A stretch of 62,910 nucleotides of DNA, counting the filler, from Globobulimina sp. (taxonomy: Eukaryota): assembly GCA_003354225.1 (NCBI GenBank). It is 54 parts of 54 records of this genome, joined end to end, with 100 filler letters (N's around TTAATTAATTAA, not from the genome) between each part and the next. Parts side by side here need not be neighbours in the genome. Positions count along the whole stretch, not along the records: positions 29,189 to 30,255 come from PIVH01024405.1; 53 more parts are not named here. The stretch is one strand, 5' to 3'. A model generated the notes under the pieces. It did not search any database. It was not told the origin of the DNA and saw nothing but the letters and a program-made list of their open reading frames with translations. How positions within the stretch are numbered: the stretch's first letter is position 1; each line of letters begins with the position of its first letter. The position numbers were made by a program, and so were the translations under genes. Positions 1 through 62,910 of the stretch are shown here, piece after piece.

Positions 1-490
1 GGATGCCAATTTAAATTTATATTTACTTTTGTGCCAACTGAGATTTCTTTGTTTGATCTATGTAACACCCGACCTTTATCGGTACGATACACTGATAATA
101 TTTCAATTTTGTTATCGGTTTTATCATTGTTCTCATTTTTAGCATCATCAGTCAATGATAATGAGCCATTATCCGTTGGTTGTCCACCTCCGTCAGGGAA
201 TAATATCGTATCTTTGAGTTCAATCTCATAAAATTTCTCTTGTTTTTTTTTCTTACCTTTTTTTTTATTTTTATTTTTACCTTTACGTTTATTGTCAATT
301 TCTGATGGTTGCGACCATTCTTTGCAATCAATCACAACTGACTCAAAGCTACGAATAAATGAATCACGTTGACAATGCAATATTTTTGGACCAATCTGAT
401 TTTATAAACAATTATGCATTAATTTATCAGCAAAAAAAATAAAAAAAGTTGAACCTGTGAAGGTGTTCCATATTCAACAAGCGTTGTCAT
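1..490 (-). CDS. AARSD1: Alanyl-tRNA editing protein AlaX/AARSD1, 5' part (exons 490-455 and 395-1; intron 454-396)
   Basis: Manual translation gives MTTLVEYGTPSQ|IGPKILHCQRDSFIRSFESVVIDC...FYEIELKDTILFPDGGGQPTDNG...INLNW. CQRDS and DTxLFPxGGGQPxD are AlaX signatures. The 59-nt GT-AG intron keeps the frame. Not in the ORF track. Confidence 0.88.
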
Positions 491-653
491 TATACGGTGT
501 AGTCGGAGAGGATTGAAACTATTAAATTTGAACAGATGTTGAGCTTTGGACAAAAACATCTTTTTATACACTGTAAAATCTTGTCGATGGCGTACTGTGT
601 CTGTGTGTCATTTCAAGTCATCGCATTATGCAGAGGTTGTGCTGTTTATTATT

Positions 654-1067
654 TTAATCACCGCCCATTTTTAGCCACTTGGGAACCCAACGAGGTACTC
701 TGTCGAAGTTATCTCGAAACCATGTATCTATCAAACTATTATATCGTCTAACTTCCCATTTATTTGGTTGTGAATATTTTAATTTCCAAAAGTCTTTATC
801 CTCCCAAAATGTTTTATCTTTCCAATATCTCTCAATTCCATCCAAATGAGACATGCCTACAATAGCTATCATTTTAACATCGCTTTGGCCTTTTTGTGCC
901 TCCACCATTGCTTTGATCATATACTTCTCTCTGTCATCGTATAATATTCTCTTTACATCACTATTTAAATATTTTTCATTATTTATTTTCATTAATTCAC
1001 GAACTCCGCCTCGTGACTCAAGATAACATTTTATTCCATCTTGATTCAATATGTATTGCTTTCCATT
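654..1067 (-). CDS. TraB/PrgY-domain protein (TRABD-like), C-terminal part
   Basis: ILYDDREKYM...IAIVGMSHLDGIERYW matches the TraB motifs ERDxxM and VVGxxHxxGI. Confidence 0.72.
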   Translation of the reverse strand, partial: NGKQYILNQDGIKCYLESRGGVRELMKINNEKYLNSDVKRILYDDREKYMIKAMVEAQKGQSDVKMIAIVGMSHLDGIERYWKDKTFWEDKDFWKLKYSQPNKWEVRRYNSLIDTWFRDNFDRVPRWVPKWLKMGGD

Positions 1068-1068
1068 G

Positions 1069-1168
1069 NNNNNNNNNNNNNNNNNNNNNNNNNNNNNNNN
1101 NNNNNNNNNNNNTTAATTAATTAANNNNNNNNNNNNNNNNNNNNNNNNNNNNNNNNNNNNNNNNNNNN
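1069..1168. other. Artificial contig linker N44-TTAATTAATTAA-N44 (first of ~53 copies, one every ~1,167 bp)
   Basis: The identical 100-nt spacer, with stops in all six frames, recurs at regular intervals. Contig lengths fall from 1068 to ~1064, so the scaffold is a length-sorted concatenation. Confidence 0.99.
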
Positions 1169-1440
1169 ATGTGGGCAAAGGAGGTGCACATTTCACTGAA
1201 GCCGCCGAGTAATATTGATAATACTAAGGACGAGCCTGCAAACGATTTGCCTGCGGTGCCTGCGATAATAAAGATTCCTGAGCCTACTGTCATTGATATG
1301 CCTAAGATTACCAGATCAAACAAACGGAATACACGTTTCAATGATTTATTGTCAACGCCATCTGTGTTTTCTGTTTTGTATGAGCGTGATGCATTTACCA
1401 ACTCTGTGGCAGAAGCACGGATGAAAATATCCTTCCACAT
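1169..1440 (-). CDS. Cationic amino-acid transporter (APC family), N-terminus
   Basis: LKRVFRLFDLVILGISMTVGSGIFIIAG..AGSSLVLS is a typical CAT/APC TM1-TM2 segment. Confidence 0.85.
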
Positions 1441-1528
1441 TACTTAGCAGAAAAAACTCGAGTTTGGATACTGTAATTTATTTGAAATACGCACTGAAAA
1501 CAATGCAGCCAAAAACGAATTAATATCA

Positions 1529-2236
1529 ATGTTATCCTCAATGACCGATGCAAATACAAATAATGACGCATCAAATGCACCAAATGACGCCATTAATGCA
1601 AACGAAGCTGATAATCTGCGAGCATGTATTTGTGGATTCAATTTCGTGAAAATCGATGCTTTTTCAAAAGCATATGATGTTGGTGGTGTTCAATGTGATA
1701 TTTGTATGGAAAGTAGAAAGAACAATGCTGTTTTTTGGCACTGTCCACAAGAATATAATATATTTCATCCAGACGGATATGATATTTGTAATAATTGTTC
1801 TGTGATTCAATCATTTCAAACAACAATAAATACTTCAAATGAACCAACAAAAACCGCAGTGACCACAAGAGAGATCGAGTCAATATTTTGCAACGGAAAT
1901 GAACATTGTCAAATATTACAAGATTTTGTGAATGAAATGAAACAATATAATGAAAATCCGGTGAATAGTGCAGAAAATGTGGATAATAAACAATTATTAG
2001 AAATTGTCAATCATTATTTGCATTTAATGCATCACCATTATGAGGACGAGCAATTTGAAACAATCTTTGACAAATTGGGATGCTGTGATTTAAAACAATG
2101 TAAGATGTTTTTTAGAAATAATCGAAATAGAATGATAATTTATAACGACAATGACAATGATAATAATAATGAAAGTATCACATACTGCATTATGGATAAA
2201 ATACATTGCTATTTCCAGCATTGCTATGATATCGGG
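1529..2236 (+). CDS. Hypothetical protein with a ZZ-like Cys/His module and a His/Cys-rich lineage-type domain, partial
   Basis: ACICG..CDIC..WHCP..HPDGYDICNNC, followed by HYLHLMHHH..CDLKQC..RNNRNR..DKIHCYFQHCYDIG. Confidence 0.65.
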
Positions 2237-2489
2237 NNNNNNNNNNNNNNNNNNNNNNNNNNNNNNNNNNNNNNNNNNNNTTAATTAATTAANNNNNNNN
2301 NNNNNNNNNNNNNNNNNNNNNNNNNNNNNNNNNNNNGTCAACTGTAAATGTAAATAAATTATAAGCTTACAATTATTACAATATTAATAAATTGAATAAA
2401 ATAAAAAAATAAAATTATTATAATCAATGTTATTTGAAAGATATAGTAAAGTGTAAAAAATATAAAAAACGTTACGTGTCGTTAATTAA

Positions 2490-3404
2490 TTATTTATACC
2501 AACAATGCAATTTCATATGCACTCCTTCGCCCATTTGTGATTTAATAAACAACTTTACATATTTCTTGCCAGCCCCACCTTGAGATTTAACTATCTCTCC
2601 ATTGGTTCCATCCGCAAGACAATCCTCCACCGCATATGCACGAATTAGTTGAGTGTCGATCGGCACTTTAAATTCCATCACATCTTCGCGTCTTAATTTC
2701 GATCCAAATTCCATTTCGTGCGCATACTTATACCTACAATTAATATCTGCGAAGCCTATGCATCGTATCAATTGTTTGGCTGTTAACTGAGTGGAATAAT
2801 ATGACCACTTTTCATGCGCTGTAATACAATCAAAATCAATATCATTCGTTGTTTTTGCACGAATCCTTAATTTATTTTTCTTCTTTCTTCGCCTGAATTT
2901 ATTTTGTGAATTCATTACAGATCCGGATCCAACGGGAGTCAATGATTTGGAATCTCTCAAGCTTGGCTTGTTTGGCATGTGTTTTCTTTTTCGTTTTTCG
3001 TTTTTCTTGTTGGGGCAAACGATATGTTTTGGTACATTTGGTTGTTTTTTGACTGTCTGTTTTTTCTCTTCCTTTCTCATATCTTGTTTCGTATCGACAT
3101 CTTCTTTGATTTTTATATCTTCCTCGAATTCTTTCATTTCATTGCTTGATTCTTTGAATAATTCCAATTTAGATAACATATTATCTTCATCCACTTCACT
3201 GGACACTGATTGTTTCACATGTTGCTGTTGTATGCTATCTAAATTCAGTGCTAAAGTGACGGATTCATCCTCATATCCAATACTTACTAATTTACAATGT
3301 TTCAATACAAATTGCACATCGTTTGTATTTTCAATCAACACCATGGAGTGCATATTATTCCTAATAGCTTCCAATGTAATTTGCTCGCATTTTCCTGTGC
3401 CATT
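2490..3404 (-). CDS. Hypothetical Lys-rich protein, C-terminal part
   Basis: Open frame of ~300 aa with a stop and an AT-rich 3' region. No family recognised. Confidence 0.6.
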   Translation of the reverse strand, partial: NGTGKCEQITLEAIRNNMHSMVLIENTNDVQFVLKHCKLVSIGYEDESVTLALNLDSIQQQHVKQSVSSEVDEDNMLSKLELFKESSNEMKEFEEDIKIKEDVDTKQDMRKEEKKQTVKKQPNVPKHIVCPNKKNEKRKRKHMPNKPSLRDSKSLTPVGSGSVMNSQNKFRRRKKKNKLRIRAKTTNDIDFDCITAHEKWSYYSTQLTAKQLIRCIGFADINCRYKYAHEMEFGSKLRREDVMEFKVPIDTQLIRAYAVEDCLADGTNGEIVKSQGGAGKKYVKLFIKSQMGEGVHMKLHCWYK

Positions 3405-3504
3405 NNNNNNNNNNNNNNNNNNNNNNNNNNNNNNNNNNNNNNNNNNNNTTAATTAATTAANNNNNNNNNNNNNNNNNNNNNNNNNNNNNNNNNNNNNNNN
3501 NNNN

Positions 3505-4197
3505 AATACGTTAATATTGCCATTGAATCGATTGCATCCAACTTCGTTGCAGAAAATGTTCAATTCGTACGATATTGATTGCAGCCAAGCAGATAATAAC
3601 AAAAAATTAGAGATGCAGGAAATGAAAGACAATGAAATGGAATTAGATCTCGATGATTTGGAACAATATCAACCGAGCGAGTTTTTAGCTGAGTCGCCAT
3701 GTACAAAGATTGAGTGCGGCTATATTTATGGCGGCAATTTGGATAATTTGTATATTCGCACATTTTCATTGGAGGAATCGTTCAAAGTCGGCGCGGTTAT
3801 CGATGCCAGAGACTTTACGGGGAAATGGTATGAAGCGGAGATCATTGCGGTGCAAGATTGTGAGGGCAATGTGTATGAGAATTTGGATAAGGACAATGAC
3901 GATTATTTGGAAATACGCAGAGCGAAAATACATTATTTAGGATATTCGCAAAATTATGATGAATGGCTGTTTGTTGATACTGATTCGCATCGTATTGCAC
4001 AACGAGGCACATTCACCATTGGCCCCGATCTCAGAGCAATTCGTCGGAATACCACACATAATGCACATGTACACCAACATCCACACCCACAACATCCACA
4101 ACATCATCTTCGAAATGCACATAATAATATCATTCAGAATCAAATTCAGAATCAGAATCAAAATGTAAATCTGATGGATCTTATTCATCACAATTAA
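3505..4197 (+). CDS. Protein with a Tudor-knot/chromo-barrel-like domain, C-terminal part
   Basis: FKVGAVIDARDFTGKWYEAEI...IHYLGYSQNYDEWL...RIA is a chromo-barrel signature. His/Gln/Asn-rich tail. Confidence 0.75.
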   Translation, partial: NTLILPLNRLHPTSLQKMFNSYDIDCSQADNNKKLEMQEMKDNEMELDLDDLEQYQPSEFLAESPCTKIECGYIYGGNLDNLYIRTFSLEESFKVGAVIDARDFTGKWYEAEIIAVQDCEGNVYENLDKDNDDYLEIRRAKIHYLGYSQNYDEWLFVDTDSHRIAQRGTFTIGPDLRAIRRNTTHNAHVHQHPHPQHPQHHLRNAHNNIIQNQIQNQNQNVNLMDLIHHN

Positions 4198-4672
4198 TTG
4201 GGGCAATCTATTTAACTTTTTTCACAACAAATATATTTATTATTTAACTATAATTGAATGTTACTTTTTGATATTGTTACATTGTAATTAATTTAATATT
4301 TTAATAAATAAACTAGTGTCCACCTGAAACAAACATAAAATTATGTCATGATATGAGATCTCTGATTATAAACAACTTTAGTGATATTTTGCGATTTGGC
4401 ATCAATGTGTTTTTGTAAAATATCGAATATTTGCGTTTTCAGGCAATCTTGTATCACATTTTTGTTTTTAGGAAATTCCAGCGATTTTGCCTTTGTTTTT
4501 TGAATAATTATTGCCGTGGCGCCGCATTATATATTATTATTTTGTATCGTATAAAAATCAAAGCAATAACTANNNNNNNNNNNNNNNNNNNNNNNNNNNN
4601 NNNNNNNNNNNNNNNNTTAATTAATTAANNNNNNNNNNNNNNNNNNNNNNNNNNNNNNNNNNNNNNNNNNNN

Positions 4673-4770
4673 AAAACGTTTCTATAATTCTCTGATTTAT
4701 TTTGTCGGAAACGTTTCTATAATTCTCTGATTTATATTGTCTGAAAACGTTTCTATAATTCTCTGATATA
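4673..4770 (+). repeat. ~35-bp tandem repeat, about 3 copies
   Basis: AAACGTTTCTATAATTCTCTGAT starts near 4674, 4708 and 4745. Confidence 0.9.
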
Positions 4771-4919
4771 TCCATAATTCATATACAAATCCTTAAGTAA
4801 ATTCCGTTAGGAAAATTTTCGATAAAAAAAAAGAAAAAAAAAATATTTCGAAAAAAATGTTAAAAAAAAGTAGTACTAGTACTAGTACTACTCATAAAAA
4901 AAATCTCAAAATTTTGAAA

Positions 4920-5740
4920 TCACTGGTATGAGGGTCTATCGACCCAACCAGGATCTGTCGTCATGCCATTTAGGGACAACACAATATCTTCATCCTCATC
5001 TCCTTCTGTATGCTCCTCATGGCCATTATTTACATCCTCTCCAAATATGGGTGTTTTAATAGTATTGCTATCCCTTTTATTGTCAGGACTCTTGGTTGGA
5101 ATTATAAACTCATCATCGCCACTTACAATAAATTCATCATTGCTGTTGCCATTTGTTTCCATCTCATAGTCATCGCCTCCAACGACGAATTCATTATTTG
5201 CGAGCACCGCAACAGCATCAAACATCTCACTGGACACACTTTTAACTCTTGCAAAATCTGTGCATATATCATTCGATTGCATATTATTTGCCATTTCTGC
5301 TCCCATTGTAATTGGATGAGCATCGGCGAACCGCGCACTATTTCCATGTACATTTCTTTTTTGCTTTCTACATCTGACCATAACAAAAACACATGCGATA
5401 AAACCACATGTTGCAGCCAATAAACCTGCTAAACTCCAGGTTGCTATCTCAAACAGATTTGATTTTGCCTGGCGGCCCTGACCTGAATTAAATTTCTCTG
5501 TTGTCGAAGCAGAGGAAGTGTCCGTTCCAACCATGCCAACATTACCATCATTGAGGTTCGTGCTTGATATTTGTGACTCTGTACCGGACGTTTTTATGTG
5601 TGCGGTCAGAGTAAATGTTGTTGGTTGTGGTGTTGCTGAAGTTGACATTGTTGTTGCTTTCATAGTAGGATTATTTGTCGGATATGTACTTTGATTATAT
5701 GTTGGATAGTTACTTGGATTATCCGTCGGATATTTAATTG
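4920..5740 (-). CDS. Type I membrane protein: Pro/Thr mucin stalk, TM helix, acidic tail (3' part)
   Basis: YPTxNP repeats, Thr-rich stalk, hydrophobic IATWSLAGLLAATCGFIACVFVMV and a basic stop-transfer RCRKQKR. Confidence 0.75.
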
Positions 5741-5841
5741 NNNNNNNNNNNNNNNNNNNNNNNNNNNNNNNNNNNNNNNNNNNNTTAATTAATTAANNNN
5801 NNNNNNNNNNNNNNNNNNNNNNNNNNNNNNNNNNNNNNNNA

Positions 5842-6908
5842 GATGGACAGTACAGGTGTGGACACTGTGGGGAATGTGGAGACCATTGGTGACGCCATTG
5901 TGAACATCAAGGACTCGATTCATCAGATACAGAGCTAAAAGAAAACGATGTTCCTGTACCACAAGTCTTATGTCGTACCCTTCAGGATGGTAATCGGGCT
6001 CGTTGTGCCCCCTCTCGACAATACACACGTGATCAGTGGACATTTAGTGGACCAGTAACATGGGAGGAGTTCCTACAAATGTGTGAAACAGATCCTGGTG
6101 TACGATTGAAGGAGCGATATATCGGACCTATGACATATGACGAATGTATGATGGACTACAGTCATGAAACAGAACAACCATTTCCTCCTGAAGATTGGAC
6201 GGAGATACCAGTGGAGTGGAATCCAAGGGTTAGTAAATTTCCATACCCGGAATGGCGTCGATTACACTTGATTTATGTCAATCACATATGGGATGACGAC
6301 ACAGAAAATGACAGCGATGAACCTCGTCCTCGTACAATGGAACCAATGACAATCCAGTATATCGAACCAGCGAAGAGCTATATTGATGATATACCTGACG
6401 AGATTATTCCCATATGCAAAAGTATGCAACAATTATCAGTAGAAGAGACAAACACAAAGGAAGTTAAGAAGACACCATTGTCCAAAGATGTCAGCCCATT
6501 TCGAACCCCAGCTTTGTATGTCTGTGAATCTGATTGCTATACAACTGAGACAGATGACTTATTGGGAAACCATACCTTACATCGACAACCAGTAGAAGCC
6601 GCATCAATTAGACAGGGTTGTATGAATGCAAGAATGTTAATTTTGGGACCAATGGATACACCAATCGTTATGTTGAGTGATCTTGAGGAAGAACAAATGT
6701 GTCAAATTGCAGCTTTTATTGATTGTGGTGCAGCATTGTGCATGGATCAGAAGTCAGTTTATTTACGGACTGGAGCCAGACTGAAGGATCTAAAGGGATG
6801 CAAACATGACCATTTTGTCGGATTTGGTGGAAATTTCCGAGTTATTGGATCGGCAAGAATGCAATTTATGATGAATGGAGTAAAATTCGAACAAAGTTTC
6901 CATATTAT
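5842..6908 (+). mobile_element. LTR-retroelement-like gag/protease fragment (zinc knuckle with in-frame TGA at 5890, then an aspartic protease)
   Basis: One frame reads CGHCGECGDHW*RHC...AAFIDCGAA...VGFGG..VIG...NGVKFEQSFHI, a retropepsin D(T/S/C)GA motif with flap region. Intronless and more GC-rich than host genes. Confidence 0.65.
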
Positions 6909-7010
6909 NNNNNNNNNNNNNNNNNNNNNNNNNNNNNNNNNNNNNNNNNNNNTTAATTAATTAANNNNNNNNNNNNNNNNNNNNNNNNNNNNNNNNNNNN
7001 NNNNNNNNCT

Positions 7011-7715
7011 AGTAGCAACAGATTTATTCACTTTGCTTCATGCCAGCCTATTACTAAAAAATTGGGTGTTGTACGAACTTTAGCCAGACGTGCCCATCAG
7101 TTATCTTCTAATATGACCCATTTAAGTGAAGAAAAAGACATCCTTTTGAAAGCATTCGATCGATGTGGTTACCCAAAAGACGATATAAAACGATTCATTC
7201 ATCCAATCGGAGCATCTAAGAAACCTGAAGAGAAATCCAATCCAAAATGTGTTCTGCCATACATTCCTGGACTTAGTGGCCCTTTGACAAGTTTTCTTAA
7301 ACGATGGCAAATTACTACCTGCTTTACAAAGAAGACAACATTGGGTCATCTTCTCTACAAACGATCTCCTGAGGTCGAGTATTTTGATAGACAAAATGTT
7401 ATTTACAAAGTACATTGTTCTGGTTGCCAGAAATGCTATATAGGTCAAACAAGAAGAAAAGTTAGATGTCGGCTAAAAGACCATAAAAATGCCATTAGAC
7501 TCAAGAATGAAGAAAATGCTATTGCAAACCATGTGGTAAATTGTGGTCATCCCATCGACCCATTCAATGCCGATATTGTTGGCCAAGATAGTAGACCAAA
7601 CATTTTATCAGCCAAAGAGTCTCTTCTCATTGACAGTTGTAATACTATGAATAACTTGACTGGCTATTCACACACAGCCCTAGTCACTCTATTATCCCAA
7701 TCGATTAAATTGTAA
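7011..7715 (+). CDS. PLE polyprotein C-terminus: RT thumb and GIY-YIG endonuclease with CCHH motif
   Basis: VIY..CxxC..YIGQT, catalytic R and E, and two conserved His (Penelope/Poseidon-type). Confidence 0.92.
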   Translation, partial: SSNRFIHFASCQPITKKLGVVRTLARRAHQLSSNMTHLSEEKDILLKAFDRCGYPKDDIKRFIHPIGASKKPEEKSNPKCVLPYIPGLSGPLTSFLKRWQITTCFTKKTTLGHLLYKRSPEVEYFDRQNVIYKVHCSGCQKCYIGQTRRKVRCRLKDHKNAIRLKNEENAIANHVVNCGHPIDPFNADIVGQDSRPNILSAKESLLIDSCNTMNNLTGYSHTALVTLLSQSIKL

Positions 7716-7903
7716 ACACCCTACTATTTTGTTCCTCTTATCTACTGTTGTAAATGACTCGCTGCCTGTATAAGAGTAGTTTGTTTTCTCCTCTCTTTGC
7801 TGTTTGAGCTCTGTGTTTATACAAGTCCCATTTTTCCTACTTAATGTGAGTGATTCCTTATTGTTTCTAATTTATTTTTGGTGTTTCATTTTTACTTTTC
7901 AGT

Positions 7904-7945
7904 GTGTTCTGATGATGGTCAGTGTTTTGACCGAAATATAAACAT
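7904..7945 (+). ncRNA. Minimal type I hammerhead ribozyme
   Basis: Stem I GUGUU(7904-08)/AACAU(7941-45). Core CUGAUGA 7909-15 plus U. Stem II GGUCAG-UGUU-UUGACC. GAAA 7933-36, palindromic AUAU helix III. Predicted cleavage after A7940. Confidence 0.8.
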
Positions 7946-8033
7946 TTCCATCTATTCTGCTTACTTTTATCGCTGATACCGTCTATTGAATCAATTTATA
8001 ATGTCTGAACAGCGATCTACTGCATTTGATATT

Positions 8034-8076
8034 ATGTTCATGTTCATGTTCATTCATATTCATGTTCATGTTCATG
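8034..8076 (+). repeat. (ATGTTC)n microsatellite abutting the PLE 3' end
   Basis: About 7 imperfect hexamer units running to the contig end. Confidence 0.85.
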
Positions 8077-9017
8077 NNNNNNNNNNNNNNNNNNNNNNNN
8101 NNNNNNNNNNNNNNNNNNNNTTAATTAATTAANNNNNNNNNNNNNNNNNNNNNNNNNNNNNNNNNNNNNNNNNNNNCCATACAATAATTCAAAATTTTAT
8201 TATACAATTTCACAAAATTTATATCACAACACCAACGGTGGCTCCCCCCCCATTTCATGAACGAAAGGGGCCTCCGCTTTCGGCAATAGATGATTAAAAT
8301 ACTCTCTCTCTTTTTCAAAGAGTATTATATACTCTTGATTCATAATACTAAAGATTGGGTTAATAAAAACACACATTCTTTGTTTTTGTTGGTTGTTAAA
8401 TGATAGCAAGAAAATGGGTTTCAGAAAACACACACTCTCTTTTTCAAAGAATATTACATAATATTCTTGATTCTATAATACAAAAGAGTAGGTTATTAAA
8501 AACACATACTCTTCGTGTTAGGAATTTTGCATATTTTTGGAAATTAAATAAAGGGAGTGGTTTCAAGATAATACGTACTCTCACTTTTTCGAAAGATATC
8601 ACATATCTTTAAAATGGTATGGCCGTCAAGCTTTGATGCATTGCGGCCATTTGTATCAAAAACATATCAAAACACTGTACAGCATCAAATGTCTGTACTT
8701 ATATACTATATAAAAAAAATTGGTCATTGATAATTCAATGATATTTACGACATATTAGCTGTTCTATGTCACTGCCTATAAATGCTAGTGACCTTGGCTA
8801 GTTATGCGTGTAAAAATCCGCATATATACAGAGAAGCCTTATTCGACCCGTATTTTCCATAATATATACAGAAACTTTGATTACCATAACCGTATCACAT
8901 ATACATAGAGGTAGACCATAATTTATTTTTGGATTTTCTGGAGATTTTTAACTTTTTATGGGTTTTCTAAATTTTTTTAATACAAAAATAAATAGATTAA
9001 CAATTTTTGAAGGCATA

Positions 9018-9242
9018 TTAAAGTCCAAGCGCGGGATTTCCCGGCGGAGGAGGCGGTGGCAGATATGCTGTGCAATTGCTACAGGTCTGATCAGAGTCCG
9101 GTCCCGACAAATTTCGATCTATACGATTAAGTACACCGCAAGTTTCGCAAGTGACGGGTTGTCCAGCATCAGGTTCCGACCGCCTTGGTCTATTGTGTCC
9201 GGAATAGTATCTATGCCGAACTTTGTTAACACGAGGGGCGTG
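9018..9242 (-). CDS. C-terminal fragment with a CxxC..CxxC zinc ribbon and poly-Pro
   Basis: Manual translation ...VTCETCGVLN..DQTCSNCTAYLPPPPPPGNPALGL*, in a GC-rich island. Confidence 0.4.
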   Translation of the reverse strand, partial: HAPRVNKVRHRYYSGHNRPRRSEPDAGQPVTCETCGVLNRIDRNLSGPDSDQTCSNCTAYLPPPPPPGNPALGL

Positions 9243-9344
9243 TGNNNNNNNNNNNNNNNNNNNNNNNNNNNNNNNNNNNNNNNNNNNNTTAATTAATTAA
9301 NNNNNNNNNNNNNNNNNNNNNNNNNNNNNNNNNNNNNNNNNNNN

Positions 9345-10412
9345 GCACAAGGCCAGGTAGCCAGACGTCCCGTGGGTATCCATGCAATCATTGAAGATGG
9401 ACCAGTCAGACAGGACATGTATGTACAACATCTGGTTGGAGGAGGTACACGACAACAAGAAAACTTCTCGGTGGAACAAGATGCATTATCAGCCCTTGTC
9501 ATCAACTCTGAAAAAGATTTGAATGAAATCACATCAGACGAAGCAAGAAAAGTGGTCAAATTCATATGGGATAACGCCAGAGCAGGACATCCAGTCACAA
9601 CACATGATATGGTTGGCCGTTTGAAGCCACTGAGTAAAGGTGACATTTATACTGTTGTTTCTTATTGTTTAGATGGCAGTTTGGGGAATGCAGCCCGATA
9701 TACAGGAATGCAAATAATGCCTGAGTTTCCACAGGTGTATGATAAAGAAATTTGTGCAGTGGAAAAGAATCGAGTTTTGAAAATTGCTTTGGAAACAAGC
9801 AATTCAGTGCAACAAGCGGCTCAGGAAAATCAGCGCAGTCGACAGCAACGACCCCAAAATGGTGGAGGTCCCAGACGTTCATTTGGACCCAGCAGACCAC
9901 AGAGACAAAGAGGGCAACCTGGACAAGGGTATGTCTGTCACACATGTGGCAAGACAGGTCATTGGAGGCCAAACTGTCCCGACAGAGATACAGCACGTGA
10001 TCAAAATGCAAGAAGAGAACCGAATCCACAGTCATTGGTCATCATTGCTACCATTGCATCAGATCAACAACCGGAAGTGGCAACAACAAAAGAAGAAATT
10101 GACAATATCGAATGGGATTATAAGGTACCAGGGCCATTACAATATTCTGAGTATTTATATCAATTTGCAATAAAAACAGGTCAATCGTTTCCTTTAGGAA
10201 CCTTTGAAAATTTACCAGAGTTTTTGGTACCGGGTTGCGACTTTCCATATTCCTATCATAAAGAGGCCTATGACAGTTGGGTATATTATACTGAAAGAGG
10301 GGAACCAGAGGAATTTGACTGGATAACACCAACGTTAGAGGCTATGCGTAAAAAAGAGTTAGAACGATTAGAAGCATCAGTCGTGCACAAACGTGTAACT
10401 TCAAGCAATGTG
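9345..10412 (+). mobile_element. Gag-like ORF with a CX2CX4HX4C zinc knuckle (LTR-retroelement-like), partial
   Basis: R/Q/G-rich segment, then CHTCGKTGHWRPNC at 9936-9977. Intronless and open across the whole contig. Confidence 0.7.
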
Positions 10413-10512
10413 NNNNNNNNNNNNNNNNNNNNNNNNNNNNNNNNNNNNNNNNNNNNTTAATTAATTAANNNNNNNNNNNNNNNNNNNNNNNNNNNNNNNN
10501 NNNNNNNNNNNN

Positions 10513-11580
10513 TTCAACATAATTATATGAATTTTATTACGCATAGAATAACTCATAAACACTCGAATTATTCCTATTTCGTTTCTACGTTTCGGCTCCA
10601 ACGGCAATGATTCAACATATTCATGGCAATGTCAATCAAGATCTATTATTTCAAGCAATTGGTATTTTATGCATCATTGCTGGCTCATTATTAATATACA
10701 AACGGTCGAATACATTGATTTTATCAGCAGCATTTATCACCATTTACAGCGCAGTTCATCAAGCATTTAAATCCGAATACGCACAGGTTTGTTTTTCACT
10801 TTTTGTGTACATTTCGTTTTTCAAATATAATAATATACACAAAATGCGCAGCGTTTCCTGGTCGAAATTTGTCACATAAACGTAAGCAAAGAATTTCAGA
10901 ATTTGTTTGTGTTGATAATACCAGCTGTTATATCATATTTTATCTGTGGTGTTATCAAGCAATCGTTTACAACAATAATCAGCATACTGCGTATTATTAT
11001 ATTCGCGATATTTGGATACTGTTTAAGTACATTGATAGTATCTCGCGTTCAATGTGAAATATATCACATTAATATTTACACCACAAACATTCCGGGTTTA
11101 TCCGGTGAACAAAGTTAAGACATTTATATCAGTCATACAGTATTTTTCATTGCATTTAATGATAATAATTAACGAACAGATGTAGCGTTTTGCGTTTTTG
11201 GTTCGCTCGCCTTATTTTACACAATGTATCAAAGATTAGCTATTTCATTCAGTGCTGTTATTGTTGTTGGTGCTGCAGCGGCAATGTCATATTTTCTCGA
11301 TGTCACGCAATTTGACGAAGTGTTGGATTTCTGTTATCTTTGCACTGTGTCACATACCCAAAATGTTGAAATAAATTTGAAATTATTACTGCCGATCGCT
11401 GGAATGATATCGTCCATTTTATTGGGATGTAATATTTTCGATAATACTATAATTGAACAGGGCATATATATGATGTTTGGCACATTATTGAGTACATTTG
11501 GTTTGGTGACAATATTAAGTGCGTCAAACCACAGCACATTGACGCCATCAATGTTTTCCTTTACTTTGGTAGTGATCGGC
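10513..11580 (+). CDS. Multi-pass membrane protein, spliced, partial
   Basis: Three successive hydrophobic ORFs separated by short AT-rich intron-like gaps. Family not recognised. Confidence 0.5.
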
Positions 11581-11714
11581 NNNNNNNNNNNNNNNNNNNN
11601 NNNNNNNNNNNNNNNNNNNNNNNNTTAATTAATTAANNNNNNNNNNNNNNNNNNNNNNNNNNNNNNNNNNNNNNNNNNNNGGAAATACAAAAAGAGATAT
11701 TAAATGACAAAAAA

Positions 11715-12748
11715 TTGAGTAGTTTTGATAATGCATTGAAATTGACATTGGATTACTTTGCGAGTAACAAAAACAAAGAGGTCAAGAATACGTTTGATGA
11801 TAAGACTGCTTTTGATAAGAAACTGAGTAAATGGCATAGCGAGAAACCAATGTTGTTATTTGGCAAATTATTAGATTTAATATCACAGAAACAAGAATAT
11901 GCGGTGCGGTTTGCGGATAATAATGGATTATTTTTAGGATTTAAGTATTTAGAAAGGGAGCTATCCTTTTTGCAAAATGAAATGAAGGAATTGCATTGTC
12001 GGGAATATGGAGTACAGTGTTTACAGTCGGAATTACTAAATAAACAAATGACATTGGCCAAGTTATGCAGATTATTGCTTTTTGTGGCATCGTACAAACC
12101 AAATAAAGCATTGATTTCACGCGATCAGAAATTGATAAATTGTATCGCGTATTGCATTTATTATATTATACTATCCTTTGAACAATACCAATGCGATGAG
12201 CTAAGCATTGAATCCATCCATTTGTCATCCACTTGTTGCGAAATCAAAGAGATTCGCGACCATATTGCCAATAATGCGTCGTACTGTAAATTATTTTACA
12301 AGAACATCAATGAATATTTATTATATTCGCCACCAAATAATAATAAATTACAAGTCTTGCAGTATTTATTTGATTTTTTAGACAATTTATTTGGGAATGA
12401 ATCCTTTATCAAAGTGTCGATATCATTGAATAATCCCAATGCAATCTCCAGCAATCCTCACATTTATGTGGCATTATTCAATTATTTATCCAAATACAGC
12501 GACTATGTACATTCTGCGCGTATGGGACAAGAGGAAATGATGAAGTTTGAGATCAAACAATCGGTGGTGTCCTCCATATTGACTGCGCTTGCGACCTTAT
12601 TTGGGCCCAATGAGCTATTTATTCGCGAGATATTGATGAAGGATACCGACATAAATGAGCGGATCGAGATATTAAAGACCCATTTGATTCATTTAAATCG
12701 AATGTTTATGCAATTTGAGGAGAAGAATCCATTGAAAGACATGAATCG
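11715..12748 (+). CDS. Hypothetical alpha-helical (ARM/HEAT-like) protein, partial
   Basis: ~345 aa open frame with Leu-rich amphipathic helices. Confidence 0.55.
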
Positions 12749-12848
12749 NNNNNNNNNNNNNNNNNNNNNNNNNNNNNNNNNNNNNNNNNNNNTTAATTAA
12801 TTAANNNNNNNNNNNNNNNNNNNNNNNNNNNNNNNNNNNNNNNNNNNN

Positions 12849-13916
12849 TGATATTATTATAATTGATAGTAAATCACACAAACAAGTAAATATTCATAAT
12901 GATGAGGATGAGGATGATGGAGATATACATAACGAGAATGATACAAAAAGTGAAGAAGAAGACGAGAATATTATGTCGAAGTTATTTACGAAGTTCAATG
13001 CGACTACGATGCATTTGACACATTCGCAGCATTCGAGCAAATTTGAAGCATATTTGGCCCCAAAGCCAACCAATAAAAACAATGTAAGTCAGCATAAATT
13101 GCAATGTATTTCGAATTTTGCGTAGTTGTATTCTTTGCCATATGAATCATTGTTAGATATTCAAATTGGATATGAAGAGAATAAAACTGATGGAAATTAT
13201 AGAATATTACAAGATATTTTGAAGAATTACTGGTCTGATTCGCATGATGCGCATAATGAATATGACGATGATAAATATGATGACTTTGAGTATAATCCAA
13301 AATCAATAAGAACCATAAAGTTGGCGAGTGGCGATGAAAAGGAAGATATTAATATTACAAAATCAAAGTATTTGCTGGATGGCGAAGCGGATTTTACCGA
13401 TTTTTACTATTTATTATATCATCCATCGCGGAAAATATTTCGTCCATCGCATGGAGTGAGGTTAAGTTGGGATTTATTTTGTTGTTTATGTTTATTTTTC
13501 TACGCAGTACTTTTACCACTGCAATTTTCAAATATTTTCTATACCGAACAAAGCATGATTTATGCGCTAATTTTATCTTTTTTTATTGACATTATATTTT
13601 TCATTCATTTTATATTTCGTTCATTTATTTTCGCATCGCATCCAATTAAAAAATTCAATCCTTTTTATGTTATGATTGGAACGTATAATAACGAGAAATT
13701 AAAGGAAAAATATAAAAATAAATTGGCGGATAAATTAAAAATCGGCTCCGGCGCTGAAAATCAACATTTATTATATCGCGATTTGCCAAAGAAACAGTCG
13801 GATATTCGTCCGTTTTATAAATTAATCTTAGAAATATTAGCCATGCTTCCATTGAATGCCTTAGGTTTAATACCGTCGTTGTACAGCGTGGTGAATATGA
13901 ATTTTTATTTTCGTTT
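12849..13916 (+). CDS. Cyclic-nucleotide-regulated/EAG-HCN-like ion channel, N-terminus to S1-S3 (intron 13084-13125)
   Basis: IFRPSH..RLSWDL..LFFYAVLLPL (S1), FFIDIIFFIHFIFRSF (S2), LEILAMLPL (S3). Confidence 0.7.
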
Positions 13917-14157
13917 NNNNNNNNNNNNNNNNNNNNNNNNNNNNNNNNNNNNNNNNNNNNTTAATTAATTAANNNNNNNNNNNNNNNNNNNNNNNNNNNN
14001 NNNNNNNNNNNNNNNNCCACCTGGATCCAGCGATGGATCCCTTTACAATCTCGCGGGGATGTTCCAGCAATCCGTGAGCCTGGAATCAGACTTACGTCCT
14101 GATTGAATTTTGCCCCACTACTACTTCCACTAAAAGCAAAAACCCTAATCTCAAAGA

Positions 14158-15084
14158 TGATTGTAACTGCACTCATTCTATTCTTTATTGGATCAACATC
14201 AGAAGCAGAAATCATTGGTGTTAACTGTACTATAATCCCTGGACCTATGATTAGTGGAATAGGAGCAACATCCGCTGCATCGTGTGAATGTGCATCGTGT
14301 GAATCCGGTCAAACATTAGTAGGCTGTGGTTTCGGTGGTTATGGTGAGATTGATAATATGGGTGGTACATGGGTTGATCCATCAGATACCAATACATGTA
14401 TTGCTTTGGTATATGACATTATATATTATTATATTATTATATACCCTCTGTTTCTGTATATATAAACATATAAAAATATAAACACATTAAGTCGGGGCAT
14501 GCAACCTTTACTATATATGCTATGGCCAGATGTTGCACCTTCCCATCCGGTGTAGTCTTAAGTTCATCCGTCAGTGTATCTGCTACCAATGGAAATGCAG
14601 TGAGTTCGACCTGTTCGTCAGCTGCCGACACATTGACAGGATGCACAGTGCAATATACTGCGGGAGACAGAAATTTAATCAGCGGGGCTGGTGCAGGTCC
14701 AAATAGCCCAAATGATCAAGTTGGTGCATGGATTGATACCAATAACCAATGCAATGCATATTCATTCGAAGGGGGCGCAGTTCGATCAGGCGCAGTATGT
14801 TTGGTATTAGCCAGTGGATATCAGCTAACATGTACTACAAATGCAAAATATACGAATACGGATGGCTTTGGTGAGTGTCCTACGGATAATTTTATGACTT
14901 CCTGTCATGGTTTTATTGAGTCTTCGCCGGATTTGAGTTTGAATTCGTTTTTTGTTTCCTGGAATAAGTGTTTTGTTATGCGAGATAATAATGCAAATCA
15001 ATATGCCAATGCTATTTGTTGCCAATTAGTAACAACGACTGCAGCACCAACCACTGCAAATCCAACGACTGCAACACAAACGAC
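14158..15084 (+). CDS. Secreted protein with three resistin/PCSK9-C-terminal-like modules and a Thr-rich stalk (intron 14409-14491)
   Basis: Signal peptide MIVTALILFFIG. Modules LVGC..CIA..YAMARCC, LTGC..NQCNA..GAVC and MTSC..NKCFV..ANAICC, then TTTAAPTTANPTT. Confidence 0.7.
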
Positions 15085-15184
15085 NNNNNNNNNNNNNNNN
15101 NNNNNNNNNNNNNNNNNNNNNNNNNNNNTTAATTAATTAANNNNNNNNNNNNNNNNNNNNNNNNNNNNNNNNNNNNNNNNNNNN

Positions 15185-15825
15185 AGCAATGGCAGACGTA
15201 TTTGAGTGCTGCTGATTGGTGCTACATTTAAATTGATTAAAAGAAATTTATTTGTATCGATTTTACCATTTTTCAAATCCTCATCATATAATTTTTGTGC
15301 TTTGTCCATATATCCATCTCTGCCAATTGCAATATTCATAGTATTGGCATTCTGCAGATTTGCAATAAACGTCCAAATGCCAACATTTTCAGTGGTTAAA
15401 ATTTTATCAGCTCCCATACAATTGATACGTTTAATATTTTTTAATTGTTTTTTCTTTATGTTGTTTCCATTCTGTTTATGGAAATATTTCTTATATTCCT
15501 TTTCATGAACAATTAGCTCACCGTACATTGCAGCGGATGAGCATTCAAAATCTGATGCAAATATCCATGGATATTCAGATGTGGCTAAATTAACCATTTC
15601 TTGTCGATGTGCAAATTTCATTGCTTTGGAATTTGATTTTTTATATTTACCAAACACATAACGATCTGTCGAGATTACACAAAACGCAGATATTATTTTG
15701 TAATTTTGTTTGTTTTCCAGATATTGTTTTATTTGAACTAATGTTTGAATGTGTCCATTGTGAACTGGATTAAATGCACCTCCTAACAACAAAATGGCTT
15801 CTTGAAGATGTACAGGCGCTGCCAT
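15185..15825 (-). CDS. NMNAT/NadD-like nucleotidyltransferase (HxGH family), 3' truncated
   Basis: LLLGGAFNPVHNGH, HRQEM, GAD and ISSTQIR. Confidence 0.85.
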
Positions 15826-16022
15826 GGTGTGATAGAAATAAAGATTTTGACGCTCAACTAATTTCTGTGAACGAAATAAAGATTTTGATTCAGATAGATA
15901 ACTGATCATAACTCCCCTCTGTATACCGAATATTTCCCTTACGTTTCCAACAAACGTGGACCGAGATAATGATATACATGGTGGAGTGGGGTTATCTTTT
16001 TCGAAGTAGACACTCTCTCACA

Positions 16023-16210
16023 ATGTCGCAAGTAGTCACTGGTGTTGAAGGAGAAGGAACATTTAATTTTAATTCCTGGATAACACAAAATGGATTAGAG
16101 TCTGTCAAAGGTGTATTAATTAAACCCAGCGCAACAACACCAAGGACATTGAGTAATAATACCAAACAATTTCAAAGCTTTATGTCTGACCCACAATTAT
16201 TCACCAAACC
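16023..16210 (+). CDS. N-terminal fragment of a possible SAM-like-domain protein, cut by a junction
   Basis: MSQVV..FNFNSWITQNGLESVK.. The frame runs into a copy of 15418-15458. Confidence 0.35.
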
Positions 16211-17731
16211 ACAATTGATACGTTTAATATTTTTCAATTGTTTTTTCTTTANNNNNNNNNNNNNNNNNNNNNNNNNNNNNNNNNNNNNNNNNNNNTTAAT
16301 TAATTAANNNNNNNNNNNNNNNNNNNNNNNNNNNNNNNNNNNNNNNNNNNNATTAAAAGGAAAGTAATACAATAGAAATAAGAATGTGAGTGATATCCAT
16401 ATCAATGGCAATATCCATAAACATGTCAAATATGTCTTATTGGTTGTGGACATGTCTTGCAGTATTATTATATTAATGAGAGAAGAAAAAGTTTTTAAGT
16501 GTGGTGAGAGTAAAAAGATTTTGTTCAGCAATCTTTGGAGACTACAGATTACAGAACATTTGAAGAAAATGGCAATATTCTTAGTCATTGTTTTATGATA
16601 GTATATAAAAATTGTAATAAGATGATCTAAAGTAATTCATAAAAATACATGTCTTCAGATAAATATATTATTCGTTTACTTTGGCCAAAATAAGATCCAG
16701 TCTCGAAGGCAATTTTGTCCTATCTCCAATACTTCCCTTTGTTTTGTGTGTTTGTCCGAATTCGAAAACGAATAATCAATTAACTGAAAAAGTCTTAACA
16801 TTTGAGATTTCTTGTTGATTGATTATTGTTCATCATGTATTGAGACATGCCTTCACATTGTTATAGCGCGTTTGAGTTTTTACCTAATAGTGCCATTGAT
16901 TATGTTACTTGATTTGAAGTGAATTTTGTTTTCCAGCTTGGAAATCAACAATCATCAAACATAATGACTACATGGCGGCGCTACAAGCAAGACGTGAACT
17001 AGCTTGGATTAAACAAAAAGGAAGATATGTTTATTTTTATGTTTTTATTTTATCATTTAACAAAGAATAAATAGGTTGAATTTCGAGTATTTTACAATTT
17101 GGATTGATTGATTGTAGAGAATTTTGCATTGATTTAATTAAAGGAATGTGATACACAATTGATTTGAAGGAATGTTTGGATGTTTTATCCGATGATATAT
17201 TGCTGTGAGTACGTTTAAATAGAGGTCTACGTGGTGTAATATCTCGTGGAAGAGCTGCATCTCAACGTGTAAAAAAAGAAAAAGGGGGGAATATATAAAC
17301 TTGTTGCAAGGCGTTGTGTTTTCATAAGAAATATATTAAAAAATCATTTTTGCTAAGAAACGATGCATCTTTTTTTATATATGAGTAAGCTCTCAGTGCA
17401 AGGATGCTAGTGGTAATANNNNNNNNNNNNNNNNNNNNNNNNNNNNNNNNNNNNNNNNNNNNTTAATTAATTAANNNNNNNNNNNNNNNNNNNNNNNNNN
17501 NNNNNNNNNNNNNNNNNNTCATAATCCTCATGTTTTTTATCATCTATTCGATAGTATGATGATGTATGGTGCACTTCATGATATTTTTCATCATTTATTC
17601 CAATGACAAAAATACAAACAAAAAAATTGGAATCTTAGAACACCGTTTGAACTTTATTAAACAACTGGTTTTAATGTGGTTAAGCACGTTCTTGATGATT
17701 TTGATGGAAGTTAAACAAAACAAAGAGTAAG

Positions 17732-18190
17732 TCATACTGAAACTCCAAAGCACCAAAAACCGCCATCCATCACATTCTTTGATTTTGCATAGATTATAAA
17801 TAATATCGTAAAGACACCGGCGACACATAAAAAAATAATGTACATTCGTTCTAAGCCTTCTTTTGTTGTCGAGTCAGAATCTGAGAGATCATCGATGTAA
17901 ACACCTTGCGACAATGCCCAGATACACACTGTTGCTAAAAGACAAAATAAAACCGCATTGGCAATGATGCAACATAGAAAACAAGGCGCGGTTGCTTGGT
18001 TGAGTGGTGGCTGTGGAGCCTGTGGCGATACGACATGAACAACTTGAACAGTTTGAGGTGCTAACTGTTGCACCACATGAATAACTTGGACATTTGGATC
18101 AGTCTGCACAGGGAATGCATTTGTTTGGTGTTGCCGGACTTGCATCTCCATTTGCTGTGGTTGCGTTTGTGTTTGCCACGGTGTTGCCAT
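17732..18190 (-). CDS. Small membrane protein with a Q/P/V-rich N-terminus
   Basis: ATG start, QPQ/VQVIHV low-complexity region, two hydrophobic helices. Confidence 0.5.
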   Translation of the reverse strand: MATPWQTQTQPQQMEMQVRQHQTNAFPVQTDPNVQVIHVVQQLAPQTVQVVHVVSPQAPQPPLNQATAPCFLCCIIANAVLFCLLATVCIWALSQGVYIDDLSDSDSTTKEGLERMYIIFLCVAGVFTILFIIYAKSKNVMDGGFWCFGVSV

Positions 18191-18460
18191 TGTTTTAGTT
18201 AGTTGAAGAAAGCAAGACCTCCCTGTAATTTATTTACACTATCATGGTTCAAAGTTTTGAAGTGCTTTATAAAAATTTGCAAATTTTCTATCAGAGACAC
18301 ATTGATCAAATTCTCTCCATAAATTCTTTGATTCCTTACTTTTCACAAATTTATTATTTTCCACGGATTTAACAAATATACATGGTAATATTTTTAAAAT
18401 ATGATCTCCATGGAATCTCACTATATATATACAACAAACATATTAAACATAAAACATACA

Positions 18461-18585
18461 TAATTATCCCCTTGAGAATATATACGTAGTATATACTCAA
18501 GGGTTTATAGAGAAGATCAATCATTTTTAATTATCCCCTTGAGAAGATATACGTAGTATATACTCAAGGGTTTATAGAGAAGATC
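18461..18585 (+). repeat. 67-bp tandem repeat (2 copies, truncated) with an internal hairpin
   Basis: Units start at 18461 and 18528. Each contains CCCTTGAG..TATAC-GTA-GTATA..CTCAAGGG. Confidence 0.88.
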
Positions 18586-19644
18586 NNNNNNNNNNNNNNN
18601 NNNNNNNNNNNNNNNNNNNNNNNNNNNNNTTAATTAATTAANNNNNNNNNNNNNNNNNNNNNNNNNNNNNNNNNNNNNNNNNNNNTTTATTGTGTTTAGT
18701 TGAACATCATGTCTTCTAACACTCCTCCAACGGGAACAGACAACCAGTCAACAGTACGTGCGTTATGCAGTGCAGCAGCTGCTTCATCAATACTGTCTGA
18801 TCATAGCTATATTCATCGGTTTAATGTCCCGAATCTGAATACGCGGAATACGAGAATCACACCAGAAAGATATTCACAATTACAACACAAGTTTAGTTTG
18901 AAATCCATTAAAAATCTGATTTATTTGCAACATTGCCATCCATTGCAGCATAACAACGAGTATTAATAAGACAAATGATAATCAACATACAAACTACTCA
19001 CCGACGGACAAATTAAATGAGCTAAAAAAAGACATAGAGATAGCATTTAGTAATAACAATGAAGGATATTCATATCCTGATCCCCAATCTAATCCACTTC
19101 GAACCATAACAATCGATTTTAAAAATAAAAAATTTGCAAAATATAGATCCAATTCAAAAAACAAAAATAATTCCAATAAACCATCATTAACCGATGTTGA
19201 AAAAATACTTACTTTACCAGTTATGTTCAAGTTTAATTTCAGTCTCATTGCCATAAATAAATAAACAAACAAACAAATAAAATCAATCAGAGATCAACTC
19301 TATTAAAGGAAGATTCGATTCAATTTACTTTATCACCGATACCACCAAAACACAGAGAAACAATTAATTTAATAACACCTGCTTCTGATGGCGAGGCCGA
19401 CGGTGACGATGATAATGAAGATAAAGAAGAGAAAAGCATGGATATTGATGATGATAATTCTGTTTCTCCCCATTTAAACAGAATGTCATTCGACAAAAAT
19501 GGAGTTATAAATAATACCAATACCAATGGTACAAATAATAATAATATAAGCCGTAAGAAAATAACACCATTAAAGCGTAAACTAACCGAAATTATCCCCA
19601 ATGATGAAACATCGCCATATCAGACACCAAAACCAACCAAACGA

Positions 19645-19752
19645 CGCAAATTAACCCAAAAAGCTGGGGTAATATTTATTATCAATGATCATATTGATAT
19701 CGCTATGTTGGTTGATGCAGATGGGGTTCATATTGGACAGGATGATATCCCT
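19645..19752 (+). CDS. thiE: Thiamine-phosphate synthase internal fragment, joined to an unrelated low-complexity eukaryotic ORF
   Basis: [36 protein letters not shown] matches the ThiE IND..D.A....ADGVH.GQ.D motif. Confidence 0.8.
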
Positions 19753-19852
19753 NNNNNNNNNNNNNNNNNNNNNNNNNNNNNNNNNNNNNNNNNNNNTTAA
19801 TTAATTAANNNNNNNNNNNNNNNNNNNNNNNNNNNNNNNNNNNNNNNNNNNN

Positions 19853-20303
19853 CAGCTAATTCGTATACAGTTTGCGCAGATTTGCATTCAGAAAAATGAT
19901 TGTTTTTTGAGCATATAATTTTGTCAAATAAATCTTGCCCATCGCACAATTCTAAAACAATGGATACCTTTTGTCCATCATCAAATGCATCGATTAATTG
20001 AATAATATTTTTATGCGAAACGTTAACTTTCCTTAAAATTTTAATCTCTTTTTGGACTGCAATTAACTCTCTGTTTGATAGATATTTTTTAGTTATTGTT
20101 TTTACTGCAAACTCTGCGGAACTGCATTTATAAAAACATTTATTTACTGTTGAATATGTACCAACGCCAAGTTTGTCACCCAAATCATACAATTCTTCGA
20201 ATTTTCTAATATTAATTATAACAAATACTGCATGAAGAAGGAAAAACGAATCAACAAAACTTGCGATTAGACCATGTAGCATCCAATGTTTGTGACGAAC
20301 CAC
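19853..20303 (-). CDS. CAMK-group Ser/Thr kinase, N-lobe, partial
   Basis: LGVGTYSTV, FAVKTI, EIKILR, HKNIIQL and VLELCDGQDLFDKI. Confidence 0.9.
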
Positions 20304-21021
20304 CTGAACCCATTGTTATGCTAACTCTAGCACCGAATACCTCAAATTAACTCAAACCTAGCTTTTTATCATATCAACTTCATTTATCTTTAACCTGAAT
20401 GTGATGGGTAATCAGTTTACAATTCGCCAAATGTGCTATCGCATCGAATTAGAAGAAACCAAACGGTCTAAGTGGTATCGCATAAACTTACAACGTAATA
20501 AGAAAAGTAAAAATGATAATAATTTCATTATTAAACATAATGAAATGAATAAAGTGAATAACTCTAAAGTTGATATAAAATTATTGGATAAAAGACGTGT
20601 CGTTTTTGTCAGTTTAATTGGTCTCTATCAAACGTTCGCAAAATGTCCATCGTTTATATTATATTCTGCAATTTTTGTGTTACCATTAAAATTCAATCAA
20701 ATCAACTACTCTCTGAATTCAATGCTTTTTCAGGTATATACAAGAAAGAAATCAAATATCTGCACATTTATTCTGTACACTAAATTAACATTAGATATCT
20801 GTACATTTATGGACTTTATCCCCCTGGAAAATATTACGAAGTTATTTTCTCTCTGGGGTTTTGTAAGAGTTATTGTAGAGCTAGCTGCTTTTATTGGAAG
20901 GGAGGGGAGGGGAGGGGAANNNNNNNNNNNNNNNNNNNNNNNNNNNNNNNNNNNNNNNNNNNNTTAATTAATTAANNNNNNNNNNNNNNNNNNNNNNNNN
21001 NNNNNNNNNNNNNNNNNNNGA

Positions 21022-21699
21022 GATAGGAATAAAAATGCCAAGCGACAATCGCAAAAGAAAAGAATTGGAAATTTAGATATTTGTTTTAATTTTGAGGAAT
21101 CTGATTATGACATTCGAATAAATGCAGCCATTGAAAGCGATATCGATGATAAAGATAACAAAGATAATAAATTAGATTACAGACAATTAAAATGCATTCG
21201 GTGTAAAGAATGCATTGAATATCAATGGGATAATATATTAAAAATAGAGATAAGTACAGTTCATATGTACACAAATAATTTATTTGACGGCCGATTTATT
21301 CAAACGTTGCGAGATAATTTATTAAAAAGAAGGAAATTACCGATGACATCGGATTTTAAACAAAGGGATTATGGCATAGAAATTGAGATTATTGATTTTA
21401 AAAAATTTGCATTAAAAACTAATCGTCAATTAAAAAAATTAAGTTTATGCTTTTCCAATACATGTTTGCAGATTGCGAAATTGCTCGGATATGTGAATGA
21501 TTTTGCAAAGAAAAATAATAAATTACCAGTTTTATCACAATTTGATGTTAATGCGATTAGCAAAGAAATTGCTCAAAATAAAATTCTTCCATTATTTGAA
21601 AATCCATATTATAGAAATCATCATTATCATAATGTCATTCATAAACAACATATTAATTCAAATGATAATCACAACAAAAATAAAGACGATTTGCTGTGA
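21022..21699 (+). CDS. Divergent Cet1-like mRNA triphosphatase (CYTH/TTM), C-terminal part
   Basis: The frame is open from the contig start: QKKRIGNLDICF..DYDIRINAAIE..IRCKECIEYQW..KIEISTV..YGIEIEI. Motif order is as in Cet1. Confidence 0.5.
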   Translation, partial: DRNKNAKRQSQKKRIGNLDICFNFEESDYDIRINAAIESDIDDKDNKDNKLDYRQLKCIRCKECIEYQWDNILKIEISTVHMYTNNLFDGRFIQTLRDNLLKRRKLPMTSDFKQRDYGIEIEIIDFKKFALKTNRQLKKLSLCFSNTCLQIAKLLGYVNDFAKKNNKLPVLSQFDVNAISKEIAQNKILPLFENPYYRNHHYHNVIHKQHINSNDNHNKNKDDLL

Positions 21700-23355
21700 A
21701 TAATAAATTAAAACTCTTAATCCCGTCAATACTTGTTCTGTGTCCTACTCCTAGGCCCTATATATTTTATTCAATTATCTGAGAAACGCTTTGCTAGAGG
21801 TTTGTCTTGGGTTTGTTCAGTGTTTGTTATATTACTTTGTTTTGCAAATCCACATAAGTTGAAAACGTGTGACGCCAAAGAGGTGAATTTATTATTATAA
21901 TCACAAAAAAAAGCGTATAAATACAAACATCACTAAAATCAACATAAAAAAGCGTTTCTTAAATACAAACATCACAAAAAAATAATAATCACGTATAAAT
22001 TATCACTAAAAAAAAAGTATCATAACTAGGCTTGACCACACTAACTCTTTCGTCATTTTGCTTGCTTTTTGTTTGTTGCATTGTGTNNNNNNNNNNNNNN
22101 NNNNNNNNNNNNNNNNNNNNNNNNNNNNNNTTAATTAATTAANNNNNNNNNNNNNNNNNNNNNNNNNNNNNNNNNNNNNNNNNNNNGTACTATAAATAGT
22201 CATTAATTCCAACATAAATAGTCAGAGCAGTAATCACTGATCAGCCAAATCCATGTTACATATCAGTCATTGAACACTCAATTTGTCTGACATCAAATTA
22301 AGTTCACCCTACAACTGCTTCAATGTGGCAGATACTCGAAATACTGTAACTCTAACGCTCACACTTGCAGCAATGTATTGTTGCCCCATAAATCTTTTTG
22401 GTTCCACTTCTGCAACACTTGATTTCCAATAACTGTTCCAAGACGACATACTATACATTTCACCACACACATCCAACTTTTCTTTCCAGATTGGTTCCTG
22501 TGTCAAATCTCTCCATAAAGAATCGACATCCATTTGATAAAGCACACATGCCACATATCCATTGCCATACAATTTTAACAGCAATAGGCCTCTCCGATAA
22601 TGCTGCAAATTTCTAAATACTTTTCGAACTAACTTATTTTTTGCATTCAGTTTGAAAAGTCACACCTTGTGACTAATGGATTATATATATATAAATGGAT
22701 GGGAATTGTTTTTATTAATTAAAATGGGGCAAATATCGCAACAATAAACTATTGGCCATACTCACAAAATGCATCACCTAATTTATACAATGAAATAGCA
22801 AATATTGCAAATAATGCATCCATTCCATCGCCATTATCTGTATCTGAGAATAATAAACAACAACAACACAACAACAATATTTACTACAATATCAACAATA
22901 TAAACAACAACAAGTTATCAGCGATATACTCAAGCACAAGCACCACAGCAAGATACGCATAATAATTACAATCAATATACACAATATCAACAGCAACAGC
23001 AACAGATGAGATATAATAATAATAATATAATACGCATATTATCAACAATTCAACAACAAAAATGCGTTATCATCCATCATAGAGATTATTTTGTTATATT
23101 TAGCATATTTGCGCGCATCTAATCTGTTGTGATGATGCTTAACGAGAGCAAGCATATCTTTGGGTTCAAATCCCAATCATCACATTTTATTATTTTTCAT
23201 GATATTTGTGCTGATTTGTTTGTTTTGTGTGGGTGCTTTGAGTGCAAGGACCGNNNNNNNNNNNNNNNNNNNNNNNNNNNNNNNNNNNNNNNNNNNNTTA
23301 ATTAATTAANNNNNNNNNNNNNNNNNNNNNNNNNNNNNNNNNNNNNNNNNNNNGA

Positions 23356-23787
23356 TTGAAACGGGAATGGGACATGGATATGAATGAATGTGCGAATAGA
23401 TTGCCTGGTCCTTTGACACCTGAATTGGGCAGTGTCGTTTCCTTGTTGTGTGACAAGGCTTATTACTATTGCGATAGAGTGTACGAAACTTTGATCGAAA
23501 CTGCTGTGATCGAAATCGACATCGATTCTAAGACCGATTTTCATCATTTTATGGTCGTTTGCGACAGAGTGCTGTTTTCCGGAGAAAAGATCGAGGCCGA
23601 ATTTGTACTGTGTTTGTTCTGTGTGGCCGGTCGTTTGGCTGTTCAAGTTCACGATGATCAAGAAGAGGTGTTGAAGGTTTGCGATTGGTTGGCCACCTTT
23701 CTCGAAGCCAAATTGTCCCATTTCATCGAAAATGTGTGCGGCGGAATGCAAGAATGCTTGGATATGGTGATGATTGATATGAAATAA
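23356..23787 (+). CDS. Bcl-2-like fold protein (divergent BH1/BH2), 5' truncated
   Basis: FMVVCDRVLFSG..VLCLFCVAGRLAV..VLKVCDWLATFLEAKLSHFIENVCGG aligns by eye with Bcl-xL helices 4-8. Confidence 0.55.
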   Translation: MKREWDMDMNECANRLPGPLTPELGSVVSLLCDKAYYYCDRVYETLIETAVIEIDIDSKTDFHHFMVVCDRVLFSGEKIEAEFVLCLFCVAGRLAVQVHDDQEEVLKVCDWLATFLEAKLSHFIENVCGGMQECLDMVMIDMK

Positions 23788-24520
23788 GGCGATTTTTTGA
23801 AAGAACGGCGATGACCTTGTGATGTTGATTGCATAATAACTTTATATAAAAAGTACCAGTATTCTCTTTTTATATCAGATGCAATACAAAACCTAAATGC
23901 TGCATATTAATGAATACAGATGAAATAATAGTGAAATAACATTAAAAAGCAAAATTTTAAGCCAGTTTCGAGACCAGCCGTCAAACTAACAAGGCCCCAT
24001 CGAGAGGGTTCGGTTTAAAATTGTTTTGCTGTTGACTTGTACTTATCGATGATTCAATGATGTAATAGCGAACGTTTAAAGAGTGAAGTGTCAAATTTTG
24101 ATTGATTGGAAACAGGCCCCATCGAGAGGGTTCTGTTTAATTGTTTTCCAGTCGACTATAGCACAACTGATCTGTGTGTAATAATTTGTTCTTGTAGATA
24201 TAGCAAAACGGTTGAAACTACTCACTATAAAACATTCACATATGCAATTTATATTCAATGGCAATGCATGTTTTTAAATATATTTCTTGGACTTGATGAA
24301 ACATTAAAACTTAAGCAAAAACCATAAATACCGTAACCCAGGCAGGCTGAGACGTTGCCCAGGCTTGTCGGGGCAAAGACTTTAAACGGATCGATAATTA
24401 GCTCATCCGCTGAATGAATCNNNNNNNNNNNNNNNNNNNNNNNNNNNNNNNNNNNNNNNNNNNNTTAATTAATTAANNNNNNNNNNNNNNNNNNNNNNNN
24501 NNNNNNNNNNNNNNNNNNNN

Positions 24521-25587
24521 TTATCCGTCATATAGTTTCGCAAAAAGTATTACACCAAAATCGCTGTTAATGATGAATTCAAAAAATGTAACAAAGAAAA
24601 TAACGGATATGATTGACAATGATGTGTATGATTTTCATATTGGCGATGATAATAAATTATGCACTGATTATTTTATGACAGTTGGACTTGCCTCAAATAT
24701 GACAGTGCAAGATTTCTCGCGAAAGAAATTAAATTTGGTCATTGTGTTAGACGTTAAGTAATGAGATGGATATAACTATTAATTAATTTTACATTTGTTA
24801 TATTGTTCTGTTTACAGATCAGTGGCTCAATGGGTTCATCCTTTGGTGGTTATAGCGGAGCATCGAAAATGAAGGTCGCAACGGAATGTGTATTGTCCTT
24901 ACTCACTCATTTAAAATATGACGATAGATTCGGTCTGGTATTATTTGATCACAATGCGAGGGTTTTTATAAATTTTAAACAAATGCGAGATCATAGAATC
25001 AGTGATATCGCAAAGATCGAACATATTCGGCAAGCGGGAGGCACAAATTTTGAAATTGGGTATAAAGAAGGAATGAAAATGTTCGATTCGATGAGTAAAT
25101 TTGATTGGAATGCTGAATATGAAAATAGATTGATATTTTTGACGGACGCACAGCCAAATATCGGTGCAACAGATCCAAACAGTTTGTTAAATTTGGTGAA
25201 AAGGGCAGCAATGAAGGCAGATACACAAAGGCGAGTTTATACCACCTTTGTTGGGGTTGGATTAGATTTTAATTCAGATTTAGTTTATGAGATTACTAAA
25301 GTCCGCGGCGCGAATTATTTTGCGGTACATAGTTCTAGTGATTTCTTTAAAAAATTAGATTTAGAGTTTGATTATTTTGTGTCGCCGATGGTTTTTGATT
25401 TAAAACTGATAATTTCTTCAGAAGGCGGTGGTATTTGTATTGATGAGGTGTATGGATCCAATAATATCGATTGTTCAAATGGAGAGTGTATGAGTATAAA
25501 TACATTATTTCCATCACCACCCAATGTCAGAGGTGATATTAAAGGAGGAATTGTACTCATTAAATTAAAGAGGAATACAAAAACAAA
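24521..25587 (+). CDS. VWA-domain protein (intron 24753-24817 splits the MIDAS motif)
   Basis: RKKLNLVIVLD|ISGSM, GGTNF, IFLTDAQPN and TTFVGVGLDFN. Confidence 0.9.
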
Positions 25588-25687
25588 NNNNNNNNNNNNN
25601 NNNNNNNNNNNNNNNNNNNNNNNNNNNNNNNTTAATTAATTAANNNNNNNNNNNNNNNNNNNNNNNNNNNNNNNNNNNNNNNNNNNN

Positions 25688-26712
25688 TTCCCACACAAAA
25701 GCCGACAAAAAACCCCACTACATCTCCAACCACACCCTCTCCGACCACTGCTCCAACCACAGGCACACCGACCAAAAATCCCTCAAAACGGCCAACACAA
25801 AGTCCGAATAACGATCCATCGGTATCTCCAACCCGCGCTCCAACAAAAAATCCTACAATACCTCCAACAAAAAATCCATCCACATCACCAACCTTAGATC
25901 CATCGCAAAATCCATCCATATCTCCGTCGGAATCGCCATCACGAAATCCATCATTATCTCCCACGAAAAACCCAACAGCAAACCCATCATTTCAGCCATC
26001 AACAAATCCCTCATTTAAACCATCATCAACACCAACATTGGTACCGTCGCATAGACCAAATAATAATCCAACCTCAGCTCCATCACAGAGACCAAATAAT
26101 AATCCAAGTACGAGTCCAACAACAGACGATCCAGAGACCACAGACGAGCCAGAAACCACTAATAACAGCAAAAAAGAGGTGGATTTTGAGAGTTATTATA
26201 TAATAATTATCGTAGCAACAACGCTTTTTGTATGTGCTATTGGTTGTTGCTGTGTATTTGCATTGTGCTTTATGAAGAAAAATAGGCAGTTAAAAAACTC
26301 ACGAAAAGAGTTAACGTCATTGAAACATGTACAGACTAGTTTTAGCCCTTCGAGTTTGGTACAGATTAATATGAATAAAAACACCATTGGCAGCCATTCG
26401 CCTATGGCACGGCATCATGTTCAAGTCGTCAAAGTGCACTCTATTACGCCACCGCCATTTGTGAGTAATGGCCATGGCCATGGACATAATCATAATCTGC
26501 AGAGTCTGCAACAATTGATGATGGATTCGAAGCAAGAGAGTGAGATTCAATTGGAAGGGATTACGAAAGTACATGATAATGAGAAGACGAATACATTTGT
26601 GAGTGATTATGATGAGGATGATGAGGATATTTATGATACAGACTTTGTGGGCGCCAGTTCAAAGAGGACTGCTGGGAACACGACAGGGGGGAATACTGCC
26701 GGTGATGTATGA
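25688..26712 (+). CDS. Type I membrane protein with PT/PS tetrapeptide repeats, 3' part
   Basis: PTxx/PSxx repeats, TM YYIIIIVATTLFVCAIGCCCVFALCF, cytoplasmic tail and stop. Confidence 0.8.
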
Positions 26713-26881
26713 AGAAGTGAATAGTATATAAAATTATAAATATATGTATGTTTTNNNNNNNNNNNNNNNNNNNNNNNNNNNNNNNNNNNNNNNNNNNNTT
26801 AATTAATTAANNNNNNNNNNNNNNNNNNNNNNNNNNNNNNNNNNNNNNNNNNNNTAGGTAGTCAGTTTGGTAGTTAGCAAT

Positions 26882-26930
26882 CGGCGCGGCGCCAAAAGGA
26901 GCGGCGCGGGGCGGCGCGGCGCGGCGCCGA
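26882..26930. repeat. GC-rich (GGCGC)n cluster
   Basis: Multiple GGCGC units in an otherwise AT-rich contig. Confidence 0.7.
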
Positions 26931-27239
26931 GTGAGATTTTAAACAGCGCCCAGTTATTACAGTGTGCCGTATAAGATAGAAATGAAAGATTTTATTAAAA
27001 AAATTCAACGAAATTTATTTATTTCAAAATTAACATTTGATACAAGTATAGGACCGGGAATCACGGATAATATACATTGGTTTAACAATAATAGTACTAA
27101 TTCATAAAAATGAAGGAGTATTATTATGCAAGAATCAAAAAAAACAAAAGAAAAAACGTAAATACTTGACATATATGTATTCTAGACTAAGCTAGTGACA
27201 ATATTTAGTGATTAAGAAAATCTACCGCAAGGTGTTCAG

Positions 27240-27869
27240 CTAAATGTCTTTCATGGGTGGGTGAGAGTTTTTCCTTCATTTCCACGTCTGCATCCAAAAG
27301 ATTAGGGAAGAAATATGGATACCTCTTCGTCATGCAGCTATATCGGGCGTGCGTCAGTCTATACTGCAGATTTCCGGGGGCTGACCATTTATTCTGAGCA
27401 GGTATCCAGAATCGCTCAAAATGAGTGATAGCTATATCATCAGGCGCTGTTGCAACTTCTGGAATGTGTGACTGAAAACAATGAAATTTTACTATTTATT
27501 AGGTATAACAGTACCAAAATTCAGCGAAATTCGTTCACGGAAACCAAATCGCCGAAAACTATGGCACAAACATACAGTACTTACCAGACAACTCCAGCAT
27601 AATCTTGCTTTACTGATTTTGAAAAACTCTTTCGTGAAAACTAATTTAAACTTGTTCGGATTGTGCCAAGGTTCGGAGCATCTCATTTCATCTCTTTCTA
27701 TGAGTAAAGCTGAACGTTGAGCAGCCGTTGGTTTATCTTTAGAACCATTGCACAATTTAGGGGGCATTGCAGTTGACTGAGCTTGTGCAGCTGCAGTCAT
27801 TTGTACAGGCAATCCAGGTACCGTTCGTACTACTGTTGTTGAGTGAGTTTGCCTACTCGGACCACCGCC
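27240..27869 (-). CDS. Spliced Cys/His protein C-terminus, possibly a transposon accessory protein
   Basis: Exons ..ARLCWSC.. and SHIPEVATAPDDIAITHFERFW..RLTHARYSCMTKRYPYF..*, separated by a short intron ending TTTTCAG. Confidence 0.35.
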
Positions 27870-29188
27870 TAAAATGGTATAGATAGTATACAGTACCGTA
27901 TAGTACATACAGCACAGTATANNNNNNNNNNNNNNNNNNNNNNNNNNNNNNNNNNNNNNNNNNNNTTAATTAATTAANNNNNNNNNNNNNNNNNNNNNNN
28001 NNNNNNNNNNNNNNNNNNNNNCTTTAATTTAAAGATATATTTTGTTCAGTTGCCATTCTAATGGAAATATTTTTCAACAAAATAAACTTGCACGAACGGT
28101 CTATTCTGAAAAGACAGATATTTGTTTATCAGCAAACAGTACAAGGAGTTGTGTTTCATATGAAAATTTTTGGTTTCATATGAAAAAGCTAACTTTGAGG
28201 CCATCAAATCTGAGACGCAAACACATTTTAATCGTAGCAATGCACCAAATACAACACACTCCACACATTTCAAAGCTGACCAGCCAATTACAACCAAAAC
28301 TATCAACATAATGAATTGTATATTAGAGGCTGTGGATTCATTTATTATTGTCCAATCACATTTTATTATTATGTATTTTTGTTTGTGTTTCTGTTGTATA
28401 TGTTTGTATACTCTGTAATTTTATATAAAAAAAACATATACATTTTTTCATAAAATACGGGCATGCAGTTGCTGGGAAAACTGTCGCTGCGTCATAGGAA
28501 TGAAATATTTCTAAGGGTTTAGGCGATAGCCCTATAGCTATTCGTTCCAGACAAAAAAATCATATATTAAATACTTTGCAGGTAGTAATGAAGTAGCTCC
28601 GTACAACTAGTAACGATATGCCTGGAGAAAGCAGATGGACCACCAGTATCATACTATTTTTATTTTGGGTTCAAATCCCAATCATCACATTTTATTTTAT
28701 TTTTTAGACAGTGAAAACCCTAAGGTTTTACACAATCGTGTGTGTTTTTTCGTTTCTCTTTTACCAGCTCTAGAGGTGGTAAAAGTGTTTTTCGTTTCTC
28801 GTTTCTGGTTCTAGACGATGTAAAGAGGTACTTTTTTGATCGGTTATCTCTAAATTACTGAGTTTTTTTTGGTAAATAATCATGAACAAAATGTACACAA
28901 AAAGGTATAATTAGGTGAACCATTAGAATTTTGTAGGATGGTCGTGTGCAAAGGGTTAATATCGGTATATCCGATATTTTCAGTCTTCATTATAAAATGA
29001 GTGTCATACATTATCATCAATGTTAAAATTAAGCAGTTTTTAAATGACGGGATTCCTTCCAAAATTGGCTGCTTTGTTTCTCGATTTTNNNNNNNNNNNN
29101 NNNNNNNNNNNNNNNNNNNNNNNNNNNNNNNNTTAATTAATTAANNNNNNNNNNNNNNNNNNNNNNNNNNNNNNNNNNNNNNNNNNNN

Positions 29189-29440
29189 AATTTCAACGTT
29201 TTTACTGGTTTCTGGTCGACTTTTCCAATGTTCTGCCAAAAATAGTGTTGTTTTTATCGAAATATCGGCCTAAACAACACATTTCAACGCACAAATCGCG
29301 CGTTACCGCGCGATTTGTGCCACACCGCGTAGCGGTGTGCGTTGAAACGTGTTGTTTAGGCCGATATTTCGATAAAAACAACACTATTTTTGGCAGAACA
29401 TTGGAAAAGTCGACCAGAAACCAGTAAAAACGTTGAAATT
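29189..29440. repeat. Long palindrome (100-bp arms, 1 mismatch) with two internal perfect hairpins forming a T/Y shape
   Basis: Arms 29189-29288 and 29341-29440. Ear 1 29289-29320 (14-bp stem, TTAC loop). Ear 2 29321-29339 (8-bp stem, GTA loop). Confidence 0.95.
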
Positions 29441-29499
29441 TCATGAAAAATCTGGTAATTGAGCCTATAAATAAGAAAGTACCTCCATTTTATTGGGAA

Positions 29500-30060
29500 A
29501 ATATCACTATCTGAGGCGAAAACTGGTATATTTTAGTTAAATTCGTAAAACTTAACATAAAAATAGGTAAATGACCAGTATTTTTGTTGATTTTCACCCT
29601 AATCACAGCATATTTTCAAGTAATTTAATCGCAAAATGCTATAAAACTGATCAATTCTGCTGGAAGTCTCATAATTTTTTCCTAAAATTCAATAGTTATC
29701 CATGTTTTGATGAAGAATATCGTTAATTTACGTAAAGAAATGGTCAGATTCTCAATTAATTTCTTACATTTAACATAAAAACATGAGAAAGACAACATTT
29801 TTATTGAATTTCATGCAAATTTCACCAATTTTGCAAGAAATCTGACCATAAAATGCTATAAAATTGATCAATGCTGCCGAGAAAAGCGTTTATTTTAACC
29901 TAAAAATCAATAATTACCCATATTGTATTGAAAAATATCATTAATGAGTACTAAAAATGTTAGATTATCAATAAATTTCAGAGATTTCACCTTTAAAAAG
30001 TGTAGGTTACATCGTTTTATGACTAAATTTAGTCATGAAAAACGTATTTATGGTGACTTT
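29500..30060 (+). repeat. Degenerate ~217-bp tandem repeat, about 2.5 copies
   Basis: AAAATGCTATAAAA(C/T)TGATCAAT at ~29633 and ~29850. TTAACATAAAAA at ~29552 and ~29770. CCTAAAA(T/A)TCAATA at ~29681 and ~29899. Confidence 0.75.
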
Positions 30061-30773
30061 ATGCCAGAACTGCTGTCCAGTCTGATTATTAACTAGTTAA
30101 TGAGTGGTTGTCCAGTGGAAATATCTCGTGTTATACATAAAAATAAGAAGATATTGTAATCATGATTTCATTGGTGAAAAATTTCACTAAAGAATATGAT
30201 GATACGGAGGACTTTATGTATCAGGACATTATTCCTAATACAGTTTTTCCTATTANNNNNNNNNNNNNNNNNNNNNNNNNNNNNNNNNNNNNNNNNNNNT
30301 TAATTAATTAANNNNNNNNNNNNNNNNNNNNNNNNNNNNNNNNNNNNNNNNNNNNATGATGCAACACATTTGATAAAATGGTGTATTTATTGCGTGGTGA
30401 ATAATATCAGTGCTTCTGTACATTTACCTTCGTATTCAATTAAATTAAAAATGACAGACGAAATGAATGGAAATTCAGTTTTATTGGCAGCATTGACTTG
30501 TGCTTGTATCATATTGTTAGCTGCCGTGTTGTTGCTTGCTTGCAAAAAGAAACAGAAAAAAATCCATACTTCTTAAATGTACTATAGCTATTTTTAATTT
30601 TAATACACATTTTAATTATATTTTTAACTTGAAAAATAAAACCCAAACTCCAGCCAAACGTTAATAATGCTGTCCATTCGAATTCTCATTTGGTGCCTTT
30701 TACGTATGCCAATATATCTCGTACATTGAGCATAAAAAACAGGCAAAACACACGTACACTAAAATATAATTAG

Positions 30774-31385
30774 AGTGGTACTGCAAAGCATGTATAGTGA
30801 ATGGAAAGAATCAATGTGATGCCGTTTTCCTCAATTGTCCTCTGAGAGAGAATTGTTTTGTATCATGTACACAAACTCAATCATGCGCCAACAAAACCAT
30901 TCTGTGCCCCATAACCGGCGACTGTTCCATTCAATGTCTTGGTTCCGAGTCATGCAAAAACAGTGTAATTAGCGCAACATTGCTCTCTGGCAATTTAAAT
31001 ATAAATTGTAAAGGCAATGCGTCGCAATGTTCAGGAATCACAATATATGGCAACACATTGCCAACAAATGACGGCGCCTTCACTATGAGCTGCAGTGGCA
31101 ATTATGCCTCGTGCATCAACTCAGACATTCATTGTCCGATCAATGGCGATTGCACGCTCTCATGTGATGGGGACACAGCTTGCCAACGTTCCACGATTAC
31201 AAGCCCTAAGAACCATGCTTTAACCATCAATTGCAATGCTGTCAAATCGTGTATTGGTGCTATATTTGATGGCGTGCAAGCATCTAAATTGAATATCACA
31301 GGTTGTCGGCAACATAAATCATGTTTAGGTTTATCAGTATATTGCCCGCCACGCTCAGACGGCCACAAACAGTGTTATATCGAAG
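30774..31385 (+). CDS. Extracellular Cys-rich repeat protein, internal exon
   Basis: ~26-aa repeats of the form C..SC....I.CP....C.I.C. A likely splice donor follows near 31386. Confidence 0.75.
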
Positions 31386-31522
31386 GTATATACATCGGTT
31401 TGGTTTAATTCATCGCATTAAGNNNNNNNNNNNNNNNNNNNNNNNNNNNNNNNNNNNNNNNNNNNNTTAATTAATTAANNNNNNNNNNNNNNNNNNNNNN
31501 NNNNNNNNNNNNNNNNNNNNNN

Positions 31523-32589
31523 TATGTTTCATTGTATTTATGGTATTCCACCATTCATACTATGCCTATAAATTTACAGATTATAGTTTATCACATATCC
31601 ATTCGACAGTAGACGAGAAGCAAAAGAAAAAATACGAACAACAAATCAAAAATGTTTCTAAAAAACACAAAACAAAGCAACAAGAAAACAACGTAAACAC
31701 AAACACATCCAAAGTCAAAGCAAAACTGAAAAAAAAATCCACGTTTACTACCAAAGCAAGCACAAAAACAGAAAGCAAACGTTCCTCAAATAACACCGTT
31801 TGCTGTTGCATTCATTGTGCACCGCGTTATTTAACCTGGCATAGAACAGCAATCATTCGCTTGTTTTTCCGCATATACACGTCCATCTCGTGTCTCTTAG
31901 CAATGGTATTAGTCATTGAATTTTTTATGAACTTATTTGTCGAATTTTTTATTACTTGCATCGTTCATTACGAACAGGGTTATGTTGTATCATTATTATT
32001 ATTGCCATTCATGATATACGTCATAGAGACACTTATCCGTTACATGTGGCATTCGGTATATGTGTCCTGGCAAATTAATTGCGACGCAAACGGTGATTTT
32101 GAGTCGATTGAATCTGATGGCACTCATCATTTTAATTTACAAGGCGATCGATTCTTATTCTCGTATAAAATGGACAGCGGTGATATCGAAGACGAATATT
32201 TATATTCTGGTTCATCTTCATCACAATCTGAATCGTCAGAATCTGAATGCTTCTCGGATCCAATTAACATTTCTTTCAAAAGCATTCCCAGTTCAAGTCC
32301 CAGAAACAGTGTTCCTCAGTCCCCTCAAACAGGTTAACGTTTGCTTTAATTTGTATACACTGAGTGGTTCATTTCTTATTTGCCAACTAAATTTGTACAT
32401 TTTTAGAACTTTCTGTAACAAAACAGATTTGGCAATAATTGAGGAAGAAAAGGATCTTTTTGTTGCTGGTAATAAGAAAAAAAAGCGCAGTGCATCAGAT
32501 GTGGATGAATTGCGAGAGGCTATGAGTAAAAATGATAAAATTGATAGTGATGAAAAAAAACAGGTACGTAAAAACAAAAAAAGATCCAT
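31523..32589 (+). CDS. Hypothetical membrane protein, spliced, partial
   Basis: Long ORF with 2-3 TM helices, a probable intron at ~32333-32428, then a charged exon. Confidence 0.5.
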
Positions 32590-33104
32590 NNNNNNNNNNN
32601 NNNNNNNNNNNNNNNNNNNNNNNNNNNNNNNNNTTAATTAATTAANNNNNNNNNNNNNNNNNNNNNNNNNNNNNNNNNNNNNNNNNNNNGGACAAGACCA
32701 ACGATAGCAGACAACAACAATTGATCAGCAGCAGATATGTAAGATATTTGCATACAAAGGTCCAGCCAGTTGCGAAGGTCATCACAAGACTTATTATGAT
32801 CTGTTATTCACTCTTATTATATTCACTTTTATGTACTTGTTATGCTCTCGACTTGTACGATATTATATTTGTTATAAAACTTCATTGTCTATACTTTGTA
32901 TTTACATTATATCTTAGGTACACCGATTGTAGGGACTTGTTCATCCAGCGAGCACTTCGAATTGAGTATATTGTAACCTTTTTATTATATTGTTATTTAT
33001 TCCATTTTCCAAAGCCTCGCTTCGCTTATTACCAATTCAACCGTTCCCTACAACAATGCTTACTATTTATGCTTAATAAAATGTGCTTTTTATCATATTG
33101 TCTC

Positions 33105-33432
33105 TCACTTTTGGTTCAAATTAATTGTTGCCGAAAAACGGTCAAAAACTGGCCAAATTTCGAAATTTTCACAAACGGCTATCATTTTCTGTTTCATCTC
33201 TACTAGACGAATCAGTTTCACGCATTCACTTTTGGTTCAAACGATTTGTTGCCGAAAAACGGCCAAAAACTGGCCAAATTTTCACAAATGACTATTATTT
33301 TCCGCTTCATCTCTACCAGACGATTCCGTTTCACCTACTTGCAATCACTTTTAGTTCAAATGAAATGTTCAAACGAAAAACGGCCGAAAACTGGCGAAAT
33401 TTTCAAAATTTCCAAAAGTGACTATTATTTTT
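33105..33432 (+). repeat. Degenerate ~120-bp tandem repeat, 3 copies
   Basis: TCACTTTT(G/A)GTTCAAA..CGAAAAACGG..AAAACTGG starts at 33105, 33226 and 33345. Confidence 0.88.
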
Positions 33433-33856
33433 AGCGAGGCAATGTAGTTTCAAAACCAGAAGCAATGACACAAAGGTAGGAAGCAAGCAAATGGCCAGAC
33501 AGTCTACTGGCTGGATCTATATCTATTTCAAACTTTCTGTATATTATTTATAGTGTAAAACCTCACACATCTGAAAATGTGCCATTTTGGAGCAAGTGTT
33601 CCTCAGTCAATCTATCACCAATTTTCATGAATCTAATAGGAAAAGATGCGACAAAAGCGGTTCTAGATTATAGCATATTTTGTTTTTGGTGTAAAAGATT
33701 CTGATAAATAAATCATATTGTGTACTGTACACGAGGGGGAAGAATGAAAATAATCANNNNNNNNNNNNNNNNNNNNNNNNNNNNNNNNNNNNNNNNNNNN
33801 TTAATTAATTAANNNNNNNNNNNNNNNNNNNNNNNNNNNNNNNNNNNNNNNNNNNN

Positions 33857-34494
33857 CGTCTTTTAATTTTTTTATCATTCATGTTGGGTTTCTTTATGAT
33901 ATGAAAACCTTTTTTTTCTCGCAATTGCATACATTCACCATCACAATCACAAATAGAATCCTTTTCAATGAATATCCACTTTTTAGTCACAATATCATCA
34001 TTGTATTCTTTATATGATATCAACAGAGCCTCCAATTTATTATATTTGGTGATTTGCTGTGTTTGTTGAGCTGTGAAATATGGATAAGATAAATACGAAG
34101 TATTTGGATGTTTATGCATTTCAACTGTTGCCAAGAACCAATATCCATCTTCATCCATATAATCGATTGGTTCATTGACTGTAAATTGTAAAGAAAATGG
34201 ATAATGATATTCTTTTATAATTTCTTCAATTTGTAATGGTATTAAAATATCATTAGATATTACACTCCGTACATATCCGGATAGCAGTAATGTTCTGTCG
34301 TATTTATCAAAATCAGTTTCTGTCGTATTTATTGATTGAGTCATTTTAGGGTGTTTTGATATTAATGATTTGGATTCTGACGGCGATGCAATATCTGAAT
34401 TATTTTCTGTTTCAGATTTTTTCAATGATTTGTGTTTGGACGGCAATCTTACATCATTGTCATTGACAGCTTTGCAAGAAATGCATGAACCCAT
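33857..34494 (-). CDS. Putative N-acylated protein (MGSCISC) with an LLxSGYVR box and a degenerate Tudor-like domain
   Basis: Gly2/Cys myristoyl-palmitoyl motif, LLLSGYVR..IP..IEEII and IDYMDEDGYWFLATV. Confidence 0.6.
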
Positions 34495-35025
34495 GGTTTG
34501 AATAAGTTGTTTTTCTTTTTAAATGTCAACTAATCAACTACCATCAACAACATTTCTTCAACAAAAAGATCAAACACATAATCAAAATCAATTGGCACAA
34601 CAGCGAGAAACTACCATCTCAATCAACAATAACAAAGATCCACAATATCAGTATGTCGAAGTCGGCTATCACGTCTATCTTTTGGTTGACGATGCAGAAT
34701 CGAAGCATTACGTTCCAACATATAGATTAAAAGGAAAAACAAAATCAAATGCATCTATCGTGCCACCTTTGCTAGACCTACGAAATCTATCCTTAAAAGA
34801 ATTAGAAGCATTCCATCTATCAATATTTAGTCGTGCGGAAGTCAGAAAACGTTGGACCAGGACATACAGCGACGCAAGAAAAGCAGAAGAGGCCAACAGA
34901 GGAACAATATGGAAATCAGCATCNNNNNNNNNNNNNNNNNNNNNNNNNNNNNNNNNNNNNNNNNNNNTTAATTAATTAANNNNNNNNNNNNNNNNNNNNN
35001 NNNNNNNNNNNNNNNNNNNNNNNTC

Positions 35026-35352
35026 CGCGTTGAGGTCGCCGGGCATCCACTGATTACCGACATCCAAAAGCAACAAGGAACATCGGCTTATTTAAGAGAG
35101 CTTGCCCGCCTTCTTCGCCCGGCTGTTCTTTTGCCAGCCGCACAAAAAATGCTAAACAACCTTTCAGTTGACAAAGAATTTTATAAGTATCCGGGAGAAA
35201 TTATTGACGGAAAAGGCTATGGCATAATGGAGGCATCACGGGGAGCACTAGGCCATTGGGTTAAAGTAGCCAAAGGCAAAATAACCCACTACCAGATTAT
35301 AACCCCTACGGCTTGGAATGCTTCTCCAAAAGACAGTAATGGGTTGCGGGGA
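35026..35352 (+). CDS. Bacterial NiFe-hydrogenase large subunit fragment (group 2, HupV/HoxC-like)
   Basis: AGHPLITD..RELARL..EASRGALGHWVKV..ITHYQIITPTAWNASPKDSNGLRG. It ends abruptly before the C-terminal DPCxxC. Confidence 0.85.
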
Positions 35353-35608
35353 GAAGTGCACACAGCGATAATGTAAAGGAGAAATTGCCATCACCAACAA
35401 TGAGGATGTTACATGGTCTGTGTTTGTGTGGTTTGCATTTTGTTTTTATAATTGAATTCAATACTGTGTATGTTATTGGTTGGAATGACAATGATTCGAT
35501 GATACATTGATTCCATAAATGATTGACACAACGCAGGTTTGGGAGCTCTCTGTCTTCCACGAAAGACATGATATGTGGTACTATCCATTCATCGACCAAT
35601 GGCTGCAT
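35350..35608 (-). CDS. F-box plus the start of a DUF2431/BMT5-like methyltransferase domain, truncated by a junction
   Basis: IVPHIMSFVEDRELPNLRCVNHLWNQ (F-box) and ILIVGDGNFSFTLSL. Confidence 0.6.
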
Positions 35609-35702
35609 TAAATTGCTAAATGTGGAACTATAGACTGTTTTTTCCAGAGGTGCAAGAAAAACATTTATATTTACTGTTTAATATTAAATTAAACATAACA
35701 AT

Positions 35703-36090
35703 CAATTCAAATTCAAACTTTCCTTCCTCTTAGAACTGTATTCACCATACTTGCGTATCCTTACAGACAACTTTTTTCTTACTTTCTCAATTATCTCTTG
35801 ATCCAATGTCAAAAAATCCTGACAAGTCACATACACCAAAGAAATAACGGCAATCGGTTGTGATTTATCCACAGCACATCCTAAGCGCGCTATATATTGA
35901 TCCAACCTTTTTGCTGCATCGAAATTGATCACAACATTCAGTGGCAATGAGATACCTTTTGCTAATAAATCACTACAAAATAATATTCCACCATCGACTC
36001 GGAAATTTGTTAATGTCCGTTCCCTCACTTCATTGTCCCTTTCATCACCATCTAAACAAAAAATGTGACGCCACGGCACACTCAAACGCC
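35703..36090 (-). CDS. Degenerate DEAD-box helicase C-terminal domain
   Basis: ILFCSDLLAKGIS (motif V), VVINFD and YIARLG (decayed motif VI). Confidence 0.7.
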
Positions 36091-37357
36091 NNNNNNNNNN
36101 NNNNNNNNNNNNNNNNNNNNNNNNNNNNNNNNNNTTAATTAATTAANNNNNNNNNNNNNNNNNNNNNNNNNNNNNNNNNNNNNNNNNNNNAAGCTTTCAT
36201 AATATTTTAATGCTTTCGTCACTCTTTGAACCGCTTTGCATCCATTTACTGCGCAGTTAGCACTGTCATTTATTTCTGTGCTTAAAAAAAAATTAAAATC
36301 AAGGCTTGGAGGCACAGATTGATTATGATTATGATTATGATTTGCGTGTTGATGAGGAGTCGCCATATCGGCCCAAACTAATATAAAATTAAATAAATTA
36401 TTTTTGGTTTTTGTACCTTAAACCGCTGGGAAACAGATACCAATCACCACAACAATGCAATATCATAACATTGTCACTTTCCACAATGGCCACACAACGA
36501 CGTGTTAGTATGTATGTGACGGCTAATCATATTATCTCAAAGGTATTTGTCTGTTGCAGTCCACTAATTGGTGATTGGCATCTTCTTTCCGTCTGCTGTT
36601 TTAGATGAATCACTTAACATTCTCAAGGATGGTATTCAATTAATTCAACTCACCAAAACTTTTTTTGCTTTTTTGTTAGTATTCCTTTGTCAAATGTTCT
36701 AAAGTATGTTGAGTGGTGAATTTCTGATTTCTGTTATTTGTTGAGATACTTCTTATAATTTACTAAATGTGCAAAAGTGTTGTCCAAAAGTCTAAAAACA
36801 TTTTAACAATGGGCCTAAAGCCATGGAATTACGCAGTACTAGTTTAAAGATAGAATTCGTATTATAATTAGTACACAAATCGCACTGACATCACTGCTCC
36901 GCGCTATCTTGTAATGGTTGAAACGGAGTCAAAAAAGTTAATTAACACTCTTCAAGTCATTTATTACCATCTTCTCAGTGTATAATTTGTTTTTTGATGG
37001 TGTGCATTCCGCATTTTGTGTGATTTTTTGTACCATGATCTTGTCACTCCCGAACATTGCGAATATCGACGCTTTACCTTACTTATTGTTTCTATATTTT
37101 TATGCTTTGCTTCATTCCGTATCGTTCCTTGTAATGATTGTTTGCAATTCATATCATTCCTGGTAATGATGGTTTCATTGGTTTGACATCTTTCGATTTC
37201 TGTTTGATTAAATTCAATATCAAAGGAACAGCACAAGTTATCTCTATATGCAGTGGGNNNNNNNNNNNNNNNNNNNNNNNNNNNNNNNNNNNNNNNNNNN
37301 NTTAATTAATTAANNNNNNNNNNNNNNNNNNNNNNNNNNNNNNNNNNNNNNNNNNNN

Positions 37358-38026
37358 AATATCTTTACCTAATCCTAAACCACCATCACCTTTATCATAA
37401 CCAGCAACATATATTTTACCAGTATCACTTAAAAATGTTGTATAACACCCTGCTGTGGCTACTTTTTGAATCGATAATGATGTATTAATTGGTGTCCATT
37501 GATTATTATTTGCCTCATTTGTTTTTATACCAAATTGATTATTATAATTGTCACCGACAGCATATAATATATTATCGCTTGAAATACAAAACGAGTGATA
37601 TGATTCATTTGTTGATGCAAATATATTTTTTATTTTCATATCTTTCATCTGATGCCATATATTAATATTATTATAATGTCCAAGACCCAATACACCCCAT
37701 TTATTATTACCACAGCATTCGTATGTTTTATCATCAAATAAAATATATGTTGCAACACCACAAAAACCACCACAAGTAACAATATTTTTTATCTTTTTTT
37801 TAAATGTTTTTATTTTAGTTACTTTTCTAATATTTTCATTTCCTCCATTTCCTTGTTGTTCATCTAGATCTCTGTTGTTACCAATAGAATATAAAATCAA
37901 TAAAATATAATAATGAAATACATGAATAATAATAATAATATCTGTATGGATGAATTGAGTCTTACATTTTCTAACGTATCCACTTACTAATAATTGGGAC
38001 CGTCTTTTCCTGGCAGGATGGTTCAT
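37358..38026 (-). CDS. RCC1/BLIP-II repeat protein with an N-terminal LLVSGYVR box, partial
   Basis: CGNNKWGVLGLGH, HSF, VGDNYNNQFG and GKIYVAG..GGLGLG. Confidence 0.85.
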
Positions 38027-38148
38027 TGTTGGTTACTGTGAAGCGAAACTGAAACTTAGTGTTTACTTCATTTCATTTCATTTCATAAATCTAGTATTTC
38101 ATCGATCATCGTTTCCGCTTACTAATAATTATTAAATATAAAAATCAA

Positions 38149-38424
38149 ATGTCATTTGGTAAACGAAGACCAGGGGATTGGATGTGTCCAACTTGCAACT
38201 TTGTAATCTGGGCAAGAAAGAGCTGCTGCAATAAATGTGGTACAGTAAATCCTGCCAAACAATTTGGTGGAGGCTCAAGTTCAAGACCCGGCGATTGGAT
38301 GTGTCACAATTGTAATTTTTTAATATGGGGAAGCAAACATTCATGCACAAAGTGTGGTGCTATGAACGCTAACAAATCGCATCATATAATGGCGAAGAAC
38401 AAAAACAAAACTATCCACATCCAC
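38149..38424 (+). CDS. RanBP2-type zinc-finger protein (2 fingers), partial
   Basis: RPGDWMCxxCNF.IW..KxxCxKCG occurs twice. Confidence 0.92.
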
Positions 38425-38524
38425 NNNNNNNNNNNNNNNNNNNNNNNNNNNNNNNNNNNNNNNNNNNNTTAATTAATTAANNNNNNNNNNNNNNNNNNNN
38501 NNNNNNNNNNNNNNNNNNNNNNNN

Positions 38525-39410
38525 GATTGAATCGTCATTTTGGCAGTAATTGGTCGCGATTATTAAGGGGTTTTTCTGTAGATTGACAAATTTATTATTA
38601 TGTTTTGGCTTTGATGCCTTCTTCTTATTGGTACGACGGTATTTATTCATTTGTATAATATTTATGTATTTTGTGAGGGATTTGTATGTACGGTGGAGGG
38701 GATGATAGGAGTCGTTGTAATATACTCTGGCTAACTGCCGCATTGTTAGGTAATGCGCTCTCTGTTCAATGGGTTCTATCTGCAGTATGAAGCGTATTAT
38801 ATCCATTGGTTGATCTAGACGGCATGGCACGGCTAATCGGAGGAATTTATTTTGGAGTTTATTGAGGATATTGGAGGAGTCATATGGATGGTAATGGGAT
38901 AATCCATATTCCATTCTGGATCTGGCGAGTGATTTATATAGGATTGATATGGACAGTGGAGATAATTTTATTCCAGATTTGATGGTGAAGAATAACCGCC
39001 AGTAACATTTAATGGTTTTTGCTTTTACTTTTTGGAGATGGGCCTTGAAATTCATTCTCTCATCGAACCATAGGCCCAAATATCGGATTACTTTCTCGTA
39101 TTTTATTGGAGCTGATTGGATTGTATACTTACTCACTAATTCAGTTGTATTTGTGGATGGATTTATTAATTGTTTATATTTAGGATAGAATCGGATAGGT
39201 TTGCAGTGCGAAATAGTTATGGAAGCGCATTTGGACGGATTTATCATAAGTTGCCATTGGTCGCACCAATCACTAAAATGGTTTAACTCCTTTTGTAGGA
39301 ATTTATATCGAATGGGATCTCTCGAACCAGGGCTGGTCCAAAATGCTGTGTCATCCGCAAAGCATGCAAAGTGGACAAAGTTTGGATGTTTCAGTTTATA
39401 ATCATTGGTG
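38525..39410 (-). mobile_element. Non-LTR (LINE) reverse transcriptase, C-terminal part
   Basis: FADDTA, WCDQWQLMINPSKC, IRYLGLWFD and LYKSLARSRMEYG. Confidence 0.9.
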
Positions 39411-39690
39411 AATAGTATACAGTGGTAACTCCTATAAGAGGAAGAATCATACAAATGATCATAATGTATGATTTTTTTTTTTTGAAGGGGCTCTCGTCCG
39501 AGATAATGGATCATACAAAATCATACAAAATCATACAATATGATCACAAAAAAAAACCAGGAGAGGATTTATCAGGTAAATTTGGTCATANNNNNNNNNN
39601 NNNNNNNNNNNNNNNNNNNNNNNNNNNNNNNNNNTTAATTAATTAANNNNNNNNNNNNNNNNNNNNNNNNNNNNNNNNNNNNNNNNNNNN

Positions 39691-40300
39691 TGTTGAATCT
39701 CAATTAACGACAACAAACATTCCATACTAAATCTAATAAATATATATTAAAACAATGCACATATTAAATACAGATTAAATGTACATACTCTTTGCTTAGA
39801 TGACCAATAAATAAATGAACACATTCTTCATGACATAAAATGTTTTGTAACGAATGGTTTTGTATATTTTCTATTAACTCTTGCTTAGAATCTTCAGTGT
39901 TCTTTTTGGAGACTATAAAGGTCGATATATAGCACATTGTGAAATACGTCAAAGACATTAAAACACCGACCACAGCGATTCCGTGTTTGAATTTAATTAA
40001 AATCAAAGCAGCACCAATTACCAACCAAGCTAATACAGAAAGTAATAACTTTGCATGTATTTTGGATTCCCAATGAATATAAAATATGTCATTCCAGGAT
40101 GGTGTGATGGAAACAATAACAGGATAGAATATAAACGCTGGCAATAAGCTAATTAGACTCAACACGGCAGCCCAAACAGCATACTTTGCATCAGTTAATA
40201 TTGAAACTGATAAACAGTGGACAGTGAATCCAATGCCATGAACAAAAGCAAACAATTTAAAAACATAACGGTTGTTTCCATATTTATGACACATTGCGTT
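39691..40300 (-). CDS. 7TM-RGS protein (last TMs plus start of the RGS box; intron 39788-39733)
   Basis: TM helices, then LQNIL..LFIGHLSKE|FSMECLLSLIEIQ (RGS helices 3-4) after splicing. Confidence 0.75.
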
Positions 40301-41149
40301 CTCCCATTTTTTTTTGCGACACGATATTGACTATTTTAAAATGCCATCCTTGTTCGACTAGTTTTCTAAAATGCCATCAAAGTTTTGCTTTTTCACTTCA
40401 AAAGAGAGGAGCTCGACATAAATCTGCCATGAATTTGCGAATTCAATTTTAATCTGCCATCAAAGCCAAATTGAGTCTAAAGAAAGATCAGCCATATCGG
40501 TATGCTGTAGAATTTAAATGTCAATTACCACAGAATCTGATTACAAAATTAAAGATTACATCGCCGATTAAATCATCCGCAGAATTTGAGAGTTATTTTG
40601 ATAGTTATTTTGATGTGCCATGGATATCAAAAGTAACTGATAACGCAGAAACCACTGAATATTGATCTATTTCATTGCGAATACGGAGGATATCTGCATG
40701 CCAAGTATGCAATGCATATGAAAGATGTCTCAGTTTATATGCTTTGATTACTGATGNNNNNNNNNNNNNNNNNNNNNNNNNNNNNNNNNNNNNNNNNNNN
40801 TTAATTAATTAANNNNNNNNNNNNNNNNNNNNNNNNNNNNNNNNNNNNNNNNNNNNCGTCGTCGACGTTTTTCTTGTTTGGTTGATGAGGTTGTTTTTGA
40901 TGTGGTGTGCCAGGAACGACCTGGATATCATCGATTCTGTTTCTTTGGTGGTAGATAGAACAGAAAATGTGCTCTATATCAAACGCAGAAGGCGGGAAGG
41001 TGACGAAAGGATGCTTTGGACTTAGTGACTTCAAAAAAACTAGTAAGGTTTGGTTTTAAAATGCAAGTCTTCAGGTTAATAATGATCAGATCAAACTTAA
41101 TTTAAAATTTGTTATAACAATAATGTAGAGTTTTTTTATTTTATACAGC

Positions 41150-41771
41150 TTGATCTGATTATTTTATATACAGCTTTTTTGCAAACAACGAACAAAATTC
41201 GTTGACAATTTATAATTATATGTCTTTGGATGAATATGGCGAAGGTATATTTTCCCAGAAATCATGTACCAGCCATTTCGATGCTGACTTATTAACAATA
41301 ATTTTATTATCAGAGGAAATTGATGGGTTGGAAGTAGTATCTTCATTCGACCAAAATAATGAAATAGTTTGGCAACCGATGAAATATGATAATTGCAGCG
41401 ATGCTGAGTTGATTGTATTTGGCGGGGCATTGCTTCAAACCCTCTCACAACAAAGATATCCAGCACTTGTTCATCGAGTTCAGCGAAAGAAAAAATCAAG
41501 AATTAGCACAGTATTTAAATTAAAAGCAAACTATGGATTACCAATTCGCAGTGTAATCGATGTTAATCCAATAGTTACACAAGTGCCATCGCCAAATATT
41601 GCATGTAAAGATGGTATGAGTGTTGCAGAATACATGGATGATATCGGTTGGTGGAATTCTGCCCAGCGACTACAAATTATGCAGCAATATATGGATGCTG
41701 ACGAGTTGGTTGCTTGTCGAAAATGGAATAAATGCAAGTTCCCTCATTACAAACAAATGCAAATTTCCTAA
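41150..41771 (+). CDS. 2OG-Fe(II) oxygenase (IPNS-like), C-terminal exon
   Basis: HFDADLLTI, GLEV, LVHRV and RIS (HxD...H...RxS). Confidence 0.85.
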
Positions 41772-42037
41772 AATAATTTTTTGTTTAAATCCATATGATT
41801 GCCAATTAAAACGTGTATACTTGTCCTTGCACTCTTGTATACCTTCGCCATATTCATCTCGAAATGGGATGAATTCAAATGCACAGATTCTGAGTCGATT
41901 GGAACTGATTTATCGGCGAAACNNNNNNNNNNNNNNNNNNNNNNNNNNNNNNNNNNNNNNNNNNNNTTAATTAATTAANNNNNNNNNNNNNNNNNNNNNN
42001 NNNNNNNNNNNNNNNNNNNNNNACAAATATTACCAGA

Positions 42038-42448
42038 ATGCATTTGTTGTTTTTGGGTGTTATTCTTCTGTCAAAATGTTCATTTTTTGTTGTTGCATTG
42101 GCTGCATTTATTACGATTTCACAAAATAAATATTTAAAACAAAGCGGTTTGTTTAAAAATGAAATAAATAAATTGAAAAAAGAAAACAATGAAATTAAAG
42201 ATACGTTAGCTTCTCAAATGTCAAAACAAAGTCAACATTCAAATGTTGAAGTAAGTTTGCTTAGCAATAAAATATATAAATTGGAAATGGAAAACAATGA
42301 AATCAAAGCAAAATTTGCTTCATCTCAAACATTGTTACAATGGTTGAAAGAATCAAAAGACAAAGTACTCAAAAATTGTATGACTGAAATGGATACAATG
42401 AGAGCCCAAATCAAAGCACTCAAAGAACAACATCAACAATCAAAATAA
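42038..42448 (+). CDS. TM-anchored coiled-coil protein
   Basis: Hydrophobic N-terminus followed by heptad repeats. Confidence 0.5.
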   Translation: MHLLFLGVILLSKCSFFVVALAAFITISQNKYLKQSGLFKNEINKLKKENNEIKDTLASQMSKQSQHSNVEVSLLSNKIYKLEMENNEIKAKFASSQTLLQWLKESKDKVLKNCMTEMDTMRAQIKALKEQHQQSK

Positions 42449-42556
42449 AAGAAAATTATTAAGTTATCAATTTGAATTTTGTTTGAACGATTTATCGTTG
42501 AGTGATCTTGCGATATTTTTAATTTATTTCTATGTACACGTTTATTGAATTTCTTA

Positions 42557-43088
42557 CTATTGCGGCCTTATCCAATTTGCTGTGCAGATTCCAGCATTGA
42601 TTAAATTTGTTGACAGCAATGATTTAATGACGCCATCATGAGATACCACAAGAATATTATTCTCCGTCCTCGCTTGTATCCATTCCTTAAACTCTTTCAT
42701 TCGTTTTTCAAATTTGTCAACACTCTCCGGATAAGTCCACCATTCTTCCTTCAAATTATTCCAATTATTTAAATATTTTATATCCGGAAACTTTGACAGC
42801 AAAACATTTTTATTACTTCCAATATCACACAATTTATAGCCATGTTCAGATGCAAGTGGTTGTAAAATAATTTTATTTGAGTATTGTTTACATTTATTTT
42901 CAATTAAAATTAGCATTGTGTGCAATGTGCGGAGCAACGGACTGGTTACAATTAATTCGACGTTATCAAAATATTTAGGAAATTCATTGATTATCTGACT
43001 CTGTAAAACCTCCACTTGTTTTATTCCGGTTTCTGTGAGTTTTGCATCTCTTTCATTCAATGCTTTCCAATTAATATTTACAATCATA
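42557..43088 (-). CDS. Histidine phosphatase (phosphoglycerate mutase-like), 5' truncated
   Basis: DAKLTETGIKQ, TSPLLRT, PESV and VVSHDGVI. Confidence 0.88.
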
Positions 43089-43189
43089 NNNNNNNNNNNN
43101 NNNNNNNNNNNNNNNNNNNNNNNNNNNNNNNNTTAATTAATTAANNNNNNNNNNNNNNNNNNNNNNNNNNNNNNNNNNNNNNNNNNNNC

Positions 43190-44053
<864 letters not shown>

Positions 44054-44097
44054 TCTCTCTCAAGAGTTTTTTAGCAGTTTTTTAGCAAAAACCTTTG

Positions 44098-44225
44098 GAG
44101 CCTAGGTTTCCTAAATAGTTGCCGCGCAACTATTTAGTTGCTATTTCAGACTAAAAACGAAAATATGCAACTATTTAGTTACTATTTAGCAACTATTTAG
44201 GCAACTATTTAGGAAACCTAGGCTC
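44098..44225. mobile_element. 128-bp MITE with perfect 26-bp TIRs and an 8-bp TSD (AACCTTTG)
   Basis: TIR GAGCCTAGGTTTCCTAAATAGTTGCC at 44098-44123 and its reverse complement at 44200-44225. TSD at 44090-44097 and 44226-44233. Internal CAACTATTTAG repeats. Confidence 0.92.
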
Positions 44226-44692
44226 AACCTTTGTGATGAAGATGAAACATGCCANNNNNNNNNNNNNNNNNNNNNNNNNNNNNNNNNNNNNNNNNNNNTT
44301 AATTAATTAANNNNNNNNNNNNNNNNNNNNNNNNNNNNNNNNNNNNNNNNNNNNTGTCTTTAATGTGTGAGTGCAATGTCATTTCATATATAAACCATGA
44401 ACATAACAATCGCGTGGTGTCTCTGCCAGCAATAATTATATTTAACGCAATGTCTCTTTGTATTCGAAAAACATTGCATTGGTTTCAAGTAAAATCTGTT
44501 CAAATATATTACGAATCTCATAAATACAGATTCTGTATAACAATTTTAATGAAAACATGCAATGTTTTCTATTTCATGCGTATTGCTCAAATAAATCAGA
44601 ATCTGTCTCAGGTTCATTACTTTTGTTTATTTTCGATCGGAATTATTGTAGCATTCGAAAAGCAAAAAAATGCCTATCAAATTTTGTAATAC

Positions 44693-45151
44693 CTCAATTC
44701 GTTTCTATTCAATTCTTTATTATGCGCCATAAACAACGAGAGTATGTCGTTATTTTTATTTCCAAATTCGTCCGATAGGCCATATATTTCCTTCTGTCTT
44801 TGCTTTAAAACTGTTTCATAAAAATCATCAATAATCTGAATATTTTTGGTGGTACTTTTTTCGTTTCCAATATTAAAATATTTAGTTATCTTCCAAAACC
44901 ACCAAGGAACAACCATTCGAAACGACATTTGATATATAATTTCATCAAATGCGTCCCTGAAAGCACATGCATTGTCATTCAATGAATTCACACTTTTCCC
45001 AAAAGCAATATTGCTAAAAGCATCCAGAGTGAATCGGGAAAATATGTCATGAATATCTACCCGATCCAAAGTATCTAATTTGTTAATTACTAATTTAGAA
45101 TGAAAAACACCACACGCAAACATATAATACTTCAGGCTGCGCATTGAAAAC
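44693..45151 (-). CDS. Cytochrome P450 (CYP86/704-like) internal exon; the next expected exon is not found
   Basis: DIFSRFTLDAF..IAFG and DILSLFM..ELR. No AGRDTT exon is recognisable downstream. Confidence 0.75.
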
Positions 45152-45557
45152 CTTTCACAGTAAAATATATAAAGGAATTACTATTTATACGTGCATACTG
45201 ACATACATTCTGCTGGCAAATTGTTGATGCAATCTCCATTGCGGAGGGTCTGACTGCGACATATATACAATGTGCACCTAGTTATTAGATGAAGAAAATA
45301 CATACCACAAATATTCCATGTCCCAATAGCTCATTAAAAATTGATTGTACTCCAGGCCCTTTTTTAAATTTTTCAAATTGTGTTTCGAAAACATATTTTA
45401 TCAAATTTGGCTCACACAATNNNNNNNNNNNNNNNNNNNNNNNNNNNNNNNNNNNNNNNNNNNNTTAATTAATTAANNNNNNNNNNNNNNNNNNNNNNNN
45501 NNNNNNNNNNNNNNNNNNNNCACACGTACACCAAATTCAAATAAAAACACATAACAG

Positions 45558-46254
45558 AAATCAGCTTTAACAATAAGACTGGTCACCGATGATTTCTTGG
45601 ATGAATATGGTTAATTTTATATTTCTATATCGCAAAATAGTGAATAATAACACAAATATGCATATTATAATAGACCCAACCATCGAAGATTCGTATCGTA
45701 AACAGGTTCAAATTGATGGGAAACCCGCTCTTTTAGATATTTTAGATACAGCCGGTATGCATAGTATATAATTATAATACAATATACATATAAATATGTT
45801 TCAGGCCAAGAAGAGTTTTCGTCAATGCAAGATCAATGGATCCGTGAAGGCAGAGGGTTTTTATTGGTATATGCAATTAATTCACACAATACATTCAGAA
45901 AAATTGAGGAATTAAGGTATGTTACCAATGGAGGCGGCGTTTCACACCAAACATACATGAATAAATAGAGAAAAAATCTTGCGAACAAAAGACGTGGACA
46001 ACGGCGATAATATTCCAATATGTATAGCAGGGAATAAATGCGATTTGGTGGATGAAAGGAAGGTGTCATATAAAGAAGGGTCGCAATTGGCGGATGCATG
46101 GAAGTGTTCGTTTTTCGAAACATCTGCAAAAACAAAAGTAAATAATGTTGCGTGTTTTTATAAAATTGTAAGATTAATTCGAGAGTTACCGGAGAACAAA
46201 CCCGCTCAGAAAGAGAGCAAAAAAAAAAGAGGATTCTTCTGCGCCATATTATAA
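45558..46254 (+). CDS. Ras-family small GTPase, multi-exon, 5' truncated
   Basis: Spliced [32 protein letters not shown]..|..GNKCDL..ETSAK, ending in a polybasic tract and the CaaX box CAIL. Confidence 0.93.
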
Positions 46255-46751
46255 TTTGTATTTTTTTAAAGAAAAAAATAACTAAAAAAAATATATCGAT
46301 ATCGCAATATGACTTATCGTGTTTTGTGTTGCAATGTGTTTGAATGATATATTAAATGTTTGTGCATGCATTTAATTCAATGTTTTTAGTTGTATTGTTG
46401 GTCAAAAAATTGTTACAAACAACGGGTATTCCGCCATACATTCTGAGCCATTCGGATCACACTTCTTCTGTTTTTTAAAGTTTTTTAATGTACATTGATT
46501 TCTTAAGTTTTGAAGAAGAAATGATCCTTTGCGTGTAATGTGGAGACATTGAGTTGAAGTAGGAATGCTTTGATTTTTTTGGGGATNNNNNNNNNNNNNN
46601 NNNNNNNNNNNNNNNNNNNNNNNNNNNNNNTTAATTAATTAANNNNNNNNNNNNNNNNNNNNNNNNNNNNNNNNNNNNNNNNNNNNGTGGAGTCTAGGTG
46701 GACTATGACTAGCTAGTAAATGTAAGTTAAAGTAGAAAACAGTCTTAGTTG

Positions 46752-47324
46752 TCAGTTTACCACACATTTTGAACATTTATGTTGTTTCTCTCCCGAATGC
46801 TTTCTTTTATGCGAATTAATAACACTTTTTGACTTAAATGCTTTACCACAAACCTCGCATTTAAATGGTGTCTCACCTGAATGGAGTCGACAGTGCTGTG
46901 TCCAACTACTTTTTTTATAAAATTGTTTGTGGCAAATATCGCATTCAAATTTTTTCTCTTTATTATGAATAAAACGAATATGTTTTGTTAAATCTCCGTT
47001 CCTTTTAAATGATGAATCGCAATCATTGCAGTTGAATTTTCTGTTGTCATTATGTGTATATTTCATATGTTCTGTTAAACCTCCATTTAATTTAAATCCT
47101 TTATTGCATAATGTGCAATTAAATGGTCTCTCTTCTCTATGGATTCGGCAATGTCGCGACCATTTGGATTTATCATAAAACGTTTTCTCACAAACGGCAC
47201 ATATATAATTTACTATCTTCAGATGTTTCTCTTTAATATGATACACAACATTTCCTTTTGAACCATAGCATTTATCGCATTGATTACATTTAAATGGCTT
47301 CAGTTTACCTTTTGCAATCAACAT
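46752..47324 (-). CDS. Tandem C2H2 zinc-finger protein
   Basis: At least six CxxC-x12-HxxxH fingers with HSGE(T/K) linkers. Confidence 0.92.
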   Translation of the reverse strand: MLIAKGKLKPFKCNQCDKCYGSKGNVVYHIKEKHLKIVNYICAVCEKTFYDKSKWSRHCRIHREERPFNCTLCNKGFKLNGGLTEHMKYTHNDNRKFNCNDCDSSFKRNGDLTKHIRFIHNKEKKFECDICHKQFYKKSSWTQHCRLHSGETPFKCEVCGKAFKSKSVINSHKRKHSGEKQHKCSKCVVN

Positions 47325-48789
47325 CTGACTAGTACTTAGAGATCTTTTTTTTATTTGTTTTTCCGAAGCAGCTTCGAAAAATTTCTAGCAATTTCTAGTG
47401 TCGTTTCTTCACTGTACAACGTGCACTTTTATTTTTATTTTAAAGCCAAGATACTGTCTAAAGCCGGTCATCAAAAAACCTGTGAATCCTGCTTTCAGTT
47501 GAAACCATGGCAGTGGCCATAATCACCGCCATATCCTCCACGTGTATTTTAGCACTGATCATTTCTTTAACACGCAACATTTCTTCATCACCATCATATT
47601 CATGCAGCACCAACGTCGTCATCAGCTTACTGACCATATCCACATATTTCGCGTATCAATTAATTATTTGAATTTATTTTATATTTATTTATGTTGGATT
47701 TGGGTCATTCACATTCTATTTGTGGTGTTATGTATGGGCTTATTTATGGTGANNNNNNNNNNNNNNNNNNNNNNNNNNNNNNNNNNNNNNNNNNNNTTAA
47801 TTAATTAANNNNNNNNNNNNNNNNNNNNNNNNNNNNNNNNNNNNNNNNNNNNCTAGTAAAGGCCTTACAGTTCTATCGTTTAACTAATTTTGATTAACTG
47901 GTCACAATATTTTGTACACTGTGACTTACTTTCATGTCCTCTATTTCGTGAAAGTTCTTGTTATTGTATGGAATAAATTTCTCACGCATGATCGGCAGGT
48001 TATATGTCTTGAATAAATGAACTTGGCTCAATTGAAATATTTTCCCGAAATGTATAGTAGTAAAATATGTCCAATGGCTTAATAAAGAAAATGCCGTGCA
48101 GTAGTTGGGACAAAATGTTATTTTACCATTATTTCGATCAATAGCGGGGTGGGTTGTCCGTAAACAAAATGTAAACATTGTATGACGTTTTCCTTTTCAT
48201 ATAAATGGCGTCTGGATAGGTATAATTCTGGTACTAACAGTTAAAACGGTATATTAAACTGTTTTAAAAGCATAATATTTGTCGTAATCATTCATATAAA
48301 CATTTTTGATTAAATCACAATGTATAAATAGATTGAGAATTGATTAGAATATGTTGCGTCATTATTGTCAGTCATGTAAAAAGGGATCTGATACTGGGGA
48401 TTTTTAATAAACCATTATCCGATCAAAATAAAATGATTCGATAAATTATCACATTATAAAAGATGAGATTTTTGTCAACTTTAGTTTTGTTTTTTTTGCA
48501 CGGTTCAAATGGGTAATGGCGACTGCAAGTTAACGAAGAAGTTGTATGTATGCAAAGGATCGCTGACTTTAGATCAATTTGTGATCGCAAATTCGGGGAG
48601 TATTGAAAAATTCTCCCTCAAAAACCCTGATATCACCTTCTCAGTCGACCGACCGATAGATATTAGCCTTTTATTCCCTAATTTGACCTACTTATCGATT
48701 CCGAAACGCCTATGCAAGATGTTCTGTACCAGCAAATTCATAGAGAAGGCGGGGAGATGTAACAATGTGACAAAATGTATGCATTAATA

Positions 48790-48820
<31 letters not shown>

Positions 48821-49205
48821 ATGATTAATCTCTTTTTTGGTATTTTTAGGTTGTGGGCAGGTTGCACAATTATCAATCCCTACACTGAACGGTGTGTATC
48901 TGTAATTCAATATATTGANNNNNNNNNNNNNNNNNNNNNNNNNNNNNNNNNNNNNNNNNNNNTTAATTAATTAANNNNNNNNNNNNNNNNNNNNNNNNNN
49001 NNNNNNNNNNNNNNNNNNCAGCAAGTGTTTTTAATTTGTAACGTTGTATACAAAATAGAAAAAAGCAAGACAAGTATAATAAAACCACCACTTTTGGCTA
49101 ACAACAACAAAAAAAAATAGGCCAAAAGATAGTGTTTTTTTTGAAAGAAAAAACAAGCACAAAAAATTAATTTGCTTTAGTTATGATAATTTTCTTGTTT
49201 TTGAG

Positions 49206-50060
49206 TTATTCATCAAATGCATGCAAAATATCAGAAGTTCTCAATTCATTATGCGTCTCATCGATAGTTTGTCCGGTTCGTATAATACCATCCCTTAAAA
49301 ACGGATTCTCCGTATCCGTACCCGCCATATCATCAACATCTGGTTGCATAGCATCATCCTCATCAAATACGTTAATTAACGCTTGCGTAGAATCGACTGT
49401 ACTCTCCGCATTATCTCCGGCCATATCCTGATCCTCTCCGACATCCACACTCGCAGATGCTACGGATGTTGGTGCTTTTAACTTCGTTCTAGATCTCCTT
49501 TTGTGATCCCTCTCTTCCTTTTTCCTTTTAGCCTACAAATAAACATCACAGCATATAAAATAAAATATGAGTGCGAGGATAACAAAATAAAATAAAATAA
49601 CCTGTTTTGCAACCTGCGCTTGATGTATTTTATTTTGCTTATAACTGTCGTACGCCATCCCAGTGGGCACATATGGCTGCAACGATATGCCTTCATCGTG
49701 CGTATGCTTTTTCGCTTTACGTTTCTGATAACATACAAAACATATAATACATATTGGGAATACCAACAGAGCAGCACCGATGGCCACAAATTCACTCACA
49801 CTGAAGTCAGCCAACAGTGTTTTGCTTTTACTGCCGGTGGCTTCTCCACTATCTGTGGTCTCCGTGCTGGTGGTTATAGTCACAACGCATTCATTACCAC
49901 TCTCAATCGCTGTCAATAAAATGCCACTCGTTGAATCCACCACGTTCCAGTCACTACATTGGGTTGGATTGTAATACAGATTTTGTTGGTTATTATTGTT
50001 ATCTGCACAGCGCGCATAAACAATATCAGCTTTGCTCACAATCCAAGCATCCGCAACTTG
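49206..50060 (-). CDS. Type I membrane protein, 3' exons
   Basis: TM VAIGAALLVFPICIICFVCY plus QKRK, and an acidic tail in the next exon. Confidence 0.55.
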
Positions 50061-50422
50061 CGAATATAATATAGAATACATATCNNNNNNNNNNNNNNNN
50101 NNNNNNNNNNNNNNNNNNNNNNNNNNNNTTAATTAATTAANNNNNNNNNNNNNNNNNNNNNNNNNNNNNNNNNNNNNNNNNNNNGGGAAGATCTTTGCCA
50201 GTCATAAGCAGATGACTTTGTGTTACTTTGTGCACAGATACTGACAGAATTTTCCCTGACATAGGTACAAAGAAGCAACGGATCTTTGCTGTACAGGACA
50301 TATCAAAAGCGAAATCTGGCAAAAGTTTTAAAATCCTCGAAATGACCACGAAATTGATAATATTTTGCCAAAAATTCATTAAGTTTTCCTGCAAAAACGA
50401 ATTGATAATTTCAAAGGCATGT

Positions 50423-50540
50423 TCCCAGTTGAGCGGTTCCCAGATGAGCGGTTCCCACTTGAGCGGTAATTAAGCCTTCCCAGTTGAGCGGTGTCCCAGT
50501 TGAGCGGTGTCCCAGATGGGCGGTGTCCCAGTTGAGCGGT
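50423..50540 (+). repeat. 15/16-bp tandem repeat TCCCAGTTGAGCGGT(G), 3+4 copies; likely transposon subterminal repeats
   Basis: Two arrays at 50423-50467 and 50478-50540. Confidence 0.9.
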
Positions 50541-50829
50541 TATTATTATTATTATTTAAAAAGTTAAATATCTTTAATAAACATTGACATCAATCAAATC
50601 TGACGTATTGTTAATCGTTTTACGAACAGGAGCAGAGGGCTACTGTTACAAGTGGTACTTGGTGACCATCAGTCACAAAAATTGACACACCAGCAGCCCG
50701 CATACATATGGTATTACGTATTGTCCATCTCTGTGTAATTTCTTTGCAACACATGTTTTCTAAAATCGGCCATCGGCCATTCGGGTACCTAAAAGGTCGT
50801 CCGTGCGAGTCTGTAATCTACTGCTAATT

Positions 50830-51190
50830 ATGACCACTTTGGCTGAGTACTGGGCAAATATAGATTGGACGTTGGTCGTGCCCTTTCAAACGACAAAAGG
50901 TCATCCAGGTTGCGCATATCAGGGCAAAATCTACCGTATTGATGAGGCTAAACCCGATTATGGTTGGATTCGATGGAGATATTTGACAAAAGGTTACAAG
51001 GGAAAGCTTCAGATGAACGCCGACAGAGAAAATCCAGTTTTGGGTCTTAAAGGGGCATATGGTCATCATACAATGTATTTGTAATACTGCACCAGAAAAG
51101 GTAAAAATTAGAAAACTGGAAACTGCTCTAAGAAAAAAAGCCCAAGCTGATGAGACTTCGACAATTCCAGGACTTTACACCCAAGCTTGT
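50830..51190 (+). pseudogene. Degenerate FLYWCH-type (MULE transposase-like) N-terminal domain
   Basis: TTKGHP..YQGKIYR..IRWRYLTKGYKGKL..GHH. Tyr stands where FLYWCH has Cys, and there is a frameshift near 51070. Confidence 0.5.
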
Positions 51191-51350
51191 AAGTACATTT
51201 TTATTTATCATTTGTGTTTACATGTGTTCGCCAGGATAGTGGGTTAGCCTNNNNNNNNNNNNNNNNNNNNNNNNNNNNNNNNNNNNNNNNNNNNTTAATT
51301 AATTAANNNNNNNNNNNNNNNNNNNNNNNNNNNNNNNNNNNNNNNNNNNN

Positions 51351-52416
51351 TAAAATTTGAGGAAGTTCATCCGGATAATATAGATTTGTTACAATGCGCA
51401 GTATATATCATTCACCAACAATTACCAAACATGCCAACAGAATATGTACAGATATTAATCTGCCAAAAGTCACTCAATTATAATACGTTGCTGGTGCAGT
51501 TGCAACATGCAAAGAAAAATAAAGACCACCAAACTGTTGGATGTATCACATATCGTTTATACCCACAATGGAATTTTGCGGAATTAGCTTTTTGTTGTAT
51601 TTCAACGCAACATCAAGGCAAAGGATATGGTTCCCAATGTATGCAAGAATTTGTGTCAAAATTAAAACAATATGACATTCAATATGCCATCGCCTGCGCG
51701 GACGACGACGCTGTTCATTTCGTGGAGAAACAAGGCTTCGAAATGTGTCCACCTCACTTAGACAGAGAGGTATGGTATCCGCGCATTTATCATTACCAAG
51801 GCGGCTGTATCATGTCTGTGGACACAACAAAAGTTGACGCAAAATTGCAATATAAATCAAAAAACACTAAAAACACCAATTTGAAGAATAAAATGCGGTT
51901 TCAATCATGTTTTGACACCAATTCATTTCAAAGCAAATATGCTATAAATTCACCACCAAAAATTGTTACAAATATTAATTTAAACTCCGCCGAATACCGA
52001 GGTTTGTCTCCGACATCGCGCATGACGCCAAGCGCAAATTGGAGAGCTACACTTTCTGTGAAAAGAGGCAGGAAAAGAAAGAAAATATCATCGCCGTCAT
52101 GTGAATCAACAGCAAATAAAATCAAATCACCGCCACGCAAAAAACGAAAAGCAAACAATTTGCAAATGGCGCAAATTATGGATACTATAGAAAAACGAGA
52201 ACGATATGAAATCTCCGAAATCGAGCAGTATGATCCAAATAAAACGCATTATCACGCCACTCGATTGTCGCAGAAACTGCATTTGCAAAATCATTGCGTT
52301 GCTATAAAACTAAAATATAAGCATTGCGGGAATAAGTATAGATTGCCGTCGTTTGCATGGGAGGGAGTCACCGGTTTTATAGAACGGGAATGTTTGAATA
52401 ACACAAACATGGATGA
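51351..52416 (+). CDS. GCN5-like GNAT acetyltransferase domain plus a basic C-terminal region, partial
   Basis: VGCITYRLY..FAELAFCCI..QGKGYGS..ADDDAVHFVEKQGF..IYHYQGGCIM. Confidence 0.85.
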
Positions 52417-52516
52417 NNNNNNNNNNNNNNNNNNNNNNNNNNNNNNNNNNNNNNNNNNNNTTAATTAATTAANNNNNNNNNNNNNNNNNNNNNNNNNNNN
52501 NNNNNNNNNNNNNNNN

Positions 52517-53582
52517 GGGCTTACCACCACAACCAGCTCAAACTCAACCAAATATTGACATAACAAACCAGATAAATAATATGAATACCAATGCAAATAA
52601 CAAAAATGAAAATGACATTGACAACATTGACGACATTGACATCACAAATATGCCAAAAACAACCATAAACGCCGCCTGTATATGCGGTGCTAAATTATTA
52701 AAAAACATAACCTCCGATGCATACATATATTGTGACGGTTGTAACGAATTAATGCAAAAAGGTGCTGTGGTATATACCTGTCCAAAGGATACAGAACCAT
52801 TACAACATCGCAGTGGCTATGATCTCTGTCCACAATGTGCCAAACACAATAAATCCTCACCACCGCAAAAAACACAATCACCGCAACCAATACCAACTCA
52901 TACAAATAACACCACAGAAGTCACAGAAGTCACACAACTTGCTACAACATCACAAAATAACTACAACACACAAAATGTATACAATCCCCTGGCACAAATG
53001 ATGAATATGGCCACAAATATGAACGTGGCCACAAATATGAACTGCGCCCAACAACCTGTACAGAATGGATATAAACCACATAATGCGGACATATATTATG
53101 AATGGGAATGGTCCTCCCATGGTGGCTCCCGTTGGAATAAATATAATGCAGATATCAACGACATATTAAATAATAAGTTGGATGTTGGCAAAACAATACA
53201 GATTAAAATCCGCGACAATATATATAACATAACCAAATATGATGACGGCACCGCCATTCAAAAGAATCCCAAATTCGGCAAGACCCGCAAGGTTCGACGC
53301 GTTGAATTGAACAGAAAGTACGAGAATGACGGTAATAAACACGAGTCGGGCATACAGAGAATTATTGAGGTGTTGGGGTGTAATTATGAAGCGGCACAAT
53401 GTGCGTATAAGTGTTGTCATAATAAGGCGGAAGCTGCTATTAATTATTTATTAGAGAGGAAGCATGCAAATGGCGATGCTAATCAGCAGACAGTTGTTGC
53501 TGTGCAGGATGATAATAATAATAATATGCAACACACCGTGATGCAGCATGTGCAGAATAATAATATGTTTGGGGTAGGTGGT
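52517..53582 (+). CDS. ZZ-like, WWE and UBA domain protein, partial
   Basis: ACICG..CDGC..YTCP..HRSGYDLCPQC. EWEW..WNKY..QKNPKFGKTRKVRR (WWE). IQRIIEVLG..AAINYLL (UBA). Confidence 0.75.
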
Positions 53583-53682
53583 NNNNNNNNNNNNNNNNNN
53601 NNNNNNNNNNNNNNNNNNNNNNNNNNTTAATTAATTAANNNNNNNNNNNNNNNNNNNNNNNNNNNNNNNNNNNNNNNNNNNN

Positions 53683-54393
53683 CATTTTTTAAATGGAGCA
53701 TGTTTGGAATTACCCGATATTTTACCAAATATTTTGATTTTAGGATGTACGCTTTGGGTTAAATTTGATGATAAATATTCAAAAAAAGCAATGGAACAAA
53801 TTAATGATTATACGTATATTTCAACAGACAGCAACAAAACAAAAGCATTGCGAGTCTCAGATACAAATAAGTTATACGATCAACACTTATCTTTCATAAT
53901 GGAACACTGTGAAAAAGCAGCAGCGAACAATAAAAAAGTTATAGTATTAACGCACCATTCACCAACAGATTACAAATGTATTAATCCAAATTATTTCAAT
54001 GAAATTAGTTATTTGATGAACTTCACAAACATTGAACATTTATTACAACCACCAATTATTGCGTGGCTTTTTGGTCACACTCATTTTAATATGGATTTAG
54101 TGGTTAAATGTGACTTAAAACTAATGAGAGATTCCGAAAACGAATTGAGTGACAATCAAGAAAAAGAGTCTAGGAAGCAACCAGTGACAATCAAGGATAT
54201 TTGGTATGTTCGATTAGGAAGCAACCAGCAAGGATACCTTCATAGAGGTATCTGTGATGGATATGTATTACAGAAAGTCATTCAATTTCCAATTGAAGTG
54301 GTGGAGGATAATGAAATAGAAATTATTGATTATTCCAGATTGGTTACATTGCCATTTGTGAAAAGACTAAATAATATATCCAGTTTTGAGTGA
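53683..54393 (+). CDS. Calcineurin-like metallophosphoesterase, C-terminal part
   Basis: ILGCTLW, VIVLTHHSP, WLFGHTH and SNQQGY. Confidence 0.85.
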   Translation, partial: HFLNGACLELPDILPNILILGCTLWVKFDDKYSKKAMEQINDYTYISTDSNKTKALRVSDTNKLYDQHLSFIMEHCEKAAANNKKVIVLTHHSPTDYKCINPNYFNEISYLMNFTNIEHLLQPPIIAWLFGHTHFNMDLVVKCDLKLMRDSENELSDNQEKESRKQPVTIKDIWYVRLGSNQQGYLHRGICDGYVLQKVIQFPIEVVEDNEIEIIDYSRLVTLPFVKRLNNISSFE

Positions 54394-54848
54394 CAATAAA
54401 AGTCCGAATGGTTTGCATTTTTTAAATTAACTCTTCCAGTCAATCTACAAAAATCCTCATGAAAAACCATCGAAATCTGATTGGTAGCAGGTTTACACTT
54501 TAAATTAATAATATCTATATTAATAAAAAAATAGTAATTCGACCAACCACACAAATACAGTGTTGTATAAAAATAATAACATGATAATAGGTTGGGATTA
54601 TAAGATAAAAAAAACACACACACACAAATACATTACAAACTAAAAATATCAATCACTATCATCAGCAACCGGTGAATTTGGTGAAATTGCTTGAGGTGTC
54701 ATAGTTGTTGATTTTATGGACAATTCATTATGTACTACAGTCCTGATCNNNNNNNNNNNNNNNNNNNNNNNNNNNNNNNNNNNNNNNNNNNNTTAATTAA
54801 TTAANNNNNNNNNNNNNNNNNNNNNNNNNNNNNNNNNNNNNNNNNNNN

Positions 54849-55022
54849 CATGACACATTTGATCGGATCGCAGCCGAAGCCTCCAATATTGTCAAATATA
54901 ATAAAAAAGCCACAATGGACGCAAGAGCAGTTCAATGTGCCTGCAAATTAGTATTACCAGGCGAGCTATCAAAACATGCTGAAACTGAAGCAAGCAAAGC
55001 AGTCAACAAATATGCACAATAA
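54849..55022 (+). CDS. H2B: Histone H2B, C-terminal part
   Basis: Manual translation HDTFDRIAAEASNIVKYNKKATMDARAVQCACKLVLPGELSKHAETEASKAVNKYAQ*. Confidence 0.95.
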   Translation, partial: HDTFDRIAAEASNIVKYNKKATMDARAVQCACKLVLPGELSKHAETEASKAVNKYAQ

Positions 55023-55071
55023 ATTATTTGTTCAATCAATCAATTATTTAATTATTTTTTATTTTTTACCA

Positions 55072-55087
55072 GGTGTTTTTCAACACC
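55072..55087 (+). promoter_or_regulatory. Histone mRNA 3' stem-loop
   Basis: GGTGTT-TTTC-AACACC (6-bp stem, 4-nt loop) followed by ACCA, ~50 nt after the H2B stop. Confidence 0.88.
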
Positions 55088-55558
55088 ACCAATAAAGCAA
55101 TAAAATATTAATTAAACAATTATTAAATGTCATCCAAGGATTAATTGTTTATTTATTTATTTATTTAATGTTAATTTCTAGGTTTTCACTTAAGTCACAC
55201 TTCAAAGTTCAAACATCAGAAACAATCACAAACCAAGGCATGAGTCATTCAACTTTATTATGTAGCGATAAATGGATCGGATAAATGCTACTAGTAATCC
55301 AAACTTAATTATATTCTGACATCGCTCACATGAATAGAATAGAATAGAATAAAATAAAATAAAATGACGTGAATATTGTGAATATTGTGAATGGTGAATA
55401 GCCAATAATTTTTAATGGAGAATATCTGCGTGAAAAGGAAAACTGAATCGATTTTTTAGCTTTTCAACAACAACAAACGATCAAACCTTCACCAAATCAA
55501 CAACAAACCTTCACCTTCGCTTTAATAATTTATTAATTGTTGATATTATATATTAAAA

Positions 55559-55914
55559 ATGGCCAGAACCAAACAAACAGCGCGAAAATCGACTGGTGGT
55601 AAAGCACCAAGAAAACAGTTAGCAACCAAAGCAGCGCGAAAATCAGCGCCAGCAACCGGAGGAGTTAAGAAAACACATAGATTCCGTCCAGGAACCGTTG
55701 CTTTGAGAGAGATCCGCAGATATCAGAAATCAACGGAATTATTATTGAGAAAATTGCCATTTCAGAGATTGGTGAGAGAGATTGCTGGTGATTTTAAAAA
55801 TGATTTGCGCTTTCAAGCAACTGCCATCATTGCATTACAAGAAGCCACCGAGGCATATATGGTGTCAATGTTTGAAGATACCAATTTGGCCGCAATCCAC
55901 GCCAAACGCGTTAC
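55559..55914 (+). CDS. H3: Histone H3, intronless, 3' truncated
   Basis: [38 protein letters not shown]...IHAKRV. Confidence 0.98.
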
Positions 55915-56067
55915 NNNNNNNNNNNNNNNNNNNNNNNNNNNNNNNNNNNNNNNNNNNNTTAATTAATTAANNNNNNNNNNNNNNNNNNNNNNNNNNNNNN
56001 NNNNNNNNNNNNNNACTATAACTGAACTAAACTGAAGCAAATAAATAAATTAAACAATGTAAATTAG

Positions 56068-57080
56068 ACAAGGCGGTAAGAAGCGAGGCAAAGCGCAATA
56101 TGCTGGCGGTTTGGTATTGGAACCAATCAAAGGTTTATATGACAAATATGTCATTTGTTTGGATTTTAACAGTTTATATCCATCCATTATACAAGAATAT
56201 AATTTATGTTTTACTTCGACCCAACATTGGAAATACGAGAAGAATAAAAATAAAAAAGCCGACGAAAAAGAGGAGGAAAAGGAGGAAGATCCAATATCAT
56301 CAATGCGGGCATCCATCAGTGCGGAAACTGGCATCTTGCCCAAAGTAATCGGTGTGTTACTAAATCGTCGTTCCACAGTCAAGAAATTATTGAAGCAAAC
56401 CAGCGTAGAATCAGACAAAAAGAGGTTGGACATTCAACAAAAAGCACTCAAATTAGTGGCCAATTCCATGTATGGCTGTTTAGGTTTTTCTTACGGCCGC
56501 TTTTACTGCCAACCCATTGCTGCGTTGATCACCGCCTTAGGCCGCGAGTCATTGATGAAAGCCGCGGAAATCGCCTCTTCCATCGGCAATTTGAAGGTGA
56601 TTTACGGCGACACCGACTCCATATTCATCTACACCGATTGTGACAATTTGATCCGAGCCAGGAACTTTGCCAAGGAAATCAAGAAAAAAGTCAACAAAAC
56701 CTACAACAAAATGTACTTAGAATTGGATTATGTGTTTAGTAAAATGCTGTTGCTGCGGAAGAAGAAATATGCGGCAAATAAAGTGGTCTCCTTTGATACG
56801 GTCAAGAACGGCCAGGAAGCGGTCAACATTGTGACCAAGAAAGAGATCAAAGGCTTGGATTTGGTGCGGAGAGATTGGAGCATTATCTCCAAAGAGGTTG
56901 GAAAAGACGTATTGGACATTATATTGTCGCGGGAAGCCAAATATTCTCAAATCGATGACATTATCATCGGGATACAAGAGTTGTTGACCAATACTCGAAC
57001 GTTGTTTGACGAGAATAAAATCGAGTTAAATAAGTTTAAAATCACGAAAAAGCTGACTCGACAGCCCAAAGACTATACGG
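56068..57080 (+). CDS. POLA1: DNA polymerase alpha catalytic subunit, polymerase domain
   Basis: YAGGLVLEP, LDFNSLYPSIIQEYNLCF, QKALKLVANSMYGCLGF, YGDTDS and KGLDLVRRDWS. Confidence 0.95.
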
Positions 57081-57596
57081 NNNNNNNNNNNNNNNNNNNN
57101 NNNNNNNNNNNNNNNNNNNNNNNNTTAATTAATTAANNNNNNNNNNNNNNNNNNNNNNNNNNNNNNNNNNNNNNNNNNNNTTGCCATAATCACTTTCTTT
57201 TACATGAGGTGCTGGATAAAAACTTACTGAATTACCATCAGCATTTACTTCAAATTTGCATTCATGTTTGTAAACCTCAACAACTTCTTTGCGAAACTCT
57301 TTTAGCTCATCTTCTGATAATTTGGGGATATTATATTTGAACTCTTCATAGGTTTCTGGTTCTGTTTCCGTTTCTTTCTTGTCGTCTCTTGAAATTGCGT
57401 CGCCCATACTTGGTACTGGTCTATGCAACAAAATGGAAATGCAAAATGTGAGGAAAGTGCAAAGTGGGTTTTTAGTTTTTAAGTTTTTGGAGAATTATAT
57501 AAATAAACCACAGTATTCTTATTTGATGTAATATGGAAATTATTTGATTATGATAATTTTTATACTTTTTTATAAATAGCAAATCTAACTAAAGAT

Positions 57597-58246
57597 ATGA
57601 CCAACGACATCGAAACAGGTCGATACAATCAACACGCAAAGATACATAATAATGATAGACATCACCCAATGAGCTCATACCTGCGTATCATATGCATTGT
57701 AATTACATTCATTGGATTGGCAAATTTGATATTTTATTGCACATTTTATTCTCATTCACATGATTTAAACAACTCAAATTCGAGAAATTTATTAATCACA
57801 AAACAGGAAATAGAAATGACAAAATTTGTACATAGCATTGATCCGAGACATACTGTGCCAGTTATTTCTGATGATGGGTCCACGGAGATGTCGCAGAAAT
57901 ATGTTGGTCGAAATTACAGAGTGTTTTTCAATGATATTATCTGGAAAATGTCTGCAAAAAATCAAGTGTGTACAGTACTACATGATTTAGGCACATTATT
58001 ATCAACATTAAACACAAAATATAAAATAATTTATAAAAATTTAAAATTGGAGAATCTTTTGATTGAATGGAATGAGAATGAGAATGAACATCAAAAATTT
58101 GAAATAAAATTGATTGGTTTCGCACTAGCACAGGAGTTTAAATCGGAGTTTATTGATGATTTTCGTTTTAAGGAAGGTTCTGATGAAACAATTACTTCTC
58201 TCCAAAGTTTTGATGGTGACAATAATGTCAAAGCAAACTATTTAAA
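57597..58246 (+). CDS. TM-anchored pseudokinase-like protein, partial
   Basis: TM helix, then IIYKNLKLENLLI (HRD replaced) and IKLIGFALA (DFG replaced). Confidence 0.55.
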
Positions 58247-58346
58247 NNNNNNNNNNNNNNNNNNNNNNNNNNNNNNNNNNNNNNNNNNNNTTAATTAATT
58301 AANNNNNNNNNNNNNNNNNNNNNNNNNNNNNNNNNNNNNNNNNNNN

Positions 58347-59406
58347 GCATTGACATTGGGCATATCGCGCGTTGTCATTGTAGTCAATAAAATGGATACA
58401 ATGCAATGGAGCAAGGACAGATATGATGACATTAAAAATCGAGTCACTGCCTTTTTATTTGAAACCGGATTCAAAAAAAAATATATCGATGTTTTACCAA
58501 TTTCTGGGCAGACTGCCACAAATATTAAAACCAAGGTAACCAAAGATATTTGTTCATGGTATAACGGTAATACATTAATCCAGAAATTGGATTCTTTGAA
58601 AAAAGTAAAACGAGCCACTGGCGATGTATTAAGGTATATAAATATATTCAATTTCTGTTTGAAACTAACTTTTTTTTGGTTTTTGTTGTTGGAGAATTCC
58701 AATATTGGATCGATACAAAGGGGACAAAGGATTGCAAGCAATCGGAAAAGTTGAAGCCGGCATCCTGAAAAAAGGTGATTCCGTAATGATAATGCCGACG
58801 GAAGTAAGCGCAGTGATTATTGGATTGGCCATCGATGACGAACCAGTGGACAGTGTCGGTGCGGGCGAAAATATATTAATTACGTTTGACAAAGGCGCGT
58901 TGAGTATGGATCAGATATATGGCGGCTGTGTGATATGTTCGTTGCGCCATCCAACTAAAATTGTGGAGACCTTTATAGCTGAAATATATATCCATGAGAT
59001 ACCTGGGGGAGGTATTTTGTTTTTATTTTTTGGTTTAGTTTGTTTGTGGATATAATAGATATAATAAATAGGGATAATGACGAAAGGATATCAAGCGATG
59101 TTCCATTCACATAATATTTCGACATTGTGCGAGATTGTAGATATTCCGCATAAATTACATAAGAAAACAAGGAAACGCAGTAAAGCGCCACCGTCTTTTT
59201 TGAGAGGACGGGATTCAGCCATTGTAAAAATCAAATTAGATAAAAAAAATGCATTGGAACCATTTGAGGATTGCGGGGCTTTGGGAAGGTTTACATTGAG
59301 AGATAGCGGTAAGACGGTTGTTATTGGCAAAATTATCCAAGTGATTGCATCGAAATCAAGGTTAAAGAATAAAGGTACAAAGGAATACAAATTTGATAAA
59401 TATTAA
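58347..59406 (+). CDS. SUP35: Eukaryotic release factor 3 (translational GTPase), C-terminal part; introns 58634-58694 and 59012-59071
   Basis: VNKMD, PISG, GKVEAG, KKTRKRSKAPPSF and LGRFTLRDSGKTVVIGKI. Confidence 0.85.
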
Positions 59407-59512
59407 ATGGATNNNNNNNNNNNNNNNNNNNNNNNNNNNNNNNNNNNNNNNNNNNNTTAATTAATTAANNNNNNNNNNNNNNNNNNNNNNNNNNNNNNNN
59501 NNNNNNNNNNNN

Positions 59513-59932
59513 ATACGAATATTAATACCATTTTGCATGTCCGTATGTTCCTAAGTTTACAAATAATCCAATAAATGAGGCATACACCATTTTTCTGGCA
59601 TATGTGCGGAGAGCGAGTGACTGGGACTTTATGCCATTTAGTGAGGCTAAACTTTGTCGAAACATATAACGTCTAAAAATAAATGATGTTCCCATCAAAA
59701 TCACTGTAGATAAAGCAGAAAAGACAATGACTGTTGTTAAAGATATTCCAAATATATATGCTAATTCTTCGTGATCAATAAAAATAGATTCATCTGATTC
59801 CACCATTAAAGTAATTGAAAATCCAAATACGAGCGTAGAAACTAATGAAAGTGTATTTTGTTCTTCAACTTTATTTTCATATAACTTTATCGCTGGTTTC
59901 TTCATTTGTGAACTGCCTCTATTATGGCTCAT
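59513..59932 (-). CDS. Orai-like multi-TM protein, partial
   Basis: STLVFGFSITLMVE parallels Orai TM1 SALLSGFAMVAMVE, and further TMs follow. Confidence 0.45.
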
Positions 59933-59999
59933 GGCGTTTGCTGGTATATGCTAGTTGACATTGAAAAACATTAAAAAACCTCAAACTTACTGTGCGACC

Positions 60000-60578
60000 A
60001 TGACAGCCGCGGATTGGGATGAAATTGGCGACCGTCATTATCGTAAACGTGAGATCTATACCGACCTACGTTGGGTTGATGAAGACGGCAAAGAATTGAA
60101 CCTAAACGATCATGTCGTTGTAGGTAAACACTTTCATGCATGCATAAACAAACAAACACAAAAACACAACACCCAAAAGGCTGTCCATTCGGTGGTCCCA
60201 TCGCGATGGTTGGAGATGAACGAAAACGCTCTCAATTGCAGGTCATGGAGGACATCTCCTTTATGCGTGTATTCACTTCCTCCGCCAGCTTAATCTCCGT
60301 ATTCCGCTGGAAACACCGTGGCTTAATCAAATTGGGCTGGAGCGAAGAAGAACATTTGGTCGTAGTGCTGGAAGACGCCACCATAATAATCTACGACATT
60401 CACGGCAAACAGCTTCGTTGGTTCAGTATGGGTCAAGAATGCAGCGATGCGCATATCGCAGACGCCCATATTTGGTCCACCGGTCTCGTCGTACGTACTG
60501 CCGGCGATTATTTCCAATTTTGGGCTATTATGTCGTTATTAGATGCAGAATGTGAGCCGTTCTCATTATGTAACCCGA
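60000..60578 (+). CDS. VPS16: HOPS/CORVET subunit Vps16, N-terminus; intron 60124-60179
   Basis: WDEIGDRHYRKREIY..W..|GCPFGGPIAM..LGWSEEEHLVVV. Confidence 0.92.
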
Positions 60579-60975
60579 NNNNNNNNNNNNNNNNNNNNNN
60601 NNNNNNNNNNNNNNNNNNNNNNTTAATTAATTAANNNNNNNNNNNNNNNNNNNNNNNNNNNNNNNNNNNNNNNNNNNNCGGAAGTGGTGGATAAAAGTAT
60701 CGCAGAATTGGATCCTTGTTTCATTAATAATTCAACTTCCGAACCTCTCAAACCTCTGACTTTAATGCATTTCTTTCAGTTTCAGTCGGGTCAGCTGGAT
60801 AATGATAACCATGTTCCAGAACGTCTTGTAATCATAAATGATGGGCTTTATATAAATCCCAATCTGACATTGTTGTATAACTTGTATTTGCCCTTCATTG
60901 TTTTAAAAAAAGTAAAACAAATCATAACGTACAGTTTGGATTGAAACAGTTAGAAAAATATACAAAAAAAGGATG

Positions 60976-61720
60976 TCAGTTAAAAATAGATTTTGGATGT
61001 CTTATTTGTTGATGTTGATGTGCCTCATACTGATTATAAGTATGATTATTATTATTACTGTTATTATTATTATTATTATTACTAAAATAATTGTCAGGAA
61101 TTAAAGTTGGCATTGGCATTAATGGCATAGTATTCATATTATTTCTATTTCTATTCGTATTTATATTGATATTATTTATATGTTTTGTGTTTTGTGGGAC
61201 AGATATTGTGATTACAGCTGTAGATTTAGCACAATTTACACACAAATCATAACCAATTGTATCTTTATGTTCTTTTGCATTATTTGATGGACAGTGAAAT
61301 ATAAATGTATCATTTGATACAATTAATGATTTGTTACATTTATCACAAAGAAATTCTTGAACATCCATCAAAAATGCTGCATTTTGAGTTGTCATTGGAT
61401 TTAATATATTGTTACATATGCATTTGGCGGCTATTTGTTTCAATTGATTCAAATTTAAATTATTATTCATCTCATTCTGTTATATTATATACGCATTTTC
61501 GCGTTTAATTATTATATTATATTATTTATATATAATTAAAAACATACCGCTACAATTTGTGAACAATGTTCTTCATCAAAGTTAAAATTTGGTGGATCAG
61601 GGATTGACATTAAAGGCTCTTCGTTTGCTTTTTGTAGATCAACATGCCCATTATTTAATTTTCTTCGTTTTGTAACTGGTTCTTGTCCATTATTATTATT
61701 ATTATTATTATTTATTTGTT
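60976..61720 (-). CDS. Asn-rich protein with a ZZ-like module, spliced, partial
   Basis: KCICNNIL..CDKC..FHCP..HKDTIGYDLCVNC. The upstream exon reads NGQEPVTKRRKL. Confidence 0.6.
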
Positions 61721-62292
61721 TTTTTTGTTTTTTTTAAGAATCAANNNNNNNNNNNNNNNNNNNNNNNNNNNNNNNNNNNNNNNNNNNNTTAATTAATTAA
61801 NNNNNNNNNNNNNNNNNNNNNNNNNNNNNNNNNNNNNNNNNNNNTATTATGGTCAAGGGAGGAGTGGAATGAGTACTTTTAATTAATCCACGCTCCCAGC
61901 AGGCAATTGACTAAGTGCTTTTTGAGTATTTAAGTAGTAGAAGATAAGAAAAAGTTAGTTGACTTTGGTCAATTGTTTACAGACACTTTAGGATATGGGG
62001 ATTTAATAGGTGTGCTCATAAACAATGTATATTGTTTATGTTTAAAGAGATTTTTATAAACTAATATTTGATTACAAATCCAAAATATTGTGACCAGTAT
62101 ACAAATATAAATAATGGTTGACCTTTTCCAATGTGATATTAGTGCCATATAATTGTTTTAATGTTCACTGATGAACGATCTGTTCTTTTTAGAGCGCAGA
62201 CAGTGAAAATGAGAGAAAATTACAACTGTGTCATTTGGCCATAAAAAAACTTCAACTTTTTCACTAACCAAACAATCCCTTCTCACTCGATC

Positions 62293-62910
62293 ATGATTTT
62301 TATCTTGTATGCATTGGTATTATTCACTATTGCTGCTTATTCCCAATGTGATATCAGTATCACGCAATCACCAGCAACAACAATTCCTGACGTTGACCCA
62401 GCCGGAATCCAAGACGATATAACAACATCAGCGCAACCATCGGGCTGTTTTGTTGATTCCCTGAGTATTAAACTCAACGTTACCCATCAATATGTGGGTG
62501 ATTTACATTTTAGTTTAAATGGTTTTGAATTTTTTGCGAATCAATGTGGTGATCAGAATGACTTATATGTCACAGTGACAGGTATATAGGTTGTTTATTA
62601 TTTATTATTTGTATTTTGATCACTAATTAATATAACATACAAATAAAAATCAAAGACTCAAGCGCCACACCCTATGGCTGTCCAAATGGAGCAGATGACG
62701 TTCAACCAATTTCTCTCTTTGCTGATGAATTCGGCGGTGAATTATTAGACGTTGAGACTATTTGGACACTCTCAGTTTACGATGATGACAGTGGGACTTA
62801 TGGGACATTAGAAAGTTGGACACTATGCATTACCACTCACTGTCCCACGACAACAGCAATTCCCATATCAACCGCAACAACAATGGCCATACCAACCACA
62901 ACAACAATGG
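62293..62910 (+). CDS. Secreted protein: free-standing proprotein-convertase P-domain plus Thr-rich stalk; intron 62582-62655
   Basis: Signal peptide, IPD..GI..LNVTHQYVGDL..|..WTLSVYDDDSGTYGTLESWTLCI, then PTTTAIP. Confidence 0.82.

Follow-up and report, generated by a model that had tools for sequence, protein, structure and literature searches.

The 3' end of a hammerhead-bearing Penelope/Poseidon-type retrotransposon, most likely nematode-borne, in a Globobulimina genome assembly

The window, by which we mean the whole 62,910-nt stretch of Globobulimina DNA analysed here, consists of 54 unrelated contigs of about 1.07 kb each joined by N linkers, and contigs side by side in it are therefore not genomic neighbours. 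One of these contigs, at 7009-8076 (G000:C24386, from an assembly of 70 Mb in 48,370 contigs), carries the pLTR studied here. This 1.07-kb contig is the 3' end, pLTR plus tail, of a Penelope/Poseidon-type retrotransposon, on which the stop of a GIY-YIG frame is followed in order by a predicted 57-nt intron, a minimal type I hammerhead, a restart ATG, a 34-nt tail and a microsatellite. A sequence-only reading of the same DNA had proposed a PLE 3' end with a pLTR; all of its motifs are in place when checked letter by letter, and the features of the ORF, the hammerhead and the tail bear the proposal out. It had also called the pLTR complete, which cannot be demonstrated because no upstream partner copy of the studied family is assembled. 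The features are as follows.

7011..7715, plus strand: 3' part of the PLE ORF, RT thumb/linker and GIY-YIG endonuclease; 234 codons open from the contig start
7713-7715, plus strand: ORF stop TAA, checked letter by letter
7769..7774, plus strand: TATAAG; present, position not conserved, unsupported as a promoter element
7846..7902, plus strand: predicted 57-nt spliceosomal intron, from GTGAGT donor to TTTTCAG acceptor; 7 copies, control 0
7896-7902, plus strand: acceptor TTTTCAG
7904..7945, plus strand: minimal type I hammerhead, from pattern, covariation and the published min-HHR consensus (PMC4209133)
7904-7908/7941-7945, plus strand: stem I, 5 bp
7909-7915, plus strand: core CUGAUGA, with the extra U at 7916
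7917-7922/7927-7932, plus strand: stem II, 6 bp
7933-7936, plus strand: GAAA
7936-7939, plus strand: palindrome AUAU (helix III), with the predicted cut after A7940
7937..7942, plus strand: TATAAA overlapping the cut site; of the AATAAA signal the studied copy has this variant alone
7970..7982, plus strand: short conserved motif ending CCRT, between hammerhead and ATG; 30/32 ends
8001..8034, plus strand: restart ATG with the first 34 nt of the ORF, making up the PLE tail; the element ends at 8034/8035
8034..8076, plus strand: (ATGTTC)n microsatellite, period 6, 7.5 copies; the contig ends inside it

The PLE ORF matches the GIY-YIG Pfam model at E 0.0036 and 18 bits, under the 22.6 cut-off, and the GIY-YIG/HTH_animal clusters of the atlas at 0.97. 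Like its relatives, it has a CxxC between VIY and YIG and an HxxxxxH with two His downstream, which together form the CCHH finger (two Cys between GIY and YIG) of EN+ PLEs. This finger is given in PMC8557442 as a criterion for EN+ PLEs and a linker zinc finger as a criterion for clades; a CX2-5CxxC zinc finger is absent from the RT-EN linker of the assembly ORFs. As it has the CCHH finger but not the linker finger of Neptune and Nematis, the element is by its architecture of Penelope/Poseidon type. The contig itself holds the 3' part only; RT motifs lie in the same frame in a close relative, L008 (62%), and the ORF of L017 matches RVT_1 at 58 bits and GIY-YIG at 25.6 bits, both above cut-off. 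Through these two relatives the single ORF of EN+ PLEs, with RT plus GIY-YIG at its C-terminus, can be recognized.

A tblastn search with the PLE ORF returned 47 matches in the assembly, 43 of them free of internal stops; some of the weaker matches are Naiads. The studied element is likely a young member of a radiation of at least two dozen PLE families in the assembly, which are 30-65% identical in protein. In a FastTree phylogeny of 54 sequences, midpoint-rooted, with animal homologues included, curated Penelope/Poseidon references left out and weak deep support, the 24 assembly ORFs used (24/24) fall into a single clade that also takes in 5 unnamed metagenome proteins, with a support of 0.98 when P0124 is included and 0.82 when it is not. 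The homologues that bear names are spread over many animal phyla, with identities of 28-37% and none close among the matches listed; the one named nematode homologue, from Trichuris (31%), is not sister to the assembly clade in the tree. A protein scan of JGI metagenomes for relatives gave 108 pattern matches, of which 0 were confirmed. In L013 and L017, which represent two families related to the studied one, the end of an ORF runs into a pLTR and then into the next open PLE N-terminus, which is the partial-tandem pLTR layout of EN+ PLEs; a tandem joint of the studied family itself is not among the assembled contigs. The assembly also holds two long Naiad-type PLEs, L082 (G000:C337) and L083 (G000:C345), with 967 and 1076 open codons, an N-terminal GIY-YIG, a CxC motif and RT, a same-strand upstream coiled-coil ORF1-like frame of 214-255 aa, and a slightly nematode-like composition.

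A minimal-hammerhead pattern has 36 matches in the assembly as against 1 for the reversed control. The isolated 42-mer folds into stems I and II (z = -1.9, with 9/200 shuffles equally stable), and stem I has nearly no weight when folded in longer context with ViennaRNA. The hammerhead follows the stop in 25 of the 30 PLE loci returned by tblastn; among the remaining five, four contigs stop short of its position and one is without its 5' half. In L030 (G000:C45719), the 5' half is deleted and the acceptor, GAAA, AATAAA and downstream motif are intact. These 25 loci, together with L005, L058, L046, L052 and L056, make up a set of 30 ends; the pattern was relaxed by hand for L017 and L029, and pairing was never demanded in picking the ends, although core and cut triplet were partly demanded by the pattern. 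Stem II is paired in 149/150 cells of this set. At its positions 2-5, 119/120 cells are paired versus 54 ± 6 (maximum 82) with swapped partners, and all four Watson-Crick types occur at positions 2 and 4; likewise, stem I is paired in 85/90 cells versus 42 ± 5 with swapped partners, these counts not being probabilities, as related copies are not independent. The spread of stem II pair types would nevertheless be hard to obtain without selection. The helix III palindrome is found in 30/30 ends (ACGU 13, AUAU 10, AAUU 6, AGCU 1) and the canonical core in 28/30, with one core change each in L005 and L017. G10.1-C11.1 is seen in 28/30, the other two being G-U, and the extra nucleotide, A or U, is always present.

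The sequence-only reading had described a minimal type I hammerhead with a palindromic helix III, and had made its case depend on whether other copies conserve the core and covary in stem II; both core conservation and covariation are present across the 30 ends, and they back the description. It had further pointed to a covariance-model search, and here Rfam gave no hammerhead family among 7 matches up to E 10 in the region 3000-12000. Since min-HHRs lack helix III, this miss does not lower the claim of a min-HHR.

Other hammerheads occur in the same data. Eight of the 36 pattern matches belong to a second, near-identical minimal hammerhead repeat (L035:1501, L039:685, L042:895, L043, L045, L053:1000), which lies in protist-like contigs, at some sites behind a basic low-complexity ORF, with no adjoining GIY-YIG frame seen; it is probably of genuinely foraminiferan origin. 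The protist-like contigs L044:1145 and L055 (G000:C12634, C30734) carry a third repeat, hammerhead-like but weak in its stems. A pattern scan of JGI metagenome contigs recovered 14 loci with similar minimal hammerheads (L142-L155); as these have no tblastn match to the PLE ORF, they do not belong to the studied family.

Upstream of the hammerhead, GTRAGTGATT occurs 40-68 nt ahead of the core 7 times in the assembly and 0 times in the control. Introns of 56-62 nt are predicted in 10 copies from two subfamilies, all 10 with a GTRAG donor, and in 27/30 ends, versus 7.0 in shuffles, no more than 20 nt separate a T-rich acceptor from the core. The intron of the earlier reading stands, as a conserved, predicted intron of 5'-UTR type with its donor in 7 close copies. 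The joint 7845/7903 is absent from the 4 contig sets compared, an absence with no bearing on expression, and the one joint listed is that of a diverged family member. The abutment of acceptor and hammerhead is confirmed in position; it is not new, for the case of D. virilis has been published (PMC4209133). The acceptor stops 1 nt short of helix I, so splicing would leave the minimal motif as it is. In a folding model, stem II drops from 0.55 to 0.05 after splicing in the studied copy. We treat this drop as peculiar to that copy and to the model, because the candidate pairings of the CCRT motif with loop II or the core arm, which we rejected, are no better for cognate than for swapped partners (P=0.22, 0.065).

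The putative TATA-like box is present in its letters, but not beyond chance: TATAWR occurs in 3/7 close copies versus a shuffle mean of 1.4 (P=0.15), at three different distances from the donor (-77, -86, -34), and arises in 15% of shuffles of the studied segment. A TATA-box promoter was rejected on these grounds. An AATAAA within 30 nt after the cut is seen in 18/30 ends versus a shuffle mean of 0.9 (maximum 5) and is a possible poly(A) signal. The CCRT motif is found in 30/32 ends versus a shuffle mean of 2.2 (maximum 8), its pattern having been written after the sequences were seen; it forms a small hairpin in some families only.

From the ATG at 8001, MSEQRSTAFDI reads to 8033. The restart ATG, as the sequence-only reading had called it, finds its counterpart in the open PLE N-terminus after the pLTR in the related L013 and L017. 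That reading had also expected MSEQRSTAFDI to continue into an ORF in other copies. An independent 80-nt contig departs from the window beyond 8034 and keeps the frame open over another 10 codons, so far agreeing with the expectation; this contig, short and of depth 3, is compatible with a tandem ORF continuation rather than proof of one. The marine metagenome of another study that holds it also carries 7815-8004 with one difference. Likeness among close copies ends, by eye, near +34 or -2 from the ATG, which would be in keeping with the PLE tail of 30-40 nt known from PMC8557442 and PMC11167929 and with the pair of sites at which RT starts in PAc. The (ATGTTC)n microsatellite beyond the tail is a probable insertion target; L058 likewise ends in a simple repeat past its tail.

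By analogy with Penelope of D. virilis and with PAc, we infer the following course of transcription, splicing, cleavage and reverse transcription. In a tandem array, an internal promoter would lie in the pLTR of the upstream copy, a short intron would be removed from the 5' leader, and translation would start from the ATG 61 nt past the hammerhead cut site. Having no helix III of its own, the hammerhead would be mostly silent as a monomer and might cut when two copies pair via AUAU or when an element protein assists; dimer cleavage has reportedly been treated by Lunse et al. Together with the adjacent A-rich signal, the hammerhead could shorten the transcript at the pLTR downstream. Reverse transcription would set in at internal sites of the RNA, some -2 or +34 from the ATG, giving rise to the tail.

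Independently of the host, the hammerhead-shaped motif might be kept for a role other than cleavage, such as protein binding, RNA folding or 3'-end signalling, with cutting weak or dispensable. Cutting in the leader would leave the ORF without its cap, the cleavage of published min-HHRs is poor even in dimeric form (PMC4209133), PAc catalytic mutants leave in vitro insertion unaffected and no PAc RNA-seq reads end at the cut (PMC11167929). Against such a role, families with 30-65% protein identity have retained the core, G10.1-C11.1, the NUH cut triplet and the palindrome, and the PAc HHR does cut with protein (PMC11167929); we regard a role other than cleavage as rather unlikely, and retain conditional cleavage as the preferred reading of the motif.

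The acceptor raises a question of its own. In 20 other families the acceptor and AU-rich tract are kept, and a GTRAG donor within 130 nt is found in 0/20. Families with a strong 3' splice site but no GTRAG donor, a possible outron, include L010-L031, L056 and L100. Across a single nematode PLE radiation the acceptor might serve in two ways, closing the 56-62 nt cis-intron in the studied family and one other and, in the 20 donorless families, acting as a spliced-leader trans-splice site, an idea that we hold to be unlikely. Trans-splicing at the donorless acceptor would give the downstream tandem copy a capped leader, operon-style. It is favoured by an acceptor TT in 18/20 and a +1 G in 16/20 donorless families, by the depletion of GTA in them (13 vs 22 ± 4) and by a donor position common to at most 3/30 ORFs, up to the last 240 codons. 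Against it, weak GTGA-type donors are slightly enriched (17 vs 11 ± 3), and an assembly search without positive control found no SL1 gene. A literature search by title or abstract start found nothing on spliced-leader trans-splicing at PLE acceptors.

The host was the other major question, the sequence-only reading having taken it to be probably rhizarian unless the contig belonged to a metazoan contaminant. The bulk of the assembly is foraminiferan, as judged from one gene tested, the window ORF 1448-2236, with 4/4 homologues from Bolivina. The assembly also holds nematode DNA, namely 16 Srv chemoreceptor matches and one cuticle collagen, and the top atlas rows are Nematoda. Nematode DNA within benthic foraminifera has been reported (PMC6547873). 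Short contigs of nematode type are L052, L057 and L059-L073. Nuclear hormone receptors, TTR-52, astacin, SL1 and 18S rRNA were looked for in the assembly without a match, 4/5 of these searches being without positive control and the one for 18S rRNA using a stricter first look. Srv and collagen are matched but these other markers are not, as though a filter had taken out the animal genes that are easy to recognise. The sole gene-level link of the elements to a nematode is L052, of a sister subfamily, in which the hammerhead core of a pLTR lies 152 nt behind an Srv stop; this pLTR is 83% identical over 109 nt to the pLTR of the clade member L024. The L052 contig could be chimeric.

Composition, codon use and splice signals provide further lines of evidence. 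Markov models were trained on 17 nematode contigs, which are short and mostly membrane-protein exons, and 15 long protist contigs, five long retroelement- or virus-like contigs having been left out of the protist set. The studied contig ranks first of the 54 window contigs in all four settings; at order 3 it scores +2.31, the nematode leave-one-out range being 0.04-2.96. Scores above 0 are reached by 32/37 PLE loci versus 8/233 chunks of 40 independent long contigs, and 1/233 chunks scores as high as the studied contig. Synonymous codon use falls on the nematode side in 27/30 PLE ORFs, 17/17 nematode stretches and 3/38 protist ORFs; with the codons of R, S, P, T and A, which have CG-bearing synonyms, removed, the counts are 18/30, 16/17 and 3/38. 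Acceptors carry TT at -6/-5 in 27/30 PLE ends versus 2/16 protist introns, which, as heuristically predicted, end A-rich and have GTRAGT donors in 0/16; a U at -5 is a hallmark of C. elegans acceptors (PMC4889670). Finally, eukaryote-named homologues are all animals among the 240 listed of 2520 + 326, three rows bearing bacterial labels.

Transposons may differ in composition from host genes. Retroelement-like window contigs at 5841 and 9345 also score nematode-like; mobile DNA in this assembly is not automatically nematode-like, as negative scores are given by a protist-like RT contig (window 38525) and by the other hammerhead repeat. At 5893-6906 and 9345-10412 (plus strand) of the window, frames that are Gag/protease-like and zinc-knuckle retroelement-like lie on contigs with nematode-like scores. 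Among the otherwise protist-like long contigs, the 5.1-kb L089 (G000:C700) has a strong CpG depletion (o/e 0.23) and a high nematode-side score. Flanks beyond the elements are mixed, with 6-7/14 nematode-like and several protist-like, L014 strongly so.

The same element and mechanism could reside in the foraminifer itself, as a radiation of C-terminal-endonuclease PLEs in Rhizaria that is either old or derived from animal prey. The foraminiferan bulk of the assembly (4/4 homologues of ORF 1448-2236 from Bolivina), the protist-like flanks and an intron length that agrees with predicted protist introns (median 62 nt) speak for this, as does the different hammerhead repeat in protist-like contigs (L035, L039, L042, L043, L045, L053). 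Nuclear hormone receptors, TTR-52, astacin and SL1 went unmatched, in searches without positive control, so that the nematode share seems small, which points the same way. Opposed to a foraminiferan residence are the elements' own nematode-like composition, codon usage and splicing signals, the pLTR behind an Srv gene, the single clade formed by the assembly ORFs, and the lack of any rhizarian name in the 240 homologue rows listed (of 2520 + 326). A literature search by title found no description of PLEs in foraminifera or Rhizaria, and the text and supplement of PMC8557442 are without those words; one supplement file of PMC4209133 lay outside the search and may bear on host range. A foraminiferan residence appears distinctly improbable. 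Composition, codons, splice signals and Srv linkage probably place the element with a metazoan contaminant, making the rhizarian host of the sequence-only reading doubtful.

An origin in another small animal (e.g. a flatworm, rotifer or crustacean), or a clade split over several animals, would suit the named homologues from many phyla at 28-37% identity with none close, the T-rich acceptors, GTRAGT donors and AATAAA that are general animal signals, and the Bcl-2-like ORF and Naiads (L082, L083) of animal type with phylum not named, but is very improbable given that the phylum-specific animal genes found are nematode only (the markers searched being nematode) and that the U bias at -5/-6 is in line with the nematode acceptor (PMC4889670). 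The Bcl-2-family-like ORF, at 23356-23784 (plus strand) of the window, has an E of 6e-7, just below cut-off, on a contig of near-neutral composition, and may be an animal or an unusual protist gene. Taken together, we consider a nematode to be probably the host of the element. The best overall reading, which we hold to be likely, is that of a young Penelope/Poseidon-type 3' end, most likely nematode-borne and assembled with the foraminifer.

The PLE hammerhead, the leader intron ending at helix I, the tail and the dimer logic are already published, and PLE-linked min-HHRs are known in Caenorhabditis briggsae and C. remanei (PMC4209133 supplement). With all these in print, the element is an addition to a known type. 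What it adds is a diverse, apparently intact set of Penelope families with hammerheads, among which the dimer palindrome comes in four versions; they constitute a panel for testing why PLEs retain ribozymes. With nematode DNA present in the assembly, a host check is needed before animal-type elements from its short contigs are ascribed to a rhizarian. Were the foraminifer the host after all, canonical EN+ PLEs would extend beyond the animals and conifers in which they are described (PMC8557442), and this would be new. Likewise, if the donorless acceptors were trans-spliced, a retrotransposon would be using the spliced-leader machinery of its host for tandem copies.

Among the systems closest to it, the element resembles the metazoan PLE min-HHRs of Cervera and de la Pena 2014 (PMC4209133) in the type I form, the short helix I, a helix II of 5-7 bp, the extra nucleotide between 9 and 10.1, G10.1-C11.1, the palindromic 15.2-16.2, and the U-rich 5' and AU-rich 3' flanks; it differs in that the new families have no close named relative and that cleavage is predicted. 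With Penelope of D. virilis it shares a short 5'-leader intron with its 3' end at the 5' side of helix I (PMC4209133), as well as a 34-bp repeat or tail and an ATG downstream (PMC2377424; PMC4209133). In contrast, the Penelope intron is 75 nt rather than 57 nt, the acceptor here lies 1 nt before helix I, and Penelope has a TATA-less internal promoter (PMC2377424), whereas none is mapped here. The Poseidon element PAc of Anolis carolinensis (PMC11167929) likewise has GIY-YIG after RT, pLTR and ORF in a tandem layout, a hammerhead, AT-rich targets and a tail from internal RT starts; unlike in PAc, where the ORF starts within stem II, the ATG here is 61 nt past the cut and the ends lie near -2/+34. 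Neptune, Nematis, Hydra, Naiad and Chlamys (Craig et al. 2021, PMC8557442) have pLTRs, tails, GIY-YIG and RT in common with the element, which lacks the CX2-5CxxC linker finger of Neptune and Nematis and, unlike Naiad and Chlamys, carries its endonuclease at the C-terminus.

Follow-up and report, generated by a model that had tools for sequence, protein, structure and literature searches.

Hairpin ends with two ears occur in parvoviruses, whose genomes are linear, single-stranded, 4-6 kb in length and carried in virions. A hairpin followed by tandem repeats is found at the ends of poxviruses, and the foldback transposons FB, Galileo and Tetris have long inverted arms composed of tandem repeats. 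In Junonia coenia densovirus, the repeat is 547 nt long and includes a 130-nt Y-shaped hairpin that occurs in flip and flop forms (PMC3738899). Polinton ends are described (bioRxiv 10.1101/2023.08.22.554363) as terminal inverted repeats of 100-1500 bp with target duplications of 5-8 bp, in passages that do not use the word 'hairpin'. The hairpin analyzed here, in our best reading and by analogy of structure, would work like a parvovirus end without belonging to a parvovirus.

Structure and genomic status of the hairpin

The window (the whole stretch of DNA that was analyzed, 62,910 nt) consists of 54 unrelated contigs of approximately 1.07 kb each, with N spacers between them, and the hairpin corresponds to the first 252 bases of one of these (G000:C24405, here L001; 1,067 bp). 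Since the left arm begins at the first base of its contig and the window contigs are unrelated, nothing further leftward belongs to the hairpin. The following features were identified:

29189..29288, + strand: left arm, beginning at the contig edge; its full extent beyond the edge is not assembled
29289..29320, + strand: long ear, a perfect 14-bp stem with the 4-nt loop TTAC; the stem base CAAA...TTTG is common to the families
29321..29340, + strand: short ear (29321-29339; 8-bp stem, GTA loop) and one unpaired C (29340)
29341..29440, + strand: right arm, containing a 14-nt motif at 29396-29409
29441..29811, + strand: repeated non-coding body after the right arm, with 75-87% identical pieces in eight other contigs and a 96% copy in L005
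29537..29990, + strand: degenerate tandem duplication of approximately 217 bp in the body, in two copies that are 73% identical
30186..30255, + strand: 5' part of the coding sequence of a double-jelly-roll major capsid gene with introns, which continues in C8409 (L005)

The preliminary description of this DNA had reported a stem of 100 bp with one mismatch, two perfect ears (14 and 8 bp) and an unpaired C, all of which were confirmed. The arms are complementary at 99 of 100 positions, the sole mismatch being A29281 against C29348, and the folding energy of the hairpin was -146.2 kcal/mol, compared with -31.6 ± 3.6 kcal/mol in 200 shuffled sequences (z = -31.9), none of which was as stable (0/200). 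In an alternative register the stem grows to 105 bp and ear bases are lost. A terminal palindrome of this size was present in only one of the 54 window contigs and, among the other 53 plus 49 further loci, a comparable one was found only in L007, where it turned out to be another hairpin with this architecture. Smaller internal palindromes were observed in the window contigs starting at 4673 (24 bp), 43189 (138 bp, 71%) and 47853 (48 bp). The Rfam search returned 11 sub-threshold matches in five loci, none near the gathering cut-off. A TATA-like motif just inside the arm (29466-29473) is kept in L002, L004, L007 and L010, which is weak evidence in AT-rich DNA.

The source assembly comprises 70 Mb in 48,370 contigs and is mixed in composition, including eukaryotic housekeeping genes, a piece of a NiFe hydrogenase, arrays of C2H2 zinc fingers and a single weak Wnt exon; a search for 18S genes in it gave no match. 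Many of its genes we take to be foraminiferan-like by resemblance, and the host of the repeat contigs may be either a protist or a small animal. Signs of the mixed assembly were also observed within the window, namely a sub-threshold, GIY-YIG-bearing retroelement-like piece (7011-7712), a gag-like frame with a zinc knuckle (9345-10412) and a NiFe hydrogenase fragment (35026-35373).

Evidence that the hairpin is genomic came from three sources: the imperfect arms, a decayed copy and a second metagenome. The arms were imperfect in six of seven palindromic cores, with differences of 1/100, 5/69, 1/102, 6/38, 1/51, 2/31 and 2/73 counted for the window and for six families or copies besides it; such mismatches could also arise if the assembler joined variant copies in one path. 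The palindrome in L057 is decayed and lies inside its contig. Run X2, a marine sediment metagenome from another study, yielded a 112-nt contig (30 + 52 + 30 nt around the core), as expected of a hairpin in a k=31 graph. The loose ends attributed to this contig on the basis of their lengths are reverse complements of each other along 13 nt, although their sequence is not that of the window; the amplification status of this run is not on record. Run X1, perhaps the source of the assembly, contained a contig of 670 nt that reaches from the core as far as 29949, along with two diverged variants of arm and core, run X3 contained the body only, and nothing in run X4 matched the hairpin stretch. In X1, a loose end at 29347 with a long-ear-like start and a different stem sequence was also observed, possibly from a further family. 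The imperfect arms, the decayed copy in L057 and the complementary, diverged arms of X2 thus indicate that the hairpin is real and evolved.

The same observations bear on the possibility that only a short T is genomic and that the 100-bp arm arose by fold-back during whole-genome amplification. Amplified material would fit the fragmented, mixed assembly, a natural stem of 6-8 bp, as found in tandem arrays (see below), could self-prime, and the arms of L193 are exact (0/69 differences). A fresh fold-back is nonetheless very unlikely because the arms are usually mismatched, and the contig-internal position of the decayed L057 copy, the X2 arms and the presence of such a palindrome in a single window contig point in the same direction.

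Regarding the left arm, L001 and L163 both start approximately 100 nt into it, and the palindromes of L182 and L193 extend into satellite on both sides, so the arm in the window was probably truncated by the assembler. The earlier view of this arm as a longer palindrome collapsed during assembly is therefore probably right, given a second family that starts at the same depth and palindromes that elsewhere extend to both sides.

A core shared by unrelated repeat families

The arm and approximately 370 bp behind it recur in eight other contigs with 75-87% identity, and the 14-nt motif is exact in four other contigs of the family; allowing one mismatch, the motif search added no family member among 24 new loci. 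L002 retains both ears. Its long ear is changed on both sides of the stem (a compensatory replacement of a T-A by a G-C pair), its loops are altered, and its short ear has gained one mismatch. That the ears evolved and were not made by amplification, as previously argued, is borne out by such compensatory changes and by the diverged copy in another study's metagenome.

Two-ear cores from 12 loci were tabulated (12 cores), eight of them from this assembly and four (L177, L179, L182 and L193) from short AT-rich contigs within a single other record, filed as a bacterial genome, which may not be independent of this assembly. Among the 12 tabulated cores, long-ear stems had 7-16 paired positions and differed in their loop-side sequence, and what the cores have in common is the base of the long ear together with the short ear. 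In the other families the short ear measures 6-7 bp and is their most conserved part. The arms, on the other hand, sort into about four groups that are mutually unrelated in sequence (17-55% alike between families over 40 nt in global alignments, vs. 57-97% within a family). Since the centre is conserved while the arms are replaced, the core would be the working part. The short-ear pattern matched seven places in six contigs (0 for the reversed-pattern control), and all seven abut a whole or partial long ear.

A looser pattern gave nine matches in the same assembly against five in the control, and the loci L167 and L168, retrieved with it, are not cores. Six of the 25 matches from prokaryote genomes were examined; four were real cores, and two more were folded and had no such structure. 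Four metagenome matches (L022-L025), with neither arms nor homology, were attributed to chance, as was the only match obtained in the IMG/VR hairpin-pattern scans (0, 0 and 1). The candidacy of L179 as an element with two hairpin ends was rejected, this contig being a mosaic of fragments, and no element with both ends was present among the contigs examined.

Cores were found inside contigs, in tandem arrays and as decayed copies, and in several dispersed families, which does not support the initial idea that the hairpin is the end of a single free replicon. In L161 and L162, cores lie in head-to-tail units of 194 bp with a stem of only 6-8 bp, so that long arms are not obligatory. Ears located elsewhere without a palindrome had been named beforehand as evidence against the hairpin, and this was found in part: the ears of the tandem arrays lack long arms, and keep a stem of 6-8 bp. 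The array units also carry a 21-bp microsatellite and, approximately 50 nt away from the long ear, a 12-14 bp inverted match to it. Tandem repeats follow the arm in most families, with periods of approximately 10, 21, 38-55, 133 (as a BLAST offset) and 194 bp; unlike these satellite-bearing families, the window copy has only the degenerate 217-bp duplication. The homology of one family stops at CTAG in two full copies, and a third contig begins with a similar CTAG end.

Several of these traits recall Helentron/Helitron2-type elements. Helitron2 has a hairpin at each end and asymmetric inverted repeats of 8-15 bp (PMC3627910), HINEs contain microsatellites and tandem repeats (PMC4067079), and joined ends are on record (PMC5148889). 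The core could accordingly be the end region of a non-autonomous, HINE/DINE-1-like element, either a 5' hairpin or a 3' and a 5' hairpin joined, with the arms as secondary fold-backs; the 194-bp units with their microsatellite and inverted match, and the CTAG ends, would agree with this. We nevertheless regard this explanation as rather unlikely, as joined ends do not predict that the short ear should never stand alone (7/7 beside a long ear), the arms (38 bp to over 100 bp) are much longer than 8-15 bp, CTAG is followed by T in one of three cases and has no hairpin before it, and the window body contains, by eye, no inverted match to the long ear. The CTAG family did not show Helitron1 ends either (5'-TC, 3' hairpin-CTRR, insertion between A and T).

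Palindromes that reach satellite on both sides (L182 and L193), the two truncated bodies lying head to head in L010 and the other foldback-like repeats of the assembly are what would be expected if the core were the passive centre of long foldback transposons, i.e. terminal-inverted-repeat elements mobilized by a DDE enzyme, with arms of tandem repeats. In such transposons, however, the outer termini should be conserved, whereas here the centre is conserved, arms are unrelated between families, and the outer limits of body homology are ragged, differing in L001, L002/L003, L007 and L008. This origin is consequently considered improbable.

The position of the cores on the contigs might also suggest hairpin telomeres capping linear DNA of the host and followed by subtelomeric satellite, since six of the eight tabulated cores of this assembly lie within approximately 105 nt of a contig edge and the succession of hairpin and tandem repeats recalls poxvirus ends. 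Palindromes break assemblies in any case, arms vary between families and cores occur inside contigs and arrays, making this the faintest of prospects.

Additional repeats were observed in the assembly. A separate MITE-like family bounded by inverted repeats, with internal palindromes and 21-bp repeats, abuts a two-ear core (L057:369-976, L115, L124-L132), and a 461-bp palindrome with internal tandem repeats has no two-ear centre (L086:1898-2358; G000:C4592). Adjoining a 10-bp satellite, a 694-codon open frame was found on the minus strand of L156 (1-2082), for the last 500 codons of which a protein search retrieved no homologue; next to the same satellite, L121:1055-1589 holds an intron-split frame with no Pfam match that presumably resembles a YqaJ-type exonuclease, judging from its motifs. 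Finally, a multi-copy frame of 216-228 residues with an end that looks SOCS-box-like by eye was observed in L112:214-861, L113:1-684, L058 and L109; the L113 frame had no Pfam or Atlas match.

The preliminary description had also envisaged flip/flop inversion of the core. Both orientations were indeed found after the same arm (within L161, and in L177 vs. L193), yet the views at contig edges (the end of L161, L177 and L193) reflect palindromy and not hairpin transfer, because the orientation that an assembler prints in a long palindrome is arbitrary, and the orientation score of decayed type-1 copies was tied (24 vs. 25 and 16 vs. 16). An apparent inversion could also result from slippage between two TGTGC repeats.

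The adjacent capsid gene and Polinton-like contigs

In the contig path, the core, arm, body and capsid gene follow one another within approximately 850 bp. L005 (C8409) overlaps the window contig with 96% identity over 664 bp, and the pieces of its gene align consecutively with a family of proteins of 420-460 residues (3,184 database proteins), five exon pieces spanning profile positions 50-436 in order (E-values 2e-5 to 4e-22). The predicted fold of a database homologue, P0009 (pLDDT 90.8), matches the major capsid protein of Sputnik (E-value 1e-16) as well as the double-jelly-roll capsids of PBCV-1 and mavirus. PF21738 matched five of 97 homologues and none of six L005 pieces; in the Atlas, the clusters are eukaryotic and PF21738 is annotated on 24% of one of them. 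The capsid was missed in Pfam and PDB sequence searches, had no match in a phage collection and no relative among IMG/VR contigs by alignment, and the cluster look-up returned only 'hypothetical protein'.

Five GT-AG introns, each 50-58 nt long, interrupt the gene. Two of them are common to a paralogue, from which the gene differs by synonymous-only changes in 43 codons and by amino acid changes in 18 (172 codons compared). The short introns and the synonymous excess indicate that the gene is under selection. Three more paralogues of this capsid clade are present in the assembly, where one intron position is common to most capsid genes. The Polinton/Maverick-type label rests in part on motifs that we take to be of this type, and also on capsid genes with Maverick-like neighbours in L149 and on contig L061. 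In L149 (G000:C332:1-6241), integrase-, minor capsid-, major capsid- and ATPase-like frames with short introns were observed by eye on one strand, the pieces giving only a weak P-loop match in Pfam, while L061 (G000:C806:1-4966), from a second Polinton-like group, holds a protein-primed PolB (E-value 1e-47), an adenovirus-type protease and a DJR-like frame. A same 100-bp repeat was observed downstream of two capsid gene clades (L135:326-426, L020:974-1071 and L133:675-775). Matches to PF03175 numbered 34 in the assembly, some of them probably cellular PolB. The hairpin repeat was present in none of 45 polymerase or capsid loci, whose contigs are short.

The link between hairpin and capsid is known from one locus and its 96% copy, which does not include the hairpin end; the DNA upstream of the paralogues is unassembled. 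With some 20 capsid contigs in 70 Mb, adjacency to a core by chance is unlikely (below 1% by a rough estimate), and the capsid gene beside the window copy may be either cargo or a neighbour. A further explanation is that the hairpin is the terminus of a virus or satellite derived from a Polinton/Maverick, in which protein-primed ends were swapped for self-priming hairpins and the capsid is the first gene. The short path from core to capsid, covered from the core to 29949 by the X1 contig, and the intron-bearing, selected gene with its three further paralogues speak for such a derivative, as does its position, given that other capsid genes in this assembly come after a minor-capsid-like gene (by eye) and that of the window comes after the hairpin repeat. 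Nevertheless, it would explain the capsid link only: all other cores lead into satellites and not into viral genes, no gene was recognized in approximately 1 kb downstream of the capsid gene, IMG/VR gave no match, and the link is confined to the one locus and its hairpin-less copy, with the upstream DNA of the paralogues out of view. We therefore judge a derivative of this kind to be quite unlikely.

Proposed mechanism and comparison with known systems

The explanation that we favour, held with about even confidence, is that the two-eared core serves a group of non-autonomous elements as their conserved end or origin, acting in cis, and that these elements replicate via self-priming hairpins and are present in many chromosomal copies in a marine eukaryote. 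The end of the element, as single-stranded DNA, would fold into the T, and the folded 3' end would prime synthesis back along the element, generating head-to-head palindromes centred on the core. The arms would thus mirror whatever adjoins the core, since the fold supplies a self-priming 3' end. A nicking enzyme of the HUH type, provided in trans and most plausibly a Rep-helicase like those of Helitrons, might then resolve the hairpin and invert the core, which would resemble the rolling-hairpin replication of parvoviruses, and read-through could produce head-to-tail arrays.

Regarding candidate enzymes, 23 Helitron Rep-helicase matches were detected in the assembly, 20 of them above the cut-off. 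The hairpin repeat was found in none of 15 Helitron loci and none of three whole Helitron contigs, element ends being mostly unassembled. A Rep/NS1 gene of the HUH-SF3 type, suggested at the outset as a companion of the hairpin, did not appear: in this incomplete assembly there was no match to NS1 (PF01057), Rep_N (PF08724) or Viral_Rep, whose controls also matched nowhere, nor to the SF3 helicase PF00910, the only profile whose control worked (7/14). No CRESS Rep was found in the assembly, and no nick site was located.

If the favoured explanation is true, these repeats would represent a class of chromosomal elements that spreads by hairpin-primed copying and generates long palindromes and satellites, and the core would provide a short searchable motif for tracing the enzyme. 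A more specific version, which we consider doubtful, is that linear eukaryotic elements with T-hairpin ends exist, some with a Polinton-type capsid, as a hairpin-primed and possibly satellite or segmented relative of Polintons, and that their degenerate ends gave rise to several of the host's satellite-bearing repeat families. If the capsid link is real, two viral modules would be joined that were not known together before. In the open-access literature, no report was found of a two-eared hairpin that forms a core common to dispersed eukaryotic repeats or that lies at the ends of Polintons; prior annotation in repeat libraries is possible.

Compared with known systems, the repeat unit described here (core plus approximately 520 bp) is similar in size to the 547-nt repeat of Junonia coenia densovirus. 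With the parvovirus ITRs (AAV, densovirus) it shares a stem with two ears, two core orientations and, in this copy, a capsid gene just inside. It differs from them in that no NS1/Rep was found, in that the adjacent capsid is a double and not a single jelly roll, and in that it occurs as many chromosomal, decayed and tandem copies, with several unrelated arm families around one core.

Helentron/Helitron2 and HINE/DINE-1 elements have in common with these repeats the terminal hairpins, microsatellites, tandem repeats and head-to-tail arrays, and Rep-helicase genes are present in the assembly. Here, however, the two hairpins always adjoin, inside inverted arms of up to at least 100 bp, and neither canonical ends nor T-rich target sites were observed. 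Polintons/Mavericks share the neighbouring double-jelly-roll capsid, and the assembly holds protein-primed polymerase genes, but the capsid gene here lacks its usual neighbours. As in the foldback transposons FB, Galileo and Tetris, long inverted arms consist of tandem repeats, with the difference that in the repeats described here it is the centre, rather than the outer end, that is conserved.
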